Virus record (IMG/VR): IMGVR_UViG_3300021387_000164
Location: 1-64,000 of that record
Length of the DNA: 64,000 nt
Direction: 5' to 3' (one strand)
Source: a virus
Taxonomy: Duplodnaviria; Caudoviricetes
Part shown: one piece after another, positions 1 through 64,000 of the stretch
Position numbering within the stretch: the first letter of the stretch is position 1
Layout of the letters: the number at the start of each line of letters is the position of its first letter
Notes under the pieces: generated by a model
The model's database searches: none
What the model was told of the DNA's origin: nothing
The model's input: only the letters and a program-made list of their open reading frames with translations
Program-made: the position numbers and the translations under genes

Positions 1-900
1 GATACCACCAACACCAATAGAATATACCACATTCGAGAGAACGAACTTCTTCTCGTAGCCTTTTCGCTCCTTAGAGTAAACTACCTGTTCCTTCATTTCC
101 TCTAAGACGCTCTGTAACTTTGGATTTTTGTATGATATAAATGGTAGAATAACATCCTTCAGTGGAATATAATCCATCGGAGAACGCATTTCCTTTATAA
201 CATTTTTCGGAATACCTGACCTTTTAGAATATTCTTCTAACAGATAGGTCTCTGCCATCTTTACACTGTCCATAGAAAGACAGTCTATACCATGTTCTTT
301 TTCAATAAACAACCTGAGTTCTACTTGGTCTATAAGACGGTTTAATAACTCTGTAGTAGACTCTACGTCATTTATATTATATGATATCATCTCATCTATT
401 TCACTAATAGGAATGGGAACTGAGAAGTCTCCACTGTACTCTTGTACATTCTTATAGTGCATAGTAGCTTGCATAGTCTTAAGACCAACACGTAGCTTCT
501 GAGAAAACATCATTGTAAGCAAATCCATAGAATAGAAGTAATGTGCATACTTCCACTTTTTGAATCTACTTATATCTCCATCTTCCGCCGTTACGATAGT
601 ATTAGACAGATTAAACAATGACTGACATATCTTCCAATACGGAAGACGCTCCAGCACATAGTAATAATCAATTATATAGTTGACAATTACATCATCGTAA
701 TGGTGGTTATTATAACCACAGAACATACGATTTTCATTGGTATAATAAAAGAAGTCAACCAGCTCTTTTAACTGGTTGACCCTTTCACTGATTTCAAATT
801 TATATAGTTGACCTGTCTCTGTATCTTTACAGCAACAATGGAAACAATTTGGGAATATCTCAATATCGTAGACATTCACAACCTTTCCTTTAATGATCAT
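1..900 (-). CDS. DNA polymerase, probably family B; N-terminal 3'-5' exonuclease part (runs off the left edge)
   Basis: Open frame from ATG at 900: MIIKGKVVNVYDIEIFPN...FCGYNNHHYDD...YNINDV...YSIGVGGI. These are DEDD Exo I/II/III motifs. Absent from the ORF track because it is truncated. Confidence 0.85.
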   Translation of the reverse strand, partial: MIIKGKVVNVYDIEIFPNCFHCCCKDTETGQLYKFEISERVNQLKELVDFFYYTNENRMFCGYNNHHYDDVIVNYIIDYYYVLERLPYWKICQSLFNLSNTIVTAEDGDISRFKKWKYAHYFYSMDLLTMMFSQKLRVGLKTMQATMHYKNVQEYSGDFSVPIPISEIDEMISYNINDVESTTELLNRLIDQVELRLFIEKEHGIDCLSMDSVKMAETYLLEEYSKRSGIPKNVIKEMRSPMDYIPLKDVILPFISYKNPKLQSVLEEMKEQVVYSKERKGYEKKFVLSNVVYSIGVGGI

Positions 901-1094
901 GACTCTGTGGTTCTTAGTTCATATTGTCCGTACTGTGTAATCGCTGCACACCCCATTTCACAATGAAGTACATTCTCTGTAGTACAGTACCATATTTGAT
1001 TCCATATAAAATAGTAAATACTATAAAACTTATGGTGCCCCAACGTATCTGCATACACTGTCCGTTGGTAGTTTTATTGTAGATTCAAGAGTTG

Positions 1095-1184
1095 TGGGTG
1101 AAGGGAGAAACGACCTCCCAAAACAGTAGCCATCGTTTCGTGATACTTGCCGTTGTACGTTACACTGTCCCCAGTGCTCCACCC
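1095..1184 (-). ncRNA. tRNA-like element (acceptor stem plus T-arm, non-canonical core)
   Basis: GGGUGGA/UUCACCC-A stem stacked on GGGAG-GUCGUUU-CUCCC, with two internal hairpins; lies between CDSs. Confidence 0.45.
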
Positions 1185-1193
1185 TAGTTGTGA

Positions 1194-2045
1194 TTACGCA
1201 GCCATCTTTTTATCTGGCAAAATTAAACAGCCTTTCTTATGCTTGTGGTCTAAAAGATTCACAGCAACAAGATTGGCATGTTTAGCGTGTATGCTATTCG
1301 TAATCTGTTTTGCTTTCTTCATAAGCGGCGATTTATTTGGATCCAGTTGGACTGGGTGAATATCACCTACCAACTCATGGTGCTTGTCTTTCAACTCGCC
1401 CACTTTAATTGAGTAGTCAGGGGTATACTTTCCTTCTGAAATCTCAAATCGCCCCATTAATGGAAGCTTGGTATATGTAGAGATAACGAAATCTCTAAAT
1501 CGTTCTTTCATAGCCTCCCGCTCCTGTTTCCACTTCTCTACGTCTTCTGTGAACATGGCCTCGGGGCATACGTTTTTACGTTCCCACTTGGCTAGCTTGT
1601 GCTCTACGAGTTTCTCCATGTACTGCACTCGATTCATTTTGACTGGATCTTTGTGCAATGATGTAGATTTAATCATAGTGGGCATTCCGTCTACTGTTTC
1701 TTTCCAGTAAGACTTTGGCTGCAGATGCTTTTTATGCTCCCAGAGTAGGCCTATACCGGCCTTATACTCATCTATAGGAACCCAATCATAACCTGTTACA
1801 GTTATGTCATACTTCTCTCCGTGTATTGGATGAGGATTAGTCATCACATATTGAATACCCGTATAAGGAGAAGTTATGAGCTTATCATTGGGTATACCCA
1901 TATCTGCGCCATATCGCTTGTGTTTTATTACCTCAGAAATACCCTTTTTGGTATTCTTAACGGTAAATTTGCGGCTATAGGCTGCAATGGCGGCAAACTT
2001 TTTTGCGTGCAACTTCTTTGCACGAATTCTACTATTCTTTTTCAT
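1194..2045 (-). CDS. hypothetical basic protein
   Basis: 283-aa ORF with a Lys-rich N-terminus, ends ...KMAA; preceded by AAGGAGGT. Confidence 0.85.
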   Translation of the reverse strand: MKKNSRIRAKKLHAKKFAAIAAYSRKFTVKNTKKGISEVIKHKRYGADMGIPNDKLITSPYTGIQYVMTNPHPIHGEKYDITVTGYDWVPIDEYKAGIGLLWEHKKHLQPKSYWKETVDGMPTMIKSTSLHKDPVKMNRVQYMEKLVEHKLAKWERKNVCPEAMFTEDVEKWKQEREAMKERFRDFVISTYTKLPLMGRFEISEGKYTPDYSIKVGELKDKHHELVGDIHPVQLDPNKSPLMKKAKQITNSIHAKHANLVAVNLLDHKHKKGCLILPDKKMAA

Positions 2046-2059
2046 AGTTTACCTCCTTC

Positions 2060-2731
2060 CTATGCTGCTTTCTTCAACGTAGAGGCCATTTTAACGTCCT
2101 TGAGGCTCTTTTTACCAACATGCTTACCAGTTTTACCGGATGCAATGTTGATCGCCTTACGAACGGCCTTAGCATTATTACTGGGTTTCTTTGGTGCTGG
2201 TATTTTCTGTGGGAGAATTGGCTCTGCCTTCATTACGTGTGGGTAAATCTTGGCATATGTTGGTAGTATTTCTCGCAGCTTGGCGAGTACCTTGTCATCT
2301 CCCACGATGTATGCGAACTCGTCTGTAATAATCTTACAGGGTATCTTTTCGTTGAGCATTGCTTCTCGACCAAAAGAACTCAACGCCTTGCCGCTCTTCT
2401 TGCCACCTTCTTTTTTCTCATAAAGTTGGCCAGTCTTAAATATGACGTTGATTGCATACATATGTGGTGCATCAAGTTGAGCTATCAACTTTTCAACATA
2501 CTTCTTCTGATCCTTTTCGGAGATCTTCATGCGATTCATCCGACGTTTCAGAGAGTTGATTCGGCGGTTACGGTACATCTGTTCGCGCTCTTTACGACGA
2601 GCTTCCGCCTCTTTTAAGGTTTTAACCTTTCCAACAGGTGTCTTATCCTTCTTCTTGAAGATATGTTTTATTTCTTGTTTTGGGGTCTTGCCGTTCTCGG
2701 CCGTTGCCACCTTGAAATTCTTACGACTCAT
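2060..2731 (-). CDS. hypothetical, very Lys/Arg-rich protein (TAG stop)
   Basis: 223-aa ORF, TATCAAAATG start context, ends ...KKAA-TAG. Confidence 0.85.
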   Translation of the reverse strand: MSRKNFKVATAENGKTPKQEIKHIFKKKDKTPVGKVKTLKEAEARRKEREQMYRNRRINSLKRRMNRMKISEKDQKKYVEKLIAQLDAPHMYAINVIFKTGQLYEKKEGGKKSGKALSSFGREAMLNEKIPCKIITDEFAYIVGDDKVLAKLREILPTYAKIYPHVMKAEPILPQKIPAPKKPSNNAKAVRKAINIASGKTGKHVGKKSLKDVKMASTLKKAA

Positions 2732-2758
2732 TTTGATAATGTTTTTTAAGTTAATATT

Positions 2759-3169
2759 TTATGCCGCTTCTTGATATCTTAGGGTATTCTGGTCCCAATC
2801 GAGACGCTTTCGGTTTGCCACACCGATAAAACAGTGGGTAACCTTTGGTGCCATGTTTACTGTCTTTGCATGAACTGGCTTCTGCGTTGTTTTTGTACCA
2901 ACACTCGGCGTCTTAACAATATTACGACCTTTGACCGGGCTAAAGCGCTGCTTCATCTCAGCCCTAGTAAATGTGGTTTTTGTACGGTAAACTTTAACCT
3001 TTACGTACTTCTGCTTTTCAGCATCCCACTTACGAACGATACGATACGGACAATGATGGTTCTCTATACGAGACTTTTTGCGGTTGAGCTCACCATCAAG
3101 AAATATTGTCTTACGAGCAGTTTTAATATCTAATGTCTTTGCCTGCTCACTGTTGTTATTGTTAGCCAT
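2759..3169 (-). CDS. hypothetical basic protein
   Basis: 136-aa ORF, TATCAAAATG start context, ends ...QEAA. Confidence 0.8.
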   Translation of the reverse strand: MANNNNSEQAKTLDIKTARKTIFLDGELNRKKSRIENHHCPYRIVRKWDAEKQKYVKVKVYRTKTTFTRAEMKQRFSPVKGRNIVKTPSVGTKTTQKPVHAKTVNMAPKVTHCFIGVANRKRLDWDQNTLRYQEAA

Positions 3170-3305
3170 TTTGATAACGGATTTAATTGTTTAAACTAGC
3201 GTTTAAGGCCATTTTAAAGCGATTTAAGCCATTACAGGGCGTTAAATGGTATATTAATCGCCAAAGGGAAACAAACGGTCTAAACGGCTTGTATAGCCCT
3301 ATTTG

Positions 3306-3364
3306 TGACTAGTTGCGGGAACGATCCGCTCATATCCTGTCACGATATGCACCATCTTCTAGTC
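3306..3364 (-). ncRNA. short tRNA-like element
   Basis: GACUAG/CUAGUC-A stem, CAUAUC/GAUAUG hairpin, GCGG-AUCGUUC-CCGC T-like arm. Confidence 0.35.
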
Positions 3365-3375
3365 TATAACATCTT

Positions 3376-3918
3376 TTATGCGATCAAATCGTCTTTGATC
3401 ATATCTGCAACAGTAGTAACATCAATGTCGGTGTTTGTATTAAACTCCTCCATATTATTGTTATACTTTGTAGCCTTCAGATTAAGGTCCTTAATCAGCT
3501 GAGCAATCTTAGCCGATGTAAACACCTCGCTCTTACCCATCTTAGCTGCGCCGCCCTTCTTAGACTTAGTAGCTGGATCTATAGTAGGAATCATCTTGAG
3601 CTGTGCAATGGCCTCCTTAATCTCGGTTGCCATGAAGATGTTATAATTATTTGTTTTCTCGAAAGCGTTCTTGTCAAATGTTGTTGCGCCGGTATTCAGA
3701 GCTGCAAGCATACCCTTAATATAAACCAGCTTATTTGACATCTGCATAATCTCATTATACAGAGCCTTTAGGTCATACTTACGGTAACCGTTTTTGACCT
3801 CCTTCGTGTTGAGCAAATTAGTATTACGGATGTTAATCCAGTAATCCTTCTTCTTCTTACAAATCTCCTCACGAATGTTAATGATGTTCTTTGCCTTAAA
3901 CTTGATTGATTTTGCCAT
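3376..3918 (-). CDS. hypothetical helical protein
   Basis: 180-aa ORF with A-rich start context. Confidence 0.85.
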   Translation of the reverse strand: MAKSIKFKAKNIINIREEICKKKKDYWINIRNTNLLNTKEVKNGYRKYDLKALYNEIMQMSNKLVYIKGMLAALNTGATTFDKNAFEKTNNYNIFMATEIKEAIAQLKMIPTIDPATKSKKGGAAKMGKSEVFTSAKIAQLIKDLNLKATKYNNNMEEFNTNTDIDVTTVADMIKDDLIA

Positions 3919-4181
3919 ATTTGATAAAAATTTAAGTTCATATTAGCTCGAATCATCATCTACCTATCGTAATTTATGGCGGTAGCGAACCCCCATAAAT
4001 CAAAAGAATCCTAGGGAGAGTTAGTCCCTCGAGACCAACTCCCCCAAGTCCCCTCAAGGACTATATAGGATAAGATTTTTTATTTGTATTTCTTTAGTGC
4101 TTGTTCAGAACAATATACGTAAATACAATATTCGCAATGTGGTTAGTGACTCCGCTAAGAGTATAACCTAATCCCTCGAGA

Positions 4182-4775
4182 TTATTCTGCTACTACTGTC
4201 TTTACGTCTACTATTCCTACATCACACCGCAGAAATGCCTTTCCAGTAGCGTCTGGAAGCAGCACAGTTTTTCGATTTCGACCTTCGATGTTTACGTTAA
4301 TCGTAACAGGCTGTTCAACTGGCGCAACAGTACGGACTACGCTTGGGCCTGACTTCCCCGGAGATCCCTCGAGATCTGCTCCGTCCTTATTGTTGCACAC
4401 ATGGTCATAACACTCCTGTAAACGCTTAACAACCCAATCGTAGTCTTTCTCGAGCTGTGCACGTTCCATGATTTCTATTCCGAGGCCTTTCTTCAAAGCC
4501 TCCTTGTTGTTGCCTGTAGAGAGTTCCAACAATCCTTCCCAGACTGCAGATGCAAACTGATGGAATGTTAGTGGGAACTGACATTTGACTAAACGGTTCC
4601 ACCACCACACGTCGGTTTTACCCAACGTAATGATACCAGAATCGCTTATTCGAATAGCCTTGTAACTGTCACCCTCCTCGCCTGCAGACATTACGTGCTT
4701 ACGGATGACGTCGTTGAGCAGCAAACGCTGCATATTCAACTTAGAATCATCCGAGAGGAGAACTTTCTTGTCCAT
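4182..4775 (-). CDS. hypothetical protein
   Basis: 197-aa ORF coupled to the upstream gene by GAA TAG TT ATG. Confidence 0.85.
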   Translation of the reverse strand: MDKKVLLSDDSKLNMQRLLLNDVIRKHVMSAGEEGDSYKAIRISDSGIITLGKTDVWWWNRLVKCQFPLTFHQFASAVWEGLLELSTGNNKEALKKGLGIEIMERAQLEKDYDWVVKRLQECYDHVCNNKDGADLEGSPGKSGPSVVRTVAPVEQPVTINVNIEGRNRKTVLLPDATGKAFLRCDVGIVDVKTVVAE

Positions 4776-4777
4776 AA

Positions 4778-5449
4778 CTATTCAGCACCTGCCTGGGTAG
4801 CCTTTACCTCGACCATAGCGCCGACCTCACCCTTCAGGATCTCACGGAAGTCAACGGTCTCTACCTTTGTCTCAGCCAGCTCCTTGGCGAACTGCTGTGC
4901 CTTCTTGTTGTTGTCGTTGATGGCACCAATCAGGTTCTGCTCGATCTTGCCCAGGATATCCTTCAGCGCGCGTACAGCTGCCAACTCGCCCTTATTGGCC
5001 TCGTTGATAACAGCACATACTGCAGTGGGGTTCAGGAAGAAGTTCTCGCCCTCACCCTTCAGAGCATCCTCGATGGCCTCGGGTGTACCCTTAACCAGCT
5101 TGAATACGTCCTTGCTGAGTGGGAAGAACTGATCGAATGTACCAGTCTCGGGATCCAGGTTGATAGCAATACCTACCTCATCGGTAACAGGGCGCTTGTA
5201 ATAGCTGGCGTTACGGATGTCTACATCCTTCAACATGTACTTACTGATCTTGCGGTTAGGCATGAGCATCTTAGAAAGTCCAGTGCGAACCTTCTCGCAA
5301 TCGTTGCTCCAGCCTTCGTCGCCACCCTGCCAGGTGTTACGAGACTCTACCTTGTGGTAAGCCTGACCAATAAGTGAACCTACCATGCTACCGATACCGC
5401 GTGACTGAGGAATAGCGGTCTGAATGTTAATGTCAATTGTTTTATTCAT
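4778..5449 (-). CDS. hypothetical protein (TAG stop)
   Basis: 223-aa ORF with strong AAG/GAG/AAC codon bias, suggesting high expression. Confidence 0.85.
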   Translation of the reverse strand: MNKTIDINIQTAIPQSRGIGSMVGSLIGQAYHKVESRNTWQGGDEGWSNDCEKVRTGLSKMLMPNRKISKYMLKDVDIRNASYYKRPVTDEVGIAINLDPETGTFDQFFPLSKDVFKLVKGTPEAIEDALKGEGENFFLNPTAVCAVINEANKGELAAVRALKDILGKIEQNLIGAINDNNKKAQQFAKELAETKVETVDFREILKGEVGAMVEVKATQAGAE

Positions 5450-7810
5450 TTTTCTTATCCTTTTTGATATCGTTATTGATTAACTAACGATAAGAATTAA
5501 TATTTGCGCATTCTTAGGTTGCGCGTTACCTTTGAGTTAAAAAGTGGCATTCTGGCTCAAAGGCTCTATGAATGTTGTTTATTGATTTTTATTACGTATC
5601 TTTATGCGTGCTTATGAGAGCAATTTTTTAATTATTAATAGAGTATTTCCTAACTGTTATATCTTTATATTCCTCAAAGTGAAACTCATTCAACATAACG
5701 GGGATCCAACGGTAGGATCATCCATGCCCATCATTAGAAGATTCTTCTATCTTTAATAAAAATACAAAATCCGATACTGTGTAACCAAACATAAAATCTT
5801 ATAAACTTATGTAAATATTCAATTTTCATGAACTGGATACTTTCATCTGTTCGTTGGCGAAATTTTGCTTACGCAACTAACGTTCGTAGAACTTTTTACT
5901 AAATCCAGCTTAGATTCCAAAAATGTTGCGTAATATATTCTTCAGCGTATTTTCCCTATAGCTGTCCGAATCTACTACTTTCCGATGCTGTACAGTCTTG
6001 CGATACTGTTTAGGCGCATCTACCACTGTTCTGTGCTTTTTACCGGTCAGAACAATCAATACCCGGGTGCTGTTAACGCAAGCTTACGAATCTGTTCAGT
6101 AGCTCCATAACTACGTCTACGTAGTATCATACGTTTCTTTATCGAACGGTCCTCTTAAGGTGTCAGTGCCTCGACCCTACGGCGCGTTGTTTTCTTCTAT
6201 TGGATGCGCTTACTCCACCCTCATTTGTTTATAGTGCACGAATACTGGAGGAATTTCACCTCATACATCGCTTCTTGTCACCCACTAAAGTTCCACTTCA
6301 CCGAATCATATGTGTGCCGAAACGTATTTCTACGACGATCTAGCGTCACTACATAATCTCTTTACCCCTCCGAGACAGGGAGGTGGTTCCACTTCGCGAT
6401 AGCTGCCCATCGATTAAATGTATATGACTTCATGGTCCGAACGCACCACTTAGATTTGCTGTCTAAGCTTCTGGTCTATCATCTTGTCAATTTGCTTCTC
6501 AGGAACGGTTGGCACTCGATTTCTCTATCATACGTCTAAAATGGTCATGTTTCTTCAATACAACAGAAGGACACTTTTCTAAGGCGTTGAACATAACGTA
6601 ATAGATTTCATAGAGGGACATCAATTTTTGTTAAACATGTTAATTTCATCTGGCTACTTTCACATAGTTTTGCTTGATGGTCAAGACATACCGCACACAG
6701 GTTTACTACTCCTGCTGATATAGTACATCAGTGCCCTACTATGTTATCCTTTACAGACGTTGGCGATCTCCTTCTACACTGGCGTGTGTAGACCTCGAAT
6801 CGACCTAAATAAGCTAACGGCTCTGCCTGCTTTTGACTATAAGGTTGTCATCCTTCGACTCCAGCATTTCCTCTGGTACATCTCCAATCTATGCTACTAA
6901 CACACCGCTTACCATGGTTTTCGCACCTTTAGAATAGTCTTTCTCCCCGGACTTCACTCGGGTAGCATTCAAGCCTCTAGGCCCTACTTCGCATTCAGTT
7001 CCTGCATCGAACTGGTGATCATTTTTCATTTAGCACGAATCAATTCCACGTGTCTTATACCGCTTAAACGATCAAAGCCTAGCGGTCATCTTCAACACAT
7101 TTTCCTCAGTACCCCGTCCCCGGTGACCCATTGGGACCGTAGCCTCAAAGGTAGTCATCTAGTAATCGAAACTAGAAGGATTTCTTCAAGGACCGTAGTT
7201 ACGGTACGGCGCAGACAGTCAAACCTTCTGCTAGGCACATATGCTCAGATATTTTTCATCCCCTTACACACCCGGTTGGACCTCCGAAGAGCCCGAGTGA
7301 AGGACTAGACTACAGCTTAATTGTGAATTGATACATCATATAAGAGTTTTGGCCTCTACTTATATGGGCAACTCGTGTATCGTAATTTTACCACTATGTA
7401 TCGCTTGTGATAAATCTATCAATACGGTTCAGTTTAGAGCTACTCTAGGATTACTCCTATTTCGGTTTACTCTACGTCTTTCAGTATATTCCTGACTTTT
7501 TACATGCTTTCACATCGGTTAGACGTGTTTTAAGTCCTGGGCGGCAAAGTACCAACCTGGTGTATACTATGGGGTCTGATACAGACGCTCTCCCCACTTA
7601 CTATAACCTTTTCAGTATAGAGTATATTATACAGTTATAGCATTTCATCCTACCTTTTGGGTTTCTCACCTTTTGAGAAGGCTAACATATTCTCGGATCA
7701 AGTATATACTCTCGTTTCGCACCCGGCTAATGAGACCGTTGACGTGGTGCTGACCAGTTCCCCCACGGGGCAGGGGGACATATGAATCCTCATACATCCC
7801 CCAACTGCGG
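5450..7810 (-). ncRNA. candidate very large structured non-coding RNA (about 2.1-2.3 kb)
   Basis: No credible ORF. Many helices, including an 11-bp long-range pair (6952-6962 / 7292-7302) and a terminal pairing (5706-5718 / 7647-7660). Strand inferred from flanking genes and purine-rich loops. Confidence 0.6.
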
Positions 7811-7816
7811 AGCTTA

Positions 7817-8263
7817 CTAACGTTTATAGACTTCCTTACCGTCGACAATAAGGATAACGGACACTTTAGGAGGTCCGATAGTGTCTGTGGTGTGCTCCTC
7901 ACGATCCACATCTACTGTTATTGGGACAGGCGTATCAGAGAGAATAGCTGGAATGCTATCCCCGTTTCGTTTCGCCTGAGTGCGTGGCAATGTAGACTTT
8001 GCCTTTCGCTTAGCTTTTACGTATATGGGTTTTTCTTTCCATACCGTGTCGTGGATTACCTCTTTGGGTTCATTGTACTTATTCTCCAGATCTAATTGAA
8101 GATCAAGTGGCAGCTTTACTCCATTAGGAGTCCAGCTTAACACTGGAGCTGCACTGATTGTGTTATATGAATCCGCTAATGCCGTTGAAGGCTGCAGATT
8201 TGCTAAAAAGCCACCGAGAACGGTCATACACACAATACACAGGAGGGTATGTAACTTTTTCAT
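7817..8263 (-). CDS. secreted or membrane-anchored hypothetical protein
   Basis: MKK followed by a hydrophobic N-terminal segment, 148 aa. Confidence 0.8.
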   Translation of the reverse strand: MKKLHTLLCIVCMTVLGGFLANLQPSTALADSYNTISAAPVLSWTPNGVKLPLDLQLDLENKYNEPKEVIHDTVWKEKPIYVKAKRKAKSTLPRTQAKRNGDSIPAILSDTPVPITVDVDREEHTTDTIGPPKVSVILIVDGKEVYKR

Positions 8264-8356
8264 ATTGATTATGAATGTTGGTGTTTTGTTAGACTTATAG
8301 TTCTGTATTCAAAACTGTGACTACAGCATTACCAACTTTAGATGCTATAGTCTTAA

Positions 8357-9748
8357 TCAGTTTTTTGAAGACTCTCCTTCACCGCCCTCTTCCTCTTCTG
8401 TCTTGGCAGCAGGAACGCCGACCAAGTTGGCAAGAGAATATGCGGGGTTTGCATCACCACCTTCGCGGAACAGGTTGAGGATAACGCCGGCATACTGCTG
8501 ACAGTTCTTCAACAGGGCCTCCTTGTTAGAGTCGTCCTCTACGATACCAGGATAGTATGAATCCTTAATGTTCTTCACGATGCGGTGAGCAAGCTTGTAG
8601 CTGTCCTCATTCTCCTTCGACTTGTCGTTGAAGTTGGTGATCAGATTGTCAACAACATCCATTCCTGGATTGGTCATGATTTCCATGACAGTGTTGTTAA
8701 CTGCAATCTCCTCCTTCTTGGCAGCGATAGAAGCCTCGATATCCGACTTATTCTTGCTCTTCTTGAGCGAACGCTCAAGCTCACCGATAGTGGTGTTAAT
8801 ACTCTCGATGTTGGTCTTGCAAGTCCACATTACCAACATCTTAACGATATCGGCAATAAAGTCATCGGGATGATCAAGTTTACCGGACGTGTGGGTGGCA
8901 CTGCGACGGTACAGACAAAATGCAGAAATGGGACTGTTCGTTGTGAGAACGGTCTGAAAAAGCATTTTGCCTACGCCAGTAACAGCATATGGGCACTTGC
9001 CAACGATCTCAATGATTTCACGCATGATAGCCGAACGTGAGAGGGCCTTAACCTTCTCGAGCTCCTCGTCCTTGTTTTCAGCCTTACTAGCCTGGATGTG
9101 CTTGTAAGAAGACAAGAAGTTGATGGCCTTCTGAATACGTGCATCAGGAGACAGTGTTGGTGAAGTCAGATGTGCGAGCAGAGACTCACGAAGCTGATCG
9201 TTGTTCTCGATCTTTGTGGGATCGTCGGTCGGCTTCTTCTTCTCGTTGGCAATCTCATCCTTCTTCTGGTTGATAGCCTCCTCGGATACATCATCCTTCT
9301 TAATGGTTACGACCTTTGTTTCTTCGGGCAGAAGATTAATCTTTGCCTGGTCCAGCATATCCTGTGAAGGAGCTGGAAGCGCGTTGAACTCAGGTGTGCT
9401 AATGCCCATTGCATTGAGAGTAGCCTTAATAGAGAGATACTTCTGCTCATCCTTGCGGACAATAAGAGCAAATACCTCTTTACCCTCTGCAATATTTGTG
9501 ACAATTACGTCTGCCATCAGTGAATCGACAAGAACGTTTGCACCGTCTGTGATTTCTGTAGGCAAGTTGGGGTTGTTAGCCCAACGTTTGTCAATGAGAT
9601 TGGCAAGCAATACCTTACCATCTCCAGAGAGACCGCCTTGTGACATCTGAACCATCTTGGCGAATGTTCTCTCGTTTTCTACTTTCTGCTGCGGAGCAGC
9701 TTTCTGTTGTGCTGCAGCCTGAGCCGCAGTCTTTGTGTTCTTTGCCAT
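8357..9748 (-). CDS. hypothetical protein
   Basis: 463-aa ORF, biased codon usage, acidic tail. Confidence 0.9.
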   Translation of the reverse strand: MAKNTKTAAQAAAQQKAAPQQKVENERTFAKMVQMSQGGLSGDGKVLLANLIDKRWANNPNLPTEITDGANVLVDSLMADVIVTNIAEGKEVFALIVRKDEQKYLSIKATLNAMGISTPEFNALPAPSQDMLDQAKINLLPEETKVVTIKKDDVSEEAINQKKDEIANEKKKPTDDPTKIENNDQLRESLLAHLTSPTLSPDARIQKAINFLSSYKHIQASKAENKDEELEKVKALSRSAIMREIIEIVGKCPYAVTGVGKMLFQTVLTTNSPISAFCLYRRSATHTSGKLDHPDDFIADIVKMLVMWTCKTNIESINTTIGELERSLKKSKNKSDIEASIAAKKEEIAVNNTVMEIMTNPGMDVVDNLITNFNDKSKENEDSYKLAHRIVKNIKDSYYPGIVEDDSNKEALLKNCQQYAGVILNLFREGGDANPAYSLANLVGVPAAKTEEEEGGEGESSKN

Positions 9749-9812
9749 TTTTTGATAAAATGTTTAAATGTTAATACTTTTTGTTAATGTTCACCTGAAT
9801 TGCCATCTATTT

Positions 9813-10199
9813 TCAAGATGTGTCAATAACGGTGTTTTCGAGTGGTTGATCGCGAGTTTTAATCGCGATCTTACTCTCAGAAAGAGCACTGTCTTTTAAT
9901 ACAGTAGAATCCTGACCCACGGGGTTTGAAGTTGCCTTCTTGGTATCCGCTGTTGAGTCACCTCCCAAAAGATACGTAAAAGCGTCTGGTGCCAACGCGG
10001 CCGCCTGTGTGGGATTCACCTGCTTAACAGTAATCTCTTCCTGTTTTGGAGACGACTTCTTAGAAGTCATCGTCCACATTGCAAAGCCGAGCAGGAATGG
10101 AATCAAAAGCTTCCAGAACAACTTGTTGCTCTCGTTATAACGAGCAATGCCAACAAGAGCTGCGATGACCATGCAAAATGGTAACAGAGTTAAGATCAT
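9813..10199 (-). CDS. membrane protein, possible anti-sigma factor
   Basis: Two N-terminal hydrophobic segments; immediately downstream of the ECF sigma gene. Confidence 0.7.
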   Translation of the reverse strand: MILTLLPFCMVIAALVGIARYNESNKLFWKLLIPFLLGFAMWTMTSKKSSPKQEEITVKQVNPTQAAALAPDAFTYLLGGDSTADTKKATSNPVGQDSTVLKDSALSESKIAIKTRDQPLENTVIDTS

Positions 10200-10204
10200 A
10201 AATG

Positions 10205-10768
10205 TTAAATTTTTAATTGTTTTTGAATACGCTTTCGTGTCCTTGACAACGTTGACTTTATAGTTCCAGTTGGGATATTTAGCGCGTCGCCGATTTCTTC
10301 AACGGTCATATCTTTATCGTAAAATAACCTGAAAATCTTACGATTGACTTCAGGTAGTTTATCAAATTCGGCTAACAGATCGTCATAAGTAAGATGATTG
10401 ACTATTTCATCTTCTAGTGACCTTGATTTTTCTTCTGGCAGTCTACCATCAGATTCACCAAGAGTTAATTGCCGTTCTCGCATCTTACGAAGATAATCTA
10501 CCGCTGTTCGGTTAGTTATCGTTCTTAGCCAACCACCAAAAGAGTCGTAGGCCTTAAACATCGAGAGTTTATTGTACACTTTTAGAAACACGATGTTCGC
10601 GATGTCTTTCGCTTCGTCCATGTCTCCAATATATCCAAAGAGGATATTCTCTACAAAGCCTTTATACCTGTAGAATAGTGTATTAAAAGCACGCATATCG
10701 CCTGCTTGCGCTTTTTTGATTATCCCAACCTCTTCTGAGGTGATTCTTGGATTCTTGGACATAATCAA
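10205..10768 (-). CDS. ECF (group 4) RNA polymerase sigma factor
   Basis: Region 2 (AQAGDMRAFNTLF...EAKDIANIVFLKVY...FGGWLRTITNRTAVDYLRK) and region 4 HTH (MTVEEIGDALNIPTGTIKSTLSRTRKRI). Confidence 0.93.
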   Translation of the reverse strand: MIMSKNPRITSEEVGIIKKAQAGDMRAFNTLFYRYKGFVENILFGYIGDMDEAKDIANIVFLKVYNKLSMFKAYDSFGGWLRTITNRTAVDYLRKMRERQLTLGESDGRLPEEKSRSLEDEIVNHLTYDDLLAEFDKLPEVNRKIFRLFYDKDMTVEEIGDALNIPTGTIKSTLSRTRKRIQKQLKI

Positions 10769-10862
10769 ACAAAATTAGCCGGTTATTAAGGTGTCACTCC
10801 TGTAACAGACGGTGCTGTATAGTGGGCTGTTGTCATCAAAGACTACCTTTAACAGGACAGCC

Positions 10863-11321
10863 CTAGAAAGGAAGATCTGACGTTTGCTCTAAGAACATTG
10901 CGTGGTCTTCTTTTCTTAATGAATCGATGAGGTTCAGATAAAGTTTGGCGGCGACTTCATTATCTACGATGCCTTGATTTATAAGTTTCTGTAACTTTGA
11001 CTTAAATATTTTTACTCGTACATGGATAGTTGTATATCTCATGTCCGGATACTCTAGTATAAACTTTAAGTTAAACCATTGTATCAAGTCATACAGTTCC
11101 TTATTTGATCGAAGCTTATAGTATAAATCGTCATCAAAATCATCTGGATTTTCTTCATCGAACGGAACAAACAATCTCGTAGAACTACTAATACCACCTG
11201 CGCCTTGATTGTATGCGATACGCAGTTCCTCATAGATAGTTCTGATTTTTGTTTGATCCACGTCTTGCAATAAACCCGCTTCAATATACGGGTCTAAAAA
11301 ATTGGAAAATACGCTTATCAT
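10863..11321 (-). CDS. hypothetical protein (ends DLPF-TAG)
   Basis: 152-aa ORF, ATGA overlap with the upstream gene. Confidence 0.8.
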   Translation of the reverse strand: MISVFSNFLDPYIEAGLLQDVDQTKIRTIYEELRIAYNQGAGGISSSTRLFVPFDEENPDDFDDDLYYKLRSNKELYDLIQWFNLKFILEYPDMRYTTIHVRVKIFKSKLQKLINQGIVDNEVAAKLYLNLIDSLRKEDHAMFLEQTSDLPF

Positions 11322-11821
11322 TTGTTGTTAATGTTTTCTACGCATTTCACGAGGTAGTCGACTAGCTTATTTACATAAGCATACTTCTCCTCTTTTACCC
11401 CATCCTCATCGTCATCTTTCGGTAACTCATCAGAGAGGTATTTTTGGATAATTTCAACTTTACAGTCAAATTGTGATTTTCCAACAGAGCGAGAGATGTT
11501 ATACGTATTTTCTATATACGCAAACTTCTCTGTGAACCATCTCACCCATCCAGAGACCCATTTCCAATAAGACTCATCTTCTTTAGTGAGATCATCCCAG
11601 TTTATACTTTTATCAAACACAAAGTTTCTATAGTATTTAGCAATACCTAGAATTATACGTGTTGTATGCTTTCGCTCATTACTATCGACGTATATCTTTA
11701 TGAAATTAGTATAAGCATGGTCTATCCATCGCTCTTTGGCATGACACCATTTGAGCGCAAAATCAACTACTTTTGGACATCTGTCCCGTAGCATTTCTTT
11801 ATACCCAGTAGATTTTTTCAT
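11318..11821 (-). CDS. hypothetical protein
   Basis: 167-aa ORF. Confidence 0.8.
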   Translation of the reverse strand: MKKSTGYKEMLRDRCPKVVDFALKWCHAKERWIDHAYTNFIKIYVDSNERKHTTRIILGIAKYYRNFVFDKSINWDDLTKEDESYWKWVSGWVRWFTEKFAYIENTYNISRSVGKSQFDCKVEIIQKYLSDELPKDDDEDGVKEEKYAYVNKLVDYLVKCVENINNK

Positions 11822-11837
11822 CTATGTAATGATTTAG

Positions 11838-11908
11838 TTGGATCACCGGGATTTGAACCCAGAATGAAGCGACCAAAATGCTTTGTGTTACCATTACACC
11901 ATGATCCA
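11838..11908 (-). tRNA. tRNA-Gln(UUG)
   Basis: UGGAUCA acceptor, GUGU/ACAC D-stem, loop UU-UUG-GU, T-loop UUCAAAU. Confidence 0.92.
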
Positions 11909-11914
11909 GTAAAC

Positions 11915-12155
11915 CGCCTTTTGTTATTATAGAGGTGTCAGGTAGGCGTAACACTCCTCTTTGTTACGTGGGCATTTGTTTTTATACTGGTGTCGGCAAG
12001 CCCGGTAAGCCATCCAGTTCAGTGGTCCCGGAGGGGATTGAACCCACGACCTCCAGATTATGAGTCTGTTGCTCTAACCAACTGAGCTACAGGACCGAAT
12101 GCACGGCGCATCTGTTTTTAAAGTGGTACCCAAAGCCGTGCCATCCTGCTCCACT
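11915..12155 (-). repeat. three H-type pseudoknot-like units interleaved with tRNAs (11915-11960, 11970-12018, 12101-12155)
   Basis: Covarying P1 (AGAGG/CCUCU, ACUGG/CCAGU, AGUGG/CCACU), shared UAAWAACA linker, loop pairing with downstream sequence. Confidence 0.55.
12023..12096 (-). tRNA. tRNA(CAU), probably Ile2 (lysidine type), otherwise elongator Met
   Basis: Canonical cloverleaf, loop CU-CAU-AA; C4-G69 and C5-G68 fit TilS substrates. Confidence 0.9.
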
Positions 12156-12161
12156 ATAAAA

Positions 12162-12220
12162 GGAGTGAGTGCGGGAGTCGAACCCGCAGAATAAATTCGT
12201 CCAAATTACCCACTCTCCCC
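12162..12220 (-). ncRNA. anticodon-less tRNA-like minihelix
   Basis: GCGGG-UUCGACU-CCCGC T-arm stacked on GGGGAGAGU/ACUCACUCC. Confidence 0.5.
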
Positions 12221-12242
12221 ATTTAGGTAGGGAACACCGACT

Positions 12243-12428
12243 TCACGCAACCTCCTTGAGGCCCGTGTAGTCTGCAATGTTAATATTGCCGGTTAAATTT
12301 TTATATCAAAGCGCTTAATGTGTTTACTTCCACGTGAATCAATACATCTCAGGCCCGGGTTTAGAATAAAATAGTGGACCTGGAGGGTGCGACCCCTCGT
12401 CTTCTCCGCTTACCTCACACACGCTATG
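12243..12428 (-). ncRNA. ssrA: circularly permuted (two-piece) tmRNA
   Basis: Acceptor piece ...GAC-GAGGG-GUCGCA-CCCUC-CAGGUCC-A (ends 12375) precedes the coding piece starting GGGCCUG (12356). G3-U70 and A73 present. Tag ORF 12290-12243 encodes GNINIADYTGLKEVA*. Confidence 0.8.
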
Positions 12429-12964
12429 AATTTCTTATCGCAGATTATTGACAAAACATTGAGTATATGGTTAATACTCATCTGCTGTGTAGAATTCCGT
12501 GATGATCAGTCACAGAATTCGATTTAAGGCCATTTACAGGCTCTCTGACGCGTTTTTAGTGCTTTTGTGGGTAGCTAATCCACTAGAGTACATCAAACGC
12601 TTAGAAAGCGTGTTTCTAGACCTCAATAAAGTTGATACGGTGGACAAATTATTGGCTCTAAGGCTCGAAATAAGGTCGTATCTGCATTCTTGAAACAGGT
12701 ATATATTCTTTCGTTCCCTACTCGAATAGACTCTCTGGTTCAGTATACTTACGTGTTTTTGATCAAAATGCTCCTATATTTTACACCCTAGGCTGGGCGT
12801 CTATCTTCTATCGTGGCTCTAAGGCTCTTGATAATCATGTCAATCCATGCGTCATGTACTGCCTATATTCTGACCCGATCGTCACTCCGAAGGACTTAGG
12901 TACTTTTTATCCACACTGGTTCAAAGACTCTCGTGGACTGAAGATAAATGGCTGTCAACGTGGA

Positions 12965-13480
12965 TTACCACTCGCTCAGACAATAGCGCCACTCGCCCTC
13001 GTAAGAGTTACGAAGCTCGTTAACCTCTTCCGTGTACTTGTGGTTGCTCTCGCGGAACTTCTTGTCGATCTCCTCGTTGAACTTTCGTGTCTCCGACTCA
13101 AACTGAGTGGGTGTGAGACGTTCACCATCAGGAATCTTCTCCTTGGTGGGAACCAGGATTCCATCCTTGATCTCGCATTTGAGACCAATCAGGCGCTCCA
13201 ACAGGCTCTTAGAGCCGTCCAGCTTCTCCTTAGTGATGTCATCCTCGCGGCGACGCTGCTGCAGCTGCAGGCGGGTCTTGCGGTTGAAATACGTTGCGAT
13301 ACACAGAGCACGCTTAGCGTCGCGCTTCTTGCGTTCGTCCTTCTCTTCGGCAATCTCTTTCATCGCGGCCTCTACGGCCTTGTCACCAATGAGATTCTGG
13401 CTGATGATCTCAGCTGCTACGCTACCCTGTCCCTTGTTCTCTTCGGCTGCTGCGCCTTTTCCTTTCTTTGTTTCTGCCAT
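12965..13480 (-). CDS. hypothetical charged coiled-coil protein
   Basis: 171-aa ORF, TATCAAAATG start, biased codons. Confidence 0.85.
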   Translation of the reverse strand: MAETKKGKGAAAEENKGQGSVAAEIISQNLIGDKAVEAAMKEIAEEKDERKKRDAKRALCIATYFNRKTRLQLQQRRREDDITKEKLDGSKSLLERLIGLKCEIKDGILVPTKEKIPDGERLTPTQFESETRKFNEEIDKKFRESNHKYTEEVNELRNSYEGEWRYCLSEW

Positions 13481-13652
13481 TTTGATAATGTTTAAAAGTT
13501 AATAACTAATTGTTTTTATAACTATATACTGGCTCGTCAAACGAACCATTTTTATGCTTTGTTTTACGGTTATATGGAATAGCTTTTGCATGCTTATCCC
13601 TCTTGCCGTAATAGTCTCCCTTATACTGACCGTGGCACATAGTCTATTGGGT

Positions 13653-14162
13653 TCATGCTTTTGTTTTAACAGAAAGATAAACTCGTTCCATTGTGTCAAG
13701 TGCGCGCTCAGAGATCTTATGATGCGCTACTTCACTATAAAGATACCCAGTTTCGCTAAGTATCTCAAGTGCGCTAATCAGTAGCGGATCACCTTTTTGT
13801 CCTTTTTCGACAGCGGCCTTGTGCGCGGTAATGTCATCTACCATCTTAATGATGAGCTGCGTATGATTGGAATCTTTCAATTCTTCACTATAACGATGCT
13901 TAAGGTAGACAAGTGCATTGTCTAATGGGTTGACTGGACTCTCCTGGCCACTTTTGCCTCTGGCAGTGATGCTGATAGCGTCATTTACCAAACTTGTGGC
14001 AATGCCCGTGCTGTCCTTATAGACAACTGTTGTGAGTTCTGGTATAGTGATCCTTTTGTCGACCAAAACCTGAACTAATTGTTCCATGACTGCATTTTCT
14101 GCAATTTCAGGGATATCGATACCATTATATAAGATAATGATACAGTGTTGCTTATTTGACAT
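13653..14162 (-). CDS. hypothetical protein
   Basis: 169-aa ORF overlapping the upstream stop. Confidence 0.8.
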   Translation of the reverse strand: MSNKQHCIIILYNGIDIPEIAENAVMEQLVQVLVDKRITIPELTTVVYKDSTGIATSLVNDAISITARGKSGQESPVNPLDNALVYLKHRYSEELKDSNHTQLIIKMVDDITAHKAAVEKGQKGDPLLISALEILSETGYLYSEVAHHKISERALDTMERVYLSVKTKA

Positions 14163-14691
14163 AACTCTTCTCCTCTTTTAGTTGAACTTTTACTGGTTTT
14201 CCGTCAATTGTGTCGTCGTAAACCTTATAATGAGTAGAAATTATGCCAGCACTGCCAGCTTTTCCGTCTCCTGAGTCCTCCATACTCGTAGGGGAAGTTT
14301 TACCCGTTTGATCATCAGGTGGTAACAGTTTGTAGATGTCAGAATGATTCATAAATTCTTCAACGATGTCTTTCTTCTTTGCAGAACCCGCTCGGCCAAT
14401 TAACACGGTCGTAACGTCGATAATCTGCTTGTCAGACATTGAATAGAACACAGAATCTATAGCCTTTCCATCTTCGGCCAAATCCCGGTATACTACAGCC
14501 TGGTCAGCTGATACAAATGTTGGATTAATCGCATCGACCACTGCAGCCTGAACTAGACTATCTATAGTCTGCTCGATTGCCGGAGTGTCGTTGCTCCACG
14601 GAAAGGTAGTGTTTTTGCAACTCGTCAAACTACCACACACGAGTACAGTTAGCAAGATTAATACTAACGAAACGTTGATAATCTTCTTCAT
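14152..14691 (-). CDS. putative lipoprotein
   Basis: MKK, hydrophobic stretch, then lipobox LTSC. Confidence 0.8.
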   Translation of the reverse strand: MKKIINVSLVLILLTVLVCGSLTSCKNTTFPWSNDTPAIEQTIDSLVQAAVVDAINPTFVSADQAVVYRDLAEDGKAIDSVFYSMSDKQIIDVTTVLIGRAGSAKKKDIVEEFMNHSDIYKLLPPDDQTGKTSPTSMEDSGDGKAGSAGIISTHYKVYDDTIDGKPVKVQLKEEKSYVK

Positions 14692-14759
14692 TTTTGATAA
14701 ATTTTAGAAGTTGAAATTTTGTTATAGCCCAGTCTTTAGGGAAGACTTGGAAAAAACCC

Positions 14760-15065
14760 TTATAAATCAAGATACGTCTTTAATGACATATTTTTTGGCT
14801 TAACTAACCCCCTTATTGTTGCTCCAACCATGAGCAAAGAAAACATTTCCAGTCCGTTTTGTTCTAGATACTGTTGTGTAGCTCTAGTTTCCTCATCACA
14901 ATCGTCTGACGGATCAAATGTGGTTATAACTGCACCAACAAACTTTTCAGGGTTTATTATGCACCTACTTTCTACAAGACGAATGACTATGTCTTCGTTC
15001 TTACCTTGGATTCCTATTTTCTTTTTAGGTGACCAGGTTTCTACTTCGTTAAATACTGTTCTCAT
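14760..15065 (-). CDS. hypothetical protein (start revised to MRTVFNEV)
   Basis: The longer track ORF would overlap two tRNAs; ATG at 15065 has an A-rich leader. Confidence 0.7.
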   Translation of the reverse strand: MRTVFNEVETWSPKKKIGIQGKNEDIVIRLVESRCIINPEKFVGAVITTFDPSDDCDEETRATQQYLEQNGLEMFSLLMVGATIRGLVKPKNMSLKTYLDL

Positions 15066-15086
15066 ATTGATTATGTTAAAAATTTG

Positions 15087-15157
15087 TAGCCTCACAGAGA
15101 GTCGGACTCTGCTTCTAATATCGAAAATATTATGTCCTGCCGATAGACGATGAGGCC
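15087..15157 (-). tRNA. tRNA-Glu(UUC), T-loop UCCGACU
   Basis: GGCCUCA/UGAGGCU acceptor, loop UU-UUC-GA. Confidence 0.8.
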
Positions 15158-15238
15158 GTAAATCCCCTACAGATCCCATTGGCAACTCGGGACACCTCCA
15201 AACCACGACGCACGACACACGTCCCTCGGGGATTATTG

Positions 15239-15311
15239 TGCTTCTTACAGGATTCAAACCTGTGACCTCCGGCTTATCGAGCCGGTGCTCTAATCGCTGA
15301 GCTAAAGAAGC
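15239..15311 (-). tRNA. tRNA-Ile(GAU) with C33 and T-loop UUUGAAU
   Basis: Cloverleaf; anticodon arm CCGGC-UCGAUAA-GCCGG. Confidence 0.8.
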
Positions 15312-15319
15312 GATGGGCA

Positions 15320-16260
15320 AATTGTGCACAGCCCATCATCATACCGTTCTAGTCATCTGTAGCGCCGGGTCATCGCCCATTAAGACGCTTCTTGTACTAC
15401 CCCATTTCGTAGACAGAACAATATGAATACCATATAGTTTGCAGTTCACCCGTTTTAAGTCTTCTTGGAACTGCGTAAAGGTTACAGACTATGTATATTG
15501 ATTTTAAGAAACATGACCGATAAAAAATGCTTGCGCCTTGTTTCACAACAAGAATCTTTTTCTAACTATGACGAATCTAAGTATTATAATAACACAAATG
15601 AAAACCACACAATTATTTACGCAAGCACCATGTCTCACGACATGTAAATCACATTATTAATTGTTTAAAATAATAGATGTAGTAGTTCCCACAGTTGTCT
15701 TCGCGACTACGTCTCGTATATGCAGCGTATAAATACCTGGGATACGTCTCGCACTGTGGGAGAAGGTTTTTCGCACCTACAACTCATGCCGGATTACTTG
15801 TAGACCGCTATCTGAGGCACAGCGGTGAGTATATACTCTCCAGTGTCAGCTTCTTTTTAAGTCTCCTCTGACCACGACTCGATAGATAGGATGGTTCGGA
15901 CGCTCCATCTACTCCTGCTATCTACCTCATTAAAATTGTACCGACTAGCATCCGGTTCTAGAATCCGTCACGGTACTGTAGGGTCAACTAGCACCCCCTT
16001 TGTTCGATTGATGTTTTTAAGGTGAATATTCGACAAATCACATTTCGCCTCCATCTCTCATACGTTGTTCCTATCGAGATGTGACTACGCGCAACGTATA
16101 CGCTTGCACCCTCTCTGCATTCTCCAACTAGGCCGACTCCCCGCAGGGATTTTGTTATTAGTTGGTTGTCTGGACTTGAGGTTTCCAGATCTCAGCTGCA
16201 TTCTATGCATATAAAAGGTGAATGCTACGATTCTCACGAACAGTAGCATTCTAAAAAAGC
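15320..16260 (-). ncRNA. ORF-poor structured region, candidate ncRNA(s)
   Basis: Multiple stems (for example CCCACAGT/ACTGTGGG 15688-15760) and motifs shared with 5450-7810. Confidence 0.4.
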
Positions 16261-16272
16261 AATAGCAAAATA

Positions 16273-16500
16273 TTACACCTTTTTCAATATTATGTTGTCG
16301 ATGGCGCATTGCAGACGTGGAAATCCGTTACGTCCGTCAACGACATTTGGACACAATACAATATCATTTAACGCACATCCGAAGCATCCGTTGGTGCGTT
16401 TCTTGGCACGATACACAACATCGTTAATTGTGCATAATTGCCCAGGCTTAAGTTTTATCTGCCTGTGTCTTCTAGATACTATATTTTTACTCATTTGCAA
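16273..16500 (-). CDS. small Cys-rich protein, paralog family member 1
   Basis: KPGQLCTINDVVYRAKK...CFGC...C...C. Confidence 0.75.
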   Translation of the reverse strand: MQMSKNIVSRRHRQIKLKPGQLCTINDVVYRAKKRTNGCFGCALNDIVLCPNVVDGRNGFPRLQCAIDNIILKKV

Positions 16501-16636
16501 TTCTTTAAAAAAAGCAAAGCAAACACTATGACTAACCCTATCCAGAATCCGGGTGGCAACTTTTCATCTGGTTTTTTCATATAAAGTTTAATCATTTATG
16601 TACTTTGATAGTTATAAACTCGCCTAGGACTGCCCC

Positions 16637-16858
16637 CTAGGACTTGGGCTTAATTTCTTTGAGGTAACAATCGCGCGGAATTAAACTTGGGACTCCATCT
16701 ATGCACTCGTTACATGGATACTCGTCACCTTCCTTTAATTTAAATTCGCAGAATATACAAGAACCATTGTTGTGTTTTGTAACTCTATACCGTTTACCTT
16801 CTATTGTCACACACTGACCTGCTTTCCACTTTGTAGCGGGCTTTTCTATTGTGCACAT
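16637..16858 (-). CDS. small Cys-rich protein, paralog family member 2 (TAG stop)
   Basis: KAGQCVTIEGKRYRVTK...CIFC...CNEC...C; start revised to MCTIEK. Confidence 0.75.
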   Translation of the reverse strand: MCTIEKPATKWKAGQCVTIEGKRYRVTKHNNGSCIFCEFKLKEGDEYPCNECIDGVPSLIPRDCYLKEIKPKS

Positions 16859-16871
16859 TGTAGTTTTACAA

Positions 16872-17099
16872 TTACTTGAATTTAACCCATGTACATGAAC
16901 AGATACCACCAATATTCTTGATAGCTTGTTCAATAGCATCAACCAGAACGTCGCATTGTGCTTGTGTTAAGCCGTATGCGATTTGTAGAGTAGCGGTGCC
17001 TGACTTAGCGAATAGTCTGCGCTTGTCGTTACCTCTGGCATCCACACGCTTCGTTTTGGGCTGTAATGGATGCTGCTGATTCATTTCTTTTACTGCCAT
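16872..17099 (-). CDS. hypothetical protein
   Basis: 75-aa ORF in an operon-like run. Confidence 0.7.
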   Translation of the reverse strand: MAVKEMNQQHPLQPKTKRVDARGNDKRRLFAKSGTATLQIAYGLTQAQCDVLVDAIEQAIKNIGGICSCTWVKFK

Positions 17100-17101
17100 A
17101 G

Positions 17102-17248
17102 CTATTCCATAGGTTTTAAAAGATTGTACACTCTGTTCAGCATGACGATCACCTCTTCAAGATGTCGACAAAGCTCTTTTACTTTTGTACCGTAGTAGAC
17201 TACCAATATGAGTATAGTCAAAACTACAATAAAACTTGCTGTTTGCAT
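17102..17248 (-). CDS. small membrane peptide (48 aa, TAG stop)
   Basis: MQTASFIVVLTILILVVYYG...; fills the gap exactly and ends GAA TAG CT ATG. Confidence 0.6.
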   Translation of the reverse strand: MQTASFIVVLTILILVVYYGTKVKELCRHLEEVIVMLNRVYNLLKPME

Positions 17249-17250
17249 AT

Positions 17251-17543
17251 TCATCTAAATTGAATTGTTGCAGATTCAGAATCGTAAGGCCTGTTTGGTA
17301 GTGCTTTCCAAAACATTTGATATGCCTTATCTATATTCTCACAAGAATCACCAAACTTACGTTTTAAGGCGTCTGCGAGAATTCCCTTGAGAGCTTTTTC
17401 TGGCTGATATTCCAAATCTAACCAGAGTTCTTTCTTACAAGAATATGGACCAATTTCTACGTTAAATACAGTGTAAATAACTACTCTTTTGCGGCCATCG
17501 GTTAGCACGTAGGGCAGCTTTTTTACAACACGTTCTTTAAAAG
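17251..17543 (-). CDS. hypothetical protein (start approximate, probably MKVLSIT)
   Basis: 3' part of track ORF 17251..17631. Confidence 0.65.
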
Positions 17544-17558
17544 TAATCGATAATACCT

Positions 17559-17792
17559 TCATCTTGTCATACGCTTTAAGTAGTACTGAACAAATACACC
17601 TTTCCTGTAACGCAAGTGTCTTCGGTAACAATATTTACTGCACAGATGACCTGGAGCTGAAGACTGGTCAATTGTTGCCAAATCACATAAATGGCACACA
17701 CCAATCATTCTTTTCTTTGGCTTCGAAATGCGATACCGTTCACCCCTGATTGTAACAATCTGACCGGGTTTATAGCATTTTTCTTTTTTCAT
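17559..17792 (-). CDS. small Cys-rich protein, paralog family member 3
   Basis: KPGQIVTIRGERYRISK...CHLC...CSKYC. Confidence 0.75.
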   Translation of the reverse strand: MKKEKCYKPGQIVTIRGERYRISKPKKRMIGVCHLCDLATIDQSSAPGHLCSKYCYRRHLRYRKGVFVQYYLKRMTR

Positions 17793-18144
17793 TGTATTTC
17801 TTTTTAATCCAACGAATAGCTATAGATACAGCTTGGCGTTTCGCAGTATATATGTTACTAGTGAGTTTAGACTCACCAATATATATGCGTCCGTTCCAAC
17901 CATCCCTTAGGTTGCACTGTTTAACAGACATTCTGTAAAGAATTTTGTTAGATACAGGGTCTACAAAAGGTTCAATAGTGTTATAAATAACAATATTGTA
18001 CTTTCTGCGTAACCAATCGATAGCATCATCTACAGTCGCAATATGGCCAACATTTGGTACGTATGTAACATACCCATAGTAACCATATTTTGCTAATGCA
18101 CTCGCTTGATTGATCGTCAATAGAGATTGTCTAAATTTACTCAT
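17770..18144 (-). CDS. hypothetical protein (start probably MSKFRQ)
   Basis: ORF overlapping the next start. Confidence 0.7.
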   Translation of the reverse strand: MSKFRQSLLTINQASALAKYGYYGYVTYVPNVGHIATVDDAIDWLRRKYNIVIYNTIEPFVDPVSNKILYRMSVKQCNLRDGWNGRIYIGESKLTSNIYTAKRQAVSIAIRWIKKKYNEKRKML

Positions 18145-18248
18145 AACCTTGTAATAATGCTGATAAAAACAACATACCCAATACGAATGCAATAAAGAAT
18201 AGTCCTATGAAGAAGCTTTTTATTTCCTCTATATCTTTCTCATCGAGG

Positions 18249-18656
18249 TTAAGCTTCGCTGCTATTCTTTTCAGCCAGCTTCTTCTTGCGTACTTCATCA
18301 CGGAAATTCTTTTTACATTCTTTAGAGCACCATACAGCCTCCTTTATCACGTGCATGAATTTCTTACCGCAGTAACGGCATGTGCACTCAAATTTAGGCT
18401 GATAATGTACAAAAGCCAGAGCTTTGTTCTCATAGTGACGAGCATTCTTGATGCATGCAGGCTTTAAGTCAGCGGCCATGAATGCTGTTTTAGCATCGTC
18501 AAGATGCTTGTTCAACACGATAATGTATTTCTTTTCTGGCATGCCTGTTTTGGCATTTGCAGGATAAGAAACAAGTACGTGTTCAATTTTGAAGTCTTTA
18601 AGTGCAGCTACTGCACGAGTGACTTCATCTTCAAAAAAATTGATTTTCTTTGCCAT
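18249..18656 (-). CDS. protein with C-terminal Zn finger (CxxC...CxxxC)
   Basis: CRYCGKKF...WCSKEC, a treble-clef-like pattern. Confidence 0.8.
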   Translation of the reverse strand: MAKKINFFEDEVTRAVAALKDFKIEHVLVSYPANAKTGMPEKKYIIVLNKHLDDAKTAFMAADLKPACIKNARHYENKALAFVHYQPKFECTCRYCGKKFMHVIKEAVWCSKECKKNFRDEVRKKKLAEKNSSEA

Positions 18657-18679
18657 TTTTAAATGTTTTGATCATTATT

Positions 18680-18737
18680 AATACCGACCGTCGTTACCTA
18701 GGTTTCGTCTTAATCTTCCAAGACTCATCAGGGTATT
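18680..18737 (-). ncRNA. hammerhead ribozyme, type I
   Basis: AAUACC-CUGAUGA-GUCUU(GGAAGAUU)AAGAC-GAAA-CC...GGUC^GGUAUU; complete core with GUC site. Confidence 0.88.
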
Positions 18738-19012
18738 TTTACAGAGTGAGGCAGAGCTAATGCTCCGCCCCACCTGCTCATTTTGCAGGATATACGCCTG
18801 TAGGAGCGCATTGTGTAATCATTTGTTGGCGTTGACTAGATACTTCCATATCGTTGTCAATAATGATTGGCCTGCTTTCAGGGAAGAATTCATCCATATA
18901 TATAATATTAAGTGAATTCAGTTTTGTGGCTCATTACTGTTTCGCATAGCCATAAATAGCATAAATATAGCATATGTTACTCCAAATACAAATTGTAGAT
19001 AATGTATTATCA

Positions 19013-19438
19013 TTACCAATATATTTCTTTTTCAAAAATCATTTCTGTTGCACAGATATCGTCAATTCCAATCCAGTATAAAGCATCTTTTGGTATTACG
19101 CATCTTACTACACATCTGCTATGGCCGCAATTAGATATCGCATAATCGCATTTGGCAAATGCATGAAAATATCCTTCGTCAACATGTGTTATCCGGCGCC
19201 ACTTTCTACCTATATGACCAAATGCCACATCGTATGCCATGTTATAATAATACTTTTTGTAATTTCCTTCTGCTTTATATACTTTGCCGAGTGACGTTAC
19301 AGGTATTATAAATTTTTGAAATGGCGTATGATATGATATTACATGTGAATGTACATCTACATTTTTATACATCACTTTGTAACACACAATGTCTTTCGTG
19401 GCTCTGCGCGGGAGGATTTGTCTACTGTATAAACACAT
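19013..19438 (-). CDS. hypothetical protein
   Basis: 141 aa; coupled by GAA TAG TT ATG. Confidence 0.8.
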   Translation of the reverse strand: MCLYSRQILPRRATKDIVCYKVMYKNVDVHSHVISYHTPFQKFIIPVTSLGKVYKAEGNYKKYYYNMAYDVAFGHIGRKWRRITHVDEGYFHAFAKCDYAISNCGHSRCVVRCVIPKDALYWIGIDDICATEMIFEKEIYW

Positions 19439-19440
19439 AA

Positions 19441-19977
19441 CTATTCTCCTTCAAAATGCCATTTGAAATTAACATCCTCATTGCGTTCAACAATGCGTTT
19501 CCACTGCTCTACTGTGATAGGTCTATTTAGTCCAAGTTTAAGTGGTCTAAATTCGTATGTATATACGCTGGATCCTGGTATGAACGATGTATGTACAACA
19601 CCGTCTACAAAAGCTTTACTCCTTTTAAGACCCCAGTTAGTAACATCGTTTACTGCTTTTACAAGCGATAATTTACTAGCTATTTGGTCTATTTTTACAG
19701 TAGTAGAACCATTATTATCAACTGCCGGTTCGTTAGAGGGTGCATCTGGCTTTACGCTGATACATTTTGTAACAATACCCATTGGAACATTGGGTGTTGC
19801 ACCATCCTTTGATTTTGGTTTACTAACCATAGAGAACGCTTTGAGCGTAAGATCAATCACTTGTTCCGTGCTATCAGCTGCTACATCAATGATAACTGCT
19901 GCTGCAGGATCAATAGTATAATGCTCATAGAGCATTGCTACTATTCTTTGCTTGTCTTTTAATGTTAACTCTTTCAT
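19441..19977 (-). CDS. protein with ribosomal bL12 (L7/L12) C-terminal-like domain (TAG stop)
   Basis: SKLSLVKAVNDVTNWGLKRSKAFVD resembles the bL12 CTD motif KxxVIKAVRxxTGLGLKEAKDLVE; start revised to MKELTLK. Confidence 0.7.
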   Translation of the reverse strand: MKELTLKDKQRIVAMLYEHYTIDPAAAVIIDVAADSTEQVIDLTLKAFSMVSKPKSKDGATPNVPMGIVTKCISVKPDAPSNEPAVDNNGSTTVKIDQIASKLSLVKAVNDVTNWGLKRSKAFVDGVVHTSFIPGSSVYTYEFRPLKLGLNRPITVEQWKRIVERNEDVNFKWHFEGE

Positions 19978-20651
19978 ATTTTGTTGAATTTGATATTCAA
20001 AGAAAAAGGGGACACTTTGAATACATGTCCCCAATGTGTACATATCCCTTCCACACTCAACCGTAATAGAGCTCAACACGATATTCCATGGTATTAGCCC
20101 TCCCGTAGAGCCCAAATCAATCGTGCGATTTAATATTTGCCCGGTTCATACTCCATGTCATAGGTCAATTTCCGCCTTAGGGTACGGACAAGCTCGGTCC
20201 ATGCTGTGCACGCATGTTGCGACTTGGTTGTGTTATCTGTGTACAAAAATAGTAAAAACCCTTGCTATCTTCACAGACCACAAGGGAAAATGTAAAACTC
20301 AGTTCTAATATTATGAAGGAATGTTTGATTTGACTGATATACAATGTTCATTGGTTCAAGCATTATATGCTATATATCCAGTGTCGCCGCGTGGAGGCTG
20401 AACAATGACACCGAAGCCTACTATCTTCACAGACTGTAGACTTAAAGATAATCTTATGAGTTATTCAAAAAAAGATTCAAAAACGACACTCACTAGTGTC
20501 TGCATATCCTAAATATGAAAATTGGTGATGTGTTTCATTAAAAAGTGGGAGTAGTGGTACCAGCGATGCATTTGGTGGTGCACCCCCGAATTTAAACCAT
20601 CTACTCCCAACACGCGTGTGCAGTCCTATGTACACTTGAACTGCCGATTTG

Positions 20652-20920
20652 GTGAGCCTAGCTCGTCATCTCACATGGAGGACTCTCTGCAGGTATCCTC
20701 TTCGTAAGGTCTTTTACTGTGACCTTCAGAACGTTGATAATTGAGCGTTTTAGTTTATCTTACGCACAACTTGATTACTTTTCCACTTTTCAACCGTTCT
20801 CAAGAGTACGAAGTAATCATACGTCCGGTTTACACCTCTTTTCGAGAGGTGCTTGTTGTGTGGCCTAGCTCATCATCCACACTGGTAGGCGACCTGCCTC
20901 AAGACCTACTTTGTTGAGCT
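20652..20920 (-). repeat. two copies of a pseudoknot-like motif (20652-20746, 20858-20920)
   Basis: Stem with loop AUGAYGAGCUAGG; loop GAGC is complementary to upstream GCUC in both copies. Confidence 0.55.
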
Positions 20921-20948
20921 TTTTATCTAAGCGCTCTCACTTGCGCTG

Positions 20949-21003
20949 AACTGTTTCGTCGTAATTTTCAACGACTCATCAGGAGCCTAAAGGCCCGACA
21001 GTT
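20949..21003 (-). ncRNA. hammerhead ribozyme, type III
   Basis: AACUGUC^GGGCC-UUUA-GGCUC-CUGAUGA-GUCGU(UGAAAAUU)ACGAC-GAAA-CAGUU. Confidence 0.92.
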
Positions 21004-21060
21004 TATAAATACAGCACACCTATTCTCACGAACCAGTGTGTGCCAGAAATTGAAAATAAT

Positions 21061-21303
21061 TTAACGCAATGTTATTATACCATTATTATTGACGCCTCTT
21101 ACATATTTATTTCCGTAATCGTCTGTAATACATTTACCAATGTAATGTCCATTACTGTACACTTCATTGTTGCTGATAATTACTTTCTTACCTAAAAAGG
21201 TATAGTCTGACCGGCCTGTGACGTTGGCTTTGCGGTCATGTGAAATTCTTGTGTGGTCACCATCTGATGATGCCACAGCATTTGGATTGAATCTTCTCCT
21301 CAT
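21061..21303 (-). CDS. hypothetical protein
   Basis: 80-aa ORF with ATCAAAAAATATATG start. Confidence 0.7.
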   Translation of the reverse strand: MRRRFNPNAVASSDGDHTRISHDRKANVTGRSDYTFLGKKVIISNNEVYSNGHYIGKCITDDYGNKYVRGVNNNGIITLR

Positions 21304-21754
21304 ATATTTTTTGATTTTATAGTTATCAGAGTGGCTATCATGCTTATATATGCTATAAACTTCATAATGTGCATATATTCTCTTATTTCATATGGTCCCA
21401 TATTATTTATATTTAGTTAAATTTGATGTTCAAGAGGTATTGTATGTTTTGATAACACACAACAAAAGGTTATTTCAAATCTTCTGGACGTATAATACGC
21501 AAATTAACAACATGGGTGTGACCTGCCCACCTTGTTACTTCACGCACATAGTCTTTCCCTGCTACAGTATACATATACTTGTCATATGTCATAGACTATT
21601 TGACTAAGTATGATATAATGTAACAAAGCGCACTGCCAACCAATAACCCAATGATTACTGGAAGGTTAGACCACTTCGTATGCTTGTCGCATACTCCGAG
21701 GATTAATTTGAGAGATTTGTTCCACATATATATGAGCATTGATGCATCAAATTA

Positions 21755-21794
21755 AAAAATGTGTGAGGTGGGCTCAAGCAACCCACACTCACAC
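21755..21794 (-). terminator. intrinsic terminator-like hairpin
   Basis: GUGUGAG-U-GUGGG/CCCAC-CUCACAC followed by a U-run, just after the stop of 21802..22344. Confidence 0.6.
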
Positions 21795-21801
21795 TTACCC
21801 A

Positions 21802-22344
21802 TTATACTGGGTCGTCTACAGCGGCACTCTGCCCACCGCCTTGTCCCTGGAACTGGCTGGCTGGCATGTAGAATGAGTTCATTACAGACGTACCACGTGT
21901 TACGCGGTCCCAACCCTTCAGTGCGGTCAATGGCGAACCATTGGGATTGAGGAGCTGTAACTGCTCATCATACGCATAACGTGTCAACACGCGAACCTCT
22001 GTGCGGACGAATGGCATGCCAAATTTGTTCTTCATTGGCATCCTTGTTGCAGGGTCTACACGGTACATTGGCTCTGGGAACGTGAAGACTTCGTCGAAGG
22101 CATAATTCCATGTAGCGTACTCTTCAGGAATAGGCTCGTCTGCTGTTGCATTCTGCAGATTACCACCATTTGCTACGGTGATGTGCTTCAGATACTTTTC
22201 AGCTTCCTGGTCGAATACTGGGACTACGCGAATGTTACCGCCGTCGTCTTGTAATGTGCACTCAACGTATTTATTACCGTTGTTTTGGCCTTCCTTCGTG
22301 ACTTTCTTAGCCACTACCTTAATTACTTTGTACTTCATATGCAA
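21802..22344 (-). CDS. hypothetical protein, possible OB-fold ssDNA-binding protein
   Basis: Beta-rich N-terminus (KYVECTLQDDGG..VPVF) and a Gly/Gln linker with acidic tail; function is inference. Confidence 0.6.
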   Translation of the reverse strand: MHMKYKVIKVVAKKVTKEGQNNGNKYVECTLQDDGGNIRVVPVFDQEAEKYLKHITVANGGNLQNATADEPIPEEYATWNYAFDEVFTFPEPMYRVDPATRMPMKNKFGMPFVRTEVRVLTRYAYDEQLQLLNPNGSPLTALKGWDRVTRGTSVMNSFYMPASQFQGQGGGQSAAVDDPV

Positions 22345-22640
22345 TTTTATTTAAATGTGGAACATAATTTTCATTTCATTCAAATTATGACTTCGGTTGC
22401 TAACGCAAGCCTCCGAACATAATTTTCATTTGGCTATATATTAAGCAAAGGATAACAATAAGCGAAGAGCAAGTTGGGCAATTATTGGATGAGAAAAGAG
22501 AGCTTCCACTCTATACATCCATATGCCACAAGCGTCTTGTTGCTTTTGTTATCCTTGCTGTTCACTATGTGAGGGATTGTTTGTGTGGGTTTGGTGGGCG
22601 TGAGCGGATTAAGCGATACCCCCAAATAAATAGGGGAGAA

Positions 22641-22961
22641 TTACTCCTCCCCTATTAATGCAGCACAAAGGTCTTCGGCGAATGGGATGACAGCATTATA
22701 CAATGCCTCTGCTTCTTCTGGTTGCAGAACGCAAGCTGTTTTGCCCACCTTAATTTCGGTCACAGGACAACCGTTCTCGTCAATCCTTGGAGCGTTGTCC
22801 TCATTGAACACCTGGAAAGTAGAGCATCCTTCAATGCATTTCTTAACCCGTTTGAGGTTCTCTGCAGCACGAACAGTGCGAGCTACAAATGATGCATCTA
22901 ATACAATGACCTGTGTTTGGGCCTTCATCTCTACTGCTGAAATCTGAATCTTTTTTGCCAT
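22641..22961 (-). CDS. hypothetical protein
   Basis: 106-aa ORF downstream of a motif copy. Confidence 0.8.
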   Translation of the reverse strand: MAKKIQISAVEMKAQTQVIVLDASFVARTVRAAENLKRVKKCIEGCSTFQVFNEDNAPRIDENGCPVTEIKVGKTACVLQPEEAEALYNAVIPFAEDLCAALIGEE

Positions 22962-23153
22962 ATTTGATATATTTAAAGTGTTATACGTGTCTACTATGAG
23001 TAGGATTGTTTGAGTTGGTTGAGTAGGATGTTACTTTACTTCGCATCCTACAAACCATGAGTCCACATAATCTGTGATAGACTCATCCCACTCTTCATCC
23101 TTGTTCTTCATATGCATTGTATTGTTATAATCATCAACATGAGAACTGTGGGA

Positions 23154-23339
23154 TTAACCCACAGTCTCATAGACTTTACGTTTGCATAACTGCCAGTCGT
23201 TTGGATGCTCATTGCACCACTTGCCACACTTCTCATAGAAGTCAGCGAACGATGGATACTCTGCGCTTCTAACACGCTTACCTTGGTAGTAATAATACAT
23301 GTAGAATACTACCCTTTCCTGTACTTTCTTTGCTTCCAT
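23154..23339 (-). CDS. small hypothetical protein
   Basis: 61-aa ORF downstream of a motif copy. Confidence 0.7.
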   Translation of the reverse strand: MEAKKVQERVVFYMYYYYQGKRVRSAEYPSFADFYEKCGKWCNEHPNDWQLCKRKVYETVG

Positions 23340-23685
23340 ATTTATTTCAATTTACTGTTGTTCAGTAGAGGAAGGATTGATTGTGCGGTTTTGCTTTGGC
23401 ACAATAAGAAATGAGCGATTATCCTGCCGCTCCCCAGTCTCGTCCTGTCGATTTTGTCCTCAGTGGCAAGCCACAACCCAGGATGCTCCATAACGTTTCC
23501 TATTGAACCCCGAAGGTAAGTCACGTCGTCACGTTAAGTGTACCGCGTCCGGCTGGCACAGACTATTCCTGCCTGTTTACTAGGCGCTGGATTGATTGGG
23601 TGGGGGTAGTTGGACATTGCTTTTGGGTGGGGGAGGTTGTTTAGTGGAGGTTCTCGTTTCTGCACGCATATAATAAAAAAATTTT

Positions 23686-23728
23686 AAAAAAAATAAAGGA
23701 GAGCTGAACTTAATCAACCCTCCTTTTT
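23686..23728 (-). terminator. intrinsic terminator closing the 23.7-26.9 kb block
   Basis: GGAGGGUUGA/UCAGCUCUCC hairpin with T-runs on both strands. Confidence 0.7.
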
Positions 23729-23973
23729 GTCTATTATTACAATATCAATTCCCCAGAATAACCATCCTATAAAGATGTGTCTATCTTCATTATACCAATA
23801 GTTAATATTTGGCGTTATCATGAAGCATTTGTAGTCATTGTTTACCCTTATTTTCATGACGTTTTGTGTGTTTATATCTCTTTATTCTATCTTGCAGGTC
23901 AGGTCTATCTTCGAATAGTTCATCTAATAATGACCAATATTCCGAAGGATAGAATCTGTATAAATCTTCTACT

Positions 23974-24180
23974 TTAAGGGTTACAGGCTCCGGTGATTTT
24001 ATTTGGTCCAGTATGCCGTTGCCGATATGCAAAGCATTTTTCCAATTGTTGCATTCCTTCATATCCGACTATATCTTTGTAGTAAAAATATATCTTCTGC
24101 ATTTCTATTGCTTCGCGCCATTCTAAGTATTCTTGCCGAACTTTAATGGCCCCTAATTCAGCATTAATATCGTTTATCAT
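23974..24180 (-). CDS. small hypothetical protein
   Basis: ATGA overlap with the upstream gene. Confidence 0.55.
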   Translation of the reverse strand: MINDINAELGAIKVRQEYLEWREAIEMQKIYFYYKDIVGYEGMQQLEKCFAYRQRHTGPNKITGACNP

Positions 24181-24458
24181 AATTCACTAGCTCTAACATT
24201 TGTGCCGTCGTTTCTAGTAGCTACTACCGGGTCGTCATGCGGATCAAGCTTGGCGCGACTTTCTAGTACGCTGACTAGTCTATCTATTTTCACTTTGTCT
24301 CCTATAGGTTCTAGTATGTACTCCCAATCATGATCCTCCCACTTCTCATCGGGGTTATATCTACTGAGTATCTCTTGTTTTACTTCCTCAGTAAACTCAT
24401 CATTATCTGCAGATATTATACTTGCAAATACGAAGTATTTTAGGCTTTGTTCATCCAT
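24177..24458 (-). CDS. hypothetical acidic protein
   Basis: 93-aa ORF in a tight operon. Confidence 0.75.
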   Translation of the reverse strand: MDEQSLKYFVFASIISADNDEFTEEVKQEILSRYNPDEKWEDHDWEYILEPIGDKVKIDRLVSVLESRAKLDPHDDPVVATRNDGTNVRASEL

Positions 24459-24459
24459 A

Positions 24460-24750
24460 TTATCTAAAAAGTCTCTTCCACCAACTGGTTTTTGTATGTA
24501 TTCCTTCGTATGCGTCTTTTAATACGGAATACAACTTATAATAATGTTCTGCCTCCATGCGGGAATGTTTCAATTCAGTAGAAAGGCGGTCATTTTCTGC
24601 CTCTAAACGTTTCATATCGTCTTCTACTTCATGTTGAGCCTCCCTCTTTGCAGCATCCTTCATCGTTTTTCGCTCAACATCATATCGTTCGCTCTGTCGA
24701 ATCAAATACTCAAGTCTATCCAGAGATATTTGTACCATTTCTTCACTCAT
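24460..24750 (-). CDS. coiled-coil protein ending WWKRLFR
   Basis: 96-aa ORF. Confidence 0.8.
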   Translation of the reverse strand: MSEEMVQISLDRLEYLIRQSERYDVERKTMKDAAKREAQHEVEDDMKRLEAENDRLSTELKHSRMEAEHYYKLYSVLKDAYEGIHTKTSWWKRLFR

Positions 24751-24825
24751 CTTTTAGTATATTAGATATTTTTATGAATACTACTACAAACGCAAGTACG
24801 GCAAGCGCACTAAATATAGCCCCTA

Positions 24826-25359
24826 TTACTTGTTCTGGTTCCATGGGAAATATGATTTAATCTTACTCCAAAGGCTTTGTTTAGGCTCTTCTGGCTGCGC
24901 GAAGAGGGGCATTACTATTGGTGCCGGCTCTTCTTTACCTACATTAGCATACTCTGCTTCAGCATCAAAGCATGGGCATTGCTTCTTCCAATTCTTAGAA
25001 TTCTTACCCCAAATATCTCTGTGACCCATTATGTGGGCGTTTGGGTAACGCTTTTTAAGACTCCCTAACAAATCTCTGAGTACACGCTTTTGGTCATCAG
25101 TCCTATTGTCTACGGCCCTGCCTCTTCCATCAATTCCTCCAACGTACGCTATATTAATTGAAGTAGAGTTATATCCTTGTACTCCGTTACTAACTTTGTC
25201 TTCGGCTAATAACTGTTCTAATTTTCCATCTGGAAAGACTACGTAGTGATAGCCTGGAGCGCTCCATCCTCTAGCTTTAAATTCTCTGAGTAAGTCATTT
25301 TTTGTCTGTTTTTGACTGCCAGCTGTGCAGTGTACGAATATTCTCTTTATGTCTCTCAT
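24826..25359 (-). CDS. N-acetylmuramoyl-L-alanine amidase (T7-lysozyme/Amidase_2 type endolysin)
   Basis: IFVHCTA, GYHY, NSTSINIAYVGG, GHRD, CPCFD. Confidence 0.93.
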   Translation of the reverse strand: MRDIKRIFVHCTAGSQKQTKNDLLREFKARGWSAPGYHYVVFPDGKLEQLLAEDKVSNGVQGYNSTSINIAYVGGIDGRGRAVDNRTDDQKRVLRDLLGSLKKRYPNAHIMGHRDIWGKNSKNWKKQCPCFDAEAEYANVGKEEPAPIVMPLFAQPEEPKQSLWSKIKSYFPWNQNK

Positions 25360-25440
25360 ATCAATCCTGTTTATTTATAAATCCAAATACACACAGCAGT
25401 CCTACAACAATTACTATTCCTACTGCTAATACGCCTTCGC

Positions 25441-25836
25441 TCATGCTGCAGTCTCCTCTATTGGTTCTACGTACTCGTCCATAACAGTAGGTTCTTCTTT
25501 ATCGTATGCCTCCTTTAGCTCTTCAACAGCCTTAGAAATTTCATCGATTTCGACTTGTTCTGCTTCTGTGGCATCATCCTTAGCCTTCTGAATGCTATCG
25601 TTAAAAACAGTTAATCGCTTCAATAGACTCTCCCGATCCATGTCGTTATAAAGCTTAAACAGCCACTTTTGGGCGTTATTTAAGTATACTTTATACACCT
25701 CGTTATCAGGATTTTCCTGTACTTTCTTTGTCAGATCATCAACCAGTTTCTCTGTTTCTTCTATAGTGAAATTGTGTTGAGGGGCTTTGTTGATAATATT
25801 ACCGTCAATATCGTATAAATTACTAAATTTACTCAT
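25441..25836 (-). CDS. hypothetical acidic protein
   Basis: 131-aa ORF ending ETAA. Confidence 0.8.
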   Translation of the reverse strand: MSKFSNLYDIDGNIINKAPQHNFTIEETEKLVDDLTKKVQENPDNEVYKVYLNNAQKWLFKLYNDMDRESLLKRLTVFNDSIQKAKDDATEAEQVEIDEISKAVEELKEAYDKEEPTVMDEYVEPIEETAA

Positions 25837-25935
25837 CGTCTTTACTTGGGTTTATATCATCCCAGTCGCAGGGATCAATTTCATTCGTCATCGTTTCCAT
25901 AACATCCGTTTTTATAAGCATTTCTTTCTGCCCGT

Positions 25936-26436
25936 TCAATAATTTCCAGGGCTTTTAAGTAGGCCTCGTCTTCTAAGAGCCGTTTCAGCATGTTTGACGT
26001 AGATGCTGCATTCTGATTCTTGGGGGTCTCCATTTTCATTTACAGTTATATGACAATATGTCTGCTGTTTTCGCCAGTTGTTATATTCATTAAACGCGGC
26101 CTTTCGTTCCTACTTACTGCTAAATTGGTGTATACATTTTAGCATTTGCTCTGCATTTACTGAGCCGCAGGACTTTATGGCACAAATATCATCAATAAAA
26201 CTCATGGCTGCCTCATCGTCATATTTATCTCGTAACAACTGAAATTCCTTCATAGATTGTATGAAGTACTGGTTGTTTACGTCATACTCTGGTTCCATGT
26301 CCACTATAAATGCACTGTTAATAGGGCAACCGTGAATGAAGAAATACTTACAATTGTCTGTTACAGGGTGACATTTATGTTTCATACTTAAAAAATCTGC
26401 ATAATACAAAACTGCGTTCAACTCGATATGTGTCAT
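25936..26436 (-). CDS. hypothetical protein with one in-frame TAG
   Basis: After TAG (26110-26112) the frame stays open to TGA at 25936. Confidence 0.65.
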
Positions 26437-26840
26437 TTGTTTAACAATGTTTTAGCGATTCGTTCTGCAATATATGCAACAAAATAAGCAAATGTTTCCT
26501 GATTTTTAGTATCTATCTCTGCGCTCACTATGTTGTAGATGTCTATTGCGACATGTGTGGCCTCATGAGCACAAATGTCAATCAGATCCAACAAATCATC
26601 TCCAGAAGAAACAAAATTTGAAGGTTTAGTATAATGCACCAATAACACCGTAGCTCCGTCTTCTTTGCGCTTTACAGTTCCAGTACATGCGGAACAATCA
26701 TTCCATGTGTCGTCTAGCTCAGTATTGTCATCGTAACAGTATAACTCTCGTAAATCATTAAGCGTTACTTTTGAATCGGCTACTACGAAGTCAATATCAT
26801 ATTGAGTGCTGTATGTGTCTATTCTTGCTTTTTTGTTCAT
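26433..26840 (-). CDS. small HExxH (zincin-like) protein
   Basis: CAHEATHVA...QETFAYF; start revised to MNKKAR. Confidence 0.75.
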   Translation of the reverse strand: MNKKARIDTYSTQYDIDFVVADSKVTLNDLRELYCYDDNTELDDTWNDCSACTGTVKRKEDGATVLLVHYTKPSNFVSSGDDLLDLIDICAHEATHVAIDIYNIVSAEIDTKNQETFAYFVAYIAERIAKTLLNK

Positions 26841-26993
26841 GTTCTGTTTATAAGTTACTGGGGAAAGAGAAGAAAGTAGCAAAGAAGATAAAGGGCCAGT
26901 ATATATATTATTTATAGCAAGTAGTTATATTTAATAGGAATGCCCCTATTAACCCCCTATAGTCCCCCTTCTTCCCCCAGGTTAATACAACAA

Positions 26994-27077
26994 CATAACG
27001 TTGTATGAAGCGAAAAAGTTGCATTTTGAAAAAATTTTTATTAAATTGCAACCGTAAATGTAAAAATTTACGTTATG
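26994..27077. promoter_or_regulatory. divergent pair of ECF-type promoters TGCAAC-N17/18-CGTTATG
   Basis: Minus strand 27023-26994 and plus strand 27047-27077, at the strand switch. Confidence 0.72.
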
Positions 27078-27108
27078 CTGTCGTAATTAACAAAAATCGA
27101 AAATACAA

Positions 27109-27525
27109 ATGACAAAGATTTTACGTGTAATTAGCCCATTTTTTGTTATGGAGACCGGTGATACATTTAACTGGGACGCTACAAAAAACATGTATATTTC
27201 TATTCACAATGAAGAGTTCCATAAGTCAGATGACGCAAACTCAGAGATTAGCTCATCGTACAACTCGGACTTCTCGATAAGCGCTGAATATGCTAGTGAT
27301 CTTATCAAGCAAGGATATCTTGAGGAAGTATGTGAGGACGAAACAAGCTCTACGTTTGTAAACGTATTTGACGAAATCAATAGACTTACTGTTAAATACA
27401 CAAACGAGCTTAAAACCATTGACGAGGACATGGCAACAATGCCAGAGTGCGTTAAGATTGAGCGAATCACTGTTTTGAAGAACATGTTAAAATTGCTCGG
27501 ATATTTATACGGACTTAAAAAGTAA
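27109..27525 (+). CDS. hypothetical protein
   Basis: First ORF of the rightward block. Confidence 0.85.
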   Translation: MTKILRVISPFFVMETGDTFNWDATKNMYISIHNEEFHKSDDANSEISSSYNSDFSISAEYASDLIKQGYLEEVCEDETSSTFVNVFDEINRLTVKYTNELKTIDEDMATMPECVKIERITVLKNMLKLLGYLYGLKK

Positions 27526-27529
27526 CAAT

Positions 27530-27940
27530 ATGGGAGAAGATAATGTTATTGATCAGTCGCAGCTTGCGGAAGACTTATCTAGCAAAATTAAATACAATTT
27601 TCTTGATTACTTCCTTGTAAAGCCGCTGGACCCGATCAAAGTAAAAAAGACTTTTAGCAAACCTGTTTCAAATAGCAAGCCTAATAAAGATGCAACTGGT
27701 ATCGAGGCTATTGACTATGATGTGGTTGAGACAGAGGTAAAAGAAGTTGATTCTGATTATCGCAGAGGTGTTGTCTTGAAACGACCACTGTATTATGAGA
27801 CATCTGACGTTGTCGGTACTGAACACGAAATCAAGATCGGTGACATCATTGTTTTTAGAGATGCTGCTGGTTCAACCTTTGATTTACTCAAAGACAGCAA
27901 GCTTATTCGTCAATATGACGTTATTGCTATTGAATCGTGA
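27530..27940 (+). CDS. GroES/Cpn10-like co-chaperonin
   Basis: LDYFLVKPL...RGVVLK...IKIGDIIVF...LIRQYDVIAI matches the Cpn10 pattern, with a long mobile-loop region. Confidence 0.75.
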   Translation: MGEDNVIDQSQLAEDLSSKIKYNFLDYFLVKPLDPIKVKKTFSKPVSNSKPNKDATGIEAIDYDVVETEVKEVDSDYRRGVVLKRPLYYETSDVVGTEHEIKIGDIIVFRDAAGSTFDLLKDSKLIRQYDVIAIES

Positions 27941-28149
27941 TTGACATTGACAAGATATCTAAAGAAATCTCTAATAGATTAAACTTAGATTATGATATAG
28001 TAAAGACTGTATGTAGACATACTTTTCAATGTACGGTTGATGCTATGAAATCCGAAAATGATTATAGAGACATCATGTTTAACGGGTTGTTTAAGTTTAA
28101 ATTGAAACGGCGGTTTAAAGAAAACAAAACAAGACAATACACAAAATGA
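27937..28149 (+). CDS. HU/IHF-like small DNA-binding protein
   Basis: ISKEISNRLNL...IMFNGLFKFKLKRR. Confidence 0.65.
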   Translation: MIDIDKISKEISNRLNLDYDIVKTVCRHTFQCTVDAMKSENDYRDIMFNGLFKFKLKRRFKENKTRQYTK

Positions 28150-28526
28150 AGACTTTATATTTAACAAACAGTTCTGCTAATATCGCAGTCGATCCAGAGG
28201 AGAATACAGCTCAGCACCTCGAAGACCAGGATCGCTATAGTATCCGTAGCATCTATTACATTGAAGAGCCAATGCATGTAGTGTACAACGGTACAAACGA
28301 CGGTGAACCTTTTAAAGAGGAGATCGATGCTAAGAAGGGAGACATTCTTCTGGTATTCTATACTAATCGATATAATAAGAAGCTTCTCGCTACTATAAAG
28401 AGTAAGGAGTGGGCTGCTAATATTAAGAATCGCCGTGCGATTGAGCAGAAAGAGAAGGAAGAGTGGGCTGAAAGGAATGCCATTTGCGATGCTATGTGTG
28501 AGGCAACTTGTAACCCTAGTTGTTGA
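28146..28526 (+). CDS. hypothetical protein
   Basis: 126-aa ORF with Cys-rich tail. Confidence 0.8.
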   Translation: MKTLYLTNSSANIAVDPEENTAQHLEDQDRYSIRSIYYIEEPMHVVYNGTNDGEPFKEEIDAKKGDILLVFYTNRYNKKLLATIKSKEWAANIKNRRAIEQKEKEEWAERNAICDAMCEATCNPSC

Positions 28527-28549
28527 TAATCAGATAAATATACAAAGTT

Positions 28550-28858
28550 ATGAAGACATCTAATAAGAAAAACAGAACTAACAAGAAGCCAATGTTCATA
28601 GTAGACCTTACAAACGTTAATGACGCGCGTGATGTGGTATTCGAGTTTACTATTGGCAAGGTTCGCGCAGGGCTCCCCATCACAGAAAACGAGTTGATGA
28701 GTGCTATTAATTATTCAATCGATTACACACTTTCAATACTTAGTGACGCTATTGTCATTGGTACGACATTCTGCGGATTGTGCGATAAGTGTAAGAAACA
28801 AACACCTTGGTACAAGAGGGTTTGGAATTGGATCAAGAAGCCTTTCGTAAAGAAGTGA
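28550..28858 (+). CDS. hypothetical protein
   Basis: 102 aa with amphipathic PWYKRVWNWIKK end. Confidence 0.8.
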   Translation: MKTSNKKNRTNKKPMFIVDLTNVNDARDVVFEFTIGKVRAGLPITENELMSAINYSIDYTLSILSDAIVIGTTFCGLCDKCKKQTPWYKRVWNWIKKPFVKK

Positions 28859-29027
28859 TAACAGCTCGGCAGTGCTGAAAACTGCCTCTCATTTTGAATA
28901 CTAAAAATTAAATCAGTGAGTGACCCCGGCGACACTTAAAAACGCTGGGCCAATACAGCCAGTGTAGGGGGCTGAGATTCAGATGGCCGTCTGAACCTAC
29001 ACAACATAAAGTTAAAATGTTAGTTTG

Positions 29028-29075
29028 AGTCCTATGGTTAGACACACGGCGGGGAGCGTTACCCCGCATAGGACC
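29028..29075 (+). ncRNA. anticodon-less tRNA-like minihelix abutting the suppressor tRNA
   Basis: GUCCUAU/AUAGGAC stacked on GCGGGG-AGCGUUA-CCCCGC. Confidence 0.5.
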
Positions 29076-29076
29076 T

Positions 29077-29154
29077 GTCCCCGTAGTGTAAATACCTTAA
29101 ACACGAGAGATTCTAGCCCTCTAATTCGGCCTAGGTGGGGTCGCGGGGGTACCA
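29077..29154 (+). tRNA. amber suppressor tRNA (CUA), non-canonical D/T loops, probably Gln-derived
   Basis: GUCCCCG/CGGGGGU-A-CCA; D-stem GUGU/ACAC; AGAGA-UUCUAGC-CCUCU; T-arm CGGCC-UAGGUGG-GGUCG. Confidence 0.8.
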
Positions 29155-29176
29155 ATATTCATATAAGAATTAAAAC

Positions 29177-29731
29177 ATGACTATCAGATATAAGAAACTT
29201 TCAGACAAAGCGGTCGCACCTATTAAAGCTCATAATACAGATGCTGGATTCGACTTAACATGTACAAAGATTACTTCGGAACTGAATGAGGCCGGACAAG
29301 TAATACTTGTATATCATACCGATATTGCCGTAGAAATTCCATACGGATATTTTGGGGCATTGGTACCTAGGTCTTCTATATCAAACAAGACAGTATCTCT
29401 TACTAACTGTATGGGTGTTATTGATTCTGGTTATCGTGGAGAAATTATGGCTAAGTTTCGTAATACTATAGACGCTGTTCCAGCTTTGTATAATACAGGC
29501 GAAAGATTTGCACAGCTTCTTATTCTTCCTGTTCCAGACGTACAGTTTGAAGAGTCAGACACATTGAGTGACAGTGATCGTGGAGCTAACGGTTATGGTT
29601 CTACTCAAGATGGAGAGATAAGCGCACCAACGGCTACTCAGAGTCTTCCGGAAACAGAAGGCGAGCCAATGAACTCTGAGCCCGCAAACGCAGGCAGCGG
29701 CGAGGCACAAAACAGCCTTGAGGCGGCATAA
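29177..29731 (+). CDS. dut: trimeric dUTPase
   Basis: AGFDL, PRSS, GVIDSGYRGEI, ERFAQL, RGANGYGST. Confidence 0.96.
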   Translation: MTIRYKKLSDKAVAPIKAHNTDAGFDLTCTKITSELNEAGQVILVYHTDIAVEIPYGYFGALVPRSSISNKTVSLTNCMGVIDSGYRGEIMAKFRNTIDAVPALYNTGERFAQLLILPVPDVQFEESDTLSDSDRGANGYGSTQDGEISAPTATQSLPETEGEPMNSEPANAGSGEAQNSLEAA

Positions 29732-29878
29732 TAATTACGTAATAAAAGTCGCAGAGGTGGCGTACATCGGATGGCAAAACCTCACATATTTTACAAGTAC
29801 AACGATCGGGGACCTATAAAGGCCCCCTTTCGTGGTATATACTAACTAATTTTAACTAACTAAACATTTTAAACTATT

Positions 29879-30769
29879 ATGGAAAGTTCTAAGATCATGA
29901 TGTTCCCTGAGATGGGGAATAGTGGCATTGATCCAAACCTGCTGTTGGCTATGAATAACAATGGTGGTTTTGGTGGTAATAACTGGATTTGGATTTTGTT
30001 CCTCTGGCTGATTTGGGGCTGGGGCGGCAATGGTAACTGGGGTGGAAACGGTAACAACGGATTCCTCTCTAATCAGATTGCCAACGACTCTGGTCGTGAG
30101 CTGTTGATGAACGCTATCCAAGGTAACGGTAATGCTATTCGTGACTTAGCTAGTCTTCTGAATACAGAGATTAGCACAGTACAGAATGGTATCTTTACTT
30201 TGAACAATGCTATTACTTCCGTAGGTACTCAGGTAGGCATGAGCGGATTGCAAATCCAGAACGCCATACAGAGTGGAAATGCTTCTATCGCAAGCCAGAT
30301 CTGTCAGTGCTGCTGTGAGAACAGATTAGCTATTGCTAATCAGACTAACACACTGCAGTCGCAGATGGCAGCTAATCAAGCTGCCGACCAGCTTGCAATG
30401 TGTCAGCAAACAAATACCCTCAGTACACAAGCTGAGCGTAATACCCGCGACATCGTAGATGCAATTCAGAGTCAAAGTGTAATGATTAATGATAAGTTCT
30501 GTGATCTCGAGAAAAGAGAGCTTCAGGACAAAATCAATAGTCTTACTGCCGATAACGCTCTGTTACGTTCTAACGCTAACAACGCTGCTCAAACTGCTTT
30601 TATAAACGAGAAATTTAACACTGTTGCTACTGAGCTCGCAGCCATTAAGGCTTCACAGCCAAATACAGTACCTGTACAGTGGCCTCAGCTGACCGCAGTT
30701 AACACAACACCATATATTGGTAACTTCTACGGTGGCTTTAACGGTTGGGGTAATAACGTTTCATTTTAA
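29879..30769 (+). CDS. Gly/Asn-rich, coiled-coil phage protein with a hydrophobic segment
   Basis: WIWILFLWLIWGWGG and QICQCCCEN motifs. Confidence 0.85.
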   Translation: MESSKIMMFPEMGNSGIDPNLLLAMNNNGGFGGNNWIWILFLWLIWGWGGNGNWGGNGNNGFLSNQIANDSGRELLMNAIQGNGNAIRDLASLLNTEISTVQNGIFTLNNAITSVGTQVGMSGLQIQNAIQSGNASIASQICQCCCENRLAIANQTNTLQSQMAANQAADQLAMCQQTNTLSTQAERNTRDIVDAIQSQSVMINDKFCDLEKRELQDKINSLTADNALLRSNANNAAQTAFINEKFNTVATELAAIKASQPNTVPVQWPQLTAVNTTPYIGNFYGGFNGWGNNVSF

Positions 30770-30780
30770 TAGTAAGTATT

Positions 30781-31113
30781 ATGGGGTGCTTTAATGTAAC
30801 TACAAATGTAAATGGAGTTCCATATTTAAGCACAACCAACGTAACTGTAACAGATACAGCGGTAGATTTTGCTTTAGGTTTCCGCCGTATTCAACCTGTG
30901 GGTTATATTACAGTTCGTATCTAGGATGCTATTCCTGAGGGTACTACAGGCACACTGCCTATAACCCTTACTTTGAATGGTACTGCTAGACCGCTTACTT
31001 TCTTTAATGGAACCCCAGTAACCGCTGCCGACTTAACAGGCACAGGTATTATAACGGTCTTTAATGATCGCTTTAACGGCATACTGCAGATAACTTCTGC
31101 GGTAGCAGCTTAA
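30781..31113 (+). CDS. beta-rich hypothetical protein with one TAG (missing from the track)
   Basis: ATG 30781, TAG 30922, TAA 31111; 110 aa. Confidence 0.8.
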
Positions 31114-31139
31114 TATTAACATTTTAACAGTATATAAAT

Positions 31140-31460
31140 ATGGTAGTTATTGAAATGCGTGATGCAGCATATGATACAGCGTTCAACTTACTTGAAGAGG
31201 CTAAGCATAGTGCTAAGAAGACTAAGCTGACTCTCTGTGAGTTGGAGGATGCAATGTACGATTGCTATGAAGCATCAAAAGAAGAACATGAAGACTACGA
31301 GTCTGAAGAGCCAGAGATGGAGTTCAGAGGTCGTAGAGGTTATCGTGAATACGATGAGGACCATGCACATGAGGACGACTATATGCGCTCAGGAATGAGA
31401 CGTAGTAGCCGTATGCGTAGTATGCGTATGCGTCGTAACCGTATGGGACAATTTGCGTAA
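31140..31460 (+). CDS. hypothetical protein, Arg/Met-rich C-terminus
   Basis: 106-aa ORF. Confidence 0.85.
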   Translation: MVVIEMRDAAYDTAFNLLEEAKHSAKKTKLTLCELEDAMYDCYEASKEEHEDYESEEPEMEFRGRRGYREYDEDHAHEDDYMRSGMRRSSRMRSMRMRRNRMGQFA

Positions 31461-31467
31461 ATAATAT

Positions 31468-31503
31468 TGTACACCCGGGGGCTTCGGCCTCTGGGCATGT
31501 ACA
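31468..31503 (+). terminator. stable UUCG hairpin (terminator or processing site)
   Basis: CCCGGGGGC-TTCG-GCCTCTGGG. Confidence 0.5.
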
Positions 31504-31518
31504 TTAAATTTAACTGAT

Positions 31519-32028
31519 ATGTTTTCAACATTGAGAAAGGGTGCAAGTATTTATATACTTGATAGAACAGATAAACCCGAAGTTAAAATTGGTTACGTAG
31601 ATAACGTAACATTACCGCGTCCCATGTATCCTACTTATAACCCAGCTGTTAGTCTTGGTACTAATATGCAGCGCGTGGTAGATATTACGGTTCGCGTAGA
31701 CGATGAGAAGAAAGAGTTCTGTGTACCCGCAGACTTATCTATACACACATATGGTAATTATACTCTTAGTGAAAATAAAGAGGCTATGATATCTGAAGTA
31801 GATGCTTTAGTAAAAGACAAAGAAGATATTATAAATAATGTACCAGCTATGAAAGAAGAGGTTTCTGCTCTTAAAGAAATACTCAAGGTGCTAAACCCAG
31901 TATATGCTAAAGAGGAAGAAAGAGACACTGCTATAGAAAGTTTGACCCAACAGGTTGATGGAATACACTCAGCTCTTGAACGATTAGAAACATTACTACT
32001 AAGAAATAGGGCGGATGGAAACAACTAA
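31519..32028 (+). CDS. hypothetical protein
   Basis: 169-aa ORF. Confidence 0.85.
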   Translation: MFSTLRKGASIYILDRTDKPEVKIGYVDNVTLPRPMYPTYNPAVSLGTNMQRVVDITVRVDDEKKEFCVPADLSIHTYGNYTLSENKEAMISEVDALVKDKEDIINNVPAMKEEVSALKEILKVLNPVYAKEEERDTAIESLTQQVDGIHSALERLETLLLRNRADGNN

Positions 32029-32395
32029 ATACTTTAGAAAATATCAAAGATTGTACGGTCCCCACTTCACAAAAGAATTATGTGACTTCGCAGTATCTAT
32101 GATGGAAGACGAAGACGGTTTTATAACCCCGATAACCAAACAAGAACTAGAAGAAAAACTAAATACGCAGAACATTAAACTTGAATATGATAAGCTTTAT
32201 GATGCAGTATATGTTGCTAATATGTGTAAAGCTGACTATTTAGGTAGTTCTGTGCCTGATAACGATTACAATCTTTGTATGTACGTCAAGGATACAATTG
32301 ACGATCCTGACGGATATGATGGACAGCCTTTTAACAGATGGTTGTCAGATATCAAGGGTATGCACATCATGATAGATTGGTCTGAATTTGTATGA
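32015..32395 (+). CDS. hypothetical phage protein
   Basis: YGPHFTKELCDFAVSMM...YVANMCKADY...DDPDGY. Confidence 0.85.
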   Translation: METTKYFRKYQRLYGPHFTKELCDFAVSMMEDEDGFITPITKQELEEKLNTQNIKLEYDKLYDAVYVANMCKADYLGSSVPDNDYNLCMYVKDTIDDPDGYDGQPFNRWLSDIKGMHIMIDWSEFV

Positions 32396-32790
32396 TAGCA
32401 CAATATATACAAATTGGGGATCGAGATTGGAATGTTTTAGTATACTATAATGTCGGGAGACATGACTTGGCAGAAGTAACAGATTCACTAGAACAACTTG
32501 ATTGTTCTAAGCGTGATTTAAAGAAATGTATGAAGGTGCTTAAACGTAAGAACACTGGCTTTACATTCTCAAACACAGACTATAAAATGAGTGTTGTGTG
32601 TATCGGGGAAGCTACTTCTATTGGTCAATTTGTCAATACTGCTATACACGAGGCTAAACACGTACAGTCTCATATATGTGAATATTATGGTATAGCGGAA
32701 GATACTGAAACTGCGGCGTACCTTATTGGACATCTTGTACATAGAATGTATATGATGCTAGAAAAAATACTCAGATCGTATATTAACTAA
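32392..32790 (+). CDS. small HExxH (zincin-like) protein
   Basis: AIHEAKHVQ...ETAAYL. Confidence 0.8.
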   Translation: MIAQYIQIGDRDWNVLVYYNVGRHDLAEVTDSLEQLDCSKRDLKKCMKVLKRKNTGFTFSNTDYKMSVVCIGEATSIGQFVNTAIHEAKHVQSHICEYYGIAEDTETAAYLIGHLVHRMYMMLEKILRSYIN

Positions 32791-32796
32791 TATAAC

Positions 32797-33309
32797 ATGT
32801 TCGATATAAAAGGTAATAAAATATCTCTCAGCACTGAGGACTTGGCAATTCCTCCATTTAAGGATCATTACAATAATGCGGAAGACAAGTCCTTGGCGTT
32901 GAAGGAGATAGAATACATTGTATGGCTATACAGATGGAATACCCCGTATGAGGCATATCCAATTGACAAGAGACCTTCTATTGTAGCTAAAGATGTATTT
33001 GCTGATGAAAAATATGTACCTACTGCAGAAGTAAAAGAATTAGCTCAGCGGTTTATAGAGTTTCAAGAAACTCCGGGAACACGTTTATTGAGCGCTTCAC
33101 AAATGGCAGCAGAGGGGCTAATAGCTGCCCTTAATGATTATTCACAGGGTAATATGGATATTGACACAGCAATTAAAGTAACACGAATACTTAAAGATGT
33201 GGGCAATATAGTAAAGTCTCTTGATACAGCGATGAAACAAGCAAAAGCTGAACAACTTGAGACCGGTAGAGTTAAAGGTGGAGGTGTCATTGGTCTCTAC
33301 GAAATGTAA
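32797..33309 (+). CDS. helical phage protein, possible terminase small subunit
   Basis: 170 aa ending RVKGGGVIGLYEM; function is inference. Confidence 0.5.
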   Translation: MFDIKGNKISLSTEDLAIPPFKDHYNNAEDKSLALKEIEYIVWLYRWNTPYEAYPIDKRPSIVAKDVFADEKYVPTAEVKELAQRFIEFQETPGTRLLSASQMAAEGLIAALNDYSQGNMDIDTAIKVTRILKDVGNIVKSLDTAMKQAKAEQLETGRVKGGGVIGLYEM

Positions 33310-33376
33310 ACATATACATTCGCCAAAGCATTTGTACTCTACAACATGTATAACATTTATTTAATTTGACGATACA

Positions 33377-34645
33377 ATGAATTATATATCCAAGCTTACT
33401 GTCGGCAACAATCAGTATTTGGTAAAGGATGCTAAAGCGTGGTCGGACATTGAGTACATTAAATAGTCAATTACAGGTGCTATGCATTGGATTGGTTATA
33501 CGGAAACCGCTTTGACGGACGGAGACACTACAAACCCTATTATAATCGATGGTCAGAGTGTTACTGCCATACCCGGAGACGTTACTGCTATCTTAGGCAG
33601 TGGCGGAGAAGGTAATTCTGATAAAGAGTTTGTGTTTAGCGGAACAAAGTGGCAAGAGTATGGTTCTACTGGTTCGTTAAAGGCTTTAGCTTTTAAAGAT
33701 ACAGCAACAGGTAGTACTATATCTTCTGGTTCCAATGCCCCATCTGCAGTAACATTTCAAGGAACTACAAACGGCGATTTTGTCACTGGGTACAATGATG
33801 ACGGAGTTGCCCCTTCGTTTACAGAAGGTCAATTTGATGCAGGACAACTGCCTCAATTTACAGAGGGTACATTTGATCCCGGTCAGTTACCTTCGTTTGT
33901 AGAGGGACAATTTAATCCTGGACAGTTGCCTTCATTTACAGAAGGAGGCTTTGACGCTGGCCAATTACCATCTTTTACAGAAGGCGCATTTAGTGCTGGG
34001 TCTCTCCCATCATTCTCAGAAGGTCAGTTTAGCCCAGCTGAAATTCAAAATGGATTTTATACAGCTGGTGTAGCTGCAACATATAACCATAGTGGATTTA
34101 ACGGTGGTTCTTTAGGTAGCGCGACAAAAGGCGCGTTTACTACAGAAGGTGTTACAGTATCTGTTGATGATACTCAGGAGGCAATGATTATCGCATCTGC
34201 CAACACTGGTCAGGCTGTAACAGAACAAGGTACATTCACACCTGCTGCATATGGAACAGATACTTTTGATGGCGGACGCCCAACTGTTGTGGACGTAACA
34301 AAGTTTTATGGCGGGTCTAAAGATCCAGATCAATTTCGTGCTGGTACGCTACCAAGTAAGGAAGCAGATGTGTTTGATGCCGGTATACTTCCATCCAAGG
34401 ATGCTGATACATTTGCCGCTGGCACACTTCCATCTAAAAATGCAGACACGTGGAATGCTGGACAATTACCGTCTAAAGAAGTAGACACATTTGATGCAGG
34501 TCAACTGCCATCAAAAGAAGCAGATACATTTAACGCAGGTTCTGTTGCAACATTAGCTACAAGTAGCGCGGTTACAGACATGGGTGTTGGTACAGCTGCT
34601 GCACAGACATTTACGGGTGATACTATTTCTGTAACAGTATCTTAA
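33377..34645 (+). CDS. fibre-like protein with two sets of 13-aa repeats; one TAG
   Basis: ATG 33377, TAG 33464; N-terminus YISK..GxxYxVKD is shared with the 35128 fibre. Confidence 0.85.
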
Positions 34646-34664
34646 TCATTAAAGATTTAAGCAT

Positions 34665-35123
34665 ATGTATAAACCGCAAATAAAAGAAAAACATTCTCTC
34701 GTTGATCTTGCTACATATGGAACAGAATCAAGAAAAGACATTCATTCTGGCGTACTGATAGGCTCCTATCAAGGAAAGCCTATGTTTAAGGAAGGGGATA
34801 TTTTAGACGCTAACGCTACTCTAAATTTAATTCAAGATTCGTACGACAAGGCAAAGCTGAATACTGTAATAGCTAAGTTTATAGAAAAAATAAACAAGGA
34901 TATTGCTTTTCTGCAAGACAAAATTCGCAATAACCAAGAAGATACAGATGAAGCTTTTGAGGAAGTAAACGAAAAAATAGATCAACTAGAATAGAAGCAC
35001 GATAGCGATACGCAAAGAATAGACGGAGACATTCAGCACATACTGAGTGAACTAGATGCTTTCTCTATTGCAAATCGTTTTGTGTATGATGGCCTTGAGG
35101 AAAACTTAATAATTGTAAAGTAA
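34665..35123 (+). CDS. coiled-coil protein; one TAG
   Basis: Read-through of TAG 34992 to TAA 35121, 4 nt before the next ATG. Confidence 0.8.
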
Positions 35124-35127
35124 TACT

Positions 35128-38100
35128 ATGAGCGATAGAAAATATATTTCAAAAGTAATTTCTAATGGAGAAACTTATCATGTTAAAGATAAGGAAATCC
35201 GGGATTCTCTTGGCCAAGTAAACGGTATCGCTACGTTGGGTTCAGATGGCAAGGTTTCGCCGTCACAATTACCAACCGATATAGATACCACATATCAGTT
35301 CTCGCAAAGTGGTAACTCTTTGCAAGTTGGTGTTAATGGTGGTACTAAAGATACCGTATATACACCCACTATTACAAAAAGTACAGTGGGTTTAGATAAT
35401 GTAACAAACGACGCTCAGGTAAAACGCACAGAGATGGGTGCTGCTTTTGGAGTTGCTACTCTTGATGATAATGGCAAGGTTCCAGCATCGCAGTTACCTT
35501 CTTATGTTGATGACGTATTAGAATACGCAGATAGGTCGTCGTTTCCACAAACCGGAGAAACCGGAAAGATATACGTAGACAAATCTACGAACATTACATG
35601 GAGATGGGGTGGTTCTGATTATGTTGAGATAAGCCCCAGTTTGGCACTCGGAGAAACATCTTCTACTGCATACGCTGGAGACAAAGGTAAAGCATTGGCC
35701 GATAAATTGTCTGGTATCGAGAGTGGTGCACAGGTGCATAGAGCACCAACAACAGCAGAGGTTAAAAGTGCACTCGGAACAGGTAGCGGGACTGTCAAAT
35801 ATCTTAGAGAAGATGGTACGTGGGCCACACCTCCAAACTCACAATATTCGTTTGTTGATAAAGACGCCACACTTGATTGGGGTACAAGAAGTACTATAGC
35901 AACTGCAGGTGATGTTGATATTCACGTTACGATGCCTTCTAATCCTAATACAAATACTGCAAGATTACAGGTATCTGATACGGCAAACAAACGTATTAAC
36001 ACAAAGGAAAGCACGGGGAACTACTTACAGTTTATAGGTGGTACAAATAAATTTAGTGTAAGTGATGGAACAAACACGTTCAATGTCGATATTACACCAA
36101 GCGTATCATTTCCTGTAACATCTGTTGTAGGCCAAACAGGAGAAGTTACCGTTTCACAAATAGCTTCGGCTCTAACTGGGGCTGGGTATAAATTAACAGA
36201 TACAATATACAGTCTTCCTGCTGCAGCATCCAATACGCTTGGTGGTATTAAGACTGGATACACGACAGACGCCAGAAATTATAAGGTATCACTTGATTCA
36301 AATAGTAACGCATATGTTAATGTACCTTGGTCAGATACTACATATTCAGCTGGAACTGGTATATCATTATCTGGTACAACATTTGGTATTAATTCCACAT
36401 ATCAAGATTATATTAGCCATGGTAACACGGCCTACGGCTGGGGTAATCACGCTAATGCCGGATATGCTTCGGCAAGTTCATTAGGTAACTACCTGCCACT
36501 TAGCGGTGGTACTATGACTGGTCAGTTAACCATAAACGGTCCAGACATTATTTTAGCAACCTATAGTAGCAGTTCTAACGATTCAGGTGACTTGGTTTTC
36601 CAGTATGGAAATGGAAGTGAAAAAGCAAGAATTTGGACGGATGATGAATACACATCAGGAATGGGACCTAATTACAGATGTTATGATAATAATGGTTCTG
36701 CATTATATAGTGGCAGATTGGCTACTATTGGAGAACTTGGGTATTATCTTCCTTTGAGTGGCGGCACGATGAGTGGCGGTATTAGTTGGAACGATAGTGG
36801 TGCATTACCTGAAAGAGAAACAATAGCGTATTTTCTTGTTATTGACGCGTTCGCTGATGGTGGTAGAACGAAATGGGCATCTGTTGACAGACTTAAAACA
36901 TCACAATTAACAAATGATGCTGGGTATATAACAAGTAGCGGTTCTTGTGATTATGCGTCTTCTGCTGGCAATTCGTCAACTGTTGGGGGTTTGTATGCCA
37001 CAGACTTTTTGCGCCACTACACCGAAACATCACTTGACGCAAATAGTGCCGCACAAGGTTGGCATGACGTTCAAAACAACATAGAAAATGCTGCCCATAC
37101 CAATCATTCCACATTGATATACGTTACAAATGTCGGAACACCTTTCCAGTTACAAATTCCAGATAGTTCGGAAGACTGCATATACAAGAGGTATTATCAA
37201 AGTGGTTCTTGGTCTTCTTGGTTTAAAATAAGTGCAGGTAACTCAGATACTGTAGATAATTTACACGCAACAGACCTTGTACGTTATTATCATGATGCCA
37301 CAACAAACCCGAATATAGACACATTCGCATATGCAGCATATTTGCTAACACAAGCTGATTCTGGCTAGTGGGCAGGTGGTACACCACCAAGTGGTGCACA
37401 TAATGGACTTGGTATCATTAATGTGCACACACACGTTGGCAACTATTATACACAACTTGCTTTAGATACCAATCAGAATTTGCTATGGATTCGCAGTGCA
37501 AATAATAGTGACTCATTTGGTTCTTGGGTTTATATGATTAACTCAAGTAATATCGGCTCTCAATCTGTTAGCTACGCAAATAGCGCAGGTAATGCTGACA
37601 CAGTTAATGGTTATCGTGAATATTATTTTCTTAGATACAGAGGAGCTACAGTAGCTGACGGAGAAGGTACACTGTGGTCTCAGATAGGTATTAAACAATA
37701 TGAGAATGCTCTACCTGATGGATTAACCTCTTCTGGTTCTTATACATTTGGTAGTGTAATTACTTTTGCTGGAGCTGACCATAGATTAGAATTCTGGTCT
37801 AATCATCATTCATCTGCTGGTAATTATGGAATTGCGTATAGAACTGGATGGGATGACGATAAACGGCCGTGGACTAGATTAATCGATAGTAACAATATAG
37901 GTTCACAATCGGTTTCTTATGCTACAAGCGCAGGTAATGCGGATACTGTGGATGGGTATCATTACGACAATTTGCCTTATTTGTCTAATAGCGGTGGCAG
38001 CTTATGGGGAAATATAACTTTTAATGGCGGTCACGCGATTAATCATCTTTATACAATCTATTGCGCTGGCTCTGATACCAACCACGTACTATATCTTGGT

Positions 38101-39036
38101 TATAATGGAAAAGATTACGTTACTTGGCACGAATATGGTAACGATTGGCGTTTCTATTATGGTGGAAGTACAGCAGAACGAGATGGTTACCTTTCTGTTA
38201 TGCTGGGTTCTACAAACTATTTCGAAAGTAACGTTGGTATAGGTACTACAAGTCCATCCTACAAGCTACATGTAGTAGGCGACATCTACGCAACGGGAGA
38301 TATAATGTCCCAAAGTGCATTAACCGTAACCTCTGGAAATGATAATAAAATTATATTGGACAACACCGATAGCGAAACATATTGGTCTTTAATTTCTTTT
38401 AGAGACCATGGATCAGAGTACGGCTATCTTGGTACTAGGGGTTCAACAGATTTAGTCTGGAACGGAAATGTAGTAATCCATAGTGGTAACATAACATCTC
38501 AATACGTTAGCCATGCAGATAGTGCCGGTTCCGTTGATTGGAGTAACGTCAGTGGAAGACCTTCGAGTATGCCGGCTAGCGACGTATATAGCTGGGCTAA
38601 AGCTTCATCTAAACCGAGTTACAGCTGGAGCGAAATAACAGATAAGCCAACAATACCTGATACCGGTAAGATGAACTATTTAACGTCCAATGCAGACATA
38701 TATCCTCAGTATGGGGTAAATGTATTGGTTAAAATGTCAACTACCAATGGGTATATAAATTTACCATCACTTAGCCAAAGTCAAAGTTACACAGGAACAA
38801 GTGGTAGTCAAAAATTTGCATATATCATCCGTCTTGCATGTCACACAAGCGGATCAGCATTTACTATGTATGGATATAGAGGAACCTCTGCAACAAGTCA
38901 ATATCCGCACGTTAGATCAGGTAATACAGCTGATAGAACAACAGGTGTCGCTTTTTCTGCTGGAGATACTGACACATACATGTTAACATACGATGGTAGT
39001 GTATACGAAGCTTATAGACTTTGTTATACAGAATAA
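35128..39036 (+). CDS. tail fibre / receptor-binding protein (1302 aa; one TAG)
   Basis: Two track ORFs in one frame joined at TAG 37366; fibre motifs GVATLD..GKVP..QLP, YLPLSGGTM, NADTVDG, NVGIGTTSPSYKLHV. Confidence 0.9.
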
Positions 39037-39053
39037 TATATCAGATCACATAT

Positions 39054-39512
39054 ATGATTACAATTAAAACAAAGAATGCACTTGAGGCATATAACGTTCT
39101 CAATGGTGCAAAGTACAGCAAACTTGAAGATGCTGACAAGATTAAGTTATGGAAAATAGTACGTGCTTTAAAGCCGATCGCAACAAAGTTTCAGGAAGAT
39201 GTTAAAGATGCACAAGAGAAATTTGCATCTGATATAGAGAACTTCAACGAGAACTTAAATAAAGCACAGGAGTACGAACGTTGTAAGGCGGAGGGAAAAG
39301 AGGACCTGCCTATGACAAACAGTGAATATGAGACTTTCTTAGAAGTCTTTAAAAAGTATAATAAACTTGTATCGGACGCCATTAACGAGTTTGCTAACGT
39401 TGAAGTGAGTCTTGATGTTGAAACTATTTCAGAGGACGCTTTTGGCAAGTTAATGTCAAGCAACGATTGGTCTATTGACAAAACAACAGCTATTGACTTT
39501 ATAATCGGTTGA
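39054..39512 (+). CDS. helical protein, possible fibre assembly chaperone
   Basis: Follows the fibre gene; start MITIKTK. Confidence 0.7.
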   Translation: MITIKTKNALEAYNVLNGAKYSKLEDADKIKLWKIVRALKPIATKFQEDVKDAQEKFASDIENFNENLNKAQEYERCKAEGKEDLPMTNSEYETFLEVFKKYNKLVSDAINEFANVEVSLDVETISEDAFGKLMSSNDWSIDKTTAIDFIIG

Positions 39513-39544
39513 GGTACAAGTACGTAATTACATACCGTACAATT

Positions 39545-42500
39545 ATGATAAATACAATATTTTATTTTACTGATACTGAGCAGGAATATAAAGACAACCT
39601 GGTGAATGGTTCAGTAAAACCTCATACCATATGCTTTACTAAAGACACAAAAGCCCTGTGGAGAGACGGTGTTAGATATAGTGGACAAAATGCACAAGAA
39701 GTTTTGGAAGCTATAACTGACATAACCGGGCCATTACGTGAAACGCTTGAGGAGTCTATAAGATTGGCAGAGGAAACTGCAGAACATCGTTCACAAGAAC
39801 TGGAGGATTCTTTGCTTGAAACGCGTCAATACCTCAATACAACAAAACAGGAGCTTGTCGCTGAAGATGCAAGATTAAGTTCTGATTTAGAGAATACCAA
39901 GTCTACTGTTACTACTGTAAACAACAGAATAACATCGGAAGTGGCTAATCTTACTGCAGAGCTTCAGTCACTTGACACAGACATTCAAGGTGTTGCCAGC
40001 GACCTCGAAACTACTGCAAGCAATATTCAAGGTAGACTTGATCGCGGTGAGGTTACATACAACAATGGTTGGAATGAAAATGTAAAGGCGTATATGCAGA
40101 CTGTTGGTCTATGGGATTACGGAGAGGGTAGTTCGATAGACACAAAGTGGAGCCAATTGCGCCAATCTGTCAGTGGTGTATCTTCTGAAGTAAACAGAGT
40201 TGAAAATAAACTTGATGGTAATGTAACAACTCTTCAATCAGCAATTAACCAAGAGGTTACAGATAGAGGTACTGCAATAACCGAACTAAACAACACATAT
40301 GCACAAAAAGAAGCCGATTCGGAGAGTGTGTTAAGATGGTTATATTCAGGATTAAAAACTGGTACTAACCCAGAGCTCACATATGCACAACTTGTTGCTG
40401 CTTCAAAAACAGGAGATACGTCTGCTATTTCAAACATCGACGCTCTTGTAGAAGAGATTAAAGATGCGCAAGGACAACCTACTGGCAAGTATAGAGCTAC
40501 AAGCAATATGACATCTGCTGTTGATAATGCCATTAGTGGCATTTTAAATAGTACTACTGGTGATTATGCAAACAGCACTATGATATCTAGACTTGACGGT
40601 AACATTGGTGCATTGGATGTTCGCGTTGGTAAGACCGAATCTGATATTCAAGGTATTGCCTCTAACTCAAGCCTTACTGCTAAATTCTTAGCTAAGACCG
40701 ACTTTAATACAGCTAAAGCAACATTAGAGGCTGCGGACACAGCTAATAGTAATGCTATTGGTCAAGTGCAGACACAGGTAAATGTTCTCAATGGCGGTCC
40801 AGAGGTAACTAACTCGGTTGCAGCTAAGGTAAATAGTTCATTGGCTACGTTTGAGCAAAATGTAAACAACGGTACTGCTTGTACTACTCTTATAAACAGA
40901 GTAACTACTGCGGAAAACAGAGTAACTACTGCAGAAGGAAGCATCAATGATCTTGATGGTGATTTGAGTGATTTGCAAGGCGATGTTAACAACAACAGTA
41001 CTGCAATTGCTGGATTGGATGTTCGCGTTTCTGGTACAGAGCAGTCTATATTGAACATTGCGTCTAATGATAATCTTACAGCAAAGTTCTTAGCAAAAAC
41101 AGATTTCAATACAGCCAAAGCCGCACTTGAGGCAGCAGATACTGCCAATAGTAATGCAATCGGTCAAGTACAAACTGAAGTAGAGACGCTTAATGGTGGT
41201 CCCGAGGTTACAACGTCTATTGCGTCTAGAATAAATAGTGCAATATCTACATTTGAACAAAATGTAAATAATGGTACTGCTTGTACAACGCTTGTTAATA
41301 AAGTGGATACAGCTGCTAGCGATATTAACGATGTCAAAGGTGATCTTGCAGATACAAATACTTCATTAACAGCACTTGTTACATATGTAGACCAAGATCA
41401 AGCATATGGCACACTTACTGCAAAGTTAAACGATATGCAGGCCGGTGTTGTAACAGATGTTAAAGATGACCTTGCTACTGCAGGTATTCTTACTAAGAGC
41501 GGTTCTAGTTATCAAGCAAATGTGTTTACTAAGGTTGAAACAAACAGCACCATTGACACAAAGGTTAGTACTGCAACTTCTGGGTTGATGGCAGCTAGTG
41601 ATTTCAATTCTGCAAGCGTTGTTGCTAAGGTAAACGAGGCTGGTAGTTCTGTAAATATCAACGCAGATAAGATTAATCTTGTTGGTCAGACATCATTTAA
41701 CAACGCAATTGGTGAAATGATCAGTGCTAGGACACTTAAGCTTAGCGACGTAGATGGACAAGTTAAAGCTGTACTTAGTGGTGGTAATGCAAGTTTTGTT
41801 GGTAATGTTACCGCTAAACAATTTTTGGCAGGTGATCCAAATGCGCTCAATATTACAATGACAGATAAGGCAATATCGTTCAATTATGGAAACGATACCA
41901 GAGCGTGGTTTACTCCATTCGATGAAGATAATCAACTGAAAGATGGTATGTTCTTGTATATCAAGAATCCAGATTCTTCTGCTGCAAATAGCATAATCAC
42001 TATTGACTTTGCTAACTTGAAGTTTAAGAATACTAATCCGCCAGCACCAGTACATAGTGCAAATTTCACACACATAACTACTACATATGACGGACTTGCA
42101 ACGCTTGCTCCGGTAATAAAATATTATACTGTTGTAGATGGTGTTACTACATATTATAACGATTCTGAGTGTCAGTATCCTGCTACATGGTCTGTTGGAA
42201 ACTTGTATGAACATGATGAGTCATTTGACGTAGTATTGCACGATACAAGGAACGATAAATATAACTATATGACGTTAGCTAGATATCGTCAAGTAACGTT
42301 TAATAACGGCGAACTTGTTTATCAGAACAACTATACATCAATTTCATATGATCCGTTCTATGGACAATCACCAAACTATTATGTTACCACAGAAAGTCGT
42401 TCTACCACAATCCAGAATCCTAATACAACCATTTTGTATGGCATAAGTGAATATACACTTAGTGAAACTGGCGAAAATGCATATATGTTTAGATCAGATA

Positions 42501-42625
42501 GTGCTAAAACAATTAACTGTGTTGTTATTGCTCCAAATGTAAGTGATGTTACTGGAACAGTAAGTACATTTATACCAGAGGGTGACAACGACGAATACCT
42601 GTTACAGGATAATAGACAATTCTGA
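39545..42625 (+). CDS. long coiled-coil tail/fibre protein with internal duplication
   Basis: Repeat of about 100 aa at 402-nt offset; VNINADKINL motif. Confidence 0.85.
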   Translation: MINTIFYFTDTEQEYKDNLVNGSVKPHTICFTKDTKALWRDGVRYSGQNAQEVLEAITDITGPLRETLEESIRLAEETAEHRSQELEDSLLETRQYLNTTKQELVAEDARLSSDLENTKSTVTTVNNRITSEVANLTAELQSLDTDIQGVASDLETTASNIQGRLDRGEVTYNNGWNENVKAYMQTVGLWDYGEGSSIDTKWSQLRQSVSGVSSEVNRVENKLDGNVTTLQSAINQEVTDRGTAITELNNTYAQKEADSESVLRWLYSGLKTGTNPELTYAQLVAASKTGDTSAISNIDALVEEIKDAQGQPTGKYRATSNMTSAVDNAISGILNSTTGDYANSTMISRLDGNIGALDVRVGKTESDIQGIASNSSLTAKFLAKTDFNTAKATLEAADTANSNAIGQVQTQVNVLNGGPEVTNSVAAKVNSSLATFEQNVNNGTACTTLINRVTTAENRVTTAEGSINDLDGDLSDLQGDVNNNSTAIAGLDVRVSGTEQSILNIASNDNLTAKFLAKTDFNTAKAALEAADTANSNAIGQVQTEVETLNGGPEVTTSIASRINSAISTFEQNVNNGTACTTLVNKVDTAASDINDVKGDLADTNTSLTALVTYVDQDQAYGTLTAKLNDMQAGVVTDVKDDLATAGILTKSGSSYQANVFTKVETNSTIDTKVSTATSGLMAASDFNSASVVAKVNEAGSSVNINADKINLVGQTSFNNAIGEMISARTLKLSDVDGQVKAVLSGGNASFVGNVTAKQFLAGDPNALNITMTDKAISFNYGNDTRAWFTPFDEDNQLKDGMFLYIKNPDSSAANSIITIDFANLKFKNTNPPAPVHSANFTHITTTYDGLATLAPVIKYYTVVDGVTTYYNDSECQYPATWSVGNLYEHDESFDVVLHDTRNDKYNYMTLARYRQVTFNNGELVYQNNYTSISYDPFYGQSPNYYVTTESRSTTIQNPNTTILYGISEYTLSETGENAYMFRSDSAKTINCVVIAPNVSDVTGTVSTFIPEGDNDEYLLQDNRQF

Positions 42626-42653
42626 ACTACTACTAATTGATACTATATAGAAT

Positions 42654-44717
42654 ATGGTAGACTTTAATAAGAAACTAAAAAATACAGATAAATTCCGCTA
42701 GGCGGCGCTATTTTTTAAAGAACATAATTGTTACACGCTGGCCCCGCGAGGTACTACAGATTACATAAAATATTGGGAGCAGGAAGCTGAGCGTTGTATA
42801 AACGGATACGTCGCTGATGATGGAGATTCTATTACTGGTTACCATTATTTCTACTTAAATTACAGCCCAATTATTAAACGTGTCGATGTTCAATATACAG
42901 ATAGATTCGGCAACGTTAGAATTAGAAGAGATCGTGTATTAGATTTCCCAGACTTCTGGGATGGTGATTACTATTTCTTTCAAGCTGTAGAAGAGGCCGA
43001 GCAGCAAGGTAAACACCTTGCTGTTCTTAAGGCCCGTAAAAAGGGATTTAGTTTTAAAGGCTCATCAATGCTTGTTAGAAACTATGCCCTTGTAAAAGAA
43101 TCAAAAAACTTCGCTATTGCATCAGAGTAGAAATTCCTAATTGGTGATGGTTTGTTGACTAAAGCATGGGAAATCATGGACTTTATTGACAAACACACAG
43201 AATGGGCTAAGCGAAGATTAACAGCTACTCGTATGGAGCGTGTGTCCGGATTTAAAGTTAAAGATGACCTTGGTAGGGAAACTGAACAAGGATATAAATC
43301 TGCAATTACTGGCATGACGCTTAAGAACGATCCGGAACGTGTCCGCGGTATTCGTGGAAAGCTAGTATTATTTGAGGAGAGTGGTAAATTCCCAAACCTC
43401 GAAACGGCTTGGCGTGTAAGTCAGCCTTCTATGGAGGATGATAGCGGTACAGCATTCGGATTGATGATCGCTTTCGGTACTGGTGGTACGGAAGGCGGAC
43501 AATTTGACGGACTAAAGACATTGTTTTATAGTCCAGAGGCATATAATGTATTGAGCTTTCCTAATATATGGGACGACAACGCTGAGGAAACAAGATGTGG
43601 TTACTTCTCTCCGTTCTACTTGAATATGGAGGGTTTTGATGATGATGGTAACAGAATCTTCATGGACAGTGATGGAAATAGTATGGTCGAGAAAGCCATG
43701 AATGATATCATTGCCAAACGTAATGAAGTTAAGGATGGCGGTGCATCACAAACGTCTATCGATAGATTCATTTCAGAAAGACCAATAAAACCTCAAGAGG
43801 CCGTCTTAGAGCTCGGTAAAAATATATTTCCTAGAAAGCTTCTAATGGATCAATTGACTCGTATTAGAACGAATAAAAAACTATAGCACATGAAACATAT
43901 AGTAGACTTAAAATGGGGTGCTAATGGTACAGTAGAAGCTGTGGAAAAAAAGGTAGGAGATATAACTACTTATCATTTAAAGAAAGATGACAAACCAGAA
44001 GGATCTGTAGTTATCTGGGAATACCCGGTCCCGGACCCGCCATTGGGATTATACATTGGCGGTTGCGACCCGTATGATCATGATGAGTCATTCACTAACT
44101 CCTTAGGATCGACGTTCATATTTAAACGCGTTAGAGCTGGAGAAGCGTGGAATGATGTAATTGTAGCTGAATATTCAGGTAGACCAGATACAGCAGAAGA
44201 ATACTACGAAAACGTGCGCAAACTTCTTATGTTTTATAATGCACGTTTGTTGTTTGAGAATGAACGTAAGGGTATATATCCATACTTCACTAACAAACAC
44301 TGCGATTACCTTCTAGCAGATCAACCTGATAAAGTTATATCAGAAATATTTAAGGACAGCAAAGTATCAAGAAGAAAAGGCTGTCACATGACGAAACAGA
44401 TTAGGGCGTACGGAGAAGGTTTAATACTCGAATGGTTAATGGAAGAGTATGAAGAAGGACACCTTAATCTAGAAAGAATATACAGCGAACCTCTAATAGA
44501 AGAGCTTATAGAGAACGATGGCGTAAAGAACGTTGACCGACTAATTGCTCTATGTATGGTTATGCTATACAGGGAAGAACTATATTAGGTAAAGGTTTCT
44601 GCTGCAAAAGAACAAAATAAACAGGTTGAACTCTTCGAACTACCGTTATTTAGTCAACGATACTGGGATGCTGATAATGACGGCGAGAAAGATAATATAC
44701 CTTTATTTAGCTTTTAA
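42654..44717 (+). CDS. terL: terminase large subunit (687 aa; four TAG)
   Basis: Walker A LKARKKGFS, Walker B LVLFEESG, FGTGG, nuclease GCDPY; TAG at 42699, 43128, 43884 and 44586 all in frame. Confidence 0.93.
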
Positions 44718-44720
44718 CAT

Positions 44721-47204
44721 ATGGTTAGAGTAGAAGATAATTTATATAACTTAACGTTTCCACAACAGAAACTGCCACTTAAAAAGAAAGATGAGCAGTG
44801 GCAACACGATTGTGTGAACTTTATTATAGGCGAGGGAAACGTGGTGTCTGGTGGTGTGACCAAGGCACGTTTCGGAGAGATATAGACCTACTACAACCTT
44901 TATAATTCTATATTTGATGAGAAAGATTTTAAGCGCATTACAAATCCGTTTAAAGTTGAAGATGGATTTCCCGCTACTCCTCAAGATTTCAATATAATAA
45001 GGCCTAAGGTAGACCTCCTTATAGGTGAAGAGACAAAGAGGCCTATGAACTTCAGGGTGGTGAGAACGTCACAAGAAGCCGCATCAGAGTTAATGGATAA
45101 AGAGAAGGATCTGTTAATACAATATGTAATGGCGTCCATCACAGCTAGAATGGGAGAAGAGGAAGCTGCTCAATTTCAACAGCAATTGGAGAATGGCGAA
45201 ATAATGCCGCCTGAAGCAATTGCTAAATACATGAATAAGGATTATAAAGACCCTGTAGAAAATACAGCATATCACACTCTCGTACATTTAAGAGAAAGAC
45301 TCATACTGGATAATGAGTTTATTAAAGGTTGGAAAGACGCACTTATTTCTGGTATTGAAGTATACTATGTTGGTGTACTAAACGACGAACCATATCTAGA
45401 AAGAGTAAATCCAATGATGTTCTCTTATGATAATTCACCGGACCTTGAGTTTATTGAAGATGGTTCTTGGTGTTGTCGTAGAATGAGAATGTCCGTAAGT
45501 GAGATTTACGATAGATATTATAAAAAGCTGTCAGAGAAAGATTTGAATAAACTGACAGAAATGCTTACAGGAAAGTCGGCCAACGATTTGGGCGAGAAAG
45601 ACCCGGTTGACAATTTTGGCGGCGGCATACAGATGCATATATACGACAATCCATATATGGATCAAAAATCAAGGTATGCAATTAATGTATGGCATTGTTG
45701 CTGGAAGTCGTTTAAAAAGATATACTATGTAACATACTTCGACGAAGCAGGACAAGCACAGGTGGAAATAGAAGACGAGTCATATAAAAAGACTGGAATG
45801 GAAATTTCCGTTGAACCAGATTGGATTATAGAAGTTTGGGAAGGATATCGTGCCGGAACCGATCTTTATTTTGGTATTCAACCTATCGAATATCAACACG
45901 TATCTATTGATAATCCAAATTCTCAAAAGCTTCCATATTGTGGATGCGTTTATTCTAATACCAATAGTCGTCCTAGGTCCCTTGTTAGTATCCTTAAACC
46001 TTTACAGTATATGTACATTGTACTTTGGTACAGACTGGAGTTAGCAATCGCAAGAGACAAAGGTAAGGTAATTAATATGGATATTACTCAGATACCTAAA
46101 TCAATGGGTATCACTCCAGAGAGATGGATGCACTATTTGTCTTCTGTAGGTGTTAACTTTGTTAACCCATACGAGGAAGGTGTTCAAGGTCGAGAAGGAG
46201 GTCGTTCTGCAACATTCAATCAATTCTCGTCAGTAGATTTGACAATGTCAAATGTTATTGCTGAGTATATTCAGCTTATGGATAAGATTGAACAGCTTGC
46301 GGGCACTATATCTGGTATCACAGAACAGCGTCAAGGAGCTATCAGTTCTTCTGAACTTGTGGGCAATGTAGAGCGTTCTGTTGTGCAGTCTTCGCATATC
46401 ACTGAGCCTTTATTCTGGGTACACAATCAATGTAAACGCCACGCACTAAATATGTTGCTCAATACAGCTAAAGGTGCTTGGGAGCAATCTGGTAAGAAGA
46501 AGCTTAGTTATATATTTGATAACGGCGAGCGTGCTTACATCGACATTCAGGAAGACTTCTATTATGAAGATATGGATGTATTTGTAAGTGATACTTCTAA
46601 AGACCTAGAAAATATACAAAAGCTTCAACAGCTCATTCAACCAGCTATGCAAAACGGTGCTAGCCTATTAGAAGCTGCAGAGGTACTTACAAACGACAAC
46701 TTCAACATCATTAAGCAGAAACTTAAGGAGATGCAGGAGCGTCAAGAGCAAATGCAGCAGCAAGCTCAACAAGCAGAACAGCAACAGGCTATTCAGCTGC
46801 AGCAGATGCAGAACGAACAGCGTGAACAAGAGCTTATGCTTGAAGAGGCTAAGATGGAGCTTGAGCGTTACAAGATTGATGCTGATAACCAGACTAAGAT
46901 TGCAGTTGCTGAGATTAGTGCATACCGTGGTACAGAAGAGAAGGACGCTAACCAAAATAACGTACCTGATCCAATCGAGATTGCTAAGGATGCTACACAG
47001 CAACGTAAGATTGCATCTGATGAGTATACTAAGCGTTATGAATCTCGTCAGAAGAAAGAGATAGAAGACAAGAAGATTGATCTTGAGCGTGACCGTATGA
47101 AGCACGAGATGGAGCTGTAGAAGGCTAAAGACGATGCGGCTTTAGAGCGTGAGAAGATTAAAGCAGCCACGGCAAGGGTAAATAAGGTCTCAGGCGAGAA
47201 GTAA
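44721..47204 (+). CDS. portal protein (827 aa; two TAG)
   Basis: Follows terL; NIIRPKVDLLIGEE, Gln-rich barrel; TAG at 44883 and 47118. Confidence 0.9.
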
Positions 47205-47206
47205 TT

Positions 47207-47410
47207 ATGGAACGAATAAAATATTATTTCAACGTTGCATTTATATCTGCTGTACGCTGGCTGTATAATCATTATATATTGTTTAATAAATTTCTTAGAG
47301 GCAGAGCCAGAAAACAATCACCTATACAAGAAATATTATTAGACATACTTCTTACAGACAAGCCGATTGATGTGTACAAAGTATGTAATGATATACGTAA
47401 TTCGAAATGA
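47207..47410 (+). CDS. small hypothetical protein
   Basis: 67-aa ORF tightly packed after the portal. Confidence 0.6.
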   Translation: MERIKYYFNVAFISAVRWLYNHYILFNKFLRGRARKQSPIQEILLDILLTDKPIDVYKVCNDIRNSK

Positions 47411-47577
47411 CACGCGCCGAAGAACAAGAGCTTCTATAGCTTACTAGAGAGAACAATCAATTATTAAAACTTATACTAAGATTAGTTTAGCACGACGAAG
47501 GGAATGACTTCATGACCAACGTCGTTGCTAATCTACTTAGCAATAGAATAGATGGTTATGCGCAAAGATCCTACTGA
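47407..47577 (+). CDS. small protein (56 aa; two TAG)
   Basis: ATGA overlap; MTRAEEQELL*LTRENNQLLKLILRLV*HDEG... Confidence 0.6.
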
Positions 47578-49351
47578 ATTTAGAGAACGCTTTAAAGCTT
47601 ATAAGAACGGCAAAATGCCTTATAAAAATGGTAAGATTATAAAGAGCGACTACTAGGATTATAATCATACTATAGATTTTCTAGATAAACACGAAGGTTT
47701 TGAAGATCATGTTTATCCTGACGGAAAAGGAATTCCTACTATTGGTTACGGATTCACTGATCCTGCTTATATAAAGATGAATACAATGTCTAAAGATGTA
47801 GCTAGGCAAATACTTCATAAAGAGCTTGTAAACAGAGATCGCTTTCTGAGTAGATTAAAGAACTGGGATAAACTTGGAGAAGGAGGTAAAACAGCGTTGC
47901 GCGCTTACTATTATAATTATCCCGCAGGTTTTAAAAAAGCTACAAAGTTTATGTAGGCTTGGAATTCCGGTAATTATGAAGAAGCTATAAGACAAGTGAA
48001 TGCTGGTTGGAACGATGAAGCTAATCGAGGTTTAAGAAATAGAAGAATAGAGGAGCAAGAATTGCTTAGAAATGATCCTTTTATAATGTCTGTTCTTAAC
48101 GACAATTGGAAATTACCAGTCCCAAAATTAACTAAATAGAACGAAGAACTGTAGTTTAAACCTTGGTCTAATTATCATGGTACAGATTATCCTATAAATA
48201 ATCCTGCACCATCTAGTATATCTTCTTGGAATAGTCTGCAGAGTCCTGCATATACTCCAGTAGAATATAATGCTAGTCAGTCTTACTTAAGACTACCTAA
48301 CATAAAGAATGTAACGGAATAGTCTATTATGACTCCTAAGTTTAAGAACGGTAAGCTTCCAGAATATGAAGATGGAAACACGCCTGTTACAACAGGAGGA
48401 GCCGGATATATTCCCCCAGTTCCAACGTGGAATTTTCCTACATCTAAAGAAGAGGCTAGATTGAGATTATATAATCAAGTAAATCCAAGTTGGGGTTTTA
48501 CAGATGATACTATTGATGCGACAATAAACACTCTACTGTACAATAAAAATAATTGGTCTCACGATAAAAGATTTGTTACAGTAAAAGATCCATATGTAGA
48601 CGGTGTTTGGGCTGAATATTTACAGATTCCGCAGGATAAACGCAGAAGTAAATATAAACTAGAACCATCTGCATATAGACCTAAGATTGGGGACGAAAAA
48701 TCTATATAGTATTATAGAGTTCCTATAGATACCCTTACAAAAGCTAAATTAATACGAGAAGGTAGTACTCTTCCAATAGGAAAAAATAAATTATCTATTG
48801 CTTTAGGAGGTTACAATCACGGGGAGCATACTATAGGAAAAGGAATAGATCCGCATAAAGGAGAATATATTTCATACTATGATAGATGGGATTTAAATCC
48901 TCTCAGTAGTAGATATTCTTCCGAAACCAAATTAAAAAACAATCGCATAATTAAAAAGTTAGGATTACTTGATAACAGAAAGCATGGGGATTTGTCTTTT
49001 GGTATTGGTAAACCAATAGACTTTTACGATAGAATTTATTTGGATAATTACTACGGAGTAGATTCTTCTGCTAGCCCTGGTACTTATTACGGCGGATGGC
49101 TACCAGAAATATTTGTTGACAGTTTTGGAACAGGACGTACTACAAATACAATGGGAGACCACACGGAGTTCGGAGTTCCTCAGTATGCTAACGGTAAATC
49201 TCCCATATATATTAAACCTGCTAATCGTGGTAAATTCACTGCACTAAAGAAACGCACAGGACATTCAGCATCTTGGTTTAAGAAGAATGGAACTCCTGCA
49301 CAGAAGAAGATGGCTACTTTTGCTTTAAATGCACGAAAGTGGTCGCACTAA
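47558..49351 (+). CDS. multidomain protein with GH24 (T4-type) lysozyme domain (597 aa; six TAG), probable virion cargo
   Basis: HEGFEDHVYPDGKGIPTIGYG (E-x8-D-x5-T) and GLRNRRIEE; TAG at 47654, 47954, 48137, 48152, 48320, 48707. Confidence 0.88.
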
Positions 49352-49393
49352 TATAACAGAATAAACTGTACAAATTAACTTACATATTATAAT

Positions 49394-50569
49394 ATGGCAA
49401 AGAAAAAGAATACAATTCCGAGCGGATTTGAAGATATTCTCGGTAACGTCTATTCTAATGCTGAGCAAGGCGAAGGTATTACGAATATTGATGACATCAA
49501 TGAATTCGATGATCCAATCGTTGAAAACGATAATAATAAGAACGTGCCGCCAGTGAATAATCCTGAGGACGGCGATAAACAAGGTCTAACTGACATAGAC
49601 CCAAACGCACATGAGGACGATTCTCCGGAACCTCCTGTAAACAATCCAGAACCACCAACAACCGAACAACCTGTAGATGATCCCAATAATACTGAAGACG
49701 ATAATCAAAACCCTTCAGAAGAGGATATAATAGAGGGTCAGCAGGTAAGCCTTTTGTTTGAGGCTATCGGTAATTCGCTTGGGTGGAATATGGATGAGAT
49801 TGATGACAAGGATAAGCCTGTCACTGTGGATGAACTTACTAAATATTTTAGTGACGTAGTAGAACAGAACTCCAAGCCTGAGTACGCGGACGATCGTATA
49901 CAGGCGCTCGACGAGTATGTAAGAAATGGAGGCAAGTTCGAAGATTTCTACCACAGACAGCAAGAGGCGCTTTCTCTTGATAACATCGATCTCGAAGACG
50001 AGAATAATCAAAAAGCAGTAGTTCGTGAGCTTATGCAGCGTAGTGGTTACTCAGATGAGCTTATTAATAAGAAAATTGCTCGATATGAAGAGAGTGACAT
50101 GCTGTATGAGGAATCAGAGGATGCTTTGGATAGATTAAAGCAGCTTCGTCAACAAGAAGTAGAAGAGACTCAGAGACAACAGGAAGAGTACGCTAGACAG
50201 CAAGAAGAGGAGTCTAGAGCATTCTTTAATACGGTTACTAAGGATATTAACGAGCTTACTAATATCAGAGGTATCGCAATTCCAAAGGAAGACCGTAAAG
50301 CATTGTTTGATTATATTTTCAAAGTAGATCAAAACGGAATGTCTCAATATCAAAAAGATTTTGCTAAGAATCAATCTAAGAACTTAATTGAGTCTGCATA
50401 CTTCACAATGAAAGCCGATGCTTTAATTGCCAATGCTAAAAACACCGGAGAAACATCCGCTACTGAAAAACTTAGGAAAATGTTAAGGCATAGTGCAAAG
50501 AATCATAGCACTTACAATGCCGATGATAAACAAAAGTCAGTAACAGACATGGTAAGTGGTATGTTCTGA
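49394..50569 (+). CDS. acidic scaffold-like protein
   Basis: Very acidic with coiled coil; directly upstream of MCP. Confidence 0.75.
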   Translation: MAKKKNTIPSGFEDILGNVYSNAEQGEGITNIDDINEFDDPIVENDNNKNVPPVNNPEDGDKQGLTDIDPNAHEDDSPEPPVNNPEPPTTEQPVDDPNNTEDDNQNPSEEDIIEGQQVSLLFEAIGNSLGWNMDEIDDKDKPVTVDELTKYFSDVVEQNSKPEYADDRIQALDEYVRNGGKFEDFYHRQQEALSLDNIDLEDENNQKAVVRELMQRSGYSDELINKKIARYEESDMLYEESEDALDRLKQLRQQEVEETQRQQEEYARQQEEESRAFFNTVTKDINELTNIRGIAIPKEDRKALFDYIFKVDQNGMSQYQKDFAKNQSKNLIESAYFTMKADALIANAKNTGETSATEKLRKMLRHSAKNHSTYNADDKQKSVTDMVSGMF

Positions 50570-50590
50570 CGCACACAATTATAAATATAT

Positions 50591-52114
50591 ATGAATAATA
50601 GTTTGCTTAATAATCTCCAGCTGTATCGCGGACGTCGTTTCAGCGACCTGGTAGATGAGAATATGATTTCTAATGCGCTGCTGACCAAGCCTCATGAGGT
50701 ATCTGGTCTGCTTTCACTGGTATTTGGTACAAAAGACGATGGTGTATCAACCGCTATCGATTTGATTACTGGTGGTCTTGGCAAGACAATGATTATCGAT
50801 AACCGTGAGTTTGAGTGGAGCGTTATGATCGACTCTGACCACGCTATCAACATTCGCTGGGCTAAGTGGAATGGCCAGGAGGTTTCTACTTCTAACTACT
50901 CTACAATTACTCCAGGTTTGAATGGTACTCCTATTTATCTTGCTCTTGAAGAGCGTTGGTTTGGCCCAGGTGCAATTCTCGCATTTGATGATTACAAGTT
51001 CCAGGTTCGTGTAACAGGTCTTCCTTATCAAGATGGTAGCTCTTGGGTATATGAGTGCTATGTAATCGATGGCGCACAGGCTTCTTATATTCCTGGTGAG
51101 TTCCTGCTCGCTGGTCGTCAGGTTAACCGTATTGGTTCAGCTTACGAGGAGTACAGCGATGAGGCTGATATCATCAACTATCAGACTCCATTCAAGATGC
51201 GTAGCCACCTGCAGACTCTCCGTCTGACATATGATATCACTGGTGATGCATATAGCACAGTTTTGGCTATTGCTCTGACAGATCCTGAGACAGGTAAGAA
51301 GTCTTATTTGTGGGCTGATTATCAGTATTGGAAGGCTCTGCGTGAGTGGAAGAAGAGAGAGGAGTATGCTCTCCTGTTCTCTAAGAGCAACCGTCTGAGC
51401 GATGGTACATATCTGAATAAGGGTACAAACGGTCGTCCAGCTCCTACAATGAGCGGTCTGTTTGAGCAGGTTAGTCCAGCTAACGTTCGTTATTACACAA
51501 CTCTTACAGCTGAATTGCTCGAGGATTATCTGTTCGATCTGTGTTACAACATTCTTGGTACAAATGAGCGTAAGTTCATTGCCCTGACTGGTGAGATGGG
51601 TATCCGTGAGTTCGACCGTATCCTGAAGGAGAAGGTTGCTACATTCAATATGATTGATACACACTTCGTAACTGGTTCTGGTCAGGATCTGGCTCTTGGT
51701 GGTCAGTTCACAACCTATAAGATGACTAACGGCATTGAGTTGACATTGAAGCGTTGTCCTTTGTTTGATAACATGGAGATGTTCCGTCAGTTGCACCCAC
51801 TGACAGGTAAACCACTGATGTCTTACACATTCCTGTTTGTTGACCTTGGTTCACGCGATGGTCAGGCTAACGTAGTAAAGGTTTGTCGTAAGGGTCGTGA
51901 GTTTGTACAGTGGTGTACTGCTGGTTCTGTAGCTCCTAATGGTTATAGCAACAACATTAACAATGTTCGTTCTAACAGCCGTGATGGTTATCAGGTACAC
52001 TTCCTCGGTGAGGAGGGTATTATGTTGCGTAACCCATTGTCTTGCGGTATTCTGTACTGCGACGCAGAAGACACAGAGATTGCTAACGACGGTAATGTTG
52101 CCGTAGGCGCGTAA
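50591..52114 (+). CDS. major capsid protein (crAss-like)
   Basis: 507 aa, strongest codon bias, no TAG; position in the terL-portal-scaffold-MCP order. Confidence 0.88.
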   Translation: MNNSLLNNLQLYRGRRFSDLVDENMISNALLTKPHEVSGLLSLVFGTKDDGVSTAIDLITGGLGKTMIIDNREFEWSVMIDSDHAINIRWAKWNGQEVSTSNYSTITPGLNGTPIYLALEERWFGPGAILAFDDYKFQVRVTGLPYQDGSSWVYECYVIDGAQASYIPGEFLLAGRQVNRIGSAYEEYSDEADIINYQTPFKMRSHLQTLRLTYDITGDAYSTVLAIALTDPETGKKSYLWADYQYWKALREWKKREEYALLFSKSNRLSDGTYLNKGTNGRPAPTMSGLFEQVSPANVRYYTTLTAELLEDYLFDLCYNILGTNERKFIALTGEMGIREFDRILKEKVATFNMIDTHFVTGSGQDLALGGQFTTYKMTNGIELTLKRCPLFDNMEMFRQLHPLTGKPLMSYTFLFVDLGSRDGQANVVKVCRKGREFVQWCTAGSVAPNGYSNNINNVRSNSRDGYQVHFLGEEGIMLRNPLSCGILYCDAEDTEIANDGNVAVGA

Positions 52115-52140
52115 TCTTATTAATAAAACATTGATGTCTG

Positions 52141-52165
52141 AGCCCCAGTTATAATGGCTGGGGCG
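52141..52165 (+). terminator. hairpin after MCP
   Basis: GCCCCAGTT-ATAAT-GGCTGGGGC. Confidence 0.5.
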
Positions 52166-52197
52166 TTCAGCATCACAACATACTAATTATACTAATT

Positions 52198-52950
52198 ATG
52201 GTAGTTGAACTTAGAATTAAAAAGAAGAATCCCTGGGCAGGGTTAATTAAGTACAAGAGTTGTTTTGATTATATTGCTCCTTATTTTACTCGTTCCGGGT
52301 CGATTTATACGGGTCTCACCCCAGAAGATGAGAAATATTTTGAGAAAGCTTTAGGTTATCCTGAAGGACACCTTGCAAAAAGTTCAGATTTTTGGACAAC
52401 CTTCTGTGTAAAAGTAGGTTCTCGTACACTGCTCCTTGACGATTCAATTCCACGTCAGGCAATGCTTATTAAGTTTCTTACTGGTCACAAGCGTGTAGCA
52501 ACATCGCTGGATAGACTTGATGCCGGCAAAGATTATTTGTTGATTAATCGTGAGGCTGAGGCTGTAGAACAGAACAAACAGAATAAGCTCCGCCGTGACG
52601 CAATCCGTGAATTTGATAGTCTGTCACTTGAGCAAATGCGTAAATGTTTACGTTTGTTTGGTATGAATGCAGATAGAATGTCAAATGAGCTCGTAGAGTC
52701 TACGTTGTTTAGCATGGTTGATAAAAATCCGAAGAAGTTCTTTGATAAGTGGGTTAACAACAAGTCAAAGGATACAGAGTTCTTGCTTGAGAACGCTATT
52801 GCAAAAGGTGTTATTCGTAAGGATAAGACTCATTACTTCTATGGAACAGACATGTTCGCTGATTCATTAGACGATGCTATTGCATATCTTGACAGTAAGA
52901 AAAACCAAGATCTGAAGCTTTCTATTATTAACGAAACAAATAATAAGTGA
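52198..52950 (+). CDS. conserved crAss-like protein downstream of MCP
   Basis: 250 aa; synteny. Confidence 0.8.
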   Translation: MVVELRIKKKNPWAGLIKYKSCFDYIAPYFTRSGSIYTGLTPEDEKYFEKALGYPEGHLAKSSDFWTTFCVKVGSRTLLLDDSIPRQAMLIKFLTGHKRVATSLDRLDAGKDYLLINREAEAVEQNKQNKLRRDAIREFDSLSLEQMRKCLRLFGMNADRMSNELVESTLFSMVDKNPKKFFDKWVNNKSKDTEFLLENAIAKGVIRKDKTHYFYGTDMFADSLDDAIAYLDSKKNQDLKLSIINETNNK

Positions 52951-52970
52951 TCTAATCACTAATATAAGAT

Positions 52971-53948
52971 ATGACGCATAACGACGTATATACTAAATTC
53001 ATGATAGGGTATGACAAGGCTAATGTAACTTCGTCGTATCCAGCGTTAACAAAATATGAAGTTGCTACAATTCTTGATAAAGCGTACGATGCGTTAATTG
53101 CGTAGAAAGTTACAGGTAATAATCCAAGACGTGTTCCGTTTGAAGCCGACCAAAAGCAAATAGCCGACTTGCAAAAACTTATTACATATAAGAAAGTGCA
53201 ATTTAAACAGGCTATTGACGGACAGTATATGGAAACGCAAAATGTTAGTGAATTCGATCTTCCAGAAGACTTTAAGTATTATGTTAGATTGTTATTAGAA
53301 TATAATACGAACGATCCAACGGAAGATCGTGTTTACGAAACAGCTGTATTTTCTCCCAACTCGATTACATACATTGGGCAAGACGACGATAAGTGGGTGA
53401 GCCTTAATGAAGGCTATAAAGCAACCAATCCAGACGAACAGCGTGAAATACAGCAGCAATTTGGGGACTGGATACAGTGGAGAAATCTTTATTATGCTAC
53501 TGGTATTGAAGATATAGTAAATACAAATCTCATGATTGCTGAGAATTCTGACGGTAAGCCTTATGACAGACGACAAGTCAGAATGCTCCCGGTTAAACTT
53601 GTATCGCACGACATAGCTGAAAAGTTTATAACAACAGCATATAATATGCCGTGGGTAAAGAACCCTGTTTGCTATATATACAATGACACAGTTGCAGTTG
53701 TATATGACGCGTTAAGAAAACCTAACGTGGAGCCAGAAGATATCGCACATTTTGTTTATATTCGTGATCCAAAGAAATTTGTTACGAGCGATCCAAATGT
53801 GTGTGACTTCTCCAGCGCCACCGAGATGGAAATATCCGATACTGCCTCTGAAGAGCTTATAAATCTTGCAATATCATTTGCATTAGAAAACACAGAGTCT
53901 TCTGCTAGGTTGAGTACTAAACTAAATATGAGAGGGCTTGAGTCATGA
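52971..53948 (+). CDS. head-tail ring/adaptor-like protein (one TAG)
   Basis: ATG 52971, TAG 53103; YIRDPK...EELINLAISFALEN ending shared with the next two genes. Confidence 0.8.
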
Positions 53949-54658
53949 CAATAAATCAAACACGACAACTTGGAATAGAATTTGAACGCAGAGTTCAAAC
54001 TATGATTCCCGAAACTGAGTACGCAGAGAAGTTGGATACTGATACAATATATTCATACTTGAATCAATATCAAGATATGTTTATACGTGACATATATAAA
54101 TCCTTGGGGGCAATTGCTCAACAACAACACCCAAGTGAATATATAGAAACGATACTGCAAACCTTTCTTTCATACTTTGCTATGAATCTTGAAAATGTGG
54201 ACAATCAGTATCAAGCAAAACTTCCATCAAACTTTGGTTTATACGTTGACAGTTCTACTAGAGTTTCTAGTTCTTATAGAATGAAGACTAATGCGGAAGA
54301 TACATCTGGTGTAGTTTCAAACGTATTTGTTTCTCAGACTATTGCTCAGCAATTCTTAATGCAGCCATCAGATTCAATGAGGATTATAAGAAACCCTATT
54401 GTATATTTAGACACTAATAGTAGAATAAAGCTCATCTGCGATAGATACACTAATCCTACTACGATAGGGCTTCATTATTATAGAATGCCTAAGTATATGA
54501 ACTTAATGGAATCTGTTCCGTGTGAATTACCAATGGAGGTTTTTGAGACTCTCGTATCTGGCGCTGTAGATCTTTATGTACAATATGTTGCTGGTGCTGA
54601 GGCAAGAAAAAGACAAATTGCTGAACAACAGAAACAGAATGCTAAAAACGAACAATAA
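53945..54658 (+). CDS. ring/adaptor-like protein
   Basis: YYRMPK...CELP...ETLVSGAV. Confidence 0.75.
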   Translation: MTINQTRQLGIEFERRVQTMIPETEYAEKLDTDTIYSYLNQYQDMFIRDIYKSLGAIAQQQHPSEYIETILQTFLSYFAMNLENVDNQYQAKLPSNFGLYVDSSTRVSSSYRMKTNAEDTSGVVSNVFVSQTIAQQFLMQPSDSMRIIRNPIVYLDTNSRIKLICDRYTNPTTIGLHYYRMPKYMNLMESVPCELPMEVFETLVSGAVDLYVQYVAGAEARKRQIAEQQKQNAKNEQ

Positions 54659-55347
54659 TGGTAGGAGTTGATATAATAGGTTCGTTCGAGCTTGAAATAA
54701 ACAAGCTGGACGACACATTACAGAAACCTCGTACGGATGACTCTATATACTGGGTGAACCAGGCTGCGGTAAAGTTTACTAAGGATAGATTCAACGGAAA
54801 CACACCAAAGCGCACATCTTACGAACAGACTGAAAAACGGTCTAGAGATTTGATTAATTTGCTTAATGAAGATGTTTGGGAAACTCCTGTCATCTCGGCT
54901 ACTCATGAAAATTATAATGAGTACGAATATACTTATCCCACCGATATGTTGTATGTTCTAAATGAAGATGTTGTTATATCAGATAACAATGATGAACATG
55001 CGATGGATACTTGTGTATTCGAATGTACAGCAGATAGTTTCATGTATCGAATCAATAATTCGCTTACAGACTTTCATTATCGTTATCATAGAGCTCGTCC
55101 TTTGCGAGTTAGAACAAAAGACGGCTTTCGGTTATTGACCGACAAGAATTATAAAATAAAGAAATACGTGGTAGGGTACCTCAAGGTTCCTACTGAAATT
55201 GATTCTCAAGATCCGTTTAAAGAGTACACGGATTTTGCAGATAATGTATGGGCAGAGATTATTAAAATAGCGGCTCAAATGTATGTTGAAAACAAACAAG
55301 ACCCTCGCTATAAAACTCTAACCCAAGAAGTACTCACACAAGAATAA
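54658..55347 (+). CDS. ring/adaptor-like protein
   Basis: YLKVP...EIIKIAAQM. Confidence 0.75.
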   Translation: MVGVDIIGSFELEINKLDDTLQKPRTDDSIYWVNQAAVKFTKDRFNGNTPKRTSYEQTEKRSRDLINLLNEDVWETPVISATHENYNEYEYTYPTDMLYVLNEDVVISDNNDEHAMDTCVFECTADSFMYRINNSLTDFHYRYHRARPLRVRTKDGFRLLTDKNYKIKKYVVGYLKVPTEIDSQDPFKEYTDFADNVWAEIIKIAAQMYVENKQDPRYKTLTQEVLTQE

Positions 55348-55426
55348 TAATTTTAACGTGGAAACCCCAGCTAGTTAGGTCTAGCCTTTGTGTATAGGGG
55401 GAGTAGAAAAAATTAAATTTTAAATT

Positions 55427-56473
55427 ATGTTAAACTACGTAAATACTGTACTCGTTAGCAATCTGGCTACTGGTGCAGTGCTGGCAGCTGAGCCTGCTCA
55501 GGCCGCTTCGATGAACGCTGCATCTGCTGATGCTGGCAAGTTTATTATCATGAACTGCGATGCTAATGTAGCTTCTGGTGATCTTTATAATGTAACAGCT
55601 GCTAATGCTGGCAACATCAACACTATTAAGGTTGGTATCGTAACAAAGAAGAACACTGTTCTCCGTAAGCAGAATGGTACTGTTGAGTATCGTCCTATTA
55701 TCAAGTGGTCTAATGAGATCAAGGCCGCTGATATTAAGAGCTTTAATGCCCTGAATTATGCAGCTGACACAGAGGACCAGGTTACTATTGATTTCAGTAA
55801 TCTTGACGCTCAGGTTGCTACTCTGTTTGCTGAGGGTGGCAAGCGTATCATCGTTCGCCTGACATTCAAGGATCTGCCTACACGCTTCCGCAACTGGACA
55901 GAGTCTTATGAGTATGTTACACAGATTGGTGATACCGCAGCAACTATTGCTCAGAATATCGCTAATCAGATTAATTCAGAGTGGAAGCGCGCTCGCGTAT
56001 CTGCAACTGGTAGCAACTCTCAGGTTGTTATTACAGCTCTGCCTTACGATGACGACGAGGCTGTTGAAACACTGAACTGGGCCGCTAAGGTTCGCTTCAA
56101 TGCAAATGTTTATTATACCGATCCTGCTGCTGACGGATGGGAGTCTAAGAATAAGCATTTCCCTGCAGGTGTTGCTATCAACAAGGTTCCTGGAAAGCAG
56201 TATCCAGCTTCTGCTAAGCTTGTTCGTGATCGTGAGTCTTGGGCTATGGGTTATCAGGGCATCCTGAACCGTGGCGAGGGCACATGGCCAATCATCAAGC
56301 CTGCTATGGAGGCTGACATCACAGCTCAGTACGACGCTCTTACTCTCGAGTTTGAGAATATGTATCGTGCTGCTGACGACATTCAGCGTAAGACAAAGCA
56401 GACTCTTGAGGTATATGGTATCACAGGTCAGCTTTCAGATCTTAAGGATATTCTCGAGGCTTTTGTAGCCTAA
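55427..56473 (+). CDS. abundant structural protein (auxiliary capsid-like)
   Basis: MCP-like codon bias, no TAG, followed by a strong terminator. Confidence 0.7.
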   Translation: MLNYVNTVLVSNLATGAVLAAEPAQAASMNAASADAGKFIIMNCDANVASGDLYNVTAANAGNINTIKVGIVTKKNTVLRKQNGTVEYRPIIKWSNEIKAADIKSFNALNYAADTEDQVTIDFSNLDAQVATLFAEGGKRIIVRLTFKDLPTRFRNWTESYEYVTQIGDTAATIAQNIANQINSEWKRARVSATGSNSQVVITALPYDDDEAVETLNWAAKVRFNANVYYTDPAADGWESKNKHFPAGVAINKVPGKQYPASAKLVRDRESWAMGYQGILNRGEGTWPIIKPAMEADITAQYDALTLEFENMYRAADDIQRKTKQTLEVYGITGQLSDLKDILEAFVA

Positions 56474-56494
56474 TTTTAAACTAAATATAAAATC

Positions 56495-56532
56495 GGCTGG
56501 GGGTGGGCTTCGCCCGTCTCTGGCCTTTTTTA
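56495..56532 (+). terminator. intrinsic terminator
   Basis: GGCTGGGGGTGGGC-TTCG-CCCGTCTCTGGCC followed by a T-run. Confidence 0.85.
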
Positions 56533-56547
56533 TCAACATATTGCAAT

Positions 56548-57900
56548 ATGAATAAGATTAGAATTGGAAACGACATTAGGCTGCTCATGACGATTGAGCA
56601 AAACGTAGACCCTAATTCAACACACGCTGGCTCATTTAATCAGTCTAGTATTAAACAGCTTCGGTGTTACTTAGTGAATACGTCTTTTGCCAAGCGCATT
56701 CAACCAGACGATCTGACTAAGTTCAAGAGAGTCGGTTTTCCTCAATTCTATCAACCAACTGAACACAATATAAACAACTCGGGATATCCCAGTTATTATA
56801 TGATGCCTGCGAATGTTCATAATTATGACACATTCTCTCCAGACTTCCATGACTATCACTGGTGGCCAGGTTTCCGTGGATTTGGTATCAATCCAGAGCC
56901 ATTTAATCATTATAGACCACACCGCCACGATCACAAATTTGACAACGTATATCTTGCTGAATCTCAGGTACTTCCAGAGGAGAACAGGATATCGTGTTTG
57001 TTCCCCGCCGTAGATCAACTTATGTGCGGAACATACAAACTTATTGTTGTCTTAAGTGTATATGAGCAAGGATGGGGTAAGCACAATCTTCGTACATATA
57101 CTATCGACAAAGGTAATATATTTGAATTAGTCGACGACCATACTGGTAAATCTGGTAACATCACAATTGATGTAGACGGTACAGGTGATAGAGAAAACTT
57201 AATAAAGTCAATATTTGCCGATAAAGATACTGATCCAAGCTCTCAAGATAAGAATGTATTCTATCTTCCTGTAAATAGCAGTCTGCGTCTTGGATTGAAT
57301 GATATAAAGGGTAAGCCATACAATATCTTCTGTATATTGAAAGACGATTGTGAAGTTGTGTATAATCCTTACGATTGGCATTTTAATCAGCTGGAGTTTA
57401 GTATTGAAAACGGAAAAGAAGACATCTTGACAGTAGACAAGCTTGGAGTTCTCACTTCTCACGACGTGCTAGGGGTAGAAGATAGAGTTACAGTTACGGT
57501 TAGTTGTGTTGATGACCCATCAATAAATTATCAATTTGTTGTAGCTGTACAAAACTTAGACACAATTCTTCTCGGATTTGACGATGAGGAAAATGTTCAA
57601 AATATGTATCCTACTTCTAGAACGATATATAAATATAGTATTGACAATATCGTAATAGATAACACAAGTAGCGAAAATTACTTATGGATATTCTCTCAAA
57701 GAAAAGTTGATGGTGTTAGTAGGACTGTGATTGACACGTCTCATAATATTCCCGTCACATCCGAAGTAAACATCCCGTTGCAAGACTACGGGGTTAGAGA
57801 TGGTTATTATTGTTATCGTAGCGTCGACAAAGTCGGTGCAGGAGATGTACGATTGAATGTTGAGTTTAATACAAGCCTTTATAATTACTTTGGCTATTAA
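56548..57900 (+). CDS. structural protein with Ig-like segment
   Basis: Start MNKIRIGNDI; ILTVDKLGVLT...VTVTVS pattern. Confidence 0.75.
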   Translation: MNKIRIGNDIRLLMTIEQNVDPNSTHAGSFNQSSIKQLRCYLVNTSFAKRIQPDDLTKFKRVGFPQFYQPTEHNINNSGYPSYYMMPANVHNYDTFSPDFHDYHWWPGFRGFGINPEPFNHYRPHRHDHKFDNVYLAESQVLPEENRISCLFPAVDQLMCGTYKLIVVLSVYEQGWGKHNLRTYTIDKGNIFELVDDHTGKSGNITIDVDGTGDRENLIKSIFADKDTDPSSQDKNVFYLPVNSSLRLGLNDIKGKPYNIFCILKDDCEVVYNPYDWHFNQLEFSIENGKEDILTVDKLGVLTSHDVLGVEDRVTVTVSCVDDPSINYQFVVAVQNLDTILLGFDDEENVQNMYPTSRTIYKYSIDNIVIDNTSSENYLWIFSQRKVDGVSRTVIDTSHNIPVTSEVNIPLQDYGVRDGYYCYRSVDKVGAGDVRLNVEFNTSLYNYFGY

Positions 57901-57943
57901 ACTAATACTATTCATTTTTACATAACCGTAATAAACAATAGTG

Positions 57944-58462
57944 ATGCAACATATATCCGATACACTACAACGCATGGCAACTACATTAAATACGATTGTT
58001 AACGGTAGTATCTTAGGTAAGTTTTTTGTAGGGTTGGGTTCGGCTATAGTAGGGTATTATACCCCAATATTGTATTTATTACTTATATGTTTTGCCACTA
58101 CGTTAGTAGACATGATCTACGGCATTAAAGTGGCCAGGAAATTTCGTAAGAAAATAGAGAGCGGTAAGAATTGGACTGGCACAGTTAGAAAGATAAAAGA
58201 TACGTTTATTATCTTGTCTTTGGTACACGGCTTAGAATGGGCAGTGCTTGGTCAGTCTGGTGTATTTTTGCTTACCGGGGGTGCGACTGCAATTATAACA
58301 TTAACAGAATTGTGGTCTATTATAGAGAATTTAAATACGTTGGACCCGAATGGTCCATGGCGAGCATTAGGTAAATTCCTTAGAAAAAAAGGAGAGGACT
58401 ATACTGGAATAGAACTTAATCTAAATGATGAACATACTGGCGATAATAAAGTGGGTGATTAA
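57944..58462 (+). CDS. holin
   Basis: Several TM helices, DMIYGI..A and ELWSIIENL motifs. Confidence 0.85.
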   Translation: MQHISDTLQRMATTLNTIVNGSILGKFFVGLGSAIVGYYTPILYLLLICFATTLVDMIYGIKVARKFRKKIESGKNWTGTVRKIKDTFIILSLVHGLEWAVLGQSGVFLLTGGATAIITLTELWSIIENLNTLDPNGPWRALGKFLRKKGEDYTGIELNLNDEHTGDNKVGD

Positions 58463-59081
58463 CCACTGGAAAACAGCCGTAAACGCCATTTGCGTGGCTT
58501 CTGTTGCGTTTTTATTTATATTTGGGTGTTCTACCCACAGACAGAATAAAAAGCTGTCACAGGAGCTAGAAATGGCTCAGAACAACATTGAAGCCTATTA
58601 GGGGTTGTTAGACAGCTCCTAGTAGGCTAATAATGTTTTATGGCTGGACATAAAAGAGCTTAAGTCTCAAAATGATAAAACGTTGCACAAATTGGATAGT
58701 GTTCGTAACGAACTTAAAATAAAACCAAAATCTGTCAAAGTAGCTGCAACGCAAACATAGACTTTAAACGTTAATGATAGTAAGGGGGTAAGGGGGGATG
58801 CAATCTCCGTTAAAGACTCCATATACAAAGATAGTATAAACTTTAATGATTATACTAAAGTATATTATACTATTACTTAGGATTCTGTTAATATAGCATT
58901 AGATATAAGTAATGAACAATATCTATATGTATACGAAACTAAGGAGTATAAGAATAAGAAAAGTTTTATTAAACGACTTTTTACGTTAGACTTTAAGAAA
59001 GTAAAGAAAACAAAATACGTTATGCATAATACAAACGATATAATAAAACAGGATGACGTAAGAGTTGTAGAATCAAAATAA
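58425..59081 (+). CDS. spanin-like lysis protein (218 aa; five TAG; missing from the track)
   Basis: N-terminal TM, coiled coil and beta-rich C-terminus; overlaps the holin end; TAG at 58599, 58620, 58623, 58758, 58878. Confidence 0.75.
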
Positions 59082-59085
59082 TAAC

Positions 59086-59817
59086 ATGAGTAAGACTTCA
59101 CTAAGAGAGATTATAGATGATATACTTCTCTTGGTAAGAAATAACAATATAAGTGAAAGTGAAGATCTGTCTAGAGCGTAGATAATCGCGTGGGTTAATC
59201 ATTACCGCAGAGCTCTTTGGAAGAAACATCTCGACGAGATAAAGGAAAAAGAGAAGCAAGGATTTGATATTCAAGATCTCATTGATGATGAATTTCTTGT
59301 TGTCAAAGAAACAGGCCCACATAAGATAGTACACGTTAAGTCTGGCGATCGTGAAAGAGACACTTTTACTAGAGTTACTGAAGATACTTTCGAGAACATA
59401 TACAATAACGACTGGAAGAGTATACTTGCCGTACACGATGAAGATGGTGAAGATATTCAGTATATGAACCATATGAGAAGGCATTATCAGTACTTTAGAA
59501 AATATACATTTGGAGAGTTGACCTCATATTACAAGGATGACAAGCATATATACGTACAAGGATTGCAAGATCAGGATAAACTTAAGTACATATATGTGCT
59601 TGCTGTTTATGAAGTACCCGACGATGCAGATGATGCAGAAGCCGGTGATGATCCAGATGAAGAGGATATTAAAGTCCCAACATGGATGGTCCCAGATATT
59701 AAAAAGCTTATATTGACAAACGAACTTGCGTTTATGCTTAAGATGCCTAGCGATGATGATAACAACGCTACACTCGACGGCATAAAGCCAGACGGACCAA
59801 GAGAGGATGAAAAATAA
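59086..59817 (+). CDS. ring/tail structural protein (one TAG)
   Basis: ATG 59086, TAG 59179, in frame with track ORF 59464. Confidence 0.8.
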
Positions 59818-60250
59818 AAAATCGTTGACGTTCTTGGATATGTATAAAACGTTGCCCATAGAGCTTGATTACAGCCTATATAAACGCATATTAAGCGCCA
59901 TGTGCACAATTATCCTAGAACACGTATTAGAAGGCTCAGAAGGCTTTAAAATGCCTTATGGACTAGGGTTTATACAGATAGGTAAATATCAACCTAAGAC
60001 GCTTACTCCAGATTCGTTATCTGTGGATTATAAAGCAAGTAAAGAATACAATAAACGAATATATCACTTGAATGAACATTCAGATGGTTATAAATATAGA
60101 CTATATTGGTCTAAAATACCTCGCACATTCCCAGACAGATACAAGTATTCGTTAAACCTAGTACGTAAAAACAAACGTAAATTAGCTCAACTAATATTCA
60201 ATAAACACGATTATATAAATATAAATGATATACAATTATACAAAGTGTGA
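59807..60250 (+). CDS. IHF/HU-like crAss protein
   Basis: FKMPYGLGFIQI...IYHLNEHSDGY; position before the tail tubular gene. Confidence 0.65.
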   Translation: MKNKKSLTFLDMYKTLPIELDYSLYKRILSAMCTIILEHVLEGSEGFKMPYGLGFIQIGKYQPKTLTPDSLSVDYKASKEYNKRIYHLNEHSDGYKYRLYWSKIPRTFPDRYKYSLNLVRKNKRKLAQLIFNKHDYININDIQLYKV

Positions 60251-61169
60251 ATCAGTCATAGCTAAAATAATGGCTGATTTAGATTCCACTGAAGTAAAGC
60301 AACGTATTACAGATATACGAGAGTGGATTTTTGAAGCCATAGAAAAGATTGGTGCTCCTATGTAGTATATCACAAAAGAATCTGGTGTGGACGGCGAGCC
60401 TATTTTGAAAATAGAAGACAGACAAGTTCCGCTACCACACGATTTGCAACATTTAGATGCTGTAGCGTACAGTGAAACAATAAATGGACCGTGGATTCCA
60501 ATGAGCACGATGACGGGTGCTTTCAAAATGAAGCAGAGCAAACCTAAGTTACCGGCTTATACTATAAATCACGATCCTGCGAACATGGCTATCGAGGAGC
60601 CGGCTATTGTTAAAAATCCTGGGTTTGAAGACCATCAACCTGAAATGTACAAGCTTCCGACATCACAACACCAATTATACACAAATAACCTAAGTAAATA
60701 TACGAATCGGTTATTGCGTGATGCTGCAAACAAGCCTGAATACTTTATAAAGCCAGGTTGGATTGTTACAAACAAAGATAAAGGTTTTATAAAACTGGCA
60801 TATAAATCAATTCCTGTTGATGAAAGAGGCTATCCACTTATACCGGATTTGGCTTCATATCAAGAAGCTGTATATTGGTACGTTGTAATGAAACTTAGTT
60901 TCCCTAAGTTTATGAGTGGTAAGCTAGGTGGCAGCACTTCTAAATATGCTTCTAAATACGCGTTTCAGTCATATTCTGAAGTAAAACAACAGTGGTATTT
61001 TTATAGAAATCAGGCATACGCAGAAGCAATGATGCCAACTGCTGATGATATGCAGAATATAAAGAATGATTGGAATAAACTAATTCCAGATTGGGATGGT
61101 GATGACACATTCTTTAAACACATAAATAAAGAACAAATAACATATAACGACTACTACTATGGTTATTAA
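60225..61169 (+). CDS. tail tubular protein-like (one TAG)
   Basis: ATG 60225, TAG 60363; DERGYPLIPD...EAVYWY. Confidence 0.8.
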
Positions 61170-64000
61170 TAACAATAATTCGCAAATAAATTCCTTTGTT
61201 AAGGGAATGAATTCTGACGCTGCGTACGATCAGATAGAGAATACATAGTACGTATTCGGGCAGAATGTCAGAATAACTAAAAATCAGTCTTTGGGTGGTT
61301 TTGCGGATTATTCGTCAGTGCATGAAGGAATAGTTGGTCCTGTGTTATCTGGAACATTGGTTGATACTGTTGATTTAAACGCTAATTATAATATACTGTC
61401 TATAAAAACAGTAGACAACTTAGGTGTTATTGTACTGAATCAGAAGAATACTAAGAATATTAAGGTTTATAGATTTGAGGTTAACATTGATGATGACAGC
61501 CACATTTCAAAACCATTTGAATTAGTATGGACATATGATAATCTTTGGTCTGGCGATGTGCCAGAAAAGATATCGACTGTTTTATACAAAGAGTTGGATA
61601 ATGTAATAAAGTTTTATATTGCTACTGGAGAGCATCCAATATTAACTCTTAGGGTCGATGATGATGGTGTAAGCAGATACCCATCAAACAAAAACATGAA
61701 CCCAGATGACCTTATAAACAATAGAATTGTTCCTAATGAACGTATATACATTAAACAGGTTATCACAGGTCGTTTACTTTCATCACAAGTACAATACACA
61801 TATCGATATTATAACAAATACGGCAATTCAACGCAATTAGCTCCGTTAACAAATAAGATACAAGTAATCGACCCCTCTAGATCAAAAGAAACAGGTAACG
61901 CCGAAAATACTGAAACGTCTATTGGTTTTATGTTGGCAATCAATACCGACGAATATAAGGACAAGTTCAATAGAATTCAGATATTTAGATTGCAGTATAT
62001 TAAGCCAGGTGAGGATGCTGAAGTGTCGTTGATATATGACGATAAATTTTCCAATACAACAGAGTTTGTTCTCAATGATGTTGGAATAGAACCTTTGCAA
62101 AAGTATACGATGGAAGAGTTTTCTTCTATGCAAGGTATTATTCTTATTCCTCAGGTAATCGAGCAAAACCAAGAATACATGTTCTGCGCAAACGTAAAGG
62201 ATGATACAATCATACAAGACTTTACGGTGGAGCAGAATGATAACAATGTTGCCTTGGTTAGTACGGATGTAATGTTGGATACGTTTAATTACGATTACGG
62301 ACATATTCCAGCTGAGACTACACAAAAATATCTCGGTTCGAATATTAACATTAAAGATTATAAAACCGGTAACGATATTATGCCGGTAAGTGAATATATT
62401 GACCGTCGTGGAATAAATCCAAGCAACGTTACTGCATCGTACAACGATATGTTTACTTCTAGTTTGTTAAGGTCGTTGAGACGCGGCGAGGACTATAAAT
62501 ACGCAATTATATTCTACGATAAATACGGAAGACGTTCAGACGTACAACCAATAAATGATTTTGTACATGTTCCGCGTATTGACGAACAAGATGGTACACC
62601 ACATTTCATTCAAAACTAGGACTTTAGCGTTAATGCAAACCCAATTGGTGTACAAATTACATTACCAAATATAAGTGGTAAATATGTCGATGATGGCAAC
62701 TTAAAAAATATAGTAGGTTGCTAGATTGTCAGAAGAAGTTCGTCTGAGATATATCAGAATACACTTCTGCAAGTTGTATTATCTAGACCAGTACAGCAAC
62801 CGTTACTTGAAACATCGGTAATTGATCCATCCACCATTACAGAGGATTCTACTAAAAAGTCGCCGTTCTATCCAACGGGGTTGTTAAATACTAAAGACAT
62901 GTATATAACCCCACACTACTATAATCCAGACATTGCTTATTATGACGTGTTAAAAACGCGAACGATGAATAAGCGTCTTTACCAAATATTTTCATCTGAA
63001 ATAGACTTTAGACGTGACGACGTTCTGTCTAAGTTAGGTCTTTCTGATTTAAAGATTACGCCGTTAATATATATAGATGGTGTATATGGTAAATACAAAA
63101 ATGCAACGTATAGTTTTGATGGTTTGTACGGAGGAGGTTTTAACATATTCACTGATGGTATTGGGTTAGGAAGAGATGTTGTGAAAAAGTTAACAACAGA
63201 TGAAAAGCAATCTACACACTGGGTATTCAACTTTTATAAACAGCTGTACGAACCACAACGCGTAGAACATCCCATCAAGCAAGTAAAAGATGTTAAGATG
63301 GCAAGCTGGGACTCTGGTTTTTCAGATGTAACTTATCAGGACTTAGATATATACACCGCCATTAAAAAGTATAGAAGTCATACTACAAATATTGATTCTT
63401 ACTTATATAACAACTGGGTATCATTTGGTAAGTATGACCTTAGAGCTGGTTTGGAGGGGCAACCCAATATGGAAGATTATCCTGGAGAAGAGGCTCAGGA
63501 ATATCTTGCTGAACAAGCAGACTACTTACAATGGTTGTATAGGGATGGGTCTTAGAATAATGTTAGACGTGGATATATTGGCCCTGGACCATCTTGCTTC
63601 TTAATTGCTACTGATTCAGATGTTACTGACACGATGCAATCTCCGTACGTACAGACAGTGTTGTGTAATATAACACATACTCCGAAAATAACAAACGTAC
63701 AATCGGCACAGACAGAATAGTACTACGGTTTTGGTAATTATTTCCGTCTTGGTTATGACGATGATACACAATCTTTATATGTAGTAAACCCAGACAATAG
63801 TTCGGATAAAAGTGGTAAAACAATGATTGTGTTTGATGGAGATATTTATATAACTCCGCACGAAATAACAACACAATTTAAAACATACGACTTCCAGTCT
63901 ATTGATACATTGCAAAGTACGCAGATTACAAATTATGTTCCATTAGAGTCTAAGGTAAATACTTACCTTGATTATGGAATGAACTTGCGTAATACAAACA
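61159..64000 (+). CDS. tail stabilisation/muzzle protein (runs off the right edge; at least five TAG)
   Basis: NSFVKGMNSD start, QYTYRYY, LRRGEDYKYAIIFYD; TAG at 61246, 62617, 62722, 63553, 63718. Confidence 0.85.

Follow-up and report, generated by a model that had tools for sequence, protein, structure and literature searches.

A conserved non-coding locus of the Suoliviridae that probably encodes a multi-domain structured RNA of about 2.0-2.4 kb

We found that an ORF-free interval of 2367 nt on the minus strand of a gut crAss-like phage (positions 5450-7816 of the 64,000-nucleotide stretch analysed here, hereafter the window) very probably encodes a structured non-coding RNA that has several domains, measures about 2.0-2.4 kb and is kept at one syntenic position in the Suoliviridae. 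An earlier note on this DNA had proposed an undescribed structured RNA much larger than GOLLD and ROOL, and this proposal was supported by synteny, by selection without codon periodicity and by covariation that survived controls.

Coding capacity, constraint and distribution of the locus

The interval lies between two minus-strand genes (Table 1), both of which are complete ORFs with their own start and stop. The longest ORF beginning with ATG, GTG or TTG inside it comprised 97 aa. No long frame was opened in it by reading TAG as Q, by code 4 or by reading TAA as Q, and no single or double stop reassignment (one stop being kept) opened a frame in the interval or in 30 homologues, in agreement with the earlier note, which had seen no credible ORF and, in the parts it checked, frames that stayed closed even when TAG was read through. 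Substitutions among near relatives (three clusters, 12-15 relatives each) showed strong 3-base periodicity in the flanking genes (p 6e-3 to 1e-21), whereas none was detected in the gap (p 0.63-0.91). When substitution counts were divided by codon phase, the gap varied at 0.09-0.13 per site as compared with about 0.2-0.5 at third codon positions, synonymous sites changing 2-4 times faster than the gap, and nucleotide conservation was higher in the gap than in the neighbouring genes. The interval was thereby shown to be non-coding and under purifying selection.

Eighty complete related loci (31 sequence clusters) had this gap between the same pair of genes; its length was 2001-2367 nt in all 80, and the order of the domains was invariant. 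A pattern derived from the most conserved block (7639-7707) identified at least 114 IMG/VR loci carrying the motif, and BLAST returned 16 GenBank records with the locus; the seven whose taxonomy was examined were Suoliviridae in every case (five Oafivirinae, two Loutivirinae). The locus is kept at one syntenic position in the Suoliviridae, in the subfamilies Oafivirinae and Loutivirinae. Seven MAG-binned contigs also carried it; their bin names were mutually inconsistent, and were therefore read as mis-binning and rejected as a clue to the host. Pattern matches in Aquimarina litoralis and in lake-sediment MAGs were rejected as chance, both being without a profile match and the latter lying inside an ORF. 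A comparison with a second non-coding region of the window (15.3-16.3 kb), aimed at a promoter or motif in common, gave only a 13-nt match, which was not above chance.

The downstream protein had no Pfam or PHROG family, and its AlphaFold model (pLDDT 80.5) gave no PDB fold match. The N-terminus of the upstream protein was read as an apparent signal peptide. The earlier note had also suggested a possible RNP with the neighbouring basic proteins. The immediate neighbours of the locus were acidic or neutral, or had an apparent signal peptide, and basic proteins were found at a distance of 1.5-4 kb; comparison of the neighbours with Pfam, PHROG and PDB folds identified no conserved RNA-binding partner gene beside the RNA. 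Small genes, tRNAs and hammerhead ribozymes surround the locus on the same strand.

Compensatory pairing and domain organisation

The RNAalifold consensus of 12 sequences contained 363 pairs (-419.8 kcal/mol), as compared with only 69 pairs and -23.7 kcal/mol for a coding control from the same genomes. In 19 independent sequences left out of the prediction, 67.8% of the cells were canonical, against 37-45% with the partners slid, and 907 pairs had changed on both sides, against 349-538. The excess over the slid controls was observed in all six sub-regions, and 29 of the 68 helices, spread over 5453-7771, passed strict criteria. In the region 7005-7297, pairing reached 86.2%, against 72.3% after shuffling (0/500) and 37-48% with slid partners, and the compensatory cells numbered 214 against 76 (0/500). 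The covariation that the earlier note had suggested looking for in syntenic loci was therefore present in sequences independent of the fold, and dozens of helices were shown to hold their pairing through compensatory substitutions along essentially the whole length of the interval.

The sense fold was more stable than the antisense one (-419.8 versus -374.7 kcal/mol), and the predicted pairs included 668 G-U as against 365 A-C in the independent sequences. The G-U pairs together with gene orientation point to an RNA encoded on the minus strand, which is the strand of all neighbouring genes; the earlier note had named no strand. Folding energies of the single sequence, another check that the earlier note had proposed, were unexceptional (minus strand, z = -2.43 at 6917-7716 and +0.73 at 6117-6916; plus strand, z = -0.53); being weak and inconsistent, they were not counted as evidence.

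The conserved long-range helices were 6239-6245/6512-6518, with compensatory changes, 6609-6620/7257-7268 and 5856-5863/7647-7654. Long-range pairs were 68% canonical in the independent sequences, against 35-48% when slid, and showed no excess of compensatory cells over the slid controls (29 versus 24-50). The longest-range helices lie in near-invariant sequence, so that they are supported by conserved complementarity more than by covariation. Since the alignments were sequence-based and the fold came from RNAalifold, individual helices in Table 1 and below may be wrong.

Table 1. Features of the locus and its flanking genes; domains run 5' to 3' on the minus strand
Feature	Position	Strand	Basis or remarks
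Whole structured-RNA locus	5450-7816	-	No frame; synteny in 80 loci; constraint without codon periodicity
5' leader hairpins	7719-7771	-	Directly after upstream gene; helices m46-57 and m79-93 among those that pass
Most conserved block	7639-7707	-	ACUUGAUCCGAGAAUAUGUUAGCC-hairpin-GGUGAGAAACCCAAAAGGUAGGAUGAAAUG
Two covarying helices	7570-7642	-	7599-7606/7635-7642 and 7570-7574/7592-7596
Central domain, about 660 nt	6609-7268	-	Closing helix 6609-6620/7257-7268
Core domain, about 280 nt	6239-6518	-	Closing helix 6239-6245/6512-6518
3' domain	5596-5978	-	Covarying hairpins 5779-5792, 5700-5729, 5656-5699 and 5605-5622
Terminal stem-loop	5453-5495	-	Outer helix UUCUUAUC/GAUAAGAA; 90% canonical, 5 covarying pairs
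Downstream syntenic gene	4778-5449	-	223 aa, pI 5.5; always directly after RNA
Upstream syntenic gene	7817-8263	-	148 aa, hydrophobic N-terminus

The covarying stem of the 5' leader bore the conserved loop UCUCAUUAG (about 7727-7735) and, in the anchored alignment, read GCACC..CGG/CCG..GGUGC here and GUACAUA../..UAUGUAC in other members. The hairpin of the most conserved block (7668-7672/7678-7682) covaried as CCU/AGG, CCC/GGG, CAG/CUG and CCG/CGG, and seven pairs of the 8-bp helix 7599-7606/7635-7642 occurred as at least two Watson-Crick types. The central domain carried the hairpins 7271-7283 (loop YUCCAAA), 7211-7231 and 7192-7210 (loop CGUAA), a tRNA-T-arm-like hairpin at 7160-7176 with GUUCGAUUC in most relatives, and a 14-bp helix (7012-7027/7062-7077) bearing a lineage-specific inserted hairpin. 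The longest invariant strings were those of the core domain (GAGUGCCAACCG, GGCAGC, a CUGUCUC loop, AAGUGGGUGAYAA and GUAUUCGUGCACUAUAAA), where hairpins were found at 6448-6468 (loop CAGCAAA) and, T-loop-like, at 6247-6260; pairs of its closing helix were GC in 24 sequences and CG in 6, GC in 28 and AU in 3, and UA in 30 and CG in 1.

The GGUAGGAU motif near the 5' end had two candidate long-range partners in the 3' domain, at 5856-5863 and at about 5711-5718 (the 5706-5718 arm of the earlier note). Of the 31 representatives, 17 had a complement of 8 nt, with G-U pairs tolerated, at a distance of 190-295 nt from the 3' end. The near-terminal pairing of 7647-7660 with about 5706-5718, described in the earlier note, was indeed conserved (70% versus 33-50%), with its register shifted by one base. 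The terminal stem-loop contained an inner covarying hairpin of 4 bp and a conserved AUAUCAAAAAGGA string; its outer helix appeared in relatives as AUAUAUC/GAUAUAU, AUGUUC/GAACAU, CUUAUGUC/GACAUAAG and UUCGUAUC/GAUACGAA, and stops 1-3 nt short of the downstream AUG, so that the start region is base-paired.

Several of the other elements picked out from the single sequence also corresponded to conserved helices with compensatory changes, namely the hairpins near 6449, 6774, 7192 and 7570 and the two T-loop-like hairpins at 6250-6260 and 6916-6927. Others were weakly conserved or not conserved: the hairpins near 6996 and 7337 were poorly conserved, no conserved helix was predicted near 6110, the palindrome AGTATATACT sits in a stretch that is variable among relatives, and a stem of the proposed pseudoknot (5869-5877/5925-5933), perfect here, was not conserved (41% canonical). 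The perfect 11-bp pair 6952-6962/7292-7302 does exist as an exact inverted repeat; both arms lie in insertions nearly private to this phage (only 9 cells could be compared across the 30 other representatives), and simple arithmetic gives a chance expectation of about 0.7 such pairs in 2.4 kb.

The RNA alignment contained near-invariant strings and conserved hairpin loops. The RNA resembles a large 'ornate' RNA in its conserved single-stranded strings, its T-loop-like hairpins and its lineage-specific insertions of hairpins, and three features of the descriptive class of large 'ornate' ncRNAs were found, namely a non-coding sequence, many covarying helices, and conserved loop and junction nucleotides.

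Known large RNAs and expression data

Rfam cmscan gave no match in the interval by gathering score, nor with E relaxed to 10, and none in five homologous loci at E up to 1; a match to a known intron, which the earlier note had held against its own proposal, was likewise not obtained. The covariance models of GOLLD (RF01998) and ROOL (RF03087) were unmatched in the window and in the five homologues, those of SSU and LSU rRNA in the window at E up to 10, and that of OLE (RF01071) in the window, where the neighbours had no Pfam or PHROG family. No Rfam group II intron match was found in the gap or its homologues, and the flanking ORFs were uninterrupted. A search of the literature on crAss-like phages and non-coding or structured RNA found no description of such an RNA.

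Like GOLLD and ROOL, the RNA is phage-borne and non-coding, has many conserved helices and conserved loop and junction nucleotides, and has tRNA genes nearby on the same strand. In contrast to those RNAs of Firmicutes prophages, which measure roughly 0.6-0.8 kb, it is about 2.0-2.4 kb long and belongs to virulent phages of Bacteroidota. OLE, a bacterial RNA of about 600 nt that forms an RNP with OapA/B/C and bS21, is similarly a large, highly conserved multi-stem RNA and serves as a model for a scaffold role; the RNA described here differs from it in being phage-borne. To our knowledge, structured RNAs of comparable size occur in bacteria only as rRNAs and ORF-less group II introns, with which the RNA shares the 1.5-3 kb size class or a multi-domain architecture, T-loop-like and GNRA-like modules and inserts resembling expansion segments; unlike group II introns, the locus has no flanking exons. 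GOLLD and ROOL function, so far as known, as RNA-only assemblies (PMC12286853).

The crAss-like phage phi14:2 has been described with two abundant, persistent early lncRNAs from a long intergenic region near a genome end, which exceeded most mRNAs in abundance and were already there at the earliest time point (10.1101/2020.03.07.982082). Its ORF-free interval (2905-4601 in NC_021806) resembles the present locus in belonging to the same phage order and in lying among small genes near the genome end. Nevertheless, phi14:2 belongs to a different family (Steigviridae) and was described as having two RNAs, and comparison of its region with the RNA family gave a best nhmmer profile E of about 4 and nothing significant with blastn.

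Part of the window was contained in 17 RNA-library runs from 13 studies, mostly as small shares; the cover examined in four of them consisted of contigs that carry no strand, ends or ranking and whose uncovered parts are uninformative. In the two best runs, both from one sample, the gap and the flanking genes had similar, low cover, for which DNA carry-over could account; only one bovine run covered the gap and almost nothing else, and had been selected using the gap itself. Expression of the locus is at most weakly shown. A consensus scan for promoters and terminators in the locus gave counts no higher than in shuffles and none that was convincing.

Alternative readings and significance

How the locus works can be proposed only tentatively. 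A single RNA of about 2.1-2.4 kb, acting through its three-dimensional fold in host take-over (whether as ribozyme, RNP core or self-assembling RNA particle), is a possibility that we put forward with some reserve. The interval might instead be a string of several independent smaller structured RNAs, cut apart after transcription, which we regard as rather unlikely. The majority of the strongly covarying helices form local hairpins or enclose domains of 280-660 nt, the long-range pairs lack a compensatory excess, the tRNAs and hammerhead ribozymes on the same strand imply heavy RNA processing, and phi14:2 is described with two lncRNAs, not one. However, the gap length is tightly held with an invariant order of domains, the long-range pairs stay canonical well above the slid controls, a complement of the invariant 5' GGUAGGAU motif recurs at a constant distance from the 3' end among the 17 representatives given above, and no internal repeats, iterons, repeated promoters or signs of an origin from duplicated modules were found in the interval.

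It is improbable that the locus is a giant cis-acting leader, that is, a 5' UTR controlling translation or stability of the downstream operon (the 223-aa gene and its followers). Such a role would agree with a structure that extends right up to the downstream AUG, with a covarying helix that in every lineage pairs the 8 nt directly before the start codon with upstream sequence, and with the lack of a terminator between RNA and gene. Nevertheless, about 45 nt would suffice for an operator, no leader known to us from bacteria or phages comes anywhere near the remaining 2.2 kb of conserved multi-domain structure, and conservation of the RNA exceeds that of the gene supposedly under its control.

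A DNA-level element that folds as single-stranded DNA (a replication origin, or a packaging or injection signal) seems very improbable. The genome has direct terminal repeats, the locus is situated 5-8 kb from its end and expression is at most weakly shown, which would suit such an element; against it, the cumulative GC skew passes straight through the interval without a turning point, repeats and iterons are missing, the G-U asymmetry points to the transcribed strand, the locus occurs in RNA-library contigs of several studies, and its loops of the T-loop-like and GNRA-like kinds, like its inserted expansion hairpins, are characteristic of RNA. Finally, although stop-codon recoding and introns do occur in this group of crAss-like phages (PMC7886860), a protein gene that has decayed, is laden with introns or is oddly decoded can be dismissed almost entirely, because no frame appeared under any reassignment in 31 lineages, the gap lacked the 3-base periodicity of its complete flanking genes, its constraint was far above that expected of a pseudogene, and neither group I nor group II introns were detected by Rfam in six homologues; a decayed coding sequence, which the earlier note had also named as an objection, was ruled out by the same lack of periodicity and by the constraint.

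If the locus does encode a single structured RNA, this would be transcribed together with the block of small genes, tRNAs and hammerhead ribozymes around it on the same strand, and may persist as one stable molecule. It might act in trans through its fold during infection, conceivably by holding host or phage factors as a scaffold or sponge, or by forming an RNA-only assembly, and its last 45 nt may also hide the downstream gene's start region.

Large structured RNAs of unknown function are rare and have repeatedly been sources of new biochemistry, and recent cryo-EM structures of GOLLD, ROOL and OLE reportedly revealed unexpected RNA-only assemblies. The crAss-like RNA is roughly three times the size of these, and the constraint on its sequence is stronger than that on the adjoining protein genes; if the proposal is true it would be, as far as we know, the largest structured non-ribosomal RNA of any phage or bacterium, at about three times GOLLD. 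Current phage annotation misses such RNA genes, the loci being left blank or filled with spurious 'hypothetical proteins' on the opposite strand. The Suoliviridae are a major family of gut crAss-like phages, among the commonest in people and livestock, and most of their early genes are unannotated; we know of no cultured member or host. The RNA offers a concrete target for structure work and for understanding how crAss-like phages take over Bacteroidota cells.

Distribution and coding potential

The source of the window, whose first 64 kb it represents, is a virus record of 99,055 bp carrying direct terminal repeats, and its nearest GenBank relatives were uncultured crAss-like phages of the Suoliviridae, Oafivirinae (cr272_1, cr130_1, cr124_1, cr7_1 and a Bohxovirus). 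GenBank relatives carried an unannotated gap of ~2.1 kb between the same flanking genes, with a sigma-factor gene lying three genes upstream. BLAST between homologous gaps showed similarity in collinear islands, and a pattern made from the best island retrieved at least 114 IMG/VR loci. The whole interval was available in 80 loci, with the gene strand free of ORFs in all and a length of 2001-2367 nt (median 2129); these loci formed 31 clusters (below ~88% identity), each giving one representative, with 45-74% identity to the window. The most distant group matched cr53_1 (Blohavirus) and cr52_1 (Buchavirus) of the Loutivirinae, and therefore the element is present in at least two Suoliviridae subfamilies. 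Seven contigs that had been assigned to various bacterial MAGs, the longest of ~100 kb, were further members. Gastranaerophilaceae, Lachnospiraceae, Sphaerochaeta, Intestinibacter, Bacteroidaceae and Segatella copri were the MAG names of the gap-bearing contigs L127-L136; these crAss-like phage genomes were apparently binned wrongly, and the names are no evidence on the host. Two sediment contigs and one Aquimarina scaffold matched the pattern, but were not members.

The longest ORF between the two flanking genes was of 97 aa. Reading through TAG, TGA or TAA opened no long frame in the gap, and under codes keeping a single stop no frame approached its capacity of ~700 codons, in the window or in 30 homologues. 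Codon periodicity was evaluated by chi-square in three clusters of 12-15 close relatives: substitutions were concentrated at the third codon position in the flanking genes (p 6e-3 to 1e-21), whereas the gap showed no codon-position bias (p 0.63, 0.80 and 0.91), and indels were present in the gap and mostly absent from the flanking genes. Because the gap had no coding signal, the opposite-strand 'hypothetical proteins' annotated in GenBank within the homologous gaps of cr7_1 (gp52, L123 4310-4792) and of the Bohxovirus (ECCNAKDA_00150, L122 2797-3303) are probably spurious calls. Variable sites per position were 0.09-0.13 in the gap versus ~0.2-0.5 at third codon positions in the downstream gene, indicating that most changes were removed by selection, and across the 31 representatives nucleotide conservation was higher in the gap than in the neighbouring coding sequence.

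Fold of the interval

A first scan for structure, covering all column pairs of an L-INS-i alignment, revealed hairpins with wholly exchanged stems and kept loops. The fold predicted with RNAalifold from the 12 closest representatives had 363 pairs in 80 helices (-419.8 kcal/mol), and was evaluated in the 19 representatives left out of the prediction, using as control the 3' partners slid by 1-5 columns. Canonical cells amounted to 67.8% versus 37-45% in the slid controls, and both sides had changed with pairing kept in 907 cells versus 349-538, the excess being found in all six sub-regions, from end to end of the gap. Within 7005-7297, 86.2% were paired versus 72.3% after shuffling (reached by 0 of 500) and 37-48% after sliding, with 214 compensatory cells versus 76 in shuffles (0/500). 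A strict filter (a canonical share of 75% or higher across the 31 representatives, two pairs or more showing at least two Watson-Crick types, and an occupancy of 60% or above) was passed by 29 of the 68 helices of at least 3 bp, spanning 5453-7771. When the same procedure was applied, as a coding control, to 1.2 kb of the downstream genes in these 31 genomes, only 69 pairs (-23.7 kcal/mol) and a small excess over sliding were obtained. The single-sequence folding energy of the gap was not informative. The structured RNA proposed here by the earlier note is supported by constraint without codon signal, by a fold kept in 19 independent representatives and by the weakness of the coding control.

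The perfect 11-bp inverted repeat also claimed there is exact and the sole one of at least 11 nt in the gap; by our own arithmetic ~0.7 would be expected by chance, and both arms lie within insertions almost private to the window phage.

The structure starts no more than some tens of bases from the upstream stop codon, where a covarying hairpin with the conserved loop UCUCAUUAG precedes a near-invariant ACUUGAUCCGAGAAUAUGUUAGCC block, and reaches the downstream start codon. The 3' terminal 8-bp helix, UUCUUAUC paired with GAUAAGAA 1-3 nt ahead of the AUG, covaried in every lineage (AUAUAUC/GAUAUAU, AUGUUC/GAACAU, CUUAUGUC/GACAUAAG and UUCGUAUC/GAUACGAA) and enclosed a small hairpin, which also covaried, along with a conserved AUAUCAAAAAGGA string. 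As this helix adjoins the AUG, the start region of the 223-aa gene would be sequestered, and the arrangement suggests that the RNA is co-transcribed with this gene and that its last 45 nt exert some cis control on it. No promoter or terminator consensus stood out at the gap.

Features of the gap and its surroundings (window positions)
Feature	Position	Strand	Details
Gap	5450-7816	-	2367 nt
Downstream gene	4778-5449	-	223 aa
Upstream gene	7817-8263	-	148 aa
Best island	7639-7707		
Hairpin, loop YUCCAAA	7271-7283		stems ACGC/GCGU, UAGU/GCUA, UGGA/UCCA, AUGAG/CUCAU
Hairpin, loop CAGCAAA	6448-6468		stem exchanged, loop kept
Hairpin, loop CGUAA	7192-7210		stem exchanged, loop kept
Hairpin resembling tRNA T-arm in most relatives	7160-7176		GUUCGAUUC
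14-bp helix	7012-7027/7062-7077		extra hairpin inserted in the window phage and two others
Helix closing core domain	6239-6245/6512-6518		exchanges GC to CG, GC to AU, UA to CG
Conserved helix closing central domain	6609-6620/7257-7268		domain of ~660 nt
Invariant 5' motif	7647-7654		GGUAGGAU
Candidate partner 1 of 5' motif	5856-5863		AUUUUGCC
Candidate partner 2 of 5' motif	~5711-5718		AUCCUACC
Sigma-factor gene and following gene	9813-10768	-	sigma factor: PHROG 1740, E 4e-26
Second ORF-poor stretch	15320-16300	-	~0.9 kb
Type III hammerhead ribozyme	20948-21004	-	Rfam, 52.6 bits, E 9e-9, above gathering score; strand of early-gene block

Strand, extent and expression of the RNA

Three lines favoured the minus strand, that of every neighbouring gene, as the RNA strand: the alignment folded at -419.8 kcal/mol in sense versus -374.7 as reverse complement; the predicted pairs in independent sequences included 668 G-U versus 365 A-C, composition alone giving ~1.35:1; and G-U was used within single stems, such as UAGU/GCUA.

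Besides the conserved helices that close the core and central domains, the invariant 5' motif had two candidate partners, each at a constant position in the 3' domain, and a G-U-tolerant 8-mer complement was present 190-295 nt from the 3' end in 17 of the 31 representatives (~3 expected by chance). Long-range pairs were canonical in 68% versus 35-48% after sliding; their compensatory cells were not in excess over the slid controls. These strands hardly vary, hence their support is conserved complementarity and not covariation. The near-terminal pairing of the earlier note survives on that footing as the second of the two candidates, and the one-molecule reading is therefore held as likely only; that the locus makes a single RNA of ~2.2 kb we regard as evenly poised.

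Part of the window stretch was found in 17 RNA-library runs of 13 studies, the majority being metatranscriptomes from rumen or gut. The gap and flanking genes had similar low depth in the two best runs (one sample), so that DNA carry-over is a possible source. Two contigs from RNA libraries joined the upstream gene to the 5' block, and a bovine run with a ~90% identical relative, chosen by the gap, covered 5403-7805 and almost nothing else. Together these runs give no more than a weak hint of expression.

Gene neighbourhood and known RNAs

The minus strand carried every gene in the first 22 kb of the window, among them four tRNAs and the hammerhead ribozyme; the ribozyme together with the tRNAs suggests a long transcript cut to pieces. 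The window's own tRNAs are 4-7.5 kb upstream of the gap; those of relatives share the strand of the RNA and follow the gap downstream by 1-2 kb (6128-6201, 6241-6324 and 8057-8127 in the relatives' loci L009, L073 and L005). GOLLD and ROOL likewise are associated with tRNAs. The sigma-factor gene is followed by that of a 128-aa protein, which has hydrophobic segments and may be the anti-sigma partner; the pair preceded the RNA by three genes in every relative looked at. Neighbouring proteins had no Pfam or PHROG family, and the 223-aa protein had a confident predicted fold without match among solved folds; the immediate neighbours were not basic.

Neither the window's gap nor five diverse homologues of it had a hit in Rfam 15, and the gap is therefore not GOLLD, ROOL, OLE, a group I/II intron or an rRNA as modelled there. 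Full-text literature searches found no description of this crAss-like RNA. The nearest experimental precedent is phage phi14:2, in which a long intergenic region near the genome end yields two early, abundant and persistent lncRNAs (10.1101/2020.03.07.982082); this region (NC_021806, 2905-4601) is ORF-free like the gap, but without similarity to its RNA family. The second ORF-poor stretch, which the earlier note had linked to the gap, showed no significant similarity to it and shares only the 13-nt GAGAGTATATACT; it had one weak match among the relatives' loci compared, most of which end short of that position.

Confidence in any particular function for the RNA is low. We consider it highly probable that the gap is a structured RNA gene; the locus is under strong constraint, its RNA is structured in several domains, and the family to which it belongs, hitherto undescribed, is conserved across the Suoliviridae.

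Follow-up and report, generated by a model that had tools for sequence, protein, structure and literature searches.

The window, meaning the whole 64,000-nt stretch analysed here (positions 1 to 64,000 of the IMG/VR record IMGVR_UViG_3300021387_000164), carries on its minus strand, from 12433 to 12243, an element that by sequence reading and by Rfam is a circularly permuted tmRNA gene. Along this strand the T-arm and the 3′ acceptor strand come first, followed by a spacer of 18 nt and the 5′ acceptor strand, which is the inverted order that the initial annotation had described. The 5′ part of the acceptor piece (12399–12429) holds the 5′ strands of helix 2, namely UCAUAGCGU (12429–12421), GUGU (12420–17), GCG (12409–07) and GAA (12404–02), together with a conserved internal loop, GAGGUAA, and a terminal GAC (12401–12399) that is invariant in all 17 sequences of the family alignment presented below. 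The T-arm (12383–12398) consists of the stem strands GAGGG (12398–12394) and CCCUC (12387–12383) around the loop GUCGCA (12393–12388). It leads into the 3′ acceptor strand CAGGUCC (12382–12376), A73 (12375) and C74. At this acceptor end the sequence UCCAC is invariant in 17/17, and CCA is unencoded in every family member, the window copy having C74 after A73.

The 18-nt segment between A73 and G1 (12357–12374) would be removed on maturation; its length in relatives ranges from 16 to 176 nt. Beyond it, the 5′ acceptor strand GGGCCUG (12350–12356, with G1 at 12356) pairs with 12382–12376 to give the 7-bp acceptor with G3-U70 and A73 that had been proposed for this site, and the stem covaries in the family. 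The next stretch (12306–12349) comprises the D-loop analogue AGAUGUAUUGA, without the UGG that is usual there, as well as the 3′ strands of helix 2: UUC, CGU, ACAC and, after an AUUAA bulge, GCGCUUUGA. Helix 2 is built from the pairings GUGU/ACAC, AGCGU/GCGCU, GCG/CGU and GAA/UUC; the helix-2-like pairing noticed earlier is therefore present, and its helices 1–3 covary in the alignment. An A/U-rich linker of 15 nt separates helix 2 from the tag frame (12243–12290), which opens with the resume codon GGC (12290–12288) and runs through 15 codons, GNINIADYTGLKEVA, to the stop codon UGA (12245–12243), as the initial annotation had read it. Two hairpins lie inside this frame, GCAAU/AUUGC and GCCUC/GAGGU (helices 6–7). 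The tRNA-like domain is thus composed of the upstream 3′ strand and T-arm and the downstream 5′ strand, and displays the alanine identity elements G3-U70 and A73. An anticodon arm is absent, helix 2 and the tag frame occupying its place, and the long covarying helix 2 would tie both pieces together.

The resulting RNA is minimal, with about 55 + 140 nt, and no counterparts of the pseudoknots PK1–PK4 were found in the crAss-like phage tmRNA. The size of about 190 nt given at the outset is right for this core, after which come two further elements, a conserved hairpin (12234–12216) and a trailer (12214–12163). The post-stop hairpin, UUCCC-UACCUAAAU-GGGGA (12216–12234), has the family-conserved loop (C)UACCUAAGU. 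We considered a pairing of the internal loop GAGGUAA with UACCU of this hairpin loop and discarded it, as inspection of the alignment by eye revealed no covariation. Upstream of the gene, about 120 nt (12437–12560, minus strand) contain the family-conserved blocks GUGGAUUAGCUACCCACAA and GCGUCAGAGAG, a hairpin around AAAUGGCCUUAAAUCGA, and GACUGAUCAUCA, and, in the window, also a 60-nt insertion with a GAGUAU/AUACUC hairpin. This region may be a promoter, a leader or another small RNA.

The trailer (12163–12214, minus strand) is a miniature tRNA-like element of 52 nt with the acceptor AGUGGGU/ACUCACU, one small hairpin and the T-arm GCGGG-UUCGACU-CCCGC; in the predicted folds it has no anticodon loop. 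This T-arm is canonical and gives a local match to RF00023 at 12171–12187. A one-piece reading, in which it (12187–12171) would close a standard tmRNA at the 3′ side, was considered as well and rejected: ACUCACU does not pair with GGGCCUG, and the T-arm is that of the separate trailer. A reading of the trailer as a tRNA-His-like minihelix with G-1:C73 was likewise dropped, this feature being unconserved across the family. A tRNA or tRNA-like element occupies the same position in 18/18 family rows, 15 of them scored by script and the other three recognised by reading the sequence. In four rows (L069, L074, L077 and L075) it is a true tRNA above the Rfam gathering score. Homologous trailers in relatives have the acceptor AGUGRGU, and the acceptor pair 5:68 covaries, being G-U in the window, G-C in L079 and A-U in L071 and L078. 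A scan for promoters and terminators returned no terminator-like site between the tmRNA element and the downstream tRNA-Met and tRNA-Gln. The trailer is probably a processing handle for RNase P/Z, and cleavage by RNase P at this point would fix the 3′ end of the coding piece. In cr273_1 (L001) the trailer (1615–1683) scores 53.6 bits as a tRNA, with an anticodon arm 3 nt short and a 4-nt loop, and for cr7_1 a single blastn match covers both the tmRNA and a tRNA-Cys annotated in RefSeq, which may be the trailer of that phage.

The initial annotation had suggested ARAGORN and covariance models as a check, and the outcome is divided. At default settings ARAGORN, like Rfam at its gathering thresholds, reports only tRNAs at the locus and makes no tmRNA call. 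With thresholds lowered to 90%, ARAGORN calls a permuted tmRNA at 12152–12466 with a tag identical to GNINIADYTGLKEVA and flags it as low-scoring. The Rfam model RF04321 (tmRNA_permuted) matches 12243–12433 over its full length (model positions 1–213) with 40 bits, short of the gathering score of 47, at E-values of 2.6e-6 for 1.1 kb searched and 5.5e-8 for the complete 99-kb genome. Relatives are detected more readily. RF04321 exceeds its gathering score in 10 metagenome loci (49.9–67 bits) and reaches 46.2 bits in cr273_1, and default ARAGORN calls a permuted tmRNA with a homologous tag in 7/9 IMG/VR relatives as well as in cr273_1 and cr124_1. The lineage models RF01849, RF01850 and RF01851 remain below their gathering scores on the window, cr273_1 and 15 relatives; their best results are 13.9 bits for the cyanobacterial model on the window and 37.2 bits for the betaproteobacterial model on cr273_1, where the gathering score is 84.

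These relatives were collected in two ways. A blastn search against a phage collection led to the crAss-like phages cr272_1 and cr273_1, in which the matching stretch is annotated as 'transfer-messenger RNA, SsrA' and adjoins a tRNA-Met, as it does in the window. RefSeq gives the syntenic element this SsrA annotation in cr272_1 and cr273_1 (Buhlduvirus; NC_055903/4), cr124_1 (NC_055899), cr7_1 (Burzaovirus; NC_055895), and cr130_1 and cr131_1 (NC_055901/2). Default ARAGORN reads the tag of cr273_1 as GNINVVDYTGLQEAA; cr124_1 and cr7_1 have a more divergent copy with the tag GNVNNIVDYTNVA. The 20-mer GGAAGTAAAYACATTAAGCG from the 3′ strand of helix 2 picked up 9 contigs from IMG/VR and 15 from metagenomes. 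It matched a genome collection once, within protein-coding sequence of a Bacteroidia chromosome, and this match was set aside as due to chance. The final family set comprises 18 rows including the window and two RefSeq loci, 17 of which are distinct in the aligned stretch (alignment A1). The architecture recurs in 16 distinct relatives, which belong to crAss-like phages or stem from gut metagenomes. One of them, L005 (= L075), has a 176-nt spacer holding an ATG-to-TAA frame of about 53 codons (MKGYIVLYKV...), possibly a gene inside the excised segment.

Alignment A1 was scored for a structure consisting of the three helix-2 segments, the T-stem, the acceptor stem, the two tag hairpins and the post-stop hairpin. 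Among the 17 sequences, 93.6% of the pairing cells are paired, compared with 78.1% after shuffling (0/500 shuffles reach the observed value) and 30–52% when the partners are slid, and 19 pairs have changed on both sides. Such changes affect 9 of the 15 pairs of helix 2 (helices 1–3), 4/5 pairs of the T-stem and 3/4 pairs of the post-stop hairpin (helix 8). The tmRNA acceptor pair 5:68 is G-C in 8 rows and C-G in 7, while the G3-U70 position is U-G in 17/17 and A73-C74 is invariant. Some of the unpaired acceptor cells arise because L070 and L078 are shifted by one column in the alignment; the acceptor stems of these two are actually perfect (GGGGAGU/ACUCUCC and GGGGCGU/ACGCUCC). In the tag frame, codons 7–10 (D7, Y8, T9, G10) differ at third positions only, codon 14 uses all four Ala codons across the family with GUU (Val) in the window alone, and the stop is UGA or UAA and always in frame. 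The tag frame, whose conservation the initial annotation had made a test of its proposal, is conserved at the protein level and behaves as coding sequence.

A 7-nt T-loop of the form UUCRANY and a GG in the D-loop make up the canonical tRNA-like elbow, and both are kept in canonical tmRNAs. The window copy has neither: its T-loop GUCGCA is 6 nt long without UUCRA, and its D analogue has no GG; the initial annotation comments on neither. In the alignment, 14/17 rows are canonical with a UUCGANN T-loop and a D-loop analogue containing UGG. The remaining relatives are L005/L075, with the T-loop AGACAUA and the D segment AUGU, and L009/L071, with AGGCAUA and AUGC. Together with the window these are exactly the three copies that default ARAGORN misses, and we attribute the failure of the standard finders on them to the loss of the canonical T-loop and the D-loop GG. 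Comparison of the window with its closest relative, L071, shows how localised the change is. None of the 7 T-loop positions is shared (0/7), whereas identity outside the T- and D-loops amounts to 86%, which limits the change to two loops normally in contact with each other, and the window copy retains its stems, helix 2 and tag. The D segment of L009 (AUGC) is complementary to T-loop positions 3–6 (GCAU), as is that of L005 (AUGU) to ACAU, and the difference between these two relatives is compensatory; the window fits this D/T loop–loop pairing weakly, with 3 pairs. We take this as a hint of a compensating 4-bp loop–loop helix in L009 and L005, a lead that comes from two informative sequences and that the window does not fit cleanly. 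Two further pattern scans of IMG/VR returned no elbow-altered copies beyond L005 and L009.

Taken together, the element is very probably a circularly permuted two-piece tmRNA gene (ssrA) from a gene family found in crAss-like phages of the Suoliviridae/Oafivirinae group, in agreement with the identity first proposed for it. This assignment is supported by the match to the permuted Rfam model, the ARAGORN calls in relatives, the covariation and the codon-level conservation of the tag. The score below the Rfam gathering threshold could also be expected of a chance tRNA-like arrangement or of a permuted tRNA-Ala gene that is no tmRNA at all. Against either stand the missing anticodon arm, the match over the full length of the model, and 16 homologues with covariation and a conserved tag, among them relatives above the gathering score. 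We regard this reading as vanishingly improbable, and as far as sequence analysis reaches it is refuted by the family data.

Another question is whether the window copy still works. Canonical tmRNAs keep both elbow loops, so that a copy that has lost them could be impaired, and the gene might be a decaying or functionally altered one, inactive in trans-translation and surviving as a relic, or else titrating host SmpB or AlaRS as a decoy. Its T-loop departs from the canonical form and evolves fast (0/7 versus L071, against 86% identity in the rest of the RNA), the D-loop GG is gone, and ARAGORN calls the gene only below threshold. A decoy would also have a reported precedent in a tmRNA-like RNA lacking a CDS, that of mycobacteriophage DS6A (PMC11915505). 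However, the window copy has an intact acceptor stem, T-stem, GAC, helix 2, resume context and tag frame, and these parts are kept by three altered-elbow lineages (window, L005 and L009); damage limited to two interacting loops resembles a coordinated change more than general decay. We therefore consider loss of function unlikely. Having lost the T-loop/D-loop contact, the window copy may differ from the 14 canonical members in efficiency or in its mode of SmpB binding. A further-reaching proposal, which we put forward tentatively and rate as possible but doubtful, is that the crAss-like tmRNAs form a separate fourth permuted lineage, free of pseudoknots, about 200 nt in size and cut from a tRNA cluster by tRNA-like punctuation, within which the window, L005 and L009 have rewired the universally conserved T-loop/D-loop elbow or dispensed with it while trans-translation continues.

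For a two-piece tmRNA that functions in trans-translation, the following pathway can be envisaged. The gene and the adjacent minus-strand tRNA cluster would be transcribed together, and host RNase P would cut 5′ of G1 (12356) and again 5′ of the tRNA-like trailer. The spacer would be trimmed to A73-C74 and CCA finished by the host CCA-adding enzyme, so that the acceptor piece would end in ...CAGGUCCA-CCA. Charging by host AlaRS via G3-U70 would be followed by delivery to stalled ribosomes in the infected Bacteroidales-type cell by host SmpB and EF-Tu. Translation would then resume at GGC, adding A-GNINIADYTGLKEVA, and tagged proteins would acquire the family C-terminus AGNINIADYTGLKE(V/A)A.

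The genomic setting adds to this picture. The genome record is complete, with 99,055 bp and terminal repeats, and the absence of smpB noted earlier for the window extends to the complete 99-kb genome. A phage without SmpB makes the function of its tmRNA wholly dependent on the host. The major head protein is 86% identical to its counterpart in cr272_1, which places the phage among Suoliviridae/Oafivirinae-like crAss phages; a 1042-aa tail-like ORF had no match in the phage collection, and placement was therefore based on the head protein. Many of the late plus-strand genes, from about 33 kb onwards, carry in-frame TAGs; examples are a frame of 4709 codons with three and one of 1345 codons with five. 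The ARAGORN calls for the complete 99-kb genome, including those at relaxed thresholds, contain no tRNA with a CUA anticodon. In the five tmRNA-bearing relatives checked, the homologous gene contains 2–8 in-frame TAGs each. All six phages with tmRNA and TAGs are close kin, so their co-occurrence is no independent correlation, and a link between the tmRNA and TAG recoding is speculation. The role first proposed for the RNA, rescue at ambiguous TAG codons or on ribozyme-cut mRNAs, is accordingly a hypothetical one. Self-cleaving motifs occur as well: the window has a type III hammerhead ribozyme above the Rfam gathering score (20948–21004, minus strand), and a relative's contig, L068, a RAGATH-1 hammerhead (7747–7823, minus strand).

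In contrast to the permuted form of the phage, the likely hosts, Bacteroidia, use a one-piece tmRNA; those sampled have the standard one-piece molecule with tags such as GENNYALAA. To look for a Bacteroidia origin, 27 Bacteroidia tmRNAs were turned into two nhmmer profiles, the first covering the 5′ part up to and including the tag and the second the last 66 nt at the 3′ end; neither showed any particular affinity for the crAss family. The 5′ profile has no match in the crAss family at E<0.01, and matches of the 3′ profile are confined to the universal T-arm and acceptor and rank below many other phage tmRNAs. The GNY(D/N) tag starts and the genomically incomplete CCA resemble Bacteroidia tmRNAs, a similarity that we consider anecdotal.

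Permuted tmRNAs are established for Alphaproteobacteria, some Betaproteobacteria and Cyanobacteria (PMC11915505). The two-piece tmRNAs of these groups (RF01849, RF01850 and RF01851, with the merged tRNA-domain model RF04321) have the same permutation as the window element, a tRNA-like domain and helix 2 assembled from two pieces, and the tag on the piece beginning with G1. By comparison, the phage RNA is much shorter, and no pseudoknots are seen in it. A two-piece tmRNA carried by a phage has been described for phage Melnitz (PMC9004378). Melnitz and other aquatic phages in that study share with the window a phage-borne permuted ssrA and the lack of any reported phage smpB (PMC9004378). The ssrA of Melnitz belongs to the alphaproteobacterial type, and its 3′ domain contains a glutamine riboswitch, whereas an Rfam scan of the window finds no such riboswitch.

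The existence of a tmRNA in crAss phages is itself already known. It is annotated in RefSeq, and Table S1 of Buchholz et al. 2022 lists cr272_1, cr273_1, cr124_1, cr125_1, cr130_1, cr131_1, cr114_1, cr115_1, cr10_1 and cr50_1 as 'Permuted' (PMC9004378). In the paper on crAss genomes by Yutin et al. 2021 tmRNA goes unmentioned, and our literature search found no paper that discusses the crAss tmRNA itself. The RefSeq copies agree with the window in permuted order, position in a tRNA cluster, G3-U70/A73 and homologous tags, and also in the P2 motif GGAAGUAAAYACAUUAAGCG, the post-stop hairpin and the tRNA-like trailer. Compared with these and the other relatives, the window copy has a spacer of 18 nt instead of the 60–176 nt found in most of them, a non-canonical 6-nt T-loop and a D-loop without GG, and a tag ending in EVA instead of EAA. 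The endings EAA, EVA and HVA are unusual for tmRNA tags, taking the place of LAA. What the present analysis adds is the elbow-altered subclade, the tRNA-like punctuation at the 3′ side and the reason why standard finders miss the window copy. For annotation this means that elbow-altered copies slip past default ARAGORN and the Rfam gathering score.

A whole group of abundant gut phages supplies a ribosome-rescue RNA of its own, reduced to a compact form in two pieces. Its minimal architecture and the variants without a canonical elbow could provide natural experiments on what a tmRNA needs for SmpB binding and ribosome entry.

Follow-up and report, generated by a model that had tools for sequence, protein, structure and literature searches.

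How does a phage whose terminase and portal genes carry in-frame TAG codons translate them, when tRNA finders report no tRNA in its genome that could read TAG? This question is raised by a crAss-like phage of which we analysed one stretch of 64,000 nucleotides (the window, positions 1 to 64,000 of IMG/VR record IMGVR_UViG_3300021387_000164), itself part of a complete 99,055-bp genome with terminal repeats. Its large terminase (TerL) has counterparts at 74-78% identity in cr272_1, cr273_1, a Bohxovirus, cr130_1 and cr124_1 (Crassvirales, Suoliviridae, Oafivirinae). On the plus strand, many genes form open frames only under TAG read-through, and the long frames of the phage's genome hold 33 in-frame TAGs. 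The puzzle is shared by other phages: a TAG suppressor has been found in just ~40% of the genomes with TAG recoding, and non-canonical tRNAs were suspected to have escaped (Borges et al., bioRxiv 10.1101/2021.08.26.457843). In fact, two surveys speculate that divergent suppressors evade detection (PMC7886860; 10.1101/2021.08.26.457843). Phage tRNAs that lack the canonical elbow are nowhere described in the searchable literature, as far as we could find, and work on theta ribozymes concerns the 3' trailers of ordinary tRNAs.

An earlier note on this DNA, made from the sequence alone, had singled out one cloverleaf as a functional suppressor that standard scanners may miss (Table 1). The comparative evidence set out below suggests that this element is, in all likelihood, the phage's own amber suppressor tRNA. 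It is real and very probably a functional suppressor of the glutamine type, with a remodelled elbow.

Table 1. Features discussed in the text, in window coordinates
Feature	Position	Strand	Basis
tRNA(CUA), predicted amber suppressor, type A1, 78 nt, encoded A73-CCA, non-canonical elbow	29077..29154	+	hand-drawn cloverleaf, MFE fold, model R1, stem covariation
D-loop AAAUACCUUAA, 11 nt, without G18G19	29090..29100	+	sequence
Anticodon CTA (reads UAG) in 7-nt loop UUCUAGC, with U33 and G37	29113..29115	+	sequence
T-loop UAGGUGG, without U54-psi55-C56 (no UUC) and A58	29132..29138	+	sequence
tRNA-like minihelix: 7-bp acceptor-like stem, 13-nt linker, 6-bp stem with 7-nt loop AGCGUUA	29029..29074	+	fold; both stems covary
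Motif AGTTAAAATGTTAGTTTGA, directly 5' of the minihelix, candidate promoter	29010..29028	+	conserved in relatives
tRNA-Gln(UUG), closest canonical tRNA of this genome	11837..11908	-	ARAGORN, Rfam
Large terminase (TerL), 5 in-frame TAGs, putative suppressor client	42582..44717	+	read-through ORF; PHROG terminase E = 1e-145
Portal, 2 in-frame TAGs, putative suppressor client	44721..47204	+	read-through ORF; PHROG portal E = 2e-165

The cloverleaf and its surroundings

The element has every stem of a canonical cloverleaf. The 7-bp acceptor stem joins GUCCCCG (29077-29083) to CGGGGGU (29144-29150), with G1-U72 and U2-G71 followed by five G-C or C-G pairs; it leads through a 2-nt linker (U8 A9) into a 4-bp D stem (GUGU/ACAC). 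The anticodon stem has five positions (AGAGA/CCUCU), with an A31.C39 mismatch in the window copy, and closes a loop of 7 nt that has U33 and, at 37, a purine. A 4-nt variable loop (AAUU) and a 5-bp T stem (CGGCC/GGUCG) complete the fold, A73 lies at 29151 and the CCA end is encoded at 29152-29154. Of the core bases, U8, A14 and A21 are kept, as is A15 together with U48, with which it could pair. The ViennaRNA minimum free energy (MFE) fold of the 78 nt is the same cloverleaf, which bears out the earlier reading of a full cloverleaf with a CUA anticodon and an encoded CCA. Its folding energy is no better than that of shuffled sequences (z = 0.42), a measure that is uninformative for a tRNA. The earlier note had also allowed for a 5' end at 29076; we rejected this start because the base at position -1 varies among relatives (T, T, C, C).

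The elbow is another matter. Neither G18G19 in the D-loop nor U54-psi55-C56 and A58 in the T-loop are present. The D-loop bases UACCU (29093-29097) are instead antiparallel-complementary to the T-loop bases AGGUG (29133-29137), with four Watson-Crick pairs and one G-U, just as the earlier note had it. Thus, the body of the molecule is an ordinary class I cloverleaf with a rebuilt outer corner.

The minihelix that the earlier note had seen beside the tRNA ends 2 nt (CU) before the 5' end of the gene, and in some relatives is swapped for a related element whose loop is a true UUCGAUU. We rejected the idea that it is there specially for the processing of odd-elbow tRNAs, since the same minihelix precedes canonical and non-canonical tRNA-CUA genes alike, which also weakens the earlier suggestion of special processing. 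Rather, it accompanies the suppressor gene as a conserved partner and may serve as a leader or a processing handle. The motif AGTTAAAATGTTAGTTTGA occurs once in the window, and relatives carry the same sequence or one like it upstream of the minihelix; it is a candidate promoter. Further upstream, a gene is followed by a terminator-like hairpin (28868-28886) and a U-rich run. A hairpin that is conserved downstream in relatives is absent from the window, and we found no tRNA-related function among the neighbouring genes.

The tRNA gene sits in a TAG-free part of a rightward gene block. The first clear in-frame TAG lies ~8 kb away (near 37369, in the frame 35128-39036), and TerL 13 kb away. This position ahead of the TAG-containing genes agrees with a published model by which the phage produces its suppressor ahead of the recoded late genes (10.1101/2021.08.26.457843).

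Could the element be one of several tRNAs able to read TAG, or simply a chance fold? ARAGORN finds four canonical tRNAs in the complete genome (Gln-UUG, Met, Glu and Ile) and makes no call on the element at default or relaxed thresholds, in line with the expectation that scanners might pass it over. Lowering the thresholds to 80% and 60% yields 53 and 566 mostly spurious calls, the element still being absent from them. Rfam RF00005 leaves it unreported at the gathering score and also at E<=10, both in an 801-nt stretch and genome-wide, and a permissive Rfam scan of 28600-29400 returns two chance snoRNA matches and nothing else. By score, that is, by the RF00005 gathering threshold or a tRNA finder call, the element thus falls outside the tRNA family. 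A loose cloverleaf scan of the genome, in which 20 or more of the 21 stem pairs had to form, picks out a single CTA cloverleaf, and it is this one; 20 shuffled genomes gave two such cloverleaves in total, a CCA end not being required. The earlier note had named a canonical suppressor elsewhere in the genome as one part of what would count against the element. We looked for a second stop-reading tRNA in the complete genome with ARAGORN, with RF00005 at E<=10 and with our own cloverleaf scan, and found none. A phage synthetase of the GlnRS/GluRS type or a release factor was also looked for in the genome, and none was found. Other tRNA-like pieces occur at window 12163-12214 and at genome position 93695-93743.

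Relatives at the locus of canonical suppressors

Blastn of the 301-nt region gave no match among deposited phages. Exact patterns recovered three close copies that already carry compensatory changes in three stems. Exact and loop-anchored DNA patterns yielded few more from IMG/VR; sampling via the neighbouring dUTPase gene proved far better. From the close copies we built a covariance model (R1), which we ran alongside a loop-agnostic cloverleaf scanner on 200 loci, most of them reached through the dUTPase gene in IMG/VR, metagenomes and other assemblies. The window tRNA scores 108.9 bits with R1. All matches among the 200 loci carry a CUA anticodon, and many have ordinary GG D-loops and UUCGA T-loops. 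The non-canonical elbows amount to 22 distinct sequences with 14 loop combinations, which fall into two families, A and B. ARAGORN calls all canonical copies among these relatives and misses 45 of the 46 non-canonical ones.

The 22 non-canonical sequences lend the cloverleaf strong support. Their stem positions are paired in 98.1% of cases, and 18 of the 21 pairs have changed on both sides. Over these 22 sequences the covariation score comes to 0.784 and that of shuffles to 0.214, with 0 of 500 shuffles reaching the observed value, and all slid controls score far lower. The columns TCTA (U33 and the anticodon), A73 and CCA are invariant in 22/22, and every one also keeps the 7-nt anticodon loop and, at 37, a purine. 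These covarying homologs decide the question against a chance cloverleaf. The window's D-loop AAAUACCUUAA recurs identically in loci L001, L009, L014 and L162-168 despite differing stems and neighbouring genes. In L162-168 (six assemblies) the whole tRNA is identical to that of the window, 78/78, and the adjacent dUTPase is just 77% identical.

Where do these genes lie? They occupy the very site at which sister phages carry a canonical tRNA-CUA, just 5' of the dUTPase gene; the gene at this site in cr272_1 is annotated as tRNA-Gln with the anticodon CUA. As one would ask of a code-15 suppressor, the non-canonical genes are thus homologous and syntenic with recognised suppressors of related phages. 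One case is a pair of loci, one canonical (L197) and one of type B (L198), whose flanks agree in every base over 94 nt upstream and over at least 85 nt downstream, the difference being confined to the tRNA. Similarly, an A1 locus (L162) and a B6 locus (L167) have the whole upstream region in common, minihelix included. With these identical flanks and the shared upstream region, the tRNA behaves as an exchangeable allele. Canonical, A and B types are scattered among one another throughout a dUTPase tree, and identical dUTPase proteins stand beside different tRNA types; for this reason we gave up counting the origins of the odd elbows on that tree.

The window's genome is not alone in its dependence on TAG read-through. 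Three more complete genomes with a non-canonical tRNA-CUA contain 171-190 in-frame TAGs in long frames. ARAGORN reports no tRNA-CUA in these three, and none of their extra Rfam tRNA matches, all of which we checked, is a CUA tRNA. Given covariation, locus equivalence and TAG-dependent genomes with no other tRNA-CUA, it is very unlikely that the element is a chance cloverleaf or a relic devoid of function. The claim of a functional suppressor overlooked by scanners gains comparative backing from a sole tRNA-CUA, 22 compensated relatives, a canonical-suppressor locus and the clean swap between L197 and L198.

How the elbow may be held

What takes the place of the canonical elbow contacts? In the window copy, G18-psi55, G19-C56 and U54-A58 would most likely be replaced by a short antiparallel Watson-Crick helix between UACCU and AGGUG, and a Watson-Crick contact of the D-loop with the T-loop is likely in type A as a group, to judge from the variants. 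The D-loops of this type read AAAU....UAA. In A1, the type of the window's tRNA, UACCU is matched by AGGUG, and in A2 UGCU is matched by GGCA; an A-U to G-C switch separates the two at the same loop positions. In L014 the T-loop is CAGGUGA, in which AGGUG is kept and both flanking bases are changed. Type B has a D-loop AUGA....UA and a T-loop ending in GAA, around centres that include UGCU:AGCA, UGCU:AGCG, UGCU:GGCA and UUGCU:AGCAG as well as weaker ones such as UUCC/AGAU. Here, B1 and B7 differ by a C-G to G-C compensatory switch; at one loop-loop pair of the gap-free type-B subset, six sequences have C-G and two have G-C, beside an invariant U-A. The combination UGCU:RGCR recurs in five different loop contexts.

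These correspondences exceed what the loops would give if they were mixed at random. Cognate D/T duplex energies sum to -33.2 kcal/mol over the 14 variants, against -16.6 +/- 5.1 when T-loops are permuted among them, and 17 of 20,000 permutations reach the observed sum, the 14 variants being related by descent and hence not fully independent. At least four contiguous complementary bases are found in 9/14 non-canonical and 0/13 canonical variants, again a count over variants that share descent, and the permutation P for this count is 0.004 (within-loop shuffles, P = 0.008, with the same shared descent). Canonical relatives never have more than three D/T pairs, and their duplex energy averages ~0.

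It is possible, if rather unlikely, that the suppressor functions without any Watson-Crick helix between the two loops, its elbow being loose or otherwise held as in type II mitochondrial tRNAs, which work without a D/T-loop interaction (PMC7609411). The complementarity would then be partly coincidental or inherited. In fact, each variant taken singly reaches P ~0.01-0.06, and A/U-rich loops are often complementary by chance; runs of at least four pairs are common in the controls (mean 4.6-5.6 of 14), and a matrix of cognate and non-cognate combinations for the first six types discriminated poorly. The most frequent type-B variants (AUGAUUCCUA/AGAUGAA and its relatives) show 2-3 Watson-Crick pairs, and B9 has 2. 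Within the gap-free type-B subset merely 2-3 pairs are consistently Watson-Crick, the helix is 63.8% paired and a single pair has changed on both sides. We thus rejected a uniform 4-5-bp loop-loop helix in all variants, since B1, B6, B7 and B9 have 2-3 pairs. What argues for a helix nonetheless is the excess of cognate over permuted pairing (17/20,000; P = 0.004), the ceiling of three pairs in canonical relatives, the recurrence of UGCU:RGCR, the retention of UACCU:AGGUG amid changing T-loop flanks and the two compensatory switches, A1/A2 and B1/B7. The earlier note had suggested a search for D/T-loop covariation in other TAG-recoded phages. Such covariation is indeed there, with permutation P values of about 0.001-0.004, but it is not uniform, as it ranges from five pairs down to two or three.

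A Watson-Crick helix at the corner of the window tRNA is the reading that we prefer, and type B may hold its elbow by a variation on the same theme: the conserved AUGA of the D-loop and GAA of the T-loop could form a U-A pair and tandem sheared G.A pairs that extend the helix. We envision, as a tentative possibility, that in a population of crAss-like phages at least three freely exchangeable elbow designs of the same suppressor tRNA circulate at this one locus, namely the canonical one, type A with its 5-bp D/T helix and type B with its AUGA...GAA loops, and that they were driven apart by diversifying selection from a factor that reads the elbow. This factor might be a nuclease of the host or of a rival phage, a processing or quality-control enzyme, or a partner specific to the phage. 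If this is so, a bacterial ribosome would be able to use a tRNA cornered by a Watson-Crick loop-loop helix. The escape from elbow-reading host enzymes that the earlier note had raised is likewise speculative.

Decoding, charging and comparison with known systems

Which amino acid would be inserted at TAG? We read the residues opposite TAG from TerL alignments of the DNA of nine deposited relatives. TerL proteins from databases were set aside as biased, since the gene calls there already read TAG as a residue, the window TerL being full-length among them. Opposite the TerL TAG codons, Q stands in 124 of 451 cases (27%); E, K and R come after it. Three of the five TAG sites of the window TerL are occupied by Q in the closest relatives. 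The phage's tRNA-Gln(UUG) has the GUGU/ACAC D stem, A31.C39, G37 and A73 in common with the window tRNA-CUA. The match of D stem and A31-C39 that had been pointed out earlier is thus found in the canonical gene. The differences are A36 and the G-U pairs at 1:72 and 2:71. Metaproteomics of crAss-like phages gave TAG = Gln (PMC9523058). On this evidence, TAG would most likely be decoded as glutamine by the window tRNA-CUA.

A functional suppressor charged with another amino acid seems quite improbable. Such a tRNA would sit well with a Q share of just 27%, with E, K and R frequent too, and with an acceptor top (G1-U72, U2-G71) unlike the U1-A72 and G2-C71 of the phage tRNA-Gln; ARAGORN, moreover, labels every CUA tRNA 'Pyl' by default. 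Yet Q is by far the commonest residue and the one found at three of the five TerL sites in the closest relatives. The D stem with G10, U35, A73 and the weak 1:72 pair all fit Gln-type tRNAs, the cr272_1 ortholog is a tRNA-Gln in RefSeq, the metaproteomic assignment points the same way, and the architecture of tRNA-Pyl is not present.

How would the glutamine suppressor be made and used? Glutaminyl-tRNA synthetase (GlnRS) touches its tRNA at the acceptor end, at the inner corner and at the anticodon, and makes no contact with the elbow. We propose that the tRNA is transcribed at the head of the rightward block, several kb before the first genes with in-frame TAGs, and cut from a precursor in which the tRNA-like minihelix abuts its 5' end. 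No CCA addition would be needed because CCA is encoded. Charging with glutamine would most likely be carried out by the host GlnRS. Glutamine would then be inserted at UAG, and full-length terminase, portal and other late proteins would result. As expected of a code-15 suppressor, a CUA anticodon coexists with essential genes that carry in-frame TAGs (five in TerL, two in portal).

The same features weigh against an RNA that merely looks like a tRNA. One could imagine that it serves as a processing or punctuation signal, as a decoy for a host factor or as a primer, and that TAG is decoded by a host suppressor or by other means; the genome does contain other tRNA-like pieces, a tRNA-like minihelix lies next door, and a host-encoded suppressor was listed as a possible explanation by Yutin et al. 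(PMC7886860). We regard this as very improbable: such an RNA would hardly keep CUA, U33, the purine at 37, the 7-nt loop, A73 and CCA in 22/22 relatives while all stems change by compensation, nor be interchangeable with canonical suppressors at one site. Four TAG-dependent complete genomes would also be left without any alternative, and a host amber suppressor would damage a host that uses the standard code. Least credible of all is a decaying, inactive relic of a canonical suppressor, as the lost universal elbow bases, the two G-U pairs atop the acceptor stem, the A.C mismatch and a score below every tRNA model threshold might suggest, for 98% pairing with 18/21 compensated pairs is unexpected in a relic, the 78/78 identity stands beside a dUTPase of 77% identity, the A.C mismatch also occurs in the phage's canonical tRNA-Gln and no other tRNA-CUA accompanies the gene in genomes whose long frames contain 33-190 in-frame TAGs.

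A suppressor tRNA with a rebuilt elbow would offer one concrete explanation for recoded phages that seemingly lack a suppressor tRNA. The 14 loop variants provide sequences for a covariance model with which the share of the suppressor gap explained in this way can be tested. In addition, natural and interchangeable alleles with and without G18G19/T-psi-C in the same genetic background make the elbow's role in processing, modification, charging and on the ribosome testable, and rebuilt-elbow tRNAs are possible starting points for orthogonal suppressors.

How does this tRNA compare with known systems? Like tRNA-Pyl, it combines CUA with the absence of G18G19 and T-psi-C and with an unusual D/T contact, and tRNA-Pyl works on bacterial ribosomes (PMC7609411). 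However, in tRNA-Pyl the acceptor/D linker is 1 nt long, the D-loop 5 nt, the anticodon stem 6 bp and the variable loop 3 nt (PMC7609411), where the window tRNA has a linker of 2 nt, a D-loop of 11 nt, an anticodon stem of five positions and a variable loop of 4 nt. We rejected membership in the tRNA-Pyl family on all four counts. Type II metazoan mitochondrial tRNAs are similar in that they keep the cloverleaf and leave G18G19 and T-psi-C unconserved (PMC7609411). They differ in having no described D/T interaction and in using specialised mitoribosomes (PMC7609411), whereas the loops of the phage tRNA are complementary and covary, and it requires a bacterial ribosome. The phage's own tRNA-Gln(UUG) differs by its AAUGGUA and UUCAAAU loops, by U1-A72, G2-C71 and G3-C70, by the anticodon UUG and by a CCA end that is not encoded.

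The closest likeness is to the canonical suppressors of the Crassvirales (Suoliviridae), although these have a GG-type D-loop and a UUCGA-type T-loop and are found by ARAGORN and in RefSeq annotation, whereas the window tRNA has neither loop type and goes unreported by ARAGORN and Rfam. Of these, KNV61_gt02 of cr272_1 (NC_055903.1 12606-12679) shares its anticodon, the site 5' of dUTPase, the recoding of late genes and a hairpin or minihelix upstream, and its acceptor and D-stem pattern is similar. The window tRNA is a descendant of Gln-type suppressors.

Flanks of the minihelix and the suppressor tRNA

The motif AGTTAAAATGTTAGTTTGA abuts the minihelix and is kept at the equivalent position in relatives (for example at loci L162, L167, L010, L081 and L090). 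It may serve as a promoter of the minihelix-tRNA-dUTPase transcript. A hairpin lies further upstream, and one piece of it, GATGGCC.TCTGAAC, is also present in L162 and L167.

Downstream, a few bases 3' of the CCA of the suppressor tRNA, relatives share a conserved hairpin motif, GCGTAGGTTAGAGATGCGC, of which the window holds no match at up to 3 mismatches. In some relatives the dUTPase gene is separated from the tRNA region by extra genes; L196 carries one for a GIY-YIG endonuclease there, and L162 an ORF of 171 aa. These insertions are consistent with the tRNA-dUTPase interval being a recombination-prone spot.

Features by location
Feature	Location	Strand	Remarks
AGTTAAAATGTTAGTTTGA motif	window 29010-29028	+	abuts minihelix on its 5' side
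Hairpin GTGTAGG ... CCTACAC	window 28962-29002	+	inner stem TTCAGA/TCTGAA; ~30 nt 5' of minihelix
GCGTAGGTTAGAGATGCGC hairpin	L162:573-605; L001:1045-1075; L098:429-460; L161:4752-4780		also in L036 and L117
GIY-YIG endonuclease gene	L196:257-1204
171-aa ORF	L162:620-1135
Type III hammerhead ribozyme	window 20948-21004	-	Rfam, 52.6 bits (gathering score 48.5); in leftward gene block
Weak RF00005 match	window 12163-12214	-	18.3 bits; tRNA-like acceptor/T-arm piece without anticodon arm
Weak RF00005 match	genome 93984-94054	-	34.8 bits; tRNA-His(GUG)-like gene
Weak RF00005 match	genome 93695-93743	-	14.7 bits
tRNA-like genes of G001	C1:105531-105610, 16017-16094, 16492-16568, 77307-77409
tRNA-like gene of G003	C1:24315-24396
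cr272_1 tRNA-Gln	L221:307-380 (NC_055903.1 12606-12679)		annotated as tRNA-Gln
'Canonical' suppressors	L011:2813-2887; L030:4620-4694		similar loci exist
Long-variable-arm tRNA-CUA	L196:153-239; L094:608-698		87-91 nt

Other RNA genes and TAG load

Besides a hammerhead ribozyme, the window's complete genome (G000) yields three weak matches to the Rfam tRNA model RF00005. None of the three carries a stop-reading anticodon, and the tRNA-His(GUG)-like gene is not called by default ARAGORN. Long frames of this genome hold 33 in-frame TAGs, far below the 171-190 of the related complete genomes G001-G003. In G001 and G003, tRNA-like genes scoring 26-44 bits against RF00005 combine canonical acceptor, D and T arms with an anticodon region that is enlarged or odd; ARAGORN reports them only if introns are permitted.

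Diversity of suppressor tRNAs among relatives

The tRNA-Gln annotated in cr272_1 bears the anticodon CUA, with D-loop AACGAUA and T-loop UUUGAAU. Its position 19 looks like A and its position 56 like U, which may be a covarying counterpart of the elbow pair G19-C56. In the common 'canonical' suppressors, those called by ARAGORN, the T arm is irregular, with CCGGG as its 5' strand and CGAUGG or CGGUGG on the 3' side, so that our own parser recovers only 3 pairs and an 8-nt loop.

Two further tRNA-CUA genes, in L196 and L094, have a long variable arm (class II shape), and each is preceded by a minihelix of the same kind. These genes represent a second type of amber suppressor among phages of this group.
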